A stretch of DNA of 50,696 bases, from contig NOWV01000118.1 of the NCBI GenBank assembly GCA_003344405.1, forward strand, positions 186,001 to 236,696. Direction: 5' to 3'. The translations under genes and the position numbers were made by a program. The DNA is from Trichoplax sp. H2 (Eukaryota). Shown here piece by piece: positions 1 through 50,696 of the stretch. The number at the start of each line of letters is the position of its first letter. Position 1 is the first letter of the stretch. A model generated the notes under the pieces. It made no database searches. It was given only the letters and a program-made list of their open reading frames with translations, and was not told where the DNA came from.

Positions 1-259
1 ATTCGTTGTATCATATAAAATTAATGAGAGATTTATCATTCAGAATATCTTCTAATATTCAAGTATAATTTTTATGAAGGCTGCAGCATAAGTGCAGAGT
101 ACATCTACATTATACATTTGAGACGCAGTATCAACAGATTCAGAAGAAGTAAGCCACTCGGTTTATCAATTCTTATACGTACTTAGAATAATTTTTTTTA
201 GATTCAAATAGCATACTAGCCGTAATTCAGCTTTAATTAGTGTAAATGTAAAATAGCAT

Positions 260-650
260 TGGAATTGGGATGGTAAAATTAAAACTTCATATAATTTCAC
301 CGATAAAAAATGAGAATTAAGTTCCGATAATAATACTTAATAAACTACTTATAGTGGATAGCAGAATACTTATTACATAAACATATCTAAGATTTAGCAC
401 AATAAGTTGAATTTTATATAACTTCAATAGTAAGAAAACAGAAATAAATTCCAATAACGTATAAAACTGATTATATTAGACAGCAAAGAGACGATTGCAT
501 TAATATACAGTAATATTGGATTGGTATCGTAAAAATAAATTCTATAAAATAACGTTAGTAGGCAAAAATGAGAAGTTAATTGTAGTAGCATTACATAATA
601 AAACTGGTTAGAATAGATAGCAAAGAGACCACTAATTTGACAGCCATAAT
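260..650. repeat. Highly degenerate local duplication
   Basis: TTGGA(A)TTGG...GTAAAA...AAAAATGAGAA...ATAAAACT...GATAGCA blocks at about 260 and 516, plus a partial copy at about 430-490. Confidence 0.45.
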
Positions 651-3519
651 CAGAGTTGGTTTTTTAATGATTATCTATTAATGAGTATCGAAAATTAACT
701 GACATCTTGTATATTGCCGAAAATAAATATAACCGTACATATCCCGGACAAATTAACATGAATGCAAATTAATAGAACGCAATCATCTTGACAGAGAGAA
801 ATATGTACTGGTAATGAAGACCAAGCTTCAATATTAAAAAGTTGGATTATTTTGTAATAAGTATAAACCCCGCTGGTGTTTTTTGCTTTAATGGCTTTGA
901 TACAAATTAGTATTGAGCCAAATGTAGTAACAAAATATTCATTCTTATTAGTAGAATTTTAATATTACAACAAGATTGTTTTTTTATTTACCCTTTCCTA
1001 GGAAATATTTAAAATACCAGCGGGTTTGACTTTCTGGTTCTTCCAAATGGATTGGACTACTACAACCAGCTTGATATGACTATAACAGATAAAATTGGAA
1101 TTTTATTTGTATCTAGCTCAGCAGCTATAACTTTAATCTTAAATAAGTAGATACAAACCGTGCATACACGAGACTATACCAGCTCACGCACTAAAATAGT
1201 TATAATTTATACGCACAGCTTCATCTAGATTAATTACTTCTACTTAATCTAATATGTAGAAACCAGTATCAAATGTATGAACATTTGCTTATGTATTGTA
1301 CTAATTCAACATCACTTAATGATTTTTTTAAAAACCTTTTCAGCGAAGTACGGTACGCTATCTGAACACTCAACGAGAGTAAATCATTTTTACAACTATA
1401 GACAATGTCACCGTAAAATTATTATACAATTAATAATATAGTCATTCCTTTCTATTCATTAGCGAGACCAGTAGTTGGCATTAACCTGGGTTTCTCCATC
1501 TTCTACACGGTATAAATGGTTATGATCAGGATTATCCTTGGAACCTTCAACCGTCATGGATATCTAAAAGTTTTTGGTATTTAAAATAGAGATTGCTAAT
1601 TAAATAAATTCGCTTGAAAAGTTTATTCATGATAGCTTTGTGTCTATTTCTAATCTATTGCAGGTATTTGTTGTAAATAGACACATTTAAGATAATAGCT
1701 AGAGAGTTATTTATTTATGCAATGAAATTGTCGAAAGTCGTTGTTTTCAAATTAGCTTGAACTTTTCCGGTAAATAAGAAGATATCTCTTACTATGTTAC
1801 ATGCAATTTGTCAAGGATATCGTAAATTTGAGTTAAAGCTCTGATGCATTGATCACTTTGTATAAATAATTATTTTGACAAACAGGGCCACTCATAATAC
1901 AATATTGAGCTATATACTAGGATACCAAATAATCAAAACGGATATTACAATTTCAAAATACAATTCTTGTCGACGTAGATCGTCCAGTCCTTCACACAAT
2001 ACGTAAATAATCATCGGGATAGTAAGTTTGGTCAATTAAAAACGATAGCCGAATATTTTTTCATCGTTTCTAGCTAAGCGTCTATTTTAACAGAATCACG
2101 ATTAACAAAGTTGAATATGGTTAGAATTGATATTCAAACCCTGTTACGACAAATCTTTCAAAGAAATTGATTAATTGACAGGATGGATTGTATCAATTCT
2201 GTCGATACTGTCTCATTAATGTTATTAATTTTAGACCAATGCTAATCATAATCATGATAGCACCGTTAGTTACAGTACAAAATATTGTGGTATTTAAATA
2301 GCTTGATTCAGAAACAACTAATATGTAGAGAAAATAGTAAACATTTTATAAGAAATATCTTTAATAAACAGGTGAGGCTGTTAATATTTAGACAAAACAT
2401 AGAAAAGATTCCTAGATGGGTAATTACAAAATAAATCAGTGCTTGGCATTGTACAACACTATCTTCATTTGAGTAGACGAATAAGACGATGCTTAGAGGT
2501 TATTAGGCGAAAACATAACCTTTTTAATTTGTATAAAGTTACCAGATGATAAATATTAAAGGTCAAGAACTATATATCCATTTAAATATATATATACGCG
2601 TACATATACATTGTAGGCTGCTTAGAACTGCAGCCACGAAGCAATCAGACCGAATTCAATTACAAGTAATTACTATCTAAGTAGAAAAAGGACTCTTCCC
2701 GTCATTAATAGAAAATAACTTTGAAGGAAACCAATCATAAACGTACTATATAACAGTTTTAAATCAATTAATCGTCTACATACAATATGAGCCATACAAA
2801 AGAATATAAAATTTGCTTATATTAAGCAATAATTTAAAGGCTACATCCATTTTCATATTTAAACTCTAGGTAAGGGCAGACTATCTAGCAAATACTAGTA
2901 TAAAAGAACGATGACTACAGTTGTAAATTCAAGATGAGTTTAGAAAATATTCATTACGAATTAACAATAGCGTCTTCTTCTATAACGGCAAAACTATGCC
3001 TATGCTTATCATAACTAGCCTTGGAAGTAAAATGATATAGCAACCGCCACTACGAATAAATCTGAAGGTGGTGGGATAGTATACTATATCGTTAAGTCGC
3101 ATTAAAAAAAGCAATGTACCGTTCGATAGAGACATCTTTAACAATTGTTACAATAATGTATATCCACGAGCTAAATTGATATAGTTAGAGTAATAGTTTT
3201 CGGAAATGAAACTGAAACAATACTAGCACAAGATTTTCTTTTGACTGTCCCTTGTATTAAGCATAGTAAAATCATTGATAAGGCAATAGATTCTAAAGGT
3301 CGTTATACCCTAGTAATAAGATAATATCTAGTAAGGGTAACTATAAAATGTAAATCTCCATTAAAAAACAATAATTGAGCCAACGTCTAGTAGCTATTGT
3401 CGGAATGATAGTAAAAGAACAAACTGAAAAGACTGCAATAATACTTCATACAGGATATTTTATCTGTTACTTCTGCGTATAAGCAAGCCATCGATAGGAT
3501 GATGATGTCAATACGAACA

Positions 3520-3890
3520 AGATATGCGAGTACATGAGTATTGAAAAGTATCAAACACAGCGATAGAAAATAATATATATTACTGTAATATAAAAATGGA
3601 AAATGGAAAACATCATCAAAATAAAGCGAAATATCTATACCTTACAAGATATACAAGTAATTGAATAGTATCAAATACAGTAATGAAATGTAACTACATG
3701 TTAAAATACTACAATAAAGCAAAAAAATAGAAGAGCCGTCAGAATAAAACGACTTATCTATACCTTATAAAATAGATGAGTACAGAGGTAATTAGATAGT
3801 ATCAAGTATAGCGAGAAAATGTAAATACACATCTACAGATCACAATAAAAGTAAAAAATAAAAGTAAGACACGGTCAAAATAACGATATA
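3520..3890. repeat. Degenerate tandem repeat, about 120-130 bp x3
   Basis: Recurring AGTATCAA...CAG(C/T) at about 3547, 3667 and 3798; TATCTATACCTTA at about 3632 and 3755. Confidence 0.65.
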
Positions 3891-5018
3891 CCCAGATGTT
3901 GGATGCTAAGACTCTCTACGAAATCCCTTTAAATGGTTAGTATAAATTAGTAATTAAAAGAATTGACTCATTGTCATTTTTCAATTACGGCCAATTTTTA
4001 TACAATACTTTAATTATGTCATTTGATGATAGATATAAATAAAATACCTGAAATTGTATTACAGATTTGCGTGAAGGAATAAATAATATTACTTCATTTT
4101 CCTTCCCGAAATAATTAAACGTCAACAATGTCAAAAAAATAATAGTTTATCGTCTAGCTATGTTGAATAAGATGGAATGTGCTTCATATTCCTTTTTACA
4201 AGTAATGATAAAGAATGGATAAGGAAGCATATTCCATCTTGGTGAAGAATAAGAAAGTGACGAATGTCGAAATAAAAGCAATTATATAGTACTGCGTAAC
4301 CGTTAAAGCAATGATATTTATTTCACGTATCTGTAGAAGAAATAGAAACGATCATCTTTATATGGTAGTAGAGAAAGAAATCATATTTTAAATTAGATTT
4401 TCTTCTAACATTCATCCAAGACATCAACCAGGAAATTAGAAAAAGTAAGTGTAGATCAAAGTTCAAAATTATATCATGCAGATAGGATATAAGTTTGAAT
4501 TAAATTTCACTAAAAAGCTTGTTTATGATGAAACTTAGTCATTATCGACAGCAAAAAAAAGGGAATAATAAACAAGTATTATTTAATATCGTAATTATGA
4601 AAAAAATAGGCTTAATGATCTAACTGTTACCTTGTATTGCTGTATATTGGAATCAAAGAAAATGAAGATGTAATACTTCAACTTATATCAAGTAGATTAA
4701 TAAGAAGGTGATCATGATGTGGAAACAATCAAGGTGCACAGGGAACAGTATTATTAATGACAAAATAGAACTAACAGTCTAGTTGAAATTGCATTGTTAT
4801 TTTAAGCCAGCAAGTGAAAATTAAATGAATGAATTCAATAAATAAGTCTTTTTAGTTATTTCAGTATAGCTATTAACGGTTAATCGGTAGTATAGTTGTA
4901 CAAATGTATTATTCAAAGGAAGCAGTCAATAAAAAGAAAATTTATAAATGAATGAATAATAGTTCTATTTGCAATTACTATCATCAAGTATTTAATCGTG
5001 TACCCGTAAACCTAAGCA

Positions 5019-5620
5019 AAATTAATTTGGCTTCAAATAGTACCGATCAAAGAGAAACGTTTGTAGATGTTGCTATAAATTGTCAATCTTTAGATTATTA
5101 AGAAATAAATAAAGTGAAATTAACAAAATAAAGGGATAAATGAAATTACACTTTATACAATAGCTATGTAATATGATATGTGAAAGTATATGATAAATGT
5201 AGAACTAAAACGTTAGTGCTTTGGTGAATTAAATCAATCTAGCTTTAAATAGTGCAGATCAAAGAGGGACATTGGTAGATGTTGCTAAAAATTATCAATC
5301 TTTAGATTGTTAAGAAATGAATAAAATGATATTAACAAAATAAAGACACAAAATGAAATTATAATCTATAAACTAGTAATATAACATCATGTGTAAAAGC
5401 ATGCATAGAAATAAATGAAATTCTATTCTATAAACTAGTAACGTAATATCGTATAAGAACGCGTATATAACGATATAAGTAAAATTTCATTCTATCTACT
5501 AGCAATTTAATATCGTATATGAAAGTATACCTAAAGAGATTAATGAAATCACGTTCTAAAAACTAGTAATATAACATTGTTTGCAAAAGTATACGATGAA
5601 TGTTGAACTAAAACGTTAAT
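5019..5620. repeat. About 210-bp duplication whose second copy contains an expanded about 60-bp subrepeat (x4)
   Basis: GATCAAAGAG...GTAGATGTTGCTA...TCAATCTTTAGATT...TTAACAAAATAAAG at about 5046 and 5257. AAATGAAAT...CTATAAACTAGTAA subunits from 5350 to 5600. GAACTAAAACGTTA at about 5202 and 5605. Confidence 0.75.
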
Positions 5621-7134
5621 GATTCGAAGTTTCAGCCTCGATCATTATGAGCTTTTTATAGGGTAATTTTAACCCTTCAAAATTGTTATAAACTACTACA
5701 TTCCTATTTTAAGAAGACAACCTTCCTACTATTGTTAGTTACGATATCAAATTTGAAGACTAAATGACAGAAGAAAGGGGTGCTTTGAAAAAATAATCCT
5801 TCATAGTCAAATATACTAGTAATGGGATAGAGAGCGCAACGATGACTTTGGATATACAGTTACAGTTTAACAAATAATTTTTTATTCTAAGAAATTGATA
5901 TCCAACTTTACTCGGCCTTAGTCTCATTAGGATCGTGATATGTATGACAATGTTGCATTAACGTAACTATAAAATAAAATTATGTACTTGAGACCTCCCC
6001 ATATAAAGAAAGAAATTAAATAATACCATTCTAAGTGATACCTACTTTCTGTCGCTAACATTTTACAACTACCAATTATACTAAAAGATTTCAATAAATA
6101 TTATTGTATTATTGTATAAGCATTTTACTATTTAACTTCTTTCCAATTCTATATAATGATTATCCTATTCTGACAACTGTAAATTATAACTAGAACTATA
6201 CCGTAATGTACACGACTCTGAATTGAAAACAATTTATGAAGGCATAACTTGAAATCAAATCTTACGCTATCGTGTTGAATTTTTTCCTATTAGAATAGCA
6301 CCAAACTATTGCCTATTTATTTTATTACTTTGCTAATAGGATCATAATTAACTTGTGTTAGCAATTACTACTCGATTCGATAAGGTATGAGTATTATTTT
6401 TTAGGAATTGTACAATTATTCCTTAAATTAAAATACTACAAAATTTGAAATAATTAAATAAAACCGTTGTTATTATATAAAGACAAAAAAATGGTAGTAA
6501 TTGACGTCATTAAAACTAGACCTAAAGCTTCTTAGCAAAGTGATAAAGAGTTATCATTAGCATTAGCGTAGATAGAATATAATAATCAAATATATATCAT
6601 CTCTGTCATCATTTAGGTAAACAGCTTAGAAAGAATAACCATCAACTCAGCTTAACAAACGAAAGTATGTGTATTACTAGCATATTTGTATTCTAGAATA
6701 TGCCCATCTTCACATAGATACATCAATTATATTATGATTGATCAACTTCTATAGATATTTACCATATTAAATTTCATTGAAGACGTGAAAATGAAAATAT
6801 TGCCAATTCAAACACAGCTGATGCAGTCATTACAAATCAGCAGTATTTTTCTGTACCTCTATACAGTATTAATATGTATAATAAAGACCAATCGTAATTC
6901 ATCAAGACAGTCATGTCTAAGGGAATTCATCTATATTACTCTTCTATTTATATTCGTCTGTGCTATAAGAACGAGTAATAAACCTTAGAAAAGCTGGATT
7001 CGTTTACTGTATTACCAGTAATGGTATGACTGCAAACTTATGTCTCTGTACGATCGGTTCCTAAACATTTCGTCAAAAAAATGAAACAGTACTACATAAA
7101 ATCATGTAGAAGTTGAAGATAATTCTAAGGATGT

Positions 7135-7725
7135 CTTATTATCGACGGTATCTTAATGGGCAAACAAATGTGAGAACGAATGACGATATTTTCTTACAAA
7201 GAAAAATCAATAGGATCGAAATACGGATTCTTAGAATAGGCGTTTGGGCACTAAGATCACCGATAACTGTAATACTTTGGCAATTGTTGATCTTAATTCG
7301 TATAAAACCCATAAAGTAGTGATCAACGTAAAAGTAGAACATCACTCTAATGGTATCTTATTGTAGGCGATATCCAAATAGGCAAATAAATGTGAGAACA
7401 AATGACGATATTTACCTAAAAAAATCAATAGGATCGAAATTTAGGGTCTTAGAGTGGCTCGTGTGTGATAGATATTTTGGAAATTCCTGATCTTAATTAA
7501 TATAAAACTCGTATAATAGTGATCAACGTAAAAGTAAAACATCGCTCTAATGATAACTTTTTATCGGTGATACCTAAATTGGCAAATAAATATGAGAACT
7601 AATGACGATATTTACTTACACAAGAAAATCGATAGGGTCGAAATTTGAAATCTTAGAATAGATATTTGAACGTTAAGAGCAGTGATAGTTGCAATACTTT
7701 GGAAATTGTTGATCTTAATTCACAT
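7135..7725. repeat. Tandem repeat, about 200-222 bp x3
   Basis: GGCAAA(C/T)AAAT(G/A)TGAGAAC.AATGACGATATTT at 7159, 7381 and 7581; TGATCTTAATT and GTGATCAACGTAAAAGTA recur. Confidence 0.85.
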
Positions 7726-9167
7726 AACAGTCATGGCTTCATTTTCCCTGTCGCCTTACTATTAGTTTCTCGTCAATTTTTTCAAGATCAAGTTCTGGGC
7801 AGAAAGAAACTCACTTAAATAGTAACCTTACTGTCAGAATATCCTCTCGTTATTCACCATGACACACTATCATTAATGTTGTCATCAACAAATAAATTTT
7901 TCCTTGTCAACCATTTTTTAATACAAATTATAAATGATATGACAGATGTGTTGTAATATTTAAGTTAGGTTCATCTACATTGCATGCTGAAAAGCATTTT
8001 ACATGGCCGTAATAGTAAAGTCAACAAATTACGACAAAACTTATAACAATATTAATAATAGACTTTTCACTTACGCAATAATTGTGGCTAACAGCCACTC
8101 TCCACTATTTACAAGTCACATTTTCGATATCCATGTTAAAGCAATAAACTGGATGCTTAATTTATACTGGTACTGATAATTTTAGAGAGAGTAAGTCTTG
8201 CTCAAACTATTTTCATATCCCGTAAGATATTATTTAAACCCACTAATGACACGAATAGTTTTGACGATGATAATTACTAAATGTATCAGTTAATAAATCA
8301 ATACAAGTAAATACCTTTTTTTTCTTGTAGTAACTGTAATAGTCGTATCATAGGGAGCAGGGTAGTAAAAGAATGAACAAAGTACGTAATTAAACTACAC
8401 ATTAATTCATTATATAATATTGTATCGTTGCTAAACAAAGCTACTGCCTAGGGTCAAAAACTAGTACCGATCAAGTAGATCTTTAAATCACTAAAATTAT
8501 TTTTATAGATAAAACTAAGTAATTATGCACACCTTGATGTATTTCGATGATATCTAGATATGTAGAATACCTTACTTTGCCTCTAAAATTGATAATACTT
8601 TCAGTGGCAAATTGAATATCGATCATAATTGATATAGAATATAGAAAATAAATCTTTTCAGTACAAAATCAGCATTAATAAAGAATAAAGTAGTCCATTT
8701 CAACTGTGTGTATTGTAAGAGATATCAATACCCAAGTAGTAATCAATAATTAATAGCTTTTTATAGCTATTTTAAGTACAAAGCGGTTCATGAGAACGTA
8801 ATGAAAATAGAATAGAATAAAATTGAATTACTAAAATAGGCGAATAAAGAATACAATCCATGTCAATGCTTTCAATCATTCCTATCCTTGGTTAAGGTGT
8901 GAAAATAAAGATCAGTTACTAGAGAGACGTTTCCGTTAATTAATAATAGTAGAAATTCAATCCAAGCAAAACAGAAAATGATGAGATAGTCACTTCGTTA
9001 GATGGATATTTATATACGAATATAGAGTATTTTTGAGAATATGAAAGTTTCCTCAATTAATAATAACTATTTCATCTATTAAATAAAAATAACAAGTATG
9101 ATATATTGATTAAATAAAAATACGCATCCAGTGATCTACTAACATCTATTTTATCTTTAAGTTTGTA

Positions 9168-9545
9168 ATTCAAGCCGGCAATACAAATGGACATATAACC
9201 TTAAAAAATCATATAGACTGATTTTACTTTTACTAAAAACATAACATGAAATACTTTGTGAGAATCAAGCCGGCAATGCAAGTGGATGTATAACCATAAT
9301 TAATTTTAAGGTTGATTTTACTTTACTGAAGATATAACATGAAAAACTTAATGAGGATCAAGTCAACAATGTAAATGGACCCCAACCTCAATTAAACCTA
9401 TAGATTGTTTTTACTCTGCTAAAAGTATAACCTTAAAATACTTTTGAGAATCAAGCCAGCAGTGTAAATGAACGTATAAACTTGATTCATCCTATAGATT
9501 GATTTTGCTTTACTAAATGTATATCGTAAAAATGCTTTATGAGAA
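9168..9545. repeat. Tandem repeat, about 93 bp x4
   Basis: TCAAG(C/T)C.(G/A)CA.T..AA.TG(G/A)A...GATTTTAC units at about 9170, 9264, 9358 and 9450. Confidence 0.85.
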
Positions 9546-12500
9546 AAAACTGACCAAAAAGGACGCCTTGTGTTAGCTATTATGACAGTCAAAATCAATG
9601 AAGGATCAAGTAATCTAACTATAACTTTTCGGCTACTTGATCATTCTTTCGGATCAATATTAAGCAGTAATCAATTTTATAAGAATAAGCGTGCGCTCTA
9701 TCATAAATTAATCATCGCCGGTTCAAATATCTAGCCATTTGTATCCTACTTTACATCATAGTGAATATTTCTAAAGTAAAATATTAACTATGATATTGAA
9801 AAAGCGTTAAAAGCGAGAACATTAGACTAATGTGCTATCATTTTATCCAGCATTTGTAGTCGTCGTATTTATTGATAAACACCAAGATTGTTTATTTAAT
9901 CAGATATTTGTACCACGCGTGTAGTGGTAGGTAATTGAAAATAAGTTTCCCTAGTCTATGTCTTTTGATTTTTATGATATGCGGTAAATTAAAATCTATA
10001 GCATGCATTTGAATTAGATAGCTGTCATGTAGAATTATCATAGAGCTTACAGGTTTACTAAAAGCTAAGTATTTCGATATGTCAAAATGATCTAATCATA
10101 AAAATAAAATAAAGTTCTAGTTTTGTTCCCTTCATCACAGAACGATGTATTCTTAAATTAAGCATGCTTGTCGAAAAAGAAAATTTAAGGATTGCAATTT
10201 CAATATTCTTACGTCCGGTCCATCTGATCTATTAGTGATCAACAACATATCGTCAGAATTTTTACAAAGCCCTTTCAAATCAAGTCTGTATTCAATATCT
10301 TTTTGAATAAATGAAGTTTTGTTCACGTTTGTAATCTGCAGCTAGACGAGTTAATCGATTCAAATTCCTTTAAACTCGGTTACAAAGCTATCTATGGTAT
10401 AATAAAACTAGGTGAATGCCGACCATCAAACAGTACAGGATTGGTATTCAATCCTGTTTGTTAACAGAGATTTCCTTTACTTTCATATTATGGATAGCTT
10501 AATTATACTAAGGTTGTTACTTTATTAATTATTAGTTATACTCGCATGGTGGTGAAATAACCAAAAGTATTAAATAGAACTACCATTACCGATTTTATAG
10601 TACAATATACATCAAAGTCTTGATTGATTATTAATTTAGATTTGTCCTGTTAGATCTAGTGGTAGCTTAACAATAACAACTGCGGGAACTAAAAATAAAA
10701 ATTGGCACTGGTACCTAACATATAGACTAACGATTTTACGATAATATATGGTATTTGAAAAAATGTCGTGATAATATATAAGCTATACGGTGTTGTTTAT
10801 ATTGTATTCGTGTTATAATATACAGTATATTACTGACGAGATAAATTACGCTCTTATTAATAAACAAGATTTACGCAAAATTTATTATATAGAATAATTT
10901 ACTTAAATTTAGACATTTGTACTAGTGTACTCATTCTTCATGAATAGACAGAGCAATATATATAGCTTGTGTAGGCTATATAAATACTCGGAATGATTAG
11001 AGAATTTTGGCTAATTTTGCTGTCATTGTTCGTTCGTGATATATTGGCTTTGGGTTAGCTTTGTATTTTATTACTGGTTTGATAATATCTGGTTTTTCTA
11101 AGTAAATAAGTTGATTAAATTGGCAGATCTAGAAGGCTTCCAATTTATTTCTAATCAACTTAACAATTTATATATAATCTAAGATTAAAGTAGTGGGCAC
11201 AGTGAAGATATTTTACTGTTATACTTTAATAAACAGATAAAAGCTAGATGGTATAGATTAGAATCGAATCTTAATCCAATACTTCATCTGTAGATGTAGC
11301 ATAGAACACTTACACTCTAAAGGATAATACCTTAAACCTTTATAAGAATAAAAATGTTGAGATGCTACGTATGTAAGAAATTAATCCTAAATTTATACTT
11401 GCAACCTATTGACCGATTTATTTCACCATCTATGCTGGGCACTTACATCAAATTGTCATTGGCAATAGTTTAAACTGAGATGCTCAAAAATCCAAAATAA
11501 AATTACAAATGTTTTTAAATATTGATTTTTATACCACATTTTACTAGTACAGTATCGATTGGTAATTGGCATTAGTTGAAGTACAGAATTCTTATAAAAA
11601 TTAAAGATGATAGATGAAAGTCCAAACAAACTTAAGCTAAAAACTTATAAGTTCATTCTATCGTGTAAGCGTATGGAATGCGTCTATGAGGAAGAAATTG
11701 CAGTATATTACGTCAAATTAACATTGAAAGCTCACAACAGAGTATTTTATGGTCAACAATAATATTTATGACAAGGAGAATTAAATGTCTCTGGTATTAC
11801 AAATGCTTCTGCTATAAAATTTATAAACATAACAAAGCTTTATATTGCGTTCGAACAACAACAGATTATAAGTATGTGGAATAAAATATAAACATACATG
11901 TAATCACGAGATAGCAGGTTGCTTATAGATTAGGTCAAAAAAGTGTTATTAGGTATAACCTCTTTCCCTAACCCATCAGCTAACTAATTTATCATTATCG
12001 ATTAAGTGAATGGCGTTAGGTCGTAAACTGCTTGTTATTTTTCGACAGAGGTTATTCTGTATGTTATTCTACCGGTCAAGAGTGTAGCGTAAATAGATTG
12101 TTTAGCTTTCGAATATAATTGGAAACATAATATCGTATTGATAAAGTAAGCTCTAGGGTTGATATTGATAAACTAAATCGCTATTGCATCAATAGCAAAA
12201 TCATCTATATTAGTTGATTGATTTTAATACGTAAGTAGACGTTGGATCGTTGTTCTGAAGTGGTAATTTACGTCATATACTTTATTATCACTGGAGTGAA
12301 AAAAATAAAATAGGTTAAGGCATAAAAGCGAATGACGCAAAGGATAAAAAAGTGGTTTAATTGTTCAGTTCAAAAAATAAAAGTAATCTAACTCAACGAA
12401 AACAACTTTCATGATTTAGTCTTGCCTTAGATGTAAGTTGTTTTTTGTTGATAGTAGAATATCAGATAAATAGTTAGAATTGAGGCACCACGACAATGCA

Positions 12501-15069
12501 GATTGTTGCTAATACAGTTGCAGTGAGCATAAAAATTAACATTAGATTGCTAATAATATGATAAGGAGAAAGTTGTTGTCTCTCTATTTTTTCTATCCAA
12601 TCAATTGGCTGTGGATAAATTATCATACAGTTCTTTCTACTTTTAGCATGAATAGTAATAGCAGATACGTAATCATCATAGTAATAATGACAACAACAAC
12701 AAACATCAACAATTTAAAAAATTGACTACTATGATGTCATTCGAAGAATATCTATGGTTATTGATCAAGTGTTGATAGTACCATAATGAGAAAACAGTAT
12801 GATTAAAGAGATAAAATAATAATTTGAGGAACGCAATGCCTTGGCAATACAATGTCATTATAAAATTAACCTTAATCCGTAAAGATCATAAAGTAATTAG
12901 TAATCAACTGAACTATTTTCTGCAATAATAAATAATAATTTAGGCAATAACAGCACAATATTATGATAAAACGTGATCGTAATAGAAGACAGGGTCAAAT
13001 TGATTGTCAGCAACATCCGACATAGACATCCAGTACGCAATAGACAGAATATTCAATAAATAATGATTATTTATGATTTTGGGCTTGGTACAGACTGACT
13101 TTGAATATCGACTGGAGTTACTATCGTCATCATCATGAAAATAATTATAGAACGAAGAAATATCAATAACAAAAACAAGTTGATCTAATACATTATTAAC
13201 CAAATATTAATAAGATATTTCTCTACTTGGTTACTTTATCCAATACCGCCATTATTGTCAGTAATAACGACGATGGAGGTATTGTAAATTGGATAAGGTA
13301 AACAAAATAAGAAATCTTCAATTTAATAATTTTTGTATGTATCTTATTATGACGCAATACAGACTAGTTAAAGTTTCAACAGTAGCTGAATTCACCGCCG
13401 TAAACAACGACTTATTAAATATGCACAAGGTGTTTGTCATAGCCATGACGAGACTCTATACCAGTTACTGTATGATTTTAATAAGATTACGTGATCGTGC
13501 CATGACTAAGTTTTATACAGTGATAACGTAATAGAAATAAGAATTGGAAATCATATTTATATAATTATTACTTATACATTCTTATCCACTAAGACCATGT
13601 ACTCCTATCATAACGATCAGTAACCGATACGATGATGCATTACATAAAGATTTCCACCTAGTAGTTGAGTTAATACACAATATTTTAAAGATAGTTTACC
13701 CATTCAAATAAGTATAATTCATCCAAACTATAGCGATCTAAACCTTAGATATGATAGCAGTAGCATGCTAAGTGAATGATTAATCTTACGTTTCTTATTA
13801 TGAAATACTAACACAAAGCAAATTTACATAAATATTTTGCTGATATAAATCTTTATCATAAATCTACGGCTTAGGGTAGAGAAAGATATAGTTCAAGATA
13901 GTGATTGTTGCTTAAAGGCCACTATTGACTAATATAATCTAATTAATAAATTGTATCCAACATATAGCATTACCGCAATTAAAAAACTCAATTATCAAGT
14001 TCGTTTCCCTCTTAATATAATTTTATACTCCAAAAAGAATACATTCTTCAACGCTCCAATTTATATCTTCAATATTACGTTCGAAGATTATGCTCTTTTT
14101 AGACTGGATAAAGGGGACTTGCGGTTAAATAATCGCTCTTAATGTCCAATAAAGTGCTAAGTAACGGCAGTACTAAGTAGTAAGAAATGAATATTAAAAT
14201 AGACATTCTATTCGGTTCATACTGTATTATCAAGAATGTGGATAGAACTCATAGACACTACCGCAACTAATATAATTCCTTCTATATCCACCATCGATGA
14301 TTTCTTCTTCTATTCATTTACTAGATAAAGATGCTAATTCCCATAGCAACCATGTATTGATAAATTAGCTTATACTACAGTATTTCATTGAATCAATACC
14401 CAGTATAAAATAAAGTTAAATTTATTTTTGCGTTGAATGCAGTATCATTATGGGAACTAGTATTCATAATTGTATCGTATTTAAATTAAGAAATTAAGAC
14501 AGAATATTGTAAAGAGATTTATCAATGCTGCGACAAATTCAGTTACGAATAACTTGGATGGTCAAAATGTAAGCAGAATAGAGAAGAAGGAATTATGTAT
14601 AAGTGATGTCAAACATAGCTTTAAGAATAATAATACCACAATAACAGATTGGTATTAACGGGAAATTAGTACTTCCCCATCTATTATTAAACTAGCATGC
14701 TTTCTTATTTACAACAGGATCATGCTTAAAGCTTTATGGCCTGGCCCTATTCTTTCGATAATAACATCCAAATATCCCATTACTTTTACTATATGACAGT
14801 TAAATACGTAAAGCCAATACACCTAAAAAAATCGATATTATCCTGTACTTATCATAACTAACTGTAATCAATTTTTAAAATCAAGTAAAATTTAAGCTCA
14901 ATTAAAAAAAAATACACCCGTAGACACAACAGGAAATAGTTGAAATAATCAATTAGAATAAAATATCAACGTAGCTTGTGAGTAGGTTAAATATTTAATA
15001 GCAACGAGACAATACTTCAACTCCAGACGAAACATTATGGCCTTAATTTAAGAAGCTTAATAAAGCATT

Positions 15070-15630
15070 AATGCTTAGTATTTACTCAGAATTGTTAACC
15101 GATCTTACTGGATTATAAATTATACACAACAGCTACTATCTATTCAGATATGAAATCATTGTCATAATGTATTGAAACACAAGACATTAGTCATATAAGT
15201 CAGAATGTTTAGATTGCAATTTGGCTGAATAGAACAACACTGTTGTGCAAGATTGCATGGCAGCGTGCTTAGTATTTACCCAAGGTTATAAGCCAACTTT
15301 ACTAAATTATTGCTTATACATAATATAATTGCCACGATCTGTTCAGATAAGAAATTATTGTCATAAAGGAGTTAAATACAAGACATTTGTTATATTGGTC
15401 AGAATGTCAAGATTACGATTTCAATGGATACAATAAAATGCGCTGTTGTGCAGGATTGTAAAATAGTATGCTTGGTATTTATCCAGATTATTAATTGATC
15501 TGAATATTATGTAGCTTAAACATAACAACTGCGGTACTATCTGTCCAGATAGGAAATCTTTTTCATAATATTGTGAAACAGAAAATATTATTCATATTGG
15601 CCAAAATGTCAAGATTGCGATTTTAGTGAA
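15070..15630. repeat. Tandem repeat, about 195-203 bp x3
   Basis: TGCTT(A/G)GTATTTA at about 15072, 15266 and 15469; ATCT.T(T/C)CAGATA and CA(G/A)AATGT...GATT recur. Confidence 0.8.
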
Positions 15631-15960
15631 TAGGATCATACATCTAAATTGTGACATCTTGTCATTTAGGATATTATTAGTTTATAATAAATCTCATTGT
15701 TGTTACAACAAACTGACAAGATATATCCTGCTCTTCCATTTCTCCGCAGTAAACAGTAAACACCCCTCTAAATTTAACTACGTCGGATACCAGCAATTCC
15801 GGTATACCAGATTACTGATCGGTACCTGGCAAAAGCGTGTATTATTTTTTGAGATAATGAACTAATAAGTGTATGTACACAAAGAAGCTTACAAAAAATA
15901 CTTAAAAAATATCCTGATGTTTCATTACGGTAAGCACAAGTATGACAGTAAAATAATATA

Positions 15961-16350
15961 GCATAGATGTAATTTGATCTATTTTTAAAATTAGCATAAA
16001 ACAAATAAGAAGAATACATCGAATAACAATGACTATGAAGTATTGATTGCCAATGATAAAAGATGGTGTGCTACGACCAGATATAGATTTTAAATTTGCA
16101 ATTAGTTTTGCAGTACATCTATAATACGCATTTTTTGCATCGAGGTAGTAGTAATGATATGAATGAGCGTAGATGTAATTAGATCTATTCTAAAAGTTAG
16201 CGTAAACAAATGAGAAAGATATATCGAATAACAATTTAATGTTGAGGTAACTTATAAAGTATTGATTACCAGTTGTAAAAGATGCAACATGACGACATGA
16301 AATAGATTTTAGATTTACAATTGGCGTTACTTTACATCTATAATACCCGT
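15961..16350. repeat. Tandem duplication, period about 206 bp
   Basis: TAGATGTAATT.GATCTATT...ATCGAATAACAAT...AAGTATTGATT...ATAGATTTTA...TACATCTATAATAC at about 15964 and 16170. Confidence 0.8.
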
Positions 16351-19300
16351 CTTTACGTTGAGCAAGAATGACTTCTAGGTTAGTTACGTCAACACCTCGC
16401 AATCGTATATTTTTTAGATAGGTATTAAGACTTGATTTTTGACAACTGGTATTTAAACAGGATAATTCTATTACAAATTATATAGTATACAAGTCTTCAC
16501 GCTTTGCACTTAGTACATTATATTGTAGTGATCTCTTTACCGGAATAACGCAATACAGTAAATACCTAACGATCTGTCAGAAGTTTAGAGCCGTGATATA
16601 TACGTACATTTTATTTTCTAGCATTGAAATACACTATAAAGATTCTAATAGACTGATCACTACTCTATGCATCCTTGAGACCATAAGAATACGACGAGCA
16701 GTATTCGAGTAAAAACAATTTGGTCTCTTATTTTCTCACACGGTAATAAAAAAAATTTTTAATTCCTATACTAATGTTAACCCATTTTTGTTTGTATTGA
16801 AGATTTAAGAGGTGTTGTAGCACTCACTGAGTGCTTTAAGAAAATTTATAATACTATTAAATGAGCATCAACATATTCAATCAATTAACATACTGCAATT
16901 CCGACGTCTGTGCCTAAATTACATATCGTTTGCTAAGAAATATCTTATAAAAGTATAAATAGTAACAAAAAAGTTCTAGATGTCTTTTACTTACCGGTAC
17001 TTGATATAACGATTTGGAACAAGGAATTAAATTTCTATAGTATTCACACTTTTGGCAGCTGGCTGGGATGCCATTGCTGTTTAGCAAATAGAAAGAAAAA
17101 GTAATACACATTCAATGAAAGCCAGTATCATTCATGAACTTAATATTGATCTCTCATTATCGTATAATTCGCATTTGAATTTAGTTTAATTAATAGAAAA
17201 ATTAGCTAGTAACTGATGTTAGCATACAAAACCCTAAATTGAAACTATCTATAAAATCCTATAAATAAATCTTAATAAATACTAAAATTTAACAAGATCA
17301 CGTCGCGGTAAAATAATTGCTAGGAATATGAAAACTACATTTTTACCGATAGACTATCATAGGTAGGACTAGTAACAGCTAAAAACGAAAAAGGCAATTA
17401 AAAACGCCATTTTTCTCTAATATTACAAAATTCTTCAGAATTAATTCGCGACTTCATCATTTATTAATTACAAAAGTCATGAGGCAATTACTCAAATGAG
17501 TACAATATAAATAATTTAATAGTATGACTACTGAAGATAATAATCATCAGCAAATATTACGAAAACAGGTCGAAAGGTCAATAAATTTCAGCAACCCATT
17601 AGTTTCGGTAATTTCGTATCAGTAACTCATTTAGGCTTATCAAAAAATAAACGCCTAATATTACATTATGTGACGTTAAATTCATCTTTAAATGCTAAAA
17701 TTAATACGTAAACTATATCATAAACATAGTTACTTAAAGACATAATATTAATAAAAGAATCTAGTAGATGCTAGCAGACATAACTTTTAATTTCTCGTTA
17801 TATCTAAAATGGTCAAGCATTTACTTGACCTCATTCCCAATAACCCGTAATTGCGAGAAATCCTCTGCAATCACCTAACGTGATAGTATTGAACAAATTC
17901 AATGAAAGATTGTTATTGTAGATAATATCGAAAATATTTATATAGTGCTATAACTGTCATTTGAAGGGTTATCAAAGCAAAATAGCAACTAACATATCCG
18001 TATTTGCAAACCCCTGTCCCCTTGTTTTTGATCGTTGCATGAAGCCTTTCCTATAATCGATTTTCATTAGATATGCTAAATTTGTTCAATTTTATATATA
18101 TGCGGGATATTTAGAAATTGAAAATAATCTAATTGATGACTAATGGATCGATATTGCTGCTAGTGAAATTTACGTTGCAGTTATCCAAAATATTAAATTA
18201 ACTGCAATTTTGATTCGATACACTGTATGTTAAAATTTTGATAAAGATAATTCTGATAATTAATCTGATGCAAGTTTTCAATTCACCTCTTTACATACAA
18301 AATTGATCGATTATCTTTCGCCACCTTAGTCCAATTTAATAGCTCTGATGACTTTTTCCGGGAGATATAAATCGTATGCTAATTTGCAACATATTTTGAA
18401 GTATTTGAGCTAAATTAAGCTAGTAAAAGTAGTAAATGAGTTTAATCTGCATAATCTAATGTTATGTACTGACGTAACTCTGTTGCTCGGCTAAAAACCT
18501 TATATAAGAATATAAAGATACAGTCTAGCAATATTAATACTAGTGCTACCTGTTAGTGTAGTAAGTATTTTAATAGAAATAGCACTCAGGTATATGTCTC
18601 CTCGCAATAATTAATAAATTATAAGCGTTTTGTCTAGATTAAAATTGCCGAAAATTCCATTGTGAAACATTTGCAATTAAATTGAATAGGTCATTACCAG
18701 TTGAAGTATATCAAGTGCAGCTGTCATGATAAATTACACTATAAATAAAATAAAATTTACCTTTACAATTATTATAATGAAATGAGCTTGTGGAAACACA
18801 TATTCAAATACTAATATAAAAGTCTATCTATAATTAGACATCCTTTTAAATATTAATCATAGTGAAGTTTATTCTTGAGATTATCACTACTTCATTTTGT
18901 TAAATATTCATGCCATATCTGATATCAACAGAATAGAATTTTAACATCATAACTATACCTAACTCTATTCGAATAATAATAAGATCTTATTTATTGAGCG
19001 ACCTATTATGAAAATTAATAAGCTATTTTGACTTGTAATCAATGACCTTAATGTTACTTTGTAAAAACTCACTAAACCTAATGATAATTTTACTGAATTG
19101 TAATATATCTATTCATTCCATCATTCATCACCTTATTTTATTTGAAAATAATAGTATGATGTTGCTAGAATCCGTAATATTTATAGCTGAAAATAAATTG
19201 GAGTATAGTGTAAGTTATCAATAACTTATTTTAACTCGAGAATATTTCGTTTAAACTAAACATAATCTAATAATATTTTATTGAACAGCGAAAAAACATA

Positions 19301-22300
19301 TTCATTTCATCTTCCGTCACTTTTTCTTCTTTAAAATTGACGGTCAAATATTGCCAGCATTCGCAATATCTATGCTTGAAAATTGATCAGTATATAGTGG
19401 AAGTCATCAATAGCTTTGTCACACCCTCTAGGATATATATTAAAACTTTCATTATTTTATTCTACAATAAATTGTATGCGATATGGTCATCTAAGATACT
19501 AATTAAAATGCAGGTGTATATGTTAAGCTATTCTATAAACTGTAAATGTTAATTTTATAAGAGTTTACAAGTATTTTGTTGGTGAGGCACAGCAACATTC
19601 AGACAATTACCGACTAACCTTGGCCTAACATGAAACGTGATGATAAAAAGGTCATTCGCTGTAATTATGACTCTAGTTGCTTATCCAGCTTAGATTTAAG
19701 ATCGTGATCCATTTACAAATCATTCTACTTTACAATTTGTGATACTAGCAGTGACTCGATATTATTAAAATTAATTTGAAAATGAGTTATTCAATAATAG
19801 AATGGAAGATTCATTGTAATCCAAGTAGTCTGATTATAATTATTGAGGTTTAAAATTCAGGAAATAATTGATGAGAAGCATTGTACTATCTTAATGACCA
19901 TAGCAACATTGCAATCATAATACGATGATCAAAGTAACATTCGTATGATTAGATAACTTCTCTAGCAACATTCATATACTACTTCAAACAATCAATCTTA
20001 CATATCTATACATAACCGTAACACTAAACCCCTTCGATTACCTTTCGATAACCTATCACCTTGATTGTAGAACTGATGCGTATTTTCTAATTCTGTACAG
20101 TGTCTGGGCGATCAGAAACTTATGTTGTCACCATATTACTTCTTTGAACTATTTTGTTTGAAGAATTAAATTGTTCTGATAGGGTTTGGACTACGTTCGT
20201 AAAGCTCAACGTTTTACCTAATGTTGTGATTTGTAATTGTTGCTTGTCACGGTACAAACCACCGTGAAGAGTAAATGATTAAATTTAGTGTTTAACATTT
20301 ATATATGGAGATAACTAATAATGACTTACAGTAAGAACTACAGTAGTTATTATTTTGTTACAGCAAATTATGCTGTATTGCAGTAAGAGTTCTCATAAGG
20401 TAACTAATATTAATTGATGATAGTGTTATGTCCTGTAACGCTTGTGATGAATATCCTGAAGATATTGAATTATAGATGATACTATAAATAATTCTGCGTG
20501 TGGACATACTGTAGTCTAATTATCTAGAATCGTTCAGTAAAAGTCCAAAACTATGAATATTGTCTGTATTAATTTAACTATCCAAATATGAGCTAAATTT
20601 CGTGAACTGTTATGACTCTTACATGATAGCTGCTGCCGAAGGGTATTTAAGCTCTGCAGATAGTTGAATAAAAGAAGAATTTTTTAGTTGTTTTAACGTA
20701 GAAGCAAAGGCATCTAAATTCTTGTGAGGTCGTTAAGGGATACTGAATCCCGGAGACTATAGTAATTTAGAGATTTGTTTTACGCTATCTTTGCCATGAC
20801 GTTGGTTTGTGACATTGCTATATCAGCGTAATCGCCAGATGATGACTGTCACCATCGGTAAAAATTTCGTTGTTCCCGATTTAATATTACAGTGTAATTA
20901 TACGAGATACATGTGACCTGCTAGAAATTGGTTTAGAAACTGCTAATTAATAAAGAAGCTTAACCGTAAGTATATAAAGTTAGTCAGAATATTTCGAGCA
21001 ATTAGCTAATACCGCGGTAGATCTAGGTATTTGCTGATTCATGTATGCAATACAGTAGGACCCCATATTGCCCGTGTTGCACCTAACAGTAAAGAAGAGA
21101 TTGCAGCCTAGCAATTCCTTCGCACGTAGTATTTATAGGATCAAGTCTTTCGGTAATGTAATTTTTTCATTATGCTTCTATATGAATTCGAGAAAATATG
21201 CATAATACCTATTCAGTTAAAGAACTTAGAGAGGAGCATTTTGGTAAAATGATTATATGGTGTCATATTGAATCGTAGTCTCAGAGGAATACCTATTCAA
21301 ATTATTAGTAAATGTGATCTTAATTGGTCGATTAAGATTAATTTTTCGTGATATATTAATACAATAAAAGCCATATTTATAGATAGGTAGTTACCTATGA
21401 TACATTTTTAAATTAAAATTAAATATTCTGATAGACTTTCAAAAGGAGTATGAATAATGAAGTGTAGTAATTTAATCTGAAAATATCACGTATTAAAAGC
21501 TGCGTTGGTATCTTACACAAAGTAATCTTTGCAATGAAAGCAAGATGATTATTGTCAAAAATAATTGAATAATTGATGCCACTGTTAATATTATAACGGA
21601 TAATCGAGCGATCAGACGACGTTTGATAAAATTAATCTCGCCTAGCATGGATTCAATGACTTTATGTAATTTAATGTCTTGTACAATCAAAAAATAGGCT
21701 CATAAGATATAGTATAGTATGTATATTAATAAACATGGTATTAATAATGCAGTTTTTCACCATATCAAAGTTATTTAAAGCAAACGTAAATCGATATAAG
21801 TAGTATCTAGGATGTGTGATCACGATATAAAGCAAATATTACTAATTCACAAGTCATACTAACAAGAATAGATTGAATAAAGTTGTCCTAGTTTAAACTA
21901 TCCCCAGTTTATTAATAAAGCATGAAACTGATAATTCGATCGGATAACTAATTCATCTGTCAAAATGATGCAGTAACTAATAAAGTAACAATTTCTTTCC
22001 AAGGATTTACTATTCAGCCCTGGAGTATAAACTCACGTAACTCGTTAAAAAAATCCTTGATAGAGCTCCTGAATTTATTACATGAACCAGTAGTAAACTA
22101 TAAAGTCTTTGGGCTATGTTGAAGTATTCTACACTTATCTTTGCTTAGAAATGAGTTTCCCGGATATAATCTCACACCAATGCCACGAAGTGACTTTTGT
22201 AGACTAACGTTTAATCGCTTATCTTATTTTCGTTAGATAACATGATTTTGATAATACTGCTATCTGTGGCAATATACATAATTTTATAGAGAACTGCACA

Positions 22301-25300
22301 ATGTTATCTATTTTCTGGTAATTAATGTTTATGCAGATTTACTATTAAACTGGCTGATTTTTTACGAAGGTTTAGATTCAGTTTTGTCTATATTAACAAT
22401 CGGGATCGTCCATTTTTTGAGTCTTTCTGCTGGTGCAGTGGATATCGGGAGGACGAACTTTCTACTAGACTCGTAACATAATAATTTCTTGTAGTTGCGG
22501 TAATTTCCTCAATACAAGTCCCAATTGGCAATATAATATATACAACAGCTGTTTATGACTTTTGGATTAAGTTTAGAAAGCGATTGAAAGCATGCCTATT
22601 ATCACAATTTTCTACAATAAATACTGCTTTAACAAATTTGGGCCATCTGCAAGTTAGTGCAGTAGTATCAGGATCATAATTATCCGAAAATGAATTAACA
22701 ATAAAATTTATCTAATCCATTGATATATTTAAAATTATTTAATAAAATACCAGGGCAGATTATACCCCATTATTATGCGAAATCTATTAAAAACGTTATT
22801 AATCACAATTGAACATTCATCTCTAATTTAAGTCATAACCTTAACCCCCAAAAGACGATTAATTATCTCACGTATAGTAATGGATATTTGATTCTTCCGT
22901 TCAATAATTTCCAAGTCTGTACTAAAACATTTTTATTTAATTCTGTGGGCAAAAACCTAACTTGCTTGTAATATTATCAACTTTTAAATTCGCCCTAGAA
23001 GATATTATTCCTGAAGGTGAATAAGGCATAGTTCAAACAAGTAAAGATATAAGCGATTCTTGAGCCAGTCTACAGTAATAGCGCTGTGCAGGCATTATTA
23101 TTTCTGATAAAACAGGTAAAGATTAAAATTATTCTTTTGCTAGTCTAATGGAGCTGTGAAGTTACTATTACTTTAGACCGGACAAGGAAAGGCTAAAATC
23201 TTTCTTTTATTAGTCTAATAGAGCTGCAACACAGACATAATAGTATGCTGACACATTTGTTTCAGCTTTCACGATCCTAATGGCGTGTTAGTTCGTAATT
23301 TTTCATAACTCGTACGACAACTTTTAGGCAATAACGTCAATTTCTATTTCATCAAGTAATGTGGTGCATTATTGGAAGTATCCAGCCCTTCCCGGAAATA
23401 GCCAATTCCCGGGATTGACTGTAACACATACATAAATTTCCATCTTGGCAATCCGTCAACAAGTACCTACATGTAGTGTTGATCACCCAAAAGCTCTACT
23501 AGTGGAGGTTTTACGTTTAAGGTAACATCATCAGAAGAAATATCATCTTGACAGAGTGATTGTGTTCTTATTATATCTAGCATGTAGCAGTCGCCAACTA
23601 TAATATCAATCAAGTAATAATAATTAATTAATTACTACATTGTACCCCTGTCATGGAATCATTGCCGATCAGGAAACCTAGAATTATTACATCACATCTA
23701 GATGTGACACTGCTGTACGATTACTTTTACGTTTATTATTCATACATATATATGATAGAATGGAAAATTGTTTCTTATGAATCGAAAAATACTGTACTGT
23801 ATTCTCTGCTATTGGCATGATCGTATCTATCAGAATAGTTTGAAGAACAAAAATGGTAGGATTTTTTAAGATATTCTATATCCTCATCATCAATTTTAGA
23901 TTTATAAAAATAATTGCATAGTTACACAAGTCAATAATTGTTTAGGTGGTAGAGTGAAAATGTCTCGATATAACATGCATAACCCTATTTTATTCATTAC
24001 GTATACCCAGTTGCCCTAACACATAAACTTTTAATAAATGTATAATTTTCAAAATAGTTTAATAAAAACATTCTTGACTAGTTACTTTAATTCTCTTATC
24101 GAACTTTTAATTATAAAATACAGAGAATACCAATTAATAAGTAAGCGCTAATCCTTCGGTTCATTGACATTCCTATCAATGACGAAATAAAGGGAGGAGA
24201 TTGATCTCAAATTTGATCTATTATGGCGGTAACTCCTAAGATAGATGCATTACTTGCAGCAAAAAGTCTTTAAGTGACCAAAACTTCAAATATTCACCGT
24301 CATCATTACGTGCCATTAATACGAAACTATCTTTATAGCTTCTATTTACCAGCAACTATTGGCTAAAAATTTCACGGTACAACTATTTTTAGATATTAAA
24401 TTATTCAGACACGACAATTTTACTGTATTTACAAGCTGTACCCGTACTAAGGGATGTCGCATTGTATTTCTATTTAAAAGGCGTAAGGTAGACCTTATTT
24501 TATTAGCTATCTACACCCAACTCTATTATTAGCATATGAGTTAAATGAAAGATTTACCGATTAAATACAGTAGCGCTATTTATTAAACAATTATCCTTGG
24601 AGCATTCATTAAAGTTCATCTGAAATTAACTTTCGACTTTTTACAACACAAGTTTAGATCGTCATAATAAGCTTCTACATGACGTAAGTCTAATTTACAT
24701 CGATTATCAAGATGTTGCCCAACAGTTGCTATTATGATCGTTTTAAAAAATATCGTTAACTATTTTTGTCATCTGTCAAATTAAATGGTAGGCGTACAGA
24801 CACAAAGTAAGAATTTGGGAAGAGGGTCAGGGACATTTTAACGGGTTACGAATAGCAACATGAACCAACCCATGACATGAAACGAACTTTAAATCTACCT
24901 TAGGCTGTACTTGTCTCTTCAAGTAAGACAGAAGAAAAATTGATTATGTTATTTCCTTTAGTAAACTTTAGTGTAGCTATGTGCTATAAATTGAGAGTTA
25001 CACTACGAAAAATAGATGATCAGATAGCATGTATGCTTGATATCTGATAATGTAAAGATGATAAATAGAGCAACAAAAAACGAAATGAGTATTAATTCCT
25101 TTACAGAGGAAAAATTGACATAGTTATACAAACAAAAGACAAAAATGAATAATAATTCCTTTAGTAACTTACTAGGACGCAGGACGGCGCTTCCATTTAC
25201 GTCTTTTTAATTTACTAGCCATTCTAAGTTTTTCAAATTAACCATAGAAATAAAAAGCGTTAAGGGACATATTTTAAAGTATTTCGAACGAGATCATATT

Positions 25301-28300
25301 GAAGATTTTAGGAACGAAAGAATATGTGTAAGCATCTTGATAAATTACTCATTAAACTATCCTTATTTATCCAAGATCTGCACAAATGAGTAGCAAGCCA
25401 TTAGAATAAGTGAACGATACTCAGTTCTATTTGTAAATTTGTGTTAATTTTATACATTTATCATTTGTAAAGAGAAATAATTACGTACTTTCAGAACAAT
25501 CACTTAAGGAAAACGACGTAGGAGAAGTAATTAACTCAAGTTAATATCTTGTTGCGAAAAATTATCTACGGACATAATTTACACTGATCAGTTTAAAGTG
25601 AGACAATCACTAAAATATATTTTCGTTGAGGTATATCCTAAATATATGGAATCATTACATAAAACTAAAGTAATCAACACATTAGTGTCAAGAGTACTAT
25701 GACAAGGAACGATTTAAATGATCATTACCAGCAGATATATGATCTAACTATCATATCACTAGTGACAAATTTTATCATTTTATCATTTTTAGTATATATT
25801 TCTACAGTACGTCTTCTTAAATAGCACAAAAACTAACAAACAATCTAACTTAAACAAGGGATTAAACATAGAATTAAAATAGGGAAGATGGAGATGGTAA
25901 GTAATTTCATAAAGGCGAGTAGATTTGTAAAGAATTGCGTATAGACTTAATTATCCGTATCGATATTAATTGACTGTTTCTCACAAGTTTAAGAAAATAG
26001 AATATTGTCAGTTATCCTATGGCACTTAACAATTAATTGTAATAGAACGAGAATTTTTTGCCACGTAAATAAATTAGAGAGTCACTATTGCATAAACCTA
26101 CATTTTGATAGCGTTCGATTTGTACTTGCAAATAGAATTCTAAGTTGTAGTAATGGCGGGTATCAATTATAGTCTTATCATATAAGCCAGATCACGAATG
26201 CCGGAAAATCTTTGGGTCGAGGATATACGACCAAATACTGAATGAAAATAGAGTTGGCCAAAGTGTTAGGAGAGTCAATAAATGCGAAGATCCATACCAA
26301 AAGATATTTTTGTAAAAAGATATTCCACCACTGCTACGTAGAATAACGAGAGCAAGCTTAATGACTTGAGGATCGAGATAAAATTTATTTGGATTTCAAG
26401 AAATAATTCCAGACTAAGGCAGAAGATTTCAATTTGAAGAAAAGGAATTGATGCAAGTAATGAACTTATTTCTTTTACAAAGCGAAAATAAAAGATTACG
26501 ATAGAATTAAATGGTATAGTAAATAACGGTGAATAGAGACAATAACAGTGTTACTTCTAGGGAAAAACGGTAGATAATTGTTCACTACGAGACAGTAGTA
26601 AAGATGGTAGTTTATCACGTTACGGTGTCAAAATTTACTGGGAACGAATGTAAAAGTTTTAAGCGTCCATTGCAGAAACAGTAATAGTAAGAATAACAAT
26701 AAGCTAATAGAAGGAATGCCAAGAGTTACTGTAATGTGTAAAATTGTGTTAATCATCAAGGGTTGAACATTGTCACAACCAGGTACTTTGTTGTATAATT
26801 TGTCAATAAATATAATTATAGTTTGAATAAAATACAGATTATCCTACTATTTAATACTGATAAATTGTCTTTTATCAACGAAGCGAATTAAGGAGATTTT
26901 AAATGCAATAGCGTGTAATAATATCGTGGGACTACATTGAATGCACCTTTGCTAGGTCATGACTTTATAATATAGACTGTGTCTGAATACAAGGTGCGAG
27001 CCCGAGGAAATGAACAATAAAGTAAATAGCAATAAAGTATTGATACATGCCGTAGTTAAAAATAGTACAACCATTCATAGCCAGTCCTATCGATGTTGCA
27101 TGCCTAGCTTACATGATGGACTATGCCGCACATTATCGTATTAAGTAAAGATGAAAAAGCATTGTTTAATGATACCATATGGAGGAGGGAATCAGCCTAC
27201 TTTATGCTGTTAGTTAATATTAATCAACGCCAAGAATTTATAATGAGATCAGCCATGAAAATGATTCTTCTACTTCTTTCAAACAGAGAGGCAATTCATT
27301 GTTGATTCTATATGGATTAATTAGTAAAGAGAGTTCATTATGAATTAATTAAACTAAAGTATTCTGTAGATTGAAGTCTGGAAGCGTAAAACTATCAATT
27401 TAGTGGATCAAGACAATGTATTAGTTCAAAACCTATTTAATATTAGTTTCCTAACCTACTCGTTTAATAGTATCAACCATAACCTCAATTCTCGAACAAA
27501 ACATAAGAATAGAGTGCTTATAGTTATCAAGGAGTATTAATACATCTTGCTTCATGGCCTTCATCTTGGAATAATAATTATTCAAGGCAGAGTTGAATAC
27601 ACTACTATCACATTTACTCGTAATATACAATACAGTAATATATCACTCTCTTAATCATAGATATCTTTACTGCAATCTTTTTTTCACTATTTCGCTTATT
27701 ATGTAATTAACAAAATTTCAACAATTGATTGATTGTCTTATCGGCATTGCTAGCAAGGTGTAAATCTCGAAATGATTAATGGATGGTTCCCTTTTGACCA
27801 TTTACTTCTCTCTACTACTATTTCTAAGACGTTTTGTAATATTTTTATCCGGAAGCCGCAGTGTCACTATAAGTATTGCTATCGTCATCAATTAGGATTA
27901 TAAAGAGTTTATTGTACTTATAATTCATACTTTTGATCTTATATTGTTTCCTGATTCTTATTCGTAATCTAGTCTTGGTAAAAAGTAAAACTGTAGTTAG
28001 CCAATTTAAAAATATTGCTATTTAAAACTTTAGATGGAACAGAGATCTTTTAGTTTTTAAGATAGTCCTAAATTATTAAAATCATCATCCCAGTGTAAAT
28101 TCTCAATTCAATATATCATTACAAACTGGAACCTATGTAGCAGACTTCACTTAAGTAAGCAATCTATTCACATGAACAGATCTTTCTATTGACTGGCATA
28201 AAGGTTATATGAGATAATTTTTTCACCCCAGTCTAGCAAAATTTAAAAAGTATTTCCAACCAGTATAGGCAATTATAGTGTAAATGATACAATAATAACT

Positions 28301-29330
28301 ACCGGCACCCGTTTTAAAACAGAATGCGTTCATTGGCAGACTAACGCAATCCAACAGTTACGATTGAGCAATAAGGTTAGTGGTCTATACCATTTAGCAG
28401 CATCAGTTCCTTGATTCCTATTCATGAAAATAGTGTAAACAGTTTTTCACTTTTGGTTATATCCAAACTGTTTTTAAAGCGCAACGGTATGTAATTTTAA
28501 GAATTTAATCTCGAAATTTGCCGTATGCTTCCTTCGATCTCCTAAACACAATATTTTATATTAACGACGCAAATTAGTCAATACTATATTCAAAACCGTT
28601 TTAAATCTGCTCCCTCAATTGCTTATATTTTGCTAAGCGATTCTTTACAATATCATTTTTATTTCATTAGTATGATCGGAATAATTGCAGGGTTAAAGCA
28701 AATTTACTATAGATTATTAAGATATTGGACCAAGTTGTATGGTACATACAGTACAGCAATTCCTTAAGTAAATGAACGTGCTAAAATGCAATAATAAAAT
28801 ATATCTGAACAGCATGATTCCTTAACTAAATAAACTTATCTACTCTTAGTGAAAATATAGGGAGTAATGGTAACCGATTCTCCATTTTTTAATCTGTCTA
28901 TAATCCTAATTACATCTAAGATTTCAATTTCATTCTATTTTTCATAATTTCATTAACTGGAATTCCCAATCATCGATTTATCATGTCGAAAGCAATACTC
29001 GTTATTAAGAAATTAATAACAGTCAATTTTAAAACCTGAAAAGGCGGCTGTGAATCAAACTTAATTAAATCGATAAATATTCAGAAATCGCTAGCCATAC
29101 ATAGTTTGTCATACCTACACTTTGGCAGTATCAGTTGCCGCTGTTAGAGACGTGCTAAACTTAAAATAGTTGATGGTTATCGAGTAGTGTAAAATAGATC
29201 AAGGAGTTGATATGTTAATCCATGACTTGTTGCTGTTCGTAAAATTGTAGTCGGTCAGACGATTGTAAGTTAGCAATTACTAGCTAAAACACACTTATTT
29301 AAATGATGCTAAGCTAGTATTAAGAAATAT

Positions 29331-29570
29331 AAATTTGTACAGTTTCTGAAATTATAATGATATTTAATGAATATTTAAGGAAATTTCTGACTTTAATATA
29401 GAACCGAATGAGATAGCAAACACTTATACATGGATACAATTAAATGACCATACGCTAGTATTAATAAAACAAATTTATACAGTTTATGTAATTAAAATGT
29501 AATTTAATGAATAGTTTTGAACATTTCTGACTTCAATATAAAATGAAACAGTGAATGCTTATAAATAGAC
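29331..29570. repeat. Tandem duplication, period about 140 bp
   Basis: AAATTT(G/A)TACAGTTT...ATTTAATGAATA...ATTTCTGACTT.AATATA at about 29331 and 29471. Confidence 0.7.
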
Positions 29571-29930
29571 ACAATCTTATGATACAAGACAAAAATTTAT
29601 AGTAAGAGCTAAGTTTTTTGATACGCATAAAAACATCATCGTAGCTGAGATAGTACGCTTTTTGATATGGTTGTGATTGCTAAAGTCCGGTTTGGTCTCA
29701 GATTAAATTAAAACTTGTGCAGGTGTAACTATAGATATCGCCTGGTTAGAACTAGAATTTAAAGGACGGTTTTAAATTTGATAATAAATAAAATAATATA
29801 TAAAATAAGATATTGCTTATTTAAAGGAAATTGAATACTTAGCAGAGATCATTTGTATCAATGGTGGATCGAATAATCTATCACTAACTGTAGTAATTCC
29901 TATCGCTAAATTAACGTGACTACGCTCTAC

Positions 29931-30120
29931 TAGGTTCAGCAGATTGGATAGCTTTTTTTACTTTGAGCCTTCTGAATTATTATGAGTTTTATTCAGCTAG
30001 ATTTACGTGATTGAATAAAATTTTTAGTTTTGAGCTTTAATAAATATTATAAGTTTTATTCAGCTAGGGTTAGGAGATTGGATAAATTCTTTTTAAGCCT
30101 TATTAAATATTATAAGCTTA
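29931..30120. repeat. Tandem repeat, about 66 bp x3
   Basis: GATTG(G/A)ATA...GAGC...AGTTTTATTCAGCTAG recurs. Confidence 0.7.
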
Positions 30121-32713
30121 TTCTCATAAAGTCCGCTATAATATCGCCACTTCGCCAGACTAATTTGTAAGCAAGCATAAATTAAGCTTCGTTATGTAAA
30201 TAGATCGTGGCAGAAAATAATCGTGATATATTGATATGGTCTGGTGTACACAATAGCAGACCGAGAATGGGGTCAGAAGTATGTCCCAATGTGAAAACCG
30301 ATGAGTAAAACATTGTCATCCGATCATGACCATATTATGTTTGTAATACTTCAAAATGATAGACATGCAAAATTCACTTATATTAACAAATACATGGGAA
30401 GTATAAATTTTAAATAATTACCCAGTACCTAGCCTGCAGTTATAAATTGCCACAACGAATAGAATCATGCACGAGGTGAAAAGCTTGTAAGGGGTCAGAA
30501 ATGTTTCAGTCTATCAATGGTGGTCATTATTAGCCTATGCTAATGGAAAACAAAGCGTAAGAAAAATCAATACTAAACAGACCTAACAATTTGTAATAAC
30601 ATTGTGGTAAAAGAATTAACCTCACTAGATAAGTAACAGATTCAATGTATAGGAAAACAATATCCGCCGCGATGCTTATACAAAAGAGAGCAGGCAGCCG
30701 CTAGCTATTATGTTGTATAAACGATAATATAATAATATGGATAATAAAGAGAAAGTACAATCTACTCAATGTAAAAAAAGCCCGTCTAAAATCGTAACCG
30801 ATATTCTCAACGCATGAAATTTATCCTAAAAGGCCGTATAAAATTATGATTATCTTGGAATAGAAAGGAGATATGTCGAAAAACAGTACACTAAGTATAC
30901 TTATTCCTATAGTATAATCGTATGCAACTGAGTACATAGAACTAATAACATTCGATAATTGCACCAAATTTTATAATTGCTGTAGACTGCCATGATGTTT
31001 CACGGTATTTGTATATTAGCTGAAAGCACTCGTAACTGAGTCGCTTTATAATTATACTGTTTTATTTGTATGAGACAAAGAAATACGGGCGTCTATAGCT
31101 ATCGCTACTGAAGAGCTTAATAACTAGAGTATACCGATAATTACTATTAGTGTACAGTTTGAGGTGCCTGAATTCCAATAGAAACTCACAACCACACTAA
31201 AGAATTCTTAATGTTAGTTCAAAAAATTTCTTACTTTGATAAAATCTCATATTGGAAACATCAGTCATTTATCTAAAACTGATCGGCCATAAGCAATTGT
31301 AGCCTACCTATTAACTTCTAATACCGCCAATAATTATATTATTCAGAACAGGAAGTATAACAGACAAAAGTGCCTACCACACGCTGTTTATAGAATAATG
31401 TATAACTACTACATTCGCTTCTCAGTTATTTAAACTAAATTATTAACATATGCGCCTCATTTCTGTATATCACTGCAATCATTAAGAAGAGAGGGAGCTT
31501 AAAACTATCGAACGTTGGGCGATGTCTAATAGATTTTATCCACCATCGTCTTCAAACTAAAATAATCCTAAACGTAAAGTAATTAAAATATTACAGTTTT
31601 ATTCGTATAACTACTTTAGAAGAATTCAAATCAAATGATACACGTATTAATCGACTGCAATTTTTCTTTTTCTAGATGAAAATTACTACTTTAGAACAAG
31701 TGCTCTAAGAAATTGTAGCAAAGAATTATTTAAAGAGCAGGTTAGATCAATTTCTTAGTTTAATAAAATTCTCTAAATAGATTTATTTCAAGTCAGCAAA
31801 CGTATAAGCATGAATGTTCAACTAAACGCGTCGCTGTAATATTTGAGCTGCGCAATAATTTAAATCAAAAGTACATATCCAAATATTTCATTATGACACT
31901 ATAACCCTTTAGATTCGTTAGGCATAACAATTCACAAACGAAATTTAACTATTCTTTGGCCGATACAAAGCTATAAAAGACGAATTTACATAGCCCTAAC
32001 ATATCTAATAAGATAGATTATCCGGGAGTTAATACTGAGATTCAGTACAAAATTTGAAACCTTCTAAATTAGTTTAAACTTTTGCGAGTCAAAGTTAAAC
32101 ATTACCATATCCCATCCGTTGCAGTTTCACTTAATAATTAATATGTAAACCTATGAAGAGAATCCTACCTATCTCACTTAATAGATACAAGTATATATAT
32201 TCGTATATCATATCATCAAACTTAAATGAACGAAAGCACAACATACACCTACTAAATTAAGGCGTTAAAAACTCAAGTCTTTTCGGCACTGCTAAGACCA
32301 AGATTTTACTTTCTCGAGTATTACTACGTTGGTGATTTAAAAGACACAACATTAAAGTTGTTCTAAGTTCTTAGTTTAACCCATTAAAGATACTTATTGA
32401 TATCACTATATTTTTTTACACAAAAATAGAGGGGCAAAAGATCATCAGGACTTAATATTCTTTAGATTCTACTTAACAATAATGATGTTTAGTATTTGCT
32501 GTTAAAATGTCCTTCAAATATGAACACAATATGTGGAATTATCATGAATATGTAGAATTGAGTAGAATTATCATGATTATGTAGAATTGAGTAGCTATAA
32601 TACCGTACATCTTTTTTTGGTTTCAAGTTAGATCCAGAGATTAGCATGATTTTTTGATAGGCTAAGATTACTAGAAGTCCAATATAACGCGTACGACAAA
32701 GATATCCTTAAAT

Positions 32714-32945
32714 TGAATAATATTCTGAACAGGTAGTCAAGAATAAAATACCGTACCGACTTTGCGGAAATATAAACTTGAAAGTTAGGGAAACATCCTA
32801 TTTTCTCGATTTAAATTATTAGTCACATTTTATCTGAACAATATTCTGAATAGGTAGTCTAGAATAATACTTTCTTTGCGGAAATATAGACTTGAAAGTT
32901 AATAAATATCCTCTCTTCCATATTTTAAACTATTAGTCATTTTGT
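32714..32945. repeat. Tandem duplication, period about 121 bp
   Basis: AATATTCTGAA.AGGTAGTC.AGAATA...CTTTGCGGAAATATA.ACTTGAAAGTTA...TATTAGTCA at about 32719 and 32840. Confidence 0.8.
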
Positions 32946-34633
32946 CAGTCCTCCTTGATGTGTTAATGATAAAAGTAAAGTATTACAGATTTCTTTTCCA
33001 GCCTAAAAACTAAAAATTTTATTGAGAACGATGGTTTTGGCGCAATCAACGAAGCTGCCAGCTCTAAAATAAGTAATAAATGAGTATTAAGTAATAGTTC
33101 AAGGTGATGAGTACATTTCAGGCCTATTTGTCAATTGAATAAGCTCAAGTGAGATTCAATTTTTTGCAGCCTGATGTACCTTTCAAATTACTGCACTGAC
33201 ATAGACCAACTTTATAGTAGTATAAAGTGCCCAGAATACGACCAAGTAATTTAGTTATAATTTATCGAACCACTTAGATGACTAGCGTGTATAAAAAACT
33301 CCAGTCTCATAGCAACAGTAAATCAAATCAGGGAGCAAACTTGTTAATTATATCGCTTATGTAATCTAGCGTTTTACGTATAGTTAATAATTGCTACAAA
33401 GTAATTCAATAGGCTGATCATTCTCAACATCTCTGAATACTTACAAATTACAAAGAAATTATTCAAGCTGTGCAGCCATGCCTTTATACATTCATTGTAT
33501 CTGCAACATCAAAGTAAACAATAACAATCGTCACCTGGATCCATTTTAGCAGAGTTTTTGATTGATTCATCATCCATCTCGAAAGTTTACCGAAAAAGTT
33601 GTATCAGCAGGGGGATATCTTATTATTGAAATTAGTTTGTCTCATACTGAGGAAGGCTGTTTGAAAGATAATAAACTTACGTCAAGGATGGTTTAGTAAA
33701 CAAATTGTTTTGGTACCGAATAAGTTGCAAACTGGGTAATCACTTTTTAACACATAATTATTCGAAAATGGCGATATTCCATCAAATAAATAGTAAAAAG
33801 GTTCATATCCAAAGTTTATGTAGGACGTATCTGTAGCGGGATCTACATACTAAAAATTAAATAGCTATCTTTTTGGCATCTTTACGTTATATACAATAAA
33901 AAGAGTTAACATCATTTGGGATATTAATAAAAATACTAACCCCATTCCTAAAATTCTCTCTAACTCAAGTTGAAATCAGAATATTGAATCATGCAAATCT
34001 AGATATACAATATAAAATCTATTGACATTGAATGTACTGGCTCCATGATATTTCTCTATCATCCATGACGCCTAGAAATAGTTTTTCAGGATGTTATTTG
34101 CGAATCTAGAGTATAACGATGTGCCGGTATCGATGATAGCTTTGCAATTCAAAACTATGACATGTTTTGTGACTCCTCCCAATAAGTAATAGCAAAAATA
34201 ACATTAGGATAAATATAGACATCCACAAATACATCATTTATCGTGACAAAAACACCGTATTAATTGTAGCTCCAGAGTAATAATGATTGCAATCACCATA
34301 TGATAGTTAGCTACAGTAGTTAAAATAGTACTACACAATGAGTAAATGTAGTTTCCTGCTTACTGTATTAATGAAAACGTTAATTGCCGGTAGTAAGGTA
34401 GCTTGCTCCGACCACAAGTGATCTATTTCACTACTGTAAGTTGTAAATTTGTAAATTATAACAATCATAACTAGTAAATGTTACCTTTCACTAGAGTTAA
34501 TGAGTATAGATAGGATATTTGGCTCTAGCATTAGATCAATAGAGATCTTCCCAAAACATGGTCTATAACGTAATTAAAGTAACCAAAACAGCGAAATCTA
34601 TCAACATTTTTCAATAACGATCCATTTTCCTCT

Positions 34634-34647
34634 GTTACCTGGGCAAC
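34634..34647. promoter_or_regulatory. RFX X-box (GTTACC-TG-GGCAAC)
   Basis: Matches the X-box consensus GTNRCC(N0-3)RGYAAC, 250 bp upstream of the ATG at 34898. Confidence 0.6.
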
Positions 34648-34897
34648 TTGAATAAGTTTTTAATTTGTGTGCATAAAATATCCGGTAATTGAAATTTAAA
34701 GATTTTATATAGGTGCGGTAACTTATACGAAAATGGATCCTCCTTAATTATTTATTATTTTCTATAATTTGCTAATTGATTCAATTACAAACAGGATACA
34801 ATTGACCAAAAAATTTATCTCTGCGTAGGTTATTTCGTTGGTCGTCTTTGACTGATTAAAGATTATTATACGCGTAATTATTATAATTACGTAAAAT

Positions 34898-35860
34898 ATG
34901 GCCGATTTAACAGCAGCAGTATCTAGCTTGCCAGTGATCCATCATAAGCAACCTATGAAGGCTTCATCACCAACGCGATATGCAGCAAGTGGCAGAGAGC
35001 CAATCACTCTACGCAATTTAAGAAATAAACATTTACGCTACATGAACAGTGTCAAGAAGGAACAAAATCAGTTAGAGAAGGAAATCAGTAGAATTAAAAC
35101 GGTGTTAGATCCTCGAGATTATCGCCGAGCTTCTAAAGCAAGGCGAAGGCGTAACAACAGGAATCATTCCATTGCAAAAGCAAAATTAGGCCTTGATATG
35201 CTAAACGACAGCCGTTCAACTTCTGAATCTTCAAATTCATTACGCAAAAAGAGCTTACCTGTCATCAATGAACATCAAAGAAATGGACATTTGGCAAAGC
35301 AAACATCGGAAGAGCCCTGCCAACGTGTTAAGTATAACGAAATGGACAGAAATGATGAAGGTGAATGGTTTAATGCTACTCCCAAAAATACGTTTGATAT
35401 GATGTTACTGCAAAAGAAAAGAGATCAACGGCGTACAATTTATAAAATTTTATTAGAAGAATGCGACCTGCAAGAACAGGTGGATGATGTTCCGCGTCAC
35501 TTGCAACAGCAGGATCATGATCAAAATAAGAAATATAATACTAAAGGGCGTCGCAAAAAGGACAACTTAAAAGTTGAAATTGGTGAAGTCAGAGAATTAA
35601 TTGAGAAAAGACTAGCTATCCATGATCATTACCAAGAGAATCCCCTTGATGATTTAGCACTATTTTCAAAACCACACAACAAAGGCACTGTCAATAGTCC
35701 AATTGCAACGGATAGGAAAAACTTATCAAATCAATTTAATGGTAAAGACCTTCAAAAATCTTTACTAGATCAACTTAAAACTGAGAAATTAATTTCTTCG
35801 CAATTAAGTTCATGGCTTAGAGTTGTCAAAGGACCGAGAGCATCGAAAAAGATTTTTTAA
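34898..35860 (+). CDS. Uncharacterised 320-aa basic/charged protein with an N-terminal coiled coil; single coding exon; possibly ciliary
   Basis: Only long uninterrupted ORF in the window (963 nt, ATG in aaaatATGg context) in an AT-rich background where chance ORFs are <120 aa. Protein-like hydrophilic composition, with heptad-like LRNLRNKHLRYMNSVKKEQNQLEKEISRIK. Possible 5'UTR intron at about 34718-34794 (gtaact...aaacag). No family recognised with confidence. Confidence 0.8.
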   Translation: MADLTAAVSSLPVIHHKQPMKASSPTRYAASGREPITLRNLRNKHLRYMNSVKKEQNQLEKEISRIKTVLDPRDYRRASKARRRRNNRNHSIAKAKLGLDMLNDSRSTSESSNSLRKKSLPVINEHQRNGHLAKQTSEEPCQRVKYNEMDRNDEGEWFNATPKNTFDMMLLQKKRDQRRTIYKILLEECDLQEQVDDVPRHLQQQDHDQNKKYNTKGRRKKDNLKVEIGEVRELIEKRLAIHDHYQENPLDDLALFSKPHNKGTVNSPIATDRKNLSNQFNGKDLQKSLLDQLKTEKLISSQLSSWLRVVKGPRASKKIF

Positions 35861-36953
35861 TCAAAAAACAAATACCGGTATTGAAAATGGTCCTGACCCA
35901 TGAACAATATAAAACGAGTGGGCTTCTGCAAGCAAGAATAATCATAAGATCATATGGCAGCTATGGCAGAAGTTTATTCACTTTCACTATAACTTATGAC
36001 TGCACCATTTTTTTGCAGGACTATCGTGAACCAATTTTGGGAATAGAACATATAATCTACTCAGTATTGTACATTAGAAGAACGTATTTAATGTATAGTA
36101 AATAACTAGCTATTTTTACGTCTATTTCGCAATTTAATTTTCATTCTATCATTCATCGTCAAAATTTGCAAACCTATCTGAAATATTTAATGTATATCCA
36201 TTATTAATTTAATTTATCCTGCTTTTATTTTATGCTAATTTACATGCTATCATATATATTGGTCTTATAAGTCTCTGATTAGATTGGAGATTGGTGAATA
36301 CGGATGTATTATTTTGGGATCTTTAAGATACTTCATGCTACTGTACAATCCAGGCTAGAAAAAAATCTAAGGTCGAGTTCAAACTATAATGAGTCTATTT
36401 TAAATATTTGAAATAAGTGATTTGTAGCTGATAATGTATTTAATGCTAGCTTGAAAGATACACACAAATTATTGTAGCTCCGATTTAATTTTTATCTCCA
36501 TCTTGAAGTAATAAAGAATAATCCCATTTAAATTATCTCGCCTGAAAAGAGCGATCGAGATGGACTTGCATTATATTGTGAATATTAAACTTTAGTATAG
36601 ATTAGAAATACTCCAAAGTAATAATTTAGAGATTAAAGAAAGAAAATGTGCCTGTGCGGACAATGTCGAAGGTGCGTTATAAATCTGCGACTTACTTACG
36701 TAGTAATCAGTTCACTTACGTTAGAATTGGCATAGAGAATAGAGTTTGCTATGTATAAATTACTCATAGTAGTCAAAAGTTAGTGCATGGCGTGCAGCAA
36801 CATTGGGAATACACTTTCTAAGACTATTAAGCATCGCATCTATACGTTACTGATTCTAATTACTTTTATGGCCGTTCGTGTAGAGTTGTTTGTATAAAAA
36901 GGGGTGCAGATAATCGCAAGTCTTAAACTATAGCTAACAGTTGTACTATCTCA

Positions 36954-37185
36954 TAAAATAAACTTGATAATATAAATAAAACTAGAAGACTAACATTCTA
37001 TGCATCAAAATATGTTTGGAGATGACAAGGAGACAGAGAATAACAGTTATTGTCCGTAAAATAGGCTAATAAAATAAACTTGATAATATGAATAAAACTA
37101 GAAGACTAACATTCTATGCAACAAAATATGTTTGGAGACGACAAGGAGACAGAGAAAACAGTTCTTGTCCGTAAAATAGGCTAAT
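36954..37185. repeat. Near-perfect tandem duplication, about 116 bp x2
   Basis: AAAATAAACTTGATAATAT.AATAAAACTAGAAGACTAACATTCTATGCA.CAAAATATGTTTGGAGA.GACAAGGAGACAGAGA...TTGTCCGTAAAATAGGCTAAT occurs twice with only about 5 differences. Confidence 0.92.
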
Positions 37186-38322
37186 TTAATCTATTTCTGT
37201 AATCCATACACTCTCTTATGATGCATACCCAAACTTAGGATAAGATTCGTTAAGGAAGTTTTCGACCAATTTTTTTCTATATTGTCGTTTATCGCCCCTA
37301 ACATGGACTTTTAGAATTTGAAGATTCTAGAAGTCCGTGGCGCTGGTTATCATGCGTTTCGTTTGATATTGACAGTACAAAAAAATAAAGTGCTTTTGGC
37401 GAGAATCGCAAACGTATCTCGTCAAGCTGTCACTTACTGTTAATCAATTTATGTACATTGTACAAGAAAAACAAGAAGAAATACTATATCACTATTTGTT
37501 AGAATATTATCCTGATGTATAATAACTACTGTAGTTTGTCATCAGAAAAGAGAATTATTGTACAAACAAACTCAATTATAATATAAAATAAAATAATTGA
37601 CTACTGTAAGTAATGCAGGTCTAAGAATTTAATAAACTTCAATTTTATTTTCAGCTAGTCGTAATTCCATAAACTATGAATATGGTTGTAGGTAACAACG
37701 AAAATTTATTCGCTTTCTTTATTCCCTTCATCGGTGGTCCAAGATTGCATTGCTCATTTGTTTCCAGCATGATACATTGCAAAATAGCATAGTTTTTGTA
37801 GGAAGAGTTTGATATACAGTCTAATTAATTATTATCACTCAATCAAAAAATTTGTAGAATATCGAAATAATACATTTTACAACAAGAAAATAAAACTAGA
37901 ACCAATGCAGGGCTATAAATAATCATATCCAAGTTAAGAATGTCTAAAAAAAGACGGTACACTAGTACACATACACTGTTAGTGATCTGCATTTCAGAAA
38001 GGGAACATTCTATCCAATAAAACTGTGACGATAATTTACATTACGGTAAAGTACTATAATTTATTATTCAATTTTATTTTAGATTTCTAACATTTATATG
38101 CTTGATAGCAATAACGTTCTACTAACATTACAAAAGCGTTACAAGATATCAATAACTTTGTAACGTGAAACATTTTAAAAATATGACTATGCTGCATGAG
38201 ATAAATCATGAGCGATGTGCCTTATATTTTAGTGTCAAGCGATCATTAGTAGATCAACTTTAAAAGAAATACTATAATACAGAATTGAAGATACCAAGGA
38301 TTCAACCTTGGATCCTACGCGA

Positions 38323-39876
<1,554 letters not shown>

Positions 39877-40480
39877 TGAGTACTATTGCAAGTACAGCAG
39901 TAGCAGCTCGTGTTGAAATGGTCGCTACCAATAGATGAGTTTGCTGCAAGAGTAGTGACTTTGTCAAGTGGCCACTGACAGGGACTGATCGAGGAGGAAG
40001 AGGGGGCCAACTTGCAGTCCACCTACAGTCAAGTTGGAAAATCACCTTGACAAGTACAGTAAAGAATGAAACGACTATCGGATCGTCCAATGGAGCCAAT
40101 GGCGTTGTTCTACGAATTGGCTATGGATGATCGATCCCCTTGTCAATGTTTTCACTTTCTTCCACTCAATGATTGAGTGGAAACCCAATGAATAGGCAAG
40201 CTTTTGCAGGCAATTTTCCTTCTCCTTTCAGCATCCCGCGCGTCTTCTCTGCAGCACAATCATTGGTAATCGAGAGGTAAAACCAGTCCAATTCTTGGGC
40301 AGCGTCCTTCTGGCTTCTGTACCGTAGCATGGCGACTGGCTACAGTACTTACGGAACTGTACAGTACAGTACAGTACTGTACTTTCTTGCGGGCGGCACT
40401 TGTACAGTACAGTACTGTACGTTGTTAACCATTGCTTGCGCCGCAATCATTGGCAATCGATAGGTAAAACCAATCCAATT
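39877..40480 (-). promoter_or_regulatory. CENP-A 5'UTR/promoter with clustered CCAAT (NF-Y-type) boxes
   Basis: CCAAT/ATTGG at 40087, 40096, 40116, 40185, 40262, 40449 and 40470; E2F-like ATCCCGCG near 40233; locally raised GC content. Confidence 0.45.
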
Positions 40481-40945
40481 CTTGGGCAGCGTCCTTCTGG
40501 CTTCTGTACCGTAGCATGGCGACTGGCTACAGTACTGTACTTAAGGAACTGTACAGTACATGTACTGTACTTTCTTGGGGGGCGGTACTGTACTATACAG
40601 TAGTACTGTACAGTACAATGTACTGTAATGGAGACTGTACTCATCTACTGTACACTGTACTGTACAGTACAGTACAGCATACAGTACTAGAGGCTCTCAT
40701 ACAGTACAGGGCTTCTGTACCGTATCATGGCGAGTGTCTACAGTACATTACGGAACTGTACAATACTTTCTTCTGGTCGGTACTACAGTATAATGTACTG
40801 TACTGTAGCGTAAACTGTACAGTACTCATCTACAGTACAGTACACTAGAGACTCTCATACTGTACTGTAGAGGGTCTCTAATGAACACGATAGCTACAGT
40901 ACATACAGTACTGTACAGTATGTTGTTAACCGTTACTTGCACCAA
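40257..40945. repeat. Degenerate tandem repeat (about 187-210-bp units, about 3 copies) in the CENP-A/MVB12 divergent promoter
   Basis: The block CAATCATTGG...GTAAAACCA...TTCTTGGGCAGCGTCCTTCTGGCTTCTGTACCGTAGCATGGCGACTGGCTACAGTACT occurs at 40257 and 40444 (period 187). A third partial copy GGCTTCTGTACCGTATCATGGCGAG starts at about 40710. GTTGTTAACC occurs at 40421 and 40922. Confidence 0.85.
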
Positions 40946-41490
40946 AAGCCGATTCAAATGATGCTGATATCCAACTATCCAAATGATCAAAAGTGATTCA
41001 TTTTCTCATCAGTCTACAGTAGTGTACGATGTATCGTGTATTACTATCTAGAGTCAATACTAACTACTGTATTGAAAGTTCGTACTACTCTCAATTAGCA
41101 TCAATATAGCGTAGCGTACTATAGAATACTATGGACTACTGTAGGGGATTCTACCGTATGCTAGGTACTGCACTAGAGACGCTATGATCATTTGGTAATG
41201 ACAGATGAGGGGAAAATTTCATCGTTTGGGAGGGACTTCAACCTTATACTGTACTGTACTGTACTGTATATTGATTTCTTGATAGAACCGAAAATGAACC
41301 GAATCGTTGGCAGGTCTAGACAGTAGCAAAGTACAGTGTACAGTACCTTAAATACTGTACCGTACAGTACACAGACACTTGATGCCTACCGGAAGTACTG
41401 TACTGTACAGTACATACTGTACTCTTTCTTATGACTGAACAGCGAACACGTCTACAGTACGTACTGTACTGTACTGTACACTGTACATGA
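40316..41490. repeat. TA(CAG/CTG/CCG)TA-saturated tract (candidate transposon footprint array) 1
   Basis: Dozens of chained, mixed-orientation pentamers, e.g. TAcagTAcagTAcagTActgTA (40360-40381), TActgTActgTActgTActgTA (about 41247-41268) and TActgTAccgTAcagTA (41353-41369). Confidence 0.85.
41388..41396 (+). promoter_or_regulatory. ETS/GABP-type site ACCGGAAGT upstream of MVB12
   Basis: Perfect ETS consensus 283 bp upstream of the MVB12 ATG. This motif is typical of bidirectional housekeeping promoters. Confidence 0.5.
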
Positions 41491-41670
41491 GTCGTTATTG
41501 CTGTTCGACTGTTATTGACTAGATACGATTTGATGCTACACAACGTTACTGCTAATCCTCCTTAGTCTCCGATGCTGGACTAAATCGTTTCTCTTCAACG
41601 ATTCCAACATTCAATCGATGGTCATCATCTTTTGCCATTGATAGCCCTTACTGTAATTTATCCATTAAGG

Positions 41671-44600
41671 ATGTCCAGTAACGATTATTATACTGCCATT
41701 TCTGATATTGGAATTACTTCAAGACCGGATGAAGTTCCCCAAGGATATATTTTAGTAAGCAAATAACTTGTACTCCAATACTAACAAAATATCCAGTCTC
41801 GCGATACTCTTACCATCAACATAAAATAGACAGTAATCCATAGCTTGTCCAGTCATTCATTCATTATGCTATAACTGTATATAATCATATGGATTTGAAG
41901 GACTAAAAGAATCGTCACCATAATGATCGAGACATGGTATGATTGAATCCATTTTACCAATCAATACACACCATACGCAATACATGACTGCCTGCCAAAG
42001 TGGCGCACCAGAACGACTACCGCACATAGAGAATAATCACTTTCAATAGCCTATTAGTGTATTGATCGTCTTCAATCATTGATATCTCAATAGATAGATT
42101 GGCCTTAATCCTTCTCGTTGATATGTTTCTCTTTCATTTTGCCATCCACATTATCTATTTTGATTTTAATCAGTGGTAGTATAACGCTGATCATTCCATA
42201 TGGGTCTGTCATTTCGGCCAACGTTATGTGACTCTTACCATGCCACCGATTACGTCATAGCTTCGACGAAGATCATAACGCTCAATGGACTATCAAGGAC
42301 TGCTCTTCTATTTTGCAGTAGTTCTTGTAATTATCCTACGACTAAGTAGGAATGAACTACAGCCAATGAGCACGGAATGTGTGAGCTTCTCTCCATTTGC
42401 GCCCATTTTGTGATATTCATACTGAATCGCTCATAGTAACGATGAGAAGATGGCATACTCATTGCCCATTTCTTTGCTTGCATACTTTTACTACAGTGTA
42501 CTGTACGTACGCTCCGACTTCACGTCGGACTGTATGTCCAAAGACCAGATGAATTTCGCCTCGATCGTTTAAAATATCAATTCTACTATCTCTATTTTAG
42601 GTTTCTCGCTCTGTGTCTGGCATCGATGCTCAGCTATGGCCTGGAAAGCGATCTGATAAAGCGAAGCGATATCTCTGCGTCAAGCCGCTACAGGTAATAA
42701 CTTATCGTCTACTCATGTTTATCACCAGTAGAACGGATCGTCATCACATTGACACCACAATATTTACTAAAATGAATAATAAAACGGTAGAAAGGGATCC
42801 AAAATAATAAAACGAAAATTAAAATACATTCAGCCAATACTGTTACTTAGGATATGTTGATGTAATAGTGTAAAATTGAATCGTCGCTGTCTTCAATTTG
42901 AATATTGCACTGCCGAATATTAAAACAATAAGGTCGGCCTATTGAGTACGCTAATTTGATACCAAATATAGGGTAGATCAGTCAATCCCGTTGTAGGAAC
43001 GGGCATAATGCCATAAATCCTTGACTTGGTCAGTCTTAGCTTGTATACCATTGTTGCGTCCACTATGATATCGACAGGAACTGCTTCCAACTACTGTTAA
43101 ACGCCGATACCGGTCTCCACTAGATTCAAGTCTACTGTACAAACGTCTTTGTTGTAATAAGTATCTCGCTTTTGTATCTTTTATCTATATCGCATACATG
43201 AAATTGAATACTAATCAATAATATGAACCATCATTTATACTTCAAAATTTAGATTTAAATATAAACGATAGCTAATATTATAACCGTCTACTTTACTTTA
43301 AAATACCTTAGAGCACGTATAACAACGCGAGATTAATCACGATCAGAACACCATACGATCTTTCAGCTCTCTTATAAATTAGATATCCAACTAATTCATC
43401 TTCGCAATAACTTATCTGTTTCTGTTTACACGTATATCTAGAAAAGCGATAAAGTAGTGGTAGAAGACATTGTTATACTGAAAGAGACGAAGGCTACTCC
43501 ACGTGGTTATACCTATAGGGATACAACTCTCAACGACGGTTAGTTAGTCTCACATTTCAATCAGGATTAATTGATCAATAATAGTGGTTCTATCGGCATC
43601 TCTTTATGAAACCATAGATCTGCTAATCAAAGCAGAATCCTTTACCTTGTCTAACTGCTAGAGCAAGTGAAATGTCTATTTTGATCACATGCAGGTATTG
43701 CGGCATTACGGAAACAGAAAATTTGTGTCAAATATATATCCTCAAGTAACGCTCAATCGGCCCTATGTAGTATTATTTTAGTTAATAGAGCAAAATCGGA
43801 ATACGCTCCCCCAAAACACGAGTATACTGAAAAGTAAGTCAATTAATTAATATAATCATTATAGAACAGCAAGGATTCGACTATAATTAATTATAATTAT
43901 CTTTTGAACTCTTGATACCATATAATATCGAATAATTGTTAATATCTAGTTATTTGATACAGTCATCTACGGAGTACTTCAATTTAGTTATCCAAATTTG
44001 TGTGCTAGACTACAGAAAATTAAAATTTTATTTGCTTTTACCAAAGCTTTTCGTCAATTTAGTATTATTATCGTATGCGATAAATATGCCACAGCTATAC
44101 TCATTCTTATAATGCAAACATCCCACTTAAACTTTCTCTCTGACCCTCATCAAATATTTCCTAACCCAAAGCGATATCAATGGATTCCATATATGCTTTG
44201 ACAAAGTTAATATGAGCCGATGTTTTCAACAATCTCAACCACCTCAGCCAGTTTTACAACAACAACCTGGGCAACATCAGCAAGTGCAACATCAGCAAGT
44301 ACAGTATCAGCCAGTGCAACATCAGCCAATGCAAAATCAACCACTAGTTATCGAGTAAGTCAACTTTTCTATGTTCATCCTGATATCCTATTTCGATTAT
44401 TTAAATGTGCTACATTCAATACAACGTCATGGTAATATAATGGTATACAAGATAATAGCACAATATTTATGAATTTCATACTAACTATAAATCACGCGTG
44501 CTTTTTACTTTACGCTGATATTTGCATCGATAGGCAACCCTTACAATCTCTTACGATAGCATCATCCGCTACGCAGCCGCCGCAATCCCACAATCCTATT

Positions 44601-45124
44601 CAACGTACTGACAGTCGTAAGTTATAATATGTACAAGGACGAAGTAATTTTCTTTAATCTAATTCAAATAAACACAAACTAGATCAGCTAGTACTAAATT
44701 CAAATAATCATTTCAATCTGAATGAATATTCCTTATGTAATCTCAGGTGATCTACAACATAGCGCCAGTGGTGACCTCGATGGAGTCCCTTTGCTAGTTA
44801 GTCCTTCATTCGATATTCGAAAGATTGGAGATGTAAGTGGGCTGTACTAAAATTATTGCATCTACAAGTATTGGTGCTACTTTTCGTAATTCGATATTCT
44901 AAACTTTTGTGAAGTGAAATGCTGAAAATTGATTACTTTACCCCTGAAATTGTAGATTCCAGATAATATTTACCAAAGCCCTTATCTAATAGATGAAAAG
45001 GTAATACTAAAATTTATATCGCCGTATCATAAAGTCACCTATCTAACCTTATTTATTCACTCATGTTTATTAGTATCAGCATGATTTCGCGTTAGAAAAT
45101 GACGTGGTTGCAAGAATTAAGTAA
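41671..45124 (+). CDS. MVB12: Multivesicular body subunit 12 (ESCRT-I; MABP + UMA domains), 286 aa, 9 coding exons
   Basis: Exons 41671-41754, 42601-42693, 43442-43538, 43695-43833, 44172-44354, 44534-44616, 44747-44832, 44956-45000, 45074-45124; all GT-AG with consistent phases (861 nt). MABP-like motifs: AISDIGITSRPDEVPQGYILVSRSVSGIDAQLW...RYLCVK, VEDIVILKETKATPRGY, LRKQKICVKY and DINGFHICF. C-terminal UMA-like motif: LDGVPLLVSPSF...IDEKYQHDFALENDVVARIK. Confidence 0.88.
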
Positions 45125-45616
45125 TCAACATTCCCTTTGTGAGATACTTTAAATATCGACATCCTAATTCCTATTATGTATATAAAGCAATCGGATAAAA
45201 ACGAAGTAAATACGAACGTATAAACGTAATGCGCCGGTTTATATCCATCCACTTCGATGGAATGCTACTCAGCCGAAGGTTGGGAGTACACGAAATACTA
45301 TCATTTGGCAATTTAATGGGTAATAGTGTCTTGTAGAGATGATGCTTCTGCGATTAATGGAGCTTGTCACATACCGTGAATACTAAAAGTTGGTTTTGAC
45401 ACGCTAATTGTTACAATTTTATGATTTTGATAAGTTAGATTTTACAGTTATTGCACTTAATCTCCTTAAGTTAGGTTCAATGTTGTTAATGCTAGAGTAA
45501 CTTTTTCCTATGTTGCGGTGGGATTAAACTGCATTGCCTGCTACAATTGTAATTCTATGACCGTTCTAGACTTATATTACTGCGTGACTATTTTCAATTA
45601 TGGTTTTGCATTTATG

Positions 45617-45639
45617 TATATATATATATATATATATAT
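45617..45639. repeat. (TA)n microsatellite
   Basis: About 11 perfect TA units in the convergent 3' intergenic region between MVB12 and PMPCA. Confidence 0.9.
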
Positions 45640-46085
45640 GAAATCCTTAAGGAATTGATTATACATCCATTTACTTGCCAAATCTTTACGGAAAGAATTG
45701 CCAAAATGTTATTTGGTTACTACTAGACATGAAGCAACACTTTAATCCTTCCGGCAATGTGTGGCATTTTTAATATTGTATTATTACTAATCATACGAAT
45801 ATTATCAAGACTCTCTAAATATGTAAATTTTTACTAATAAATAATAACATCAACGTGATTGCAATATCTTTTGAGATATCTGCGCTTTAGCCATCAAAAT
45901 TTTATTAAAGGTCGCAATGATTAATAGTAGTTTTAAATTCCAAAAGAATTTTGATAATCTGAACAAAGTTTACAATTGCGGTATAAATATAATATGCGAA
46001 AATTTAAAATCAGTCCTTATAGTCAAGCCCTTTAAAGCAGATTAACATACAAAATAGTGAAGTAAAAATTTAATATCATAACAAT

Positions 46086-49083
46086 TTAGGAATAGAAAGA
46101 AAATCTACTTTGTGATTTAATCCGACCATTGTTCGTCATAGCTTCTTGCATTTGCTCATGAGATGGAAAATGCTTTAGATTTCCGTAAGCGGCAACGGAT
46201 AATTTCGAACTTAGTATCCTATCTACAACGCGTATTAAGCTTTCTTCCGTAACTTGCTCTGTATTGAGAGATAGAACAACGCTTAGTCATAATAACTTGG
46301 ATGGTATCCATTAGCAAAGCCTTAAATAGTGTACCTATGTTATCGCATAATTCTTGAACTGAGGTATAAGCAGGTAGAGATAAGGTTTGCCTAGAGATTA
46401 AATTGAATTATACGTACAGTTGACCACGATGTAAAATAGTGTAGCTTATGTCTATCCATTGAATTTTACTAACCGACATAAATCTTCTAGCATAATCTGT
46501 TTCGATTCTAAATTCATTAATAGTACAGACTGAAGTTGCCTTTTAGCACGAGAGACTTCGTCCTAAAGCAAATATCGAAATTATAATATTGCAAATATAA
46601 AGCAATCAGTTATTATAGAATAAACATAGGATAACATCCTTTTATTATCGTAACATCAGAAATAACGGAACAGTTCACGCCATACCTTATGAAATCCATT
46701 TTTCATATTACAAATTGTGGTCATGACCACTTCAGCAAGCTGCCCCATCTAAACGTCAAGGAATCACTAGCGTTATGACAACTTCAAAATGTTCATACGT
46801 GTACGTAAACGTTAATTTGCCACCACAATAACAATACTATTATTATAAGCTAGTTTAGATTTATAATATAAAATACCTGTTCAGGAGGAGCACTTGCATT
46901 TATTACAAATAAGCCACTATCAACGTAACAATGTTGTAAGCAAAGGCAAGAAAACATCCAGTAATAGTTACATAGAACAGATCTATAAATTCTAGAATAC
47001 ATTCCTTTTCCAGGACCACCAGCTGAGAAAGATCCGCCACCTCCCATCAATAAGCTCAAAACTGCTAAACTAAAGAAATCGGGATCCATATATGAAACAC
47101 CTTCTAAAGCAAAAGCTGCATGGGACAATTCAGACACCATTGCTGCAGTCATGGTCGGACCTGCAGGGGCCTTTGGTAGGTCCATCTTCAATTACAAGCA
47201 TACCGGATATTTACAGATGGAAGCGCAATGCGCAAGAATCTGCTATTACTGTTACTTACAATTACATTCGATCCTATATATTCCGTCTCATCCTCCACCA
47301 GTGATGTTGATGTTGATGACTTAAACCAACTAGGTACATCGCTTACGAAATATTTTTCAGCTAATTCCACAAGTTCTTGATGGTTAACGCCGACCCCACC
47401 AATAACTAGTCGTTTCGGTGTGTAGAGCAGTTCATGATAACGTTGTAACGACGATGTATCGATCTCGGGAAAGGTTTCCATATCAGCAAATTTCGAAAAT
47501 CCAACACTCTTTTCTCCGTAAGCTGCCTAAACGTATAACAACACAAAACATTAGTGCACTTTTTCCTTATCAGTCGGTGTCAGTAGCTTTATTACAGTAT
47601 TTATCTACCCCATGTATTAGTTCAGTTAAAATAATTTCTGCATCCGCCATCATTTTAATGTGTTCTAATTCTGCATTTAGGGCCGCTTTTTGGTTTTCTA
47701 CCTAGAAAAATGACAACACACATGATATCGGATTTACCAACGAGTAATAATATTCCTTTCTAAAAAGTACAATTACCACGACTGCATTACAAGTATAATG
47801 TGAGTGAATTAATATGCAGATAAGATTATCATTTACATTTCTCTGTGAAAGGTCAGGAAATAAAATAGAATCGGCTAAGGCTGCAAACATATCTGGTATT
47901 CCGTGGCGAAAGCCAGAGATAGAATAAATGGCACAATCTCTAAATGAGTGTAGCAAACTAGTCATTAGAATTTCAAGCATTGAATGCAATTACTAGAATA
48001 ATACGCGTATAACTAAAGCTAATCAATAAAATTGTACTGTCATTAAAGATTGCAGTTTAAATAAGCAAATTAGACATTCTGATTTAAAATAGAGCGCAAG
48101 GCAGACAACAATAACACATTTAGCTAAATGCATAGCGTATAATCTTGATATTTTGCCTTTTCTTTAGCAGTATTTTGCACTATAATTACTTGTAATAAAA
48201 GTCACGTTTCAAGTATTGCTCACAGGAAATATAATATTTATTCTTTTAGGAAAGAACATTTTGTATGTCGTTGGTCGTATAGTGTACGACATGTTGAACA
48301 ATACACACTGTCCCTTCGTTTAGCATTCTGAGTAGCATTCAAATTTGATGAGACTTTTACTTAGTAGTTACCTATTCATTTCACATTGTACATTCACACC
48401 ATAGGAATCTAGTTTATCGATGAAATCTTCTTTATTCTCAAACTTTCGTGAACCCTATTTCATTATTTAGTAATTTGAACAATTATTCATTAGAAAAAAG
48501 TGAAGTATCTACAATTCATTTATAAACGCTGAAAAGATGATTCTTGTCAATGCCATGGTTACTGCTATAGAAGCCATGATCGATGATGAAAACACAAGTG
48601 CAATCAGCAACTTGCCTTCTCTCTACGCGTATTATTTACAAATAGCATCCATACCTGGAAACATATCTTTCCCATCAAGTGAGAAATGCCTTTAGGGAAA
48701 GCTAATTCATAGCGTGATCCAGCGTCCACTATCGCTACATTTTAAAAAAGAAGACGTGCGCATACCTTAGACAAAGCTATGAGCATCGTTGTCAACTTTG
48801 TTCTACATGCCATGAGCATACTATAAGCATCCCTACCTCCAATATAGCCAACTTGTCCATAACATGGTGCAGTAATGACCTTAATGCCATTGGATAATTG
48901 TGTTAACTGTGGATTCTGAGTACTATTCTCGATAGTAGGAGCATATTTAGGAGTAGCTATATTAGGCAAAGGTTGCGATAAAGGTATCTGTTGATACGAT
49001 GAGCAATAATAACGTGATAGCTGGTGGATATATCGACCAGATGAAATTTGCCGAGGAGACTGGAGAAGTCGTTGCCATGCCAT
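46086..49083 (-). CDS. PMPCA: Mitochondrial-processing peptidase subunit alpha (peptidase M16), about 520 aa, 11 coding exons
   Basis: Exons (minus strand) 49083-48837, 48734-48655, 48454-48372, 47939-47837, 47701-47609, 47526-47260, 47185-46877, 46748-46686, 46562-46474, 46390-46335, 46258-46086; GT-AG with consistent phases (1563 nt). Arg/Ser-rich transit peptide, TQLSNGIKV, DAGSRYE, the alpha-specific glycine loop LMGGGGSFSAGGPGKGMYSR, and RAKRQLQSVLLMNLES. Confidence 0.95.
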
Positions 49084-49290
49084 AGCTGAATCTTGTGTGT
49101 AGCGTTAAGCTGCAGACAGCCTGAAGTAGCCTGAAGTACTGTACAGTAAGCACACGTGTGAATTTCCTATCGACTGTACTGTACTGTATTGCATCGGAGT
49201 CCAGTGTCAGTCCGAACTGGGACTGATGTATGAAGTGCCGAGTTCATTGTCTACAGTATAGTGCACTGTTATATACAGTGCAATGTACGG

Positions 49291-49382
49291 TACGGTACTG
49301 CCATTGCCAAAAATTGGGACTCTTTTCGCTTCGATCTCTCCTCTGCTACGGTACTGCCATTGCCAAAAATTGGACTCTTTTC
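49291..49382. repeat. Direct duplication of about 36 bp, period 56 bp
   Basis: TACGGTACTGCCATTGCCAAAAATTGG(G)ACTCTTTTC at 49291 and 49347. Confidence 0.85.
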
Positions 49383-49462
49383 AGTTAGACTAGTGCAAAC
49401 TCCCGTCGCTTTGCTGACGGTTTACGATAATGTGCTCATTTAACAGATAGTATTACCATTTG

Positions 49463-49923
49463 TCGTAGACCTGTCAGAGGTTCAGTAACTTTATACCGTG
49501 TACTGTGTAGTAGTAGAGTGTATGACATACAGTATACTGATATACTGTACATACCGCATTTCTCTAATCTTACAGTAACTCTCCATTTTTAGCTACTGTA
49601 TGTGGAACACTCTTACCCATTCATTCATACTGTATAATATACAGTATATACTGTATACTGGATATATATGAGTGCAAGCTCCTGTCGCTTTACTGACGGT
49701 TTACGATAATGTGCTCATTTAACAGAGGTTCAGTAACTTTATACCGTACCGTGTACTGTCTGCTGTACTGTACAAATGCACGGTACAGCACTACTGTACA
49801 GTACAATACTGTACAGTACAGTACTTTTACTACAGTACTCATATTGTAGTAGAACCGAACCGACGAACCACAGTTCACGTCGACATAAATCGGTTTGGAA
49901 TCGAACCTCTGACAGGTCTACGG
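49463..49923. mobile_element. Non-autonomous TIR DNA element (MITE-like), 461 bp, 7-bp TSD
   Basis: Perfect 20-bp inverted repeat CGTAGACCTGTCAGAGGTTC (49464-49483) / GAACCTCTGACAGGTCTACG (49903-49922) plus one mismatched terminal base. Flanked by direct CCATTTG (49456-49462 and 49924-49930). Subterminal AACCG repeats at about 49853-49862. No ORF. Confidence 0.65.
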
Positions 49924-49967
49924 CCATTTGATAATGTACCCATTTCTTATACTACAGCACGGTAGAG

Positions 49968-50382
49968 TAGAGTACAGTACTGTACTATACCAGGCCAATC
50001 AATGTACTGTACTGTCATGGAGCAAAATAGATGTCAAAAGTAGAGGCAGCCTTGGACAGTGTACCAAACAAATTTTGCATGCCTTTGGACGACATCTATT
50101 TTATACTGTACATCTTGTAGTATTGTACCCAGTGTCTACAGTATGTCACAGTCAATGTACTGTAAGTACTGTACAGTACAGTATAACTAGAAGTACTGTA
50201 GAGTACAGTACTGTACCAGGCCAATCAATGTACTGTACAGTACTGTACAGTACTGTACTGTCATGGAGTAAAATACTGTAGATGTCAAAAGTAGAGGTAG
50301 CCTTGGACAGTGTACCAAACAAGTTTTGCAAGCCTTTGGACGACATCTATTTTACACATCTTGTAGTATTGTACCCAGTGTC
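49968..50382. repeat. Tandem duplication (about 170-185 bp alignable, period about 230-245 bp)
   Basis: CCAGGCCAATCAATGTAC...GATGTCAAAAGTAGAGG(C/T)AGCCTTGGACAGTGTACCAAACAA...GCCTTTGGACGACATCTATTTT...CATCTTGTAGTATTGTACCCAGTGTC occurs at about 49990-50136 and 50216-50382. Confidence 0.9.
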
Positions 50383-50696
50383 CAGATGAATCATCGTCAA
50401 TTCGTCATTATCAATCAATGCTAAAGGCGATGACAATATTTTTGCACAATAATCTACCGTAGCATTATACCTGTTCAATATGATGACAGTACTGTACAGT
50501 ACTTTGCAAGCTTACAGAGCAGTCTAAATCCTCACTACTAAGTACTGTTGTACTGGGCCGGACTTGCGCAGGACCCACTCCAAGCCTTCATTGATTACAC
50601 GATCCTCGATAAAGAAAGCTCCCGATGATCATGTTTAATAAATAAATAATAATACTACTTTTACTTTAAAAATCGCATTTCCTTCAAAACTCTATC

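Follow-up and report, generated by a model that had tools for sequence, protein, structure and literature searches.

Arrays of the palindrome TAC(A/T)GTA upstream of Trichoplax genes as a possible promoter or architectural element

The analysed window is a stretch of 50,696 nucleotides (50.7 kb) from Trichoplax sp. H2 (assembly GCA_003344405.1, contig NOWV01000118.1, positions 186,001 to 236,696 of the forward strand). It contains two tracts that are dense in the heptamer TAC(A/T)GTA, hereafter TACWGTA with W for A or T, which we call array 1 and array 2. The features of the locus are as follows, with the evidence in brackets.

39786–40256, minus strand: 5' exon region of a histone H3-family gene, abutting array 1 (RNA-run contig)
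40257–40420, plus strand: local tandem duplicate, copy A (self-BLAST, 87% identity over 173 columns to copy B)
40316–41490, unstranded: array 1, an intergenic TAC(A/T)GTA-dense tract with (GTACW)n chains of two to five GTAC (motif counts)
40444–40611, plus strand: local tandem duplicate, copy B, with an extra GTACT relative to copies A and C (self-BLAST, alignment)
40710–40878, plus strand: copy C, third, partial and more diverged (self-BLAST 68–91% identity, alignment)
41584–41754, plus strand: initial coding exon of the plus-strand neighbour, with a GT..AG splice donor at its end (RNA joint, ORF)
46089–49104, minus strand: exons of the MPP-alpha gene (Pfam, ORFs, similarity)
49110–50510, unstranded: array 2, an array of the same heptamer upstream of the minus-strand MPP-alpha gene (20 GTACWGTAC 9-mers, 39 heptamers)
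49464–49922, unstranded: MITE-like element within array 2, bounded by perfect terminal inverted repeats of 20 nt and flanked by 9-bp sequences that match at 7/9 positions (repeat search)
49966–50136 and 50192–50382, plus strand: two tandem copies in array 2, with one 20-bp indel and two indels of 5 bp between them, each located at a heptamer (self-BLAST, alignment)
50270–50286, plus strand: one 5-bp unit at a lone TA, polarised as a gain (comparison with unit-less copies)

The minus-strand gene next to array 1 is assigned to the histone H3 family by Pfam Histone matches on its downstream exons (39300–39545 and 38575–38739), and the plus-strand neighbour is spliced at the RNA joints 41754>42601, 42691>43440 and 43537>43694. 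The original prediction had described the first tract as a promoter that fades at the flanking genes, and the RNA data bear out the fading and a promoter or intergenic position, since array 1 is bracketed by the end of the RNA contig 39786–40256 on one side and by the exon 1 donor at 41754, with the splice joints that start there, on the other, which places it between two divergent, head-to-head genes. Array 2, 8 kb from array 1, takes up the sequence upstream of the MPP-alpha gene; an exon of this gene is 98% identical to Trichoplax adhaerens. Both arrays of the window (2/2) occupy a gene-upstream position, an association with gene starts that rests on n = 2, and a third gene start at 34.9 kb (RNA contig 34827–35581) is without an array. 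The genes beside the arrays, i.e., the H3-family gene and MPP-alpha, are taken to be housekeeping genes. Searches of the window for tRNAs and for Rfam families returned none.

The whole window holds 130 perfect heptamers (64 TACAGTA and 66 TACTGTA), 93 of which lie within the 2.9 kb of the two arrays; in the region 40250–41600, 54 of them cover 336 of 1351 bases. All 51 copies of the 9-mer GTAC[AT]GTAC are found at 40359–42498 (31 copies, with the 30 of array 1 at 40359–41471) and at 49136–50494 (20 copies), and bases 1–40000 contain none. The heptamers often overlap in a 5-bp register as (GTACW)n chains, in which GTAC cores alternate with A or T, and the longest chain in the window has six GTAC cores. 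Around the 116 ACWGT cores of both arrays, position -3 is T in 103 and position +3 is A in 100; one base further out, -4 is G in 73 and +4 is C in 79. The core of the unit is the symmetric (G)TACWGTA(C), which we count in favour of a promoter element. Of 55 chain spacers, 51 are A or T, many more than the A+T content of 0.58 in the arrays would give, indicating that the spacer is not drifting freely. Only the motif chains are common to arrays 1 and 2 in self-BLAST.

The mixed orientation of the units is the property that sets these chains apart. The original prediction had parsed the tract as TA-(CAG/CTG)-TA chains of mixed orientation and had argued that slippage alone would produce single-orientation runs, and we could substantiate both statements. 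Heptamer pairs exactly 5 bp apart have the same W in 13 of 21 cases in array 1 and in 3 of 14 in array 2, i.e., 16/35 in total, which looks random. As a control we used (GTACW)n arrays from metagenomes at at least 114 loci, where, among the matches listed, 1269 of 1331 adjacent pairs (95%) had the same orientation and 62 were mixed. The window chains with 9 same and 13 mixed pairs differ strongly from these listed matches (Fisher p 5e-12), thus ordinary slippage is no explanation for the random orientation.

A neutral compound microsatellite could nevertheless be imagined, in which (GTACA)n slippage in nucleosome-free DNA was followed by the scrambling of orientation through A/T changes in the spacer or through template switching at the GTAC palindrome. 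The 5-bp period and the letters of the window are also those of ordinary (GTACA)n pentanucleotide microsatellites, whose occurrence at the at least 114 loci shows that such repeats are common elsewhere. However, the metagenome arrays run to as many as 42 GTAC cores and are 95% of one orientation among the matches listed, whereas the chains of the window have at most six GTAC cores in random orientation. Slippage is expected to be weak in short chains, and 21 of the 33 chains in array 1 are single units. The spacer composition (51/55 against 0.58) likewise speaks against such an origin, and the restriction of the motif to two gene-upstream tracts in 50 kb would demand an extra cause. We therefore regard the microsatellite as an unlikely explanation, although the comparison of local duplicates lends it some points, as follows.

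The original prediction had stated that copies of the local repeat differ by whole 5-bp units. All three examples cited for it are present in the sequence, within the local tandem duplication of copies A to C, but the one at 40526 versus 40339 does not help against slippage, because its extra 5 bp are a perfect tandem duplication, the GTACT having been copied from the adjacent unit. This gain counts for the microsatellite, as does the 20-bp indel in array 2, which corresponds to two 10-bp periods. The gain at 50270–50286 is of another kind and counts against it. The unit is missing from the homologous 12-mer 50024–50035 and from the perfect inverted copies 50091–50102 and 50342–50353, so that a 12-nt inverted-repeat partner polarises the event: 5 bp were gained at a lone TA, with no tandem duplication and no copying of neighbouring bases. 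Yet an identical 9-mer 76 bp upstream is a possible template for it. This is the one polarised gain (n = 1); a second case near 50100 and the remaining indels are unpolarised. With 5-bp units being gained and lost and with local duplications of 190–280 bp, copy number would turn over fast.

If the units were maintained as binding sites, their bases could be expected to be conserved above their neighbours. Between the local duplicates this was not the case: in four comparisons, a small sample, the heptamer columns had 4/42, 6/43, 4/23 and 4/29 mismatches, and the other columns of the matching comparisons 13/120, 11/119, 9/147 and 9/141, a result that counts against a promoter element and is in line with a neutral microsatellite. 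The arrays contain 54 one-mismatch variants beside the 93 perfect heptamers, and the mismatches are distributed about evenly along the motif, a pattern that resembles the neutral decay of initially perfect units and not a graded binding preference. Outside the arrays, 37 isolated heptamers were found versus 18.0 expected, the first rank among 64 W-centred palindromic heptamers, and they show no GTAC extension. Both the uniform decay and this excess of unextended isolated heptamers count against the arrays being promoter elements and agree with units that arise as scars, the isolated heptamers being twice as frequent as expected and having ordinary flanks.

Such scars were at the centre of the original prediction, according to which a CAG-ended, TA-targeting element of the Tc1/mariner type went repeatedly into and out of open promoter chromatin. 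Every excision would add CWG-TA and with it one new TA target, and the arrays would be a mutational scar, possibly co-opted later. The canonical Sleeping Beauty footprint is TACAGTA or TACTGTA, i.e., 5 bp added at a TA (PMC6943129), and the unit of the arrays matches it letter for letter over all 7 bp, with one such gain observed in the window at 50270–50286. The balance of central bases (64 A versus 66 T) and the random match of neighbours also suit a scar origin. A self-amplifying urn model of TA targets, which has no free parameter and adds one TA with each event, predicts 36.1 ± 2.9 chains for array 1, where we count 33; a model with fixed targets predicts 42.5 ± 2.4. In addition, removal of units from the chain at about 41247–41268 leaves a short TA run, and the test for such runs gave a weak signal: array 1 has one run (P 0.0065 in comparison with random deletions), array 2 shows no excess.

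Other observations do not fit the excision of such an element. For array 2 the urn model predicts less clustering than we observe (25 chains versus 30.2 ± 2.3 predicted). Were the units plain footprints, the bases just outside them should reflect the former target. This holds only for the isolated heptamers outside the arrays, with C in 10/72. In the arrays, C is the outer base at 59 of the 116 free sides, and at 39 of 84 when sides with a decayed neighbour are set aside, above the background of 0.21, so that the unit looks GTAC-bounded and not simply TA-bounded, and an additional preference for GTAC targets would have to be assumed. No CAG-ended, TA-flanked inverted-repeat pair was found outside the arrays in the 50.7-kb window, and none of the 83 ORFs compared there with Pfam contains a transposase domain. 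Contigs at the array edges run into heterogeneous sequence with no common transposon end. The lone polarised gain has its possible template upstream, and the number of fixed events needed would be very large, by our estimate of the order of 100,000 in promoters. Such arrays are not known to us from any genome in which Tc1 elements are active. The Sleeping Beauty footprints known are single scars at former insertion sites, whereas the window presents 93 units in 2.9 kb, flanks that favour GTAC, and no element. The literature surveyed contained no report of Tc1/mariner elements in placozoans, and that on footprints and microsatellites no description of footprint arrays; nothing relevant emerged on a GTAC promoter motif in Trichoplax; matches to the raw motif strings comprised only miR-101 and primer noise, and the available text of Eitel 2018 contains no repeat catalogue. 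Hence, the proposed footprint array keeps its unit letters, mixed orientation, chain sizes and one gain at a lone TA, and is weakened by the lack of a CAG-ended element or transposase in the window and by the GTAC-bounded flanks. Taken together, we consider recursive excision scars improbable as the source of the arrays.

The motif is not confined to this locus. In three DNA runs, the depth over both arrays was about 20–370 times that of the flanks, and the excess was limited to the array bins (in run X1, for example, 9218 and 24028 versus about 65). The number of contigs on a 20-kb stretch reached 4801, 4741 and 4186 in the three runs. At the array edges (40316, 49362 and 50499) the Logan contigs are interrupted, and thousands of paralogous contigs match the arrays. 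The agreement of the consensus of their loose ends is only 0.36–0.47, meaning that the flanks of the other copies are unrelated. The excess depth and the contigs running into unrelated sequence together indicate that the motif recurs at thousands of loci. The original prediction had named a dispersed satellite or transposable element family as an outcome that would speak against it. The motif is indeed dispersed genome-wide, but its flanks are unrelated, which corresponds to that outcome only by half.

We also considered that the arrays could derive, as remnants or as nested copies, from a non-autonomous DNA element with motif-bearing inverted repeats and a preference for insertion into promoters. 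The 459-bp element at 49464–49922 with its perfect 20-nt inverted repeats and its 7/9 similar flanks supports this, and target duplications of the Mutator superfamily are 9–11 bp long. In addition, a 56-bp segment at 49392–49447 is repeated at 49671–49726 with 95% identity (self-BLAST), and in each DNA run the match of about 27–36 contigs begins at 49389. However, the inverted repeats of this only clear-ended element are without TACWGTA, the two arrays share nothing but motif chains, the loose ends at the chain borders have no consensus (0.36–0.47), and none of the 83 ORFs scanned in the window has a transposase domain. Inverted pairs of chains mimic terminal inverted repeats, and all 31 of the 31 pairs found lie inside the arrays. 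As EDTA classifies elements by structure, it could list palindromic chains in inverted pairs as terminal-inverted-repeat elements even if they are no transposons. This may bear on the available text of Kim et al. 2025 (PMC12221973), which reports, from EDTA annotation, "Mutator" elements in GP1 promoters whose inverted repeats carry the loop-anchor motif, and which is itself evidence for an element of this kind. Weighing both sides, we doubt that the arrays descend from such an element.

With array 1 as an example, a promoter or architectural element would take the form of an approximately 1.2-kb common upstream region of two head-to-head genes that consists largely of TAC(A/T)GTA palindromes. 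In placozoans, which are among the earliest-branching animals, such homotypic clusters of sites for a dimeric sequence-specific factor would mark housekeeping promoters in a lineage-specific manner. The GAGA elements and the DRE of Drosophila are likewise short motifs repeated in promoters of broadly expressed genes. By analogy with them, the arrays could provide an architectural or pioneer factor with a platform, although they differ in motif and lineage and are palindromic, in a 5-bp register and of mixed orientation. No protein is known to bind TACWGTA arrays, which counts against a promoter element. SBP-domain factors, which bind a GTAC core in plants and algae, were considered as the reader and dropped, because as far as we know they are absent from animals.

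Our leading interpretation, to which we give slightly less than an even chance, is that the arrays are a promoter or architectural binding-site array and probably correspond to the loop-anchor motif of Kim et al. 2025 (PMC12221973). In its favour we count the bracketed position of array 1, the presumed housekeeping neighbours, the recurrence with unrelated flanks, the symmetric motif with C beyond the unit and an A/T centre, the motif chains as the one sequence common to both arrays, and the inverted chain pairs. The available text of that study describes a motif enriched at loop anchors and at GP1 housekeeping promoters in four placozoan species, present in about 3000 placozoan GP1 promoters. 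Its likeness to the window lies in the lineage, the housekeeping-type promoters, the thousands of loci, the inverted-repeat structures and the occurrence in several placozoan species. The letters of the published motif appear only in a figure and are absent from the available text and supplements, so that its identity with TACWGTA is our inference and a weak point of this interpretation. The words "GTAC", "Tc1", "mariner", "palindrom", "microsatellite" and "tandem repeat" do not occur in that available text, which also describes neither a register of 5 bp nor a random centre (A or T) nor a match to a footprint. What our data show is the location, the anatomy of the motif, its recurrence across the genome, an orientation that differs from slippage and whole-unit differences between copies; protein binding as well as promoter and loop function are inferred. 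An origin of the sites from transposon excision scars is compatible with a promoter-element role.

According to the available text of Kim et al. 2025 (PMC12221973), about one third of placozoan genes lie in promoter hubs linked to a motif whose origin and reader have yet to be established. The array sequence could serve as a probe for finding the binding protein, and the arrays give reason to re-examine the "Mutator" annotation. They also permit a population-genetic test of whether excision scars can build regulatory DNA. A scar origin, if true, would be a new route by which mobile elements make cis-regulatory sequence, leaving no element body behind. In its most far-reaching form, which we put forward as a long shot, housekeeping promoters were written by a CAG-ended Tc1/pogo-type element cycling in the open chromatin of the largely clonal placozoans, the self-amplifying scars were adopted as the anchor platform of promoter hubs, and the "Mutator" label is a structural misreading. 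The window would provide a base-by-base view of a hub promoter, with overlapping TAC(A/T)GTA units in a 5-bp register, random orientation and gain and loss of whole units, unlike microsatellites of the same letters. As a minor observation, the central base of the units shows a marginal gradient across array 1, with A19:T11 in the left part versus A5:T13 in the right part (p 0.036).

Array 1, the heptamer-dense tract at 40316-41490, is a GC-richer island (0.44 vs ~0.30) whose TAC(A/T)GTA content is confirmed to lie far beyond chance, and the parse, the coordinates and the three copy-pair examples of the original prediction were all correct on re-reading the sequence. TACAGTA and TACTGTA occur 64 and 66 times in the whole window. 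The GTAC(A/T)GTAC 9-mer is found 51 times in the window, with 31 occurrences at 40359-42498, 20 at 49136-50494 and none in the first 40 kb. Perfect heptamers number 54 in 40250-41600, covering 25% of the bases, and 39 in array 2 (49110-50510). Of the 116 ACWGT cores of both arrays, 103 have T at -3 and 100 have A at +3, while G at -4 and C at +4 are found in 73 and 79, which defines a symmetric element (G)TACWGTA(C). The units frequently overlap at a spacing of 5 bp to form (GTACW)n chains with 2-6 GTAC cores, and the spacer centre is A or T in 51/55 cases, so that the centre is either constrained or was born so.

The arrays lie beside the following genes.
Left of array 1, minus strand: histone H3-family gene, Pfam Histone on two exons, its 5' part spanned by an RNA-run contig reaching 40256
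Right of array 1, plus strand: gene whose exon 1 ends at 41754, GT..AG joints 41754>42601, 42691>43440 and 43537>43694
46853-47191, minus strand: MPP-alpha exon, with array 2 upstream of the gene

The MPP-alpha exon shares 98% identity with Trichoplax adhaerens TRIADDRAFT_21554 (next best <=60%), thus the window is placozoan. With the minus-strand histone gene on its left and the plus-strand gene on its right, array 1 is the upstream region common to a head-to-head pair. A weak, marginal orientation gradient was seen in 40250-41600 (A:T-centred 19:11 left, 5:13 right; p 0.036), by which each flanking gene would meet the same orientation nearest to itself. The plus-strand gene weakly matches MVB12 (DUF2464, E 0.0015, below the cut-off), and its Q/P/V-rich open frame contains a 15-bp tandem repeat of 4.6 copies (44271-44339). 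No heptamer array lies upstream of the gene start at 34.9 kb, where a 321-codon open frame (34895-35857, plus strand) is accompanied by an RNA contig (34827-35581) and matches no Pfam family.

Contigs of three DNA runs, carrying two organism labels, and of one RNA run were aligned to 30700-50696. The runs gave 4801, 4741 and 4186 aligned DNA contigs, of which only ~8 per run represent the locus itself. In one of them the depth was ~65 in the flanks vs 9218, 1322 and 2358 in bins of array 1 and 24028 and 7805 in those of array 2, short-read contigs break at the arrays, and contigs matching the array edges run on into sequences that agree poorly with one another (consensus agreement 0.36-0.47). 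This indicates that motif chains recur at thousands of loci with unrelated flanks; the chains are also the only sequence common to arrays 1 and 2. Outside the arrays (1-40249, 41601-49049) the heptamer occurs 37 times vs 18.0 expected, which places it at the top of the 64 W-centred palindromic heptamers and third among 4298 heptamers, and the enrichment thus reaches beyond promoters. These isolated copies show no GTAC extension.

Kim et al. 2025 (PMC12221973) describe a set of ~3000 T. adhaerens housekeeping genes, 'GP1', whose promoters form loops and hubs and are enriched in a motif that orthologous promoters in other placozoans share. The letters of the motif are absent from the article text and three supplement files, but it is probably TACWGTA, since a de novo search on promoters resembling the two in this window could hardly yield another. 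The most likely function, which we propose tentatively, is a lineage-specific promoter or architectural array of putative binding sites, although the motif bases are no better conserved than the rest when local duplicates are compared, which weakens this reading.

Simple slippage is disfavoured as the origin of the units. The premise that it gives single-orientation runs was borne out in a comparison set of at least 114 loci, obtained by scanning contigs from metagenomes for five-core GTAC chains: in the 114 loci listed, 1269 pairs of neighbouring units have the same orientation and 62 have opposite ones. The same count in the window gave 9 vs 13 (Fisher p 5e-12 against the loci listed), and heptamers spaced 5 bp apart have a common orientation in 16/35 pairs. 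The arrays hence differ from slippage microsatellites, and their origin as a scrambled neutral microsatellite appears improbable, even though one difference between duplicates would suit it. Both arrays contain local tandem duplicates, and in array 1 copy B (40444-40611) exceeds copies A (40257-40420) and C (40710-40878) by a perfect tandem copy of GTACT, which fits slippage as well as transposon footprints. Mixed-orientation GTACW chains were also seen in two metagenome contigs, L084 (1-813), where they are embedded in a ~85-bp higher-order repeat, and L074 (830-970); mixed arrays are thus rare elsewhere, yet not unique to placozoans.

The original prediction derived array 1 from nested Tc1/mariner excisions, each leaving one unit, and the heptamers are indeed identical to the canonical Sleeping Beauty footprints TACAGTA and TACTGTA given in PMC6943129. 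If any TA can be hit and every hit creates one further TA (an urn model), array 1 should have 36.1 +/- 2.9 chains and array 2 should have 30.2 +/- 2.3, nearer to the observed 33 and 25 than the values of a fixed-target model (42.5 and 33.8). The heptamer excess outside the arrays and the even spread of mismatches among 54 one-mismatch variants (vs 93 perfect heptamers) point the same way. The claim that copies differ by whole units also held in array 2, where a pair of copies is distinguished by one 20-bp indel and two of 5 bp, each located at a heptamer. One of the 5-bp indels can be polarised: a 12-mer at 50024-50035 recurs, perfectly inverted, at 50091-50102 and 50342-50353, and in the duplicate at 50270-50286 five inserted bases change a lone TA into TA-CTG-TA; the unit is absent in 3/4 arms, so the difference is a gain. 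It does not copy adjacent bases, but an identical 9-mer 76 bp upstream makes templated copying possible. Against footprints, the transposon is missing: outside the arrays the 50.7-kb window lacks any inverted-repeat pair with CAG ends, none of the 83 ORFs scanned has a transposase domain, and no report of Tc1/mariner in placozoans was found in the papers searched. Moreover, C lies just outside the unit on 59/116 free sides, and on 39/84 without a decayed neighbour, vs a background of 0.21, so the unit looks GTAC-bounded. By our own estimate an enormous number of fixed events would be needed, and we regard this origin as unlikely.

Derivation of the arrays from transposon sequence itself is likewise doubtful. 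Kim et al. also place the motif in inverted repeats of EDTA-annotated 'Mutator' elements (PMC12221973). All 31 pairs of inverted heptamer chains from our scan lie inside the arrays, and a structure-based annotation could label inverted heptamer chains as such repeats. One element of array 2 stands out.
49464-49922: MITE-like element with perfect 20-nt terminal inverted repeats and 9-bp flanks matching at 7/9

It contains heptamer chains while its ends are without heptamer, and is presumably Mutator-like. A non-heptamer segment of ~56-85 bp forms a direct repeat (49389-49509 and 49671-49755, 95% over 56 bp); matching starts exactly at 49389 in ~27-36 contigs per DNA run, so the segment at 49389-49509 is a member of a dispersed family with a moderate number of copies.

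The ~34 kb at 1-34800 (27-33% GC) have no ORF of >=100 codons and no Pfam match above threshold among 68 ORFs. Tandem repeats occur there at 9170-9545 (93-bp unit, 4 copies) and at 29955-30123 (67-bp unit). A (TA)13 microsatellite at 45604-45646 interrupts the contigs in each of the three DNA runs.

What the first reader, a model, noticed from the sequence alone, without database searches (positions are those of the whole stretch)
49968..50382. Cleanest evidence for de novo TA->TACTGTA insertions: paired duplicates upstream of PMPCA (array 2)
Seen: all four length differences between the two aligned copies are multiples of 5 at a TA. These are AAAATAGATGTC (TA at 50028) vs AAAATActgTAGATGTC (50274-50280) with no neighbouring unit to slip from; TTTTATActgTACATC (50104-50110) vs TTTTACACATC (50350); CTGTActaTACCAGG vs CTGTACCAGG; and AATGTActgTACTGTC vs the same with +20 bp of alternating cag/ctg units. 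Gains occur in both copies, against only a handful of substitutions. Inference: footprint-type insertions arise at a rate comparable to point mutation here, implying extremely frequent targeted transposon visits or a domesticated transposase-like activity acting at promoters.
Basis: partly seen in the sequence, partly recalled or inferred. Interest (0 to 1): 0.8.

Follow-up and report, generated by a model that had tools for sequence, protein, structure and literature searches.

The report
Footprint-like pentamer repeats, placozoan promoter
Two near-identical 170-190-base copies upstream of a placozoan mitochondrial peptidase gene differ almost only by 5-base units shaped like the scar a Tc1-type jumping gene leaves, suggesting how this animal's known ACAGT promoter repeat may arise.

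Summary
Copies 49966-50136 and 50192-50382 differ by 4 substitutions and four length differences of 5, 20, 5 and 5 bases, each at a TA. The fourth also needs one T/C change, and the first adds CTA rather than CTG. Collapsing every TA(CWGTA)n to TA removes three of the four.

The window is placozoan: the downstream gene is 98-99% identical to Trichoplax adhaerens MPP-alpha. TACTGTA and TACAGTA are the window's two commonest 7-mers, 130 against 13 expected, and 93 of them lie in two promoter arrays. This is the published (ACAGT)n repeat, the dominant Trichoplax microsatellite, found upstream of genes (PMC2871265).

The new part is the reading as Sleeping Beauty-type excision footprints. The motif matches exactly. 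CAG and CTG are equal (64:66) and randomly ordered (17 same, 19 different). Two gains sit at isolated TAs.

Against it: none of the four events is polarised, no transposon or transposase is in the window, and published surveys call Trichoplax transposons scarce and inactive.

Verdict: a real, known repeat with a plausible, unproven and apparently unpublished origin (confidence about 0.45).

The parts
49966..50136 (.). Copy 1 of the tandem duplicate
   Evidence: Alignments; repeat families D2, D4 and D9.
50192..50382 (.). Copy 2 of the tandem duplicate
50137..50191 (.). Spacer between the copies, built of TACWGTA units
   Evidence: units at 50137, 50158, 50167, 50172, 50177.
49983..49987 (.). 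Five extra bases in copy 1: a CTA unit next to an existing TACTGTA
   Evidence: gap list; (the only gap left after collapsing units).
50230..50249 (.). Twenty extra bases in copy 2: two 10-base CAG/CTG unit pairs, palindromic
   Evidence: The DNA hairpin is -11 kcal/mol with z -2.87, while the copy-1 counterpart does not fold.
50274..50280 (.). Isolated TACTGTA in copy 2 where copy 1 has TA (50028-50029)
   Evidence: no local structure.
50104..50110 (.). TACTGTA in copy 1 where copy 2 is 5 bases shorter, plus one T/C substitution
49100..50520 (.). Array 2: promoter-proximal field of TACWGTA units upstream of the MPP-alpha gene
   Evidence: Word depth in the thousands in four public runs shows the sequence type is repeated genome-wide.
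40300..41500 (.). Array 1: the same kind of field, lying between a minus-strand histone-fold gene and a plus-strand MVB12-like gene; contains three related copies
48835..49083 (-). First coding exon of the mitochondrial processing peptidase alpha subunit (PMPCA orthologue); ATG at 49083
   Evidence: 82 of 83 residues identical to the start of TRIADDRAFT_21554.
46850..47526 (-). Two further exons of the same gene (Peptidase_M16_C)
   Evidence: Pfam PF05193; 98% identity to the Trichoplax protein.
49389..49500 (.). Very high-copy dispersed repeat inside array 2, partly repeated at 49671-49747
   Evidence: Bin depth of 21,000-67,000 against 30-110 in bins away from the arrays, and loose ends at 49389; repeat families D7 and D10; alignment.

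Best explanation
The TACWGTA units are excision footprints of a Tc1-like (IS630-Tc1-mariner) cut-and-paste element whose ends start with CAG and which is cut with a 3-base stagger.

The proposed mechanism runs as follows. Each visit (insertion at a TA, then excision and end-joining) turns TA into TA-CAG-TA or TA-CTG-TA, a net gain of 5 bases. Each footprint adds a new TA. Repeated visits to open promoter DNA therefore build mixed (TACWG)n runs and scatter single units between them. Later slippage and hairpin-driven changes reshape the longer runs. The result is the (ACAGT)n repeat already described as the dominant microsatellite of Trichoplax and concentrated upstream of genes.

Shown here: the motif identity, the statistics, and the 5-base differences at TAs. 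Inferred: that the differences are gains, that a transposon made them, and that the process is recent.
For: (1) The motif matches. The canonical Sleeping Beauty footprints are TACAGTA and TACTGTA, produced by a 3-base overhang and a central mismatch (passages of 10.1101/659086).
(2) These are the two commonest 7-mers of the window, 66 and 64. Their total of 130 compares with 13.2 expected, and 0 of 100 shuffles reached it.
(3) CAG:CTG is 64:66. Of 36 adjacent unit pairs, 17 are the same type and 19 differ, which fits independent coin flips (p 0.87) and not a 90%-same slippage model (p 1.6e-10).
(4) 72 of 94 unit chains are single units. Outside the arrays their flanks are ordinary AT-rich DNA with no longer motif. 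There, CAG (20) and CTG (17) lead the 12 composition-matched TA-xxx-TA triplets, while the other ten average 6.6.
(5) In the duplicate pair the length differences are 5, 20, 5 and 5, each at a TA. Two are at isolated TAs, and collapsing units removes three of the four. In control repeats, 2 of 43 gaps are multiples of five.
(6) Polarity where it is testable: in array 1 an extra TACTG is present in copy B only, not in A or C, and it is a CTG unit next to a CAG unit, so it is not a simple copy of its neighbour. In all four runs one contig each, at 410-840 depth against 30-110 in bins away from the arrays, lacks the 5 bases of the TACTGTA at 49594-49600. That suggests the repeat family mostly lacks that unit.
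(7) One-mismatch variants in the arrays (53, against 93 perfect units) are spread evenly over the seven positions, as expected for young units decaying neutrally.
Against: - No element with TA|CAG...CTG|TA ends was found in the window. All 31 candidate pairs include an arm inside the arrays, and 30 of them lie wholly within them.
- No transposase domain was found in 157 ORF scans (14, 143; some ORFs overlap between the two calls).
- The whole genome could not be searched.
- The published survey reports 0.13% transposable elements, none active. It lists 11 mariner/Tc1 fragments, three with intact ORFs but no terminal repeats, each single-copy (PMC2871265 passages).
- The non-canonical footprints that accompany the canonical ones in Sleeping Beauty assays (TACATA, TATGTA, TACGTA) are not enriched in the arrays.
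- TACSGTA variants are about 30-fold denser in the arrays, 10 against 6, and need a separate explanation.
- In the arrays the base after a unit is C in 59 of 116 flanks, so a longer GTAC-based motif is possible.
- Two of the four events lie in runs where slippage or hairpins suffice.
- The four events themselves are not polarised.
- The listed loose ends show no shared transposon end (agreement 0.37-0.47 apart from one 5-read end at 49441, which does not start with CAG; 2352 rows not shown).
Confidence: 0.45

Rival explanations
1. The units form a selected cis-regulatory or architectural motif: a palindromic TACWGTA / GTAC-core site for a dimeric DNA-binding protein. Ordinary microsatellite slippage, hairpin-mediated expansion and unequal exchange multiply it, and the resemblance to a transposon footprint is coincidental.
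For: - The repeat lies upstream of genes genome-wide, 54% within 1 kb, and was proposed as a transcription factor site (PMC2871265).
- A network trained on Trichoplax contact maps picked out repeating ACAGT and ACGG motifs (10.1101/2024.11.14.623548 passage).
- Placozoan promoter hubs carry a sequence motif at loop anchors (PMC12221973 passages).
- In the arrays GTAC is denser than the 7-mer itself (119 against 93), and C follows a unit in 59 of 116 flanks.
- The 20-base difference is a palindromic 10-base unit pair that folds into a hairpin.
- The first difference sits next to an existing unit.
Against: - Slippage cannot create a unit at a bare TA 13 bases from the nearest unit (50274-50280).
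- Adjacent units are the same type in only 17 of 36 pairs.
- One-mismatch variants show no position-specific constraint.
- Selection explains retention of units, not the 5-base mutational step.
- The chance that an arbitrary palindromic 7-mer equals TAC-N-GTA is about 1 in 64 (inference).
Confidence: 0.3
2. The 5-base units are templated insertions made during microhomology-mediated end joining or template switching at promoter breaks. A broken end primes on a TA or GTA microhomology in a neighbouring unit, copies a few bases and rejoins. The motif thus spreads locally without any transposon.
For: - Units cluster extremely tightly: 93 in 2.6 kb against 37 in 48 kb. A template is therefore always nearby, including 13 bases from the isolated gain at 50274.
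- The CTA and TACSGTA variants, and a 5-base ACCGT difference between the 49392 and 49671 repeats, could be copies of local variant units.
- This reading needs no transposable element in a genome reported to have almost none.
Against: - It predicts insertions of varied length and register, not a strict TA + 3 + TA.
- It does not explain why isolated units far from any array are about three-fold enriched.
- It does not explain the 50:50 mix of CAG and CTG.
- It gives no account of where the first unit came from.
Confidence: 0.1
3. The long alleles are ancestral. Both copies inherited all the units, and the differences are precise 5-base losses between TA microhomologies or by slippage. The pair then says nothing about new insertions.
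For: - No outgroup is available for the four sites.
- Either direction requires events in both copies.
- Losses of whole units inside runs are ordinary microsatellite behaviour.
Against: - A precise 5-base loss at an isolated unit has only 2 bases of microhomology and no known dedicated mechanism.
- In control repeats only 2 of 43 gaps are multiples of five.
- The one site with three copies favours a gain.
- This rival addresses direction only. The origin of the units would still need explaining.
Confidence: 0.1
4. The tandem duplication is an assembly artefact and the differences are sequencing or assembly errors.
Against: - Artefactual duplicates are normally identical. These differ by 5 substitutions and by structured 5-base units.
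- The same type of difference is seen between copies in array 1 and against contigs of other assemblies at 49528, 49594 and 49763.
Confidence: 0.03

Closest known systems
(ACAGT)n microsatellite of Trichoplax adhaerens (Wang et al. 2010, PMC2871265; abstract and passages read)
   Same: Same organism group, same pentamer and same position upstream of genes. The arrays in this window are instances of it. The paper reports that pentanucleotides are 61.8% of microsatellites, that 78% of the pentanucleotides are ACAGT, and that 54% lie within 1 kb upstream of a gene.
   Different: The paper treats it as a perfect tandem microsatellite and a possible transcription factor site. The word 'footprint' does not occur in it. 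It does not describe the TA framing, the mixing of the motif with its reverse complement in one run, the many isolated single units, or 5-base gains at bare TAs.
Canonical excision footprints of Sleeping Beauty and related Tc1-like transposons (10.1101/659086; abstract and passages read)
   Same: The same two 7-mers, TACAGTA and TACTGTA. Both are a TA target duplication framing three bases from CAG transposon ends, with both central bases produced.
   Different: Those footprints are single scars left at donor sites of a known element in experiments, and they come with a set of shorter non-canonical scars. Here there are thousands of units in arrays at promoters, no known source element, and no enrichment of the shorter scars.
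Mutator-element terminal repeat motif at placozoan promoter-hub loop anchors (Kim et al. 2025, PMC12221973; passages read)
   Same: This too is a case of DNA-transposon-derived sequence concentrated in promoters of housekeeping genes in Trichoplax and relatives. The authors raise targeted integration into promoters as one explanation.
   Different: It involves a different transposon superfamily, and resident terminal repeats rather than excision scars. The motif letters are not in the text or in the three readable supplements. A preprint describes the motif as a repeating ACGG. TACGG/TACCG units do occur in array 2.

Membership tests
Tc1-like (Sleeping Beauty-type) excision footprint | Net gain of 5 bases at a TA, giving TA + 3 bases + TA | tested here: met
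   Differences of 5, 20, 5 and 5 bases, each at a TA. Collapsing TA(CWGTA)n to TA removes three of the four. The fourth site also needs one substitution.
Tc1-like (Sleeping Beauty-type) excision footprint | The three inner bases are CAG or CTG (transposon termini); both occur and neighbours are independent of each other | tested here: met
   64 CAG and 66 CTG; 17 same and 19 different adjacent pairs. One of the four differences is CTA instead.
Tc1-like (Sleeping Beauty-type) excision footprint | Shorter non-canonical scars (TACATA, TATGTA, TACGTA and others) accompany the canonical ones | tested here: not met
   In the arrays there are 3, 0 and 1 of these, with densities no higher than outside. 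This is a usual companion in cell assays, not a strict requirement.
Tc1-like (Sleeping Beauty-type) excision footprint | A source element with TA-flanked CAG...CTG inverted ends and a DDE transposase exists in the genome | tested here: inconclusive
   None in the 50.7-kb window. The genome is not held. The literature reports only degenerate or end-less mariner/Tc1 copies.
Tc1-like (Sleeping Beauty-type) excision footprint | The long form is the derived state | tested here: inconclusive
   One array-1 site favours a gain by parsimony over three copies. High-depth contigs lack the unit at 49594. The four sites of this finding have no outgroup.
Trichoplax (ACAGT)n promoter microsatellite | Organism is Trichoplax or a close relative | tested here: met
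   98% and 99% identity of two exons to TRIADDRAFT_21554.
Trichoplax (ACAGT)n promoter microsatellite | Perfect ACAGT/ACTGT tandem run longer than 12 bases | tested here: met
   For example 41247-41268 (four CTG units) and 40360-40376 (three CAG units); Tandem Repeats Finder period-5 rows. Inside the finding's own coordinates the runs are mixed, not perfect.
Trichoplax (ACAGT)n promoter microsatellite | Lies within 1 kb upstream of a gene | tested here: met
   The first unit at 49137 is 54 bases upstream of the ATG at 49083. The duplicated copies lie 0.9-1.3 kb upstream.
Classical slippage microsatellite | Length changes arise only within runs of identical units | tested here: not met
   Two of the four differences are at isolated TAs. 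Unit types are randomly mixed.
Mutator terminal-repeat loop-anchor motif of placozoans | Match to the published motif or terminal-repeat consensus | not testable with these tools
   The motif letters are not in the text or the readable supplements. The PDF supplements could not be read.

The most novel reading that the evidence does not exclude
Placozoan promoters are being written on continuously by a low-copy or domesticated Tc1-like transposase system. Its insert-and-excise cycles at open-chromatin TAs deposit TACWGTA scars at a per-TA rate above the per-base substitution rate. The resulting (TACWG)n arrays have been taken over as promoter or 3D-hub elements. On this reading the dominant microsatellite and a major cis-regulatory motif of a nearly transposon-free animal genome are accumulated transposon footprints.
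Probability: 0.15. Interest if true: 0.85.

Novelty: new variant of a known kind. Interest (0 to 1): 0.55.

Why it matters
The ACAGT repeat has been an unexplained oddity of the Trichoplax genome since 2010. It is the only reported case of a pentanucleotide as the commonest microsatellite, it sits at promoters, and it has recently been flagged as predictive of 3D contacts.

A footprint origin would give it a concrete mutational mechanism. It would imply high, hidden activity of a cut-and-paste element in a genome thought to lack active transposons. It would also show a way for transposons to create regulatory sequence without staying in place.

The idea is directly testable with existing placozoan assemblies and resequencing data. 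If it is wrong, the pair of copies still shows an unusually high and specific 5-base mutation process at these promoters.

Tried and rejected
- Whole genome: not held, so there was no genome-wide count, no search for a source transposon and no paralogue outgroup.
- Reads: four coded runs were laid, all as contigs. The printed pieces stop at 40316, 49139 or 49362 and resume at 50499. No listed piece covers 49363-50498 (28288 pieces not shown), so neither the duplication nor alleles at the four sites could be read. The arrays draw thousands of contigs from elsewhere, so the 5-base 'left out' rows at 49528, 49594 and 49763 may come from paralogues rather than alleles.
- Metagenome scan with a 17-base stretch shared by both copies: 57 loci. 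None shares more than the 17-mer with 49301-50696, and none has 4 or more TACWGTA. These are chance matches, not placozoan DNA.
- Search for TA|CAG...CTG|TA inverted ends: 31 hits. Every one has an arm inside the arrays, and 30 lie wholly within them.
- Pfam scans of 14 and 143 ORFs: only M16 peptidase, histone fold and a weak MVB12 match.
- tRNA and Rfam scans: nothing. A T-loop-like string near 49890 is therefore not a tRNA.
- Alternative genetic codes: the gain in ORFs under code 6 is what an AT-rich sequence gives by itself.
- Supplements of PMC12221973: three spreadsheets searched, with no placozoan motif or terminal-repeat letters. Its PDF supplements and the .XLS/.PDF additional files of PMC2871265 were not read. 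The latter list the mariner/Tc1 copies and the ACAGT loci and may bear on the source-element question. bioRxiv supplements are closed.
- PMC6067683: its single ACAGT match is a primer.
- PMC10027918: reports five predicted transposon-derived transcription factors in Trichoplax and nothing on Tc1.
- Protein atlas for the 321-residue ORF: no hit above 0.77.
- Literature: no paper linking the Trichoplax ACAGT repeat to excision footprints turned up in the searches. Subscription journals are largely outside that library.

Full report
WHAT IS THERE

Bases 49966-50136 and 50192-50382 are two copies of one segment, separated by 55 bases made of the same short units. Within this core the copies differ by four plain substitutions and four length differences:
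- Five extra bases in copy 1 at 49983-49987. This is a CTA unit directly beside a TACTGTA.
- Twenty extra bases in copy 2 at 50230-50249. These are two palindromic 10-base CAG/CTG unit pairs inside a run.
- An isolated TACTGTA in copy 2 at 50274-50280, where copy 1 has a bare TA at 50028.
- A TACTGTA in copy 1 at 50104-50110, where copy 2 is five bases shorter. This site also needs one T/C substitution.

Rewriting every TA(CWGTA)n as TA gives copies of 151 and 146 bases. They then differ by a single 5-base gap and five substitutions.

In eleven other repeat pairs of the window, gaps are mostly 1-4 bases and only 2 of 43 are multiples of five. The pattern is therefore not chance.

Left of 49966 the alignment is poor, with gaps of 3, 2 and 6. 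A fifth unit difference at 50194-50200 may lie there.

No contig piece printed for the four public runs covers 49363-50498 (most pieces were not printed).

CONTEXT

The window is eukaryotic, 31.7% G+C, with genes split by introns.

Two exons at 46850-47526 on the minus strand carry Peptidase_M16_C. One of them is 98% identical to Trichoplax adhaerens TRIADDRAFT_21554, the alpha subunit of the mitochondrial processing peptidase. The first 83 residues read from an ATG at 49083 match that protein at 82 of 83 positions. The window is therefore placozoan. Array 2 starts 54 bases upstream of this start codon, and the duplicated copies lie 0.9-1.3 kb upstream.

Array 1 (about 40.3-41.5 kb) lies upstream of a minus-strand histone-fold gene, with a weak plus-strand MVB12-like match further on at about 43.7 kb.

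HOW UNUSUAL THE UNITS ARE

- TACTGTA (66) and TACAGTA (64) are the two commonest 7-mers in the window.
- Their total of 130 compares with 13.2 expected from dinucleotide-preserving shuffles, and 0 of 100 shuffles reached it.
- Ninety-three lie in the 2,622 bases of the two arrays and 37 in the remaining 48 kb.
- Outside the arrays, CAG (20) and CTG (17) still lead the twelve composition-matched TA-xxx-TA triplets. The other ten average 6.6.
- Outside the arrays the flanks are ordinary AT-rich DNA with no longer motif.
- In the four laid runs the arrays have word depths in the thousands, against 30-110 in bins away from the arrays. The sequence type is spread over the genome.

WHAT IS ALREADY KNOWN

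Wang et al. 2010 (PMC2871265; abstract and passages read) reported the following:
- Pentanucleotides are the commonest microsatellites in Trichoplax.
- 78% of those pentanucleotides are ACAGT.
- 54% of ACAGT repeats lie within 1 kb upstream of a gene.
- The repeat might be a transcription factor site.
- Transposable elements make up 0.13% of the genome and none is active. There are 11 mariner/Tc1 fragments, three with intact ORFs but no terminal repeats.

A preprint that predicts contact maps from sequence recovered repeating ACAGT and ACGG motifs for Trichoplax (10.1101/2024.11.14.623548; passage read).

Kim et al. 2025 (PMC12221973; passages read) link placozoan promoter hubs to a motif in Mutator terminal repeats. 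They mention targeted integration into promoters as a possibility.

The arrays here are thus instances of a described repeat. None of my six literature searches found a paper connecting it with excision footprints, and the word 'footprint' is absent from the 2010 paper.

THE FOOTPRINT READING

The canonical Sleeping Beauty footprints are exactly TACAGTA and TACTGTA. They consist of a duplicated TA framing three bases from CAG transposon ends, and the centre base is set by resolution of an A:A mismatch (10.1101/659086; passages read).

Several features of the window fit this reading better than slippage:
- The two forms are equal in number, 64:66.
- Among 36 adjacent unit pairs, 17 are the same type and 19 differ. 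This fits independent events (p 0.87) and rejects a model in which 90% of neighbours are copies of each other (p 1.6e-10).
- 72 of 94 chains are single units.
- One-mismatch variants (53, against 93 perfect units) are spread evenly over the seven positions.
- Two of the four differences in the pair are at TAs with no adjacent unit.

Each footprint adds a TA, so repeated visits would naturally grow mixed runs. This last step is inference.

A rough calculation, also inference: four events over 13-14 TAs, against five substitutions over about 150 bases, puts the per-TA rate near ten times the per-base substitution rate. A handful of active copies targeting promoter TAs could reach such a rate.

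DIRECTION OF CHANGE

The four events of this finding cannot be polarised with what I could reach. Two weaker pointers favour gains:
- In array 1 an extra TACTG is present in copy B but not in copies A or C. It is a CTG unit beside a CAG unit, so it is not a copy of its neighbour.
- In all four runs one contig each, at 410-840 depth, lacks the five bases of the TACTGTA at 49594-49600. That unit sits in a multi-copy repeat, which suggests the family consensus lacks it.

These rows may reflect paralogues rather than alleles.

WHAT SPEAKS AGAINST IT

- The window holds no element with TA|CAG...CTG|TA ends. All 31 hits include an arm inside the arrays.
- There is no transposase domain.
- The genome could not be searched.
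- The published survey finds no active element.
- The shorter non-canonical scars seen in Sleeping Beauty assays are not enriched in the arrays.
- TACSGTA variants are about 30-fold denser in the arrays than outside. They also take part in a 5-base difference between the repeats at 49392 and 49671.
- In the arrays C follows a unit in 59 of 116 flanks, and GTAC (119) outnumbers the 7-mer. A longer GTAC-based site is therefore possible.
- The 20-base difference is a palindrome that folds at -11 kcal/mol (z -2.87), whereas its copy-1 counterpart does not fold. Hairpin or slippage mechanisms suffice there, and likewise for the CTA unit.

VERDICT

The feature is the known (ACAGT)n promoter repeat of Trichoplax.

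Reading its units as Tc1-like excision footprints is well motivated and, as far as my searches reach, not in print. It remains unproven. I put it at about 0.45. A selected palindromic site multiplied by slippage is about 0.3. Templated end-joining is about 0.1, and the ancestral-long-allele reading of this particular pair is also about 0.1.

The decisive tests are an outgroup-polarised census of 5-base changes at bare TAs across placozoan assemblies and a search for a CAG-ended element with its transposase.

Noticed in passing
window 49224-49597 (core 49389-49500), partly repeated at 49671-49747: A very high-copy dispersed repeat. Bin depth is 21,000-67,000 in four runs, against 30-110 in bins away from the arrays, and many contigs diverge at 49389. 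The two in-window copies differ by a 31-base stretch bounded by CAG on both sides. It may be the promoter-associated element that others annotate as Mutator, but the published motif letters were not available.
   Followed up: partly
window 49464-49483 and 49903-49922: A perfect 20-base inverted repeat 419 bases apart. CCATTTG lies one base outside each arm. The layout resembles a small terminal-inverted-repeat element with a 7-base target duplication that encloses part of the unit field.
   Followed up: no
window 49286-49300, 49743-49757, and the arrays generally: TACGG/TACCG units have the same TA + 3 + TA frame but a G or C at the centre. There are 10 TACSGTA in the arrays against 6 in the rest of the window. 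A 5-base ACCGT difference separates the repeats at 49499 and 49747. An element with CGG ends would leave such scars, but this is speculation.
   Followed up: partly
window 40558-40565: An 8-base TACATGTA (TA + CATG + TA) occurs in copy B where copy A has two CAG units. This makes a 4-base length difference rather than 5.
   Followed up: no
window 34895-35860, plus strand: The longest uninterrupted ORF of the window, 321 residues. It has no Pfam match and no atlas hit above 0.77. An intronless orphan is unusual in an intron-rich region.
   Followed up: partly
window 47302: Six bases present in the window are absent from the single covering contig of three of the four laid runs (X1, X2, X5) but present in X11. 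The site lies within the span of the peptidase gene. Whether it is in an exon was not checked.
   Followed up: no
window 7106-7721, 36953-37185, 5019-5618, 9170-9545, 15072-15623: Several ordinary tandem repeats with periods of about 95-420 bases lie in the gene-poor first 38 kb. They were used here only as controls for gap sizes.
   Followed up: partly
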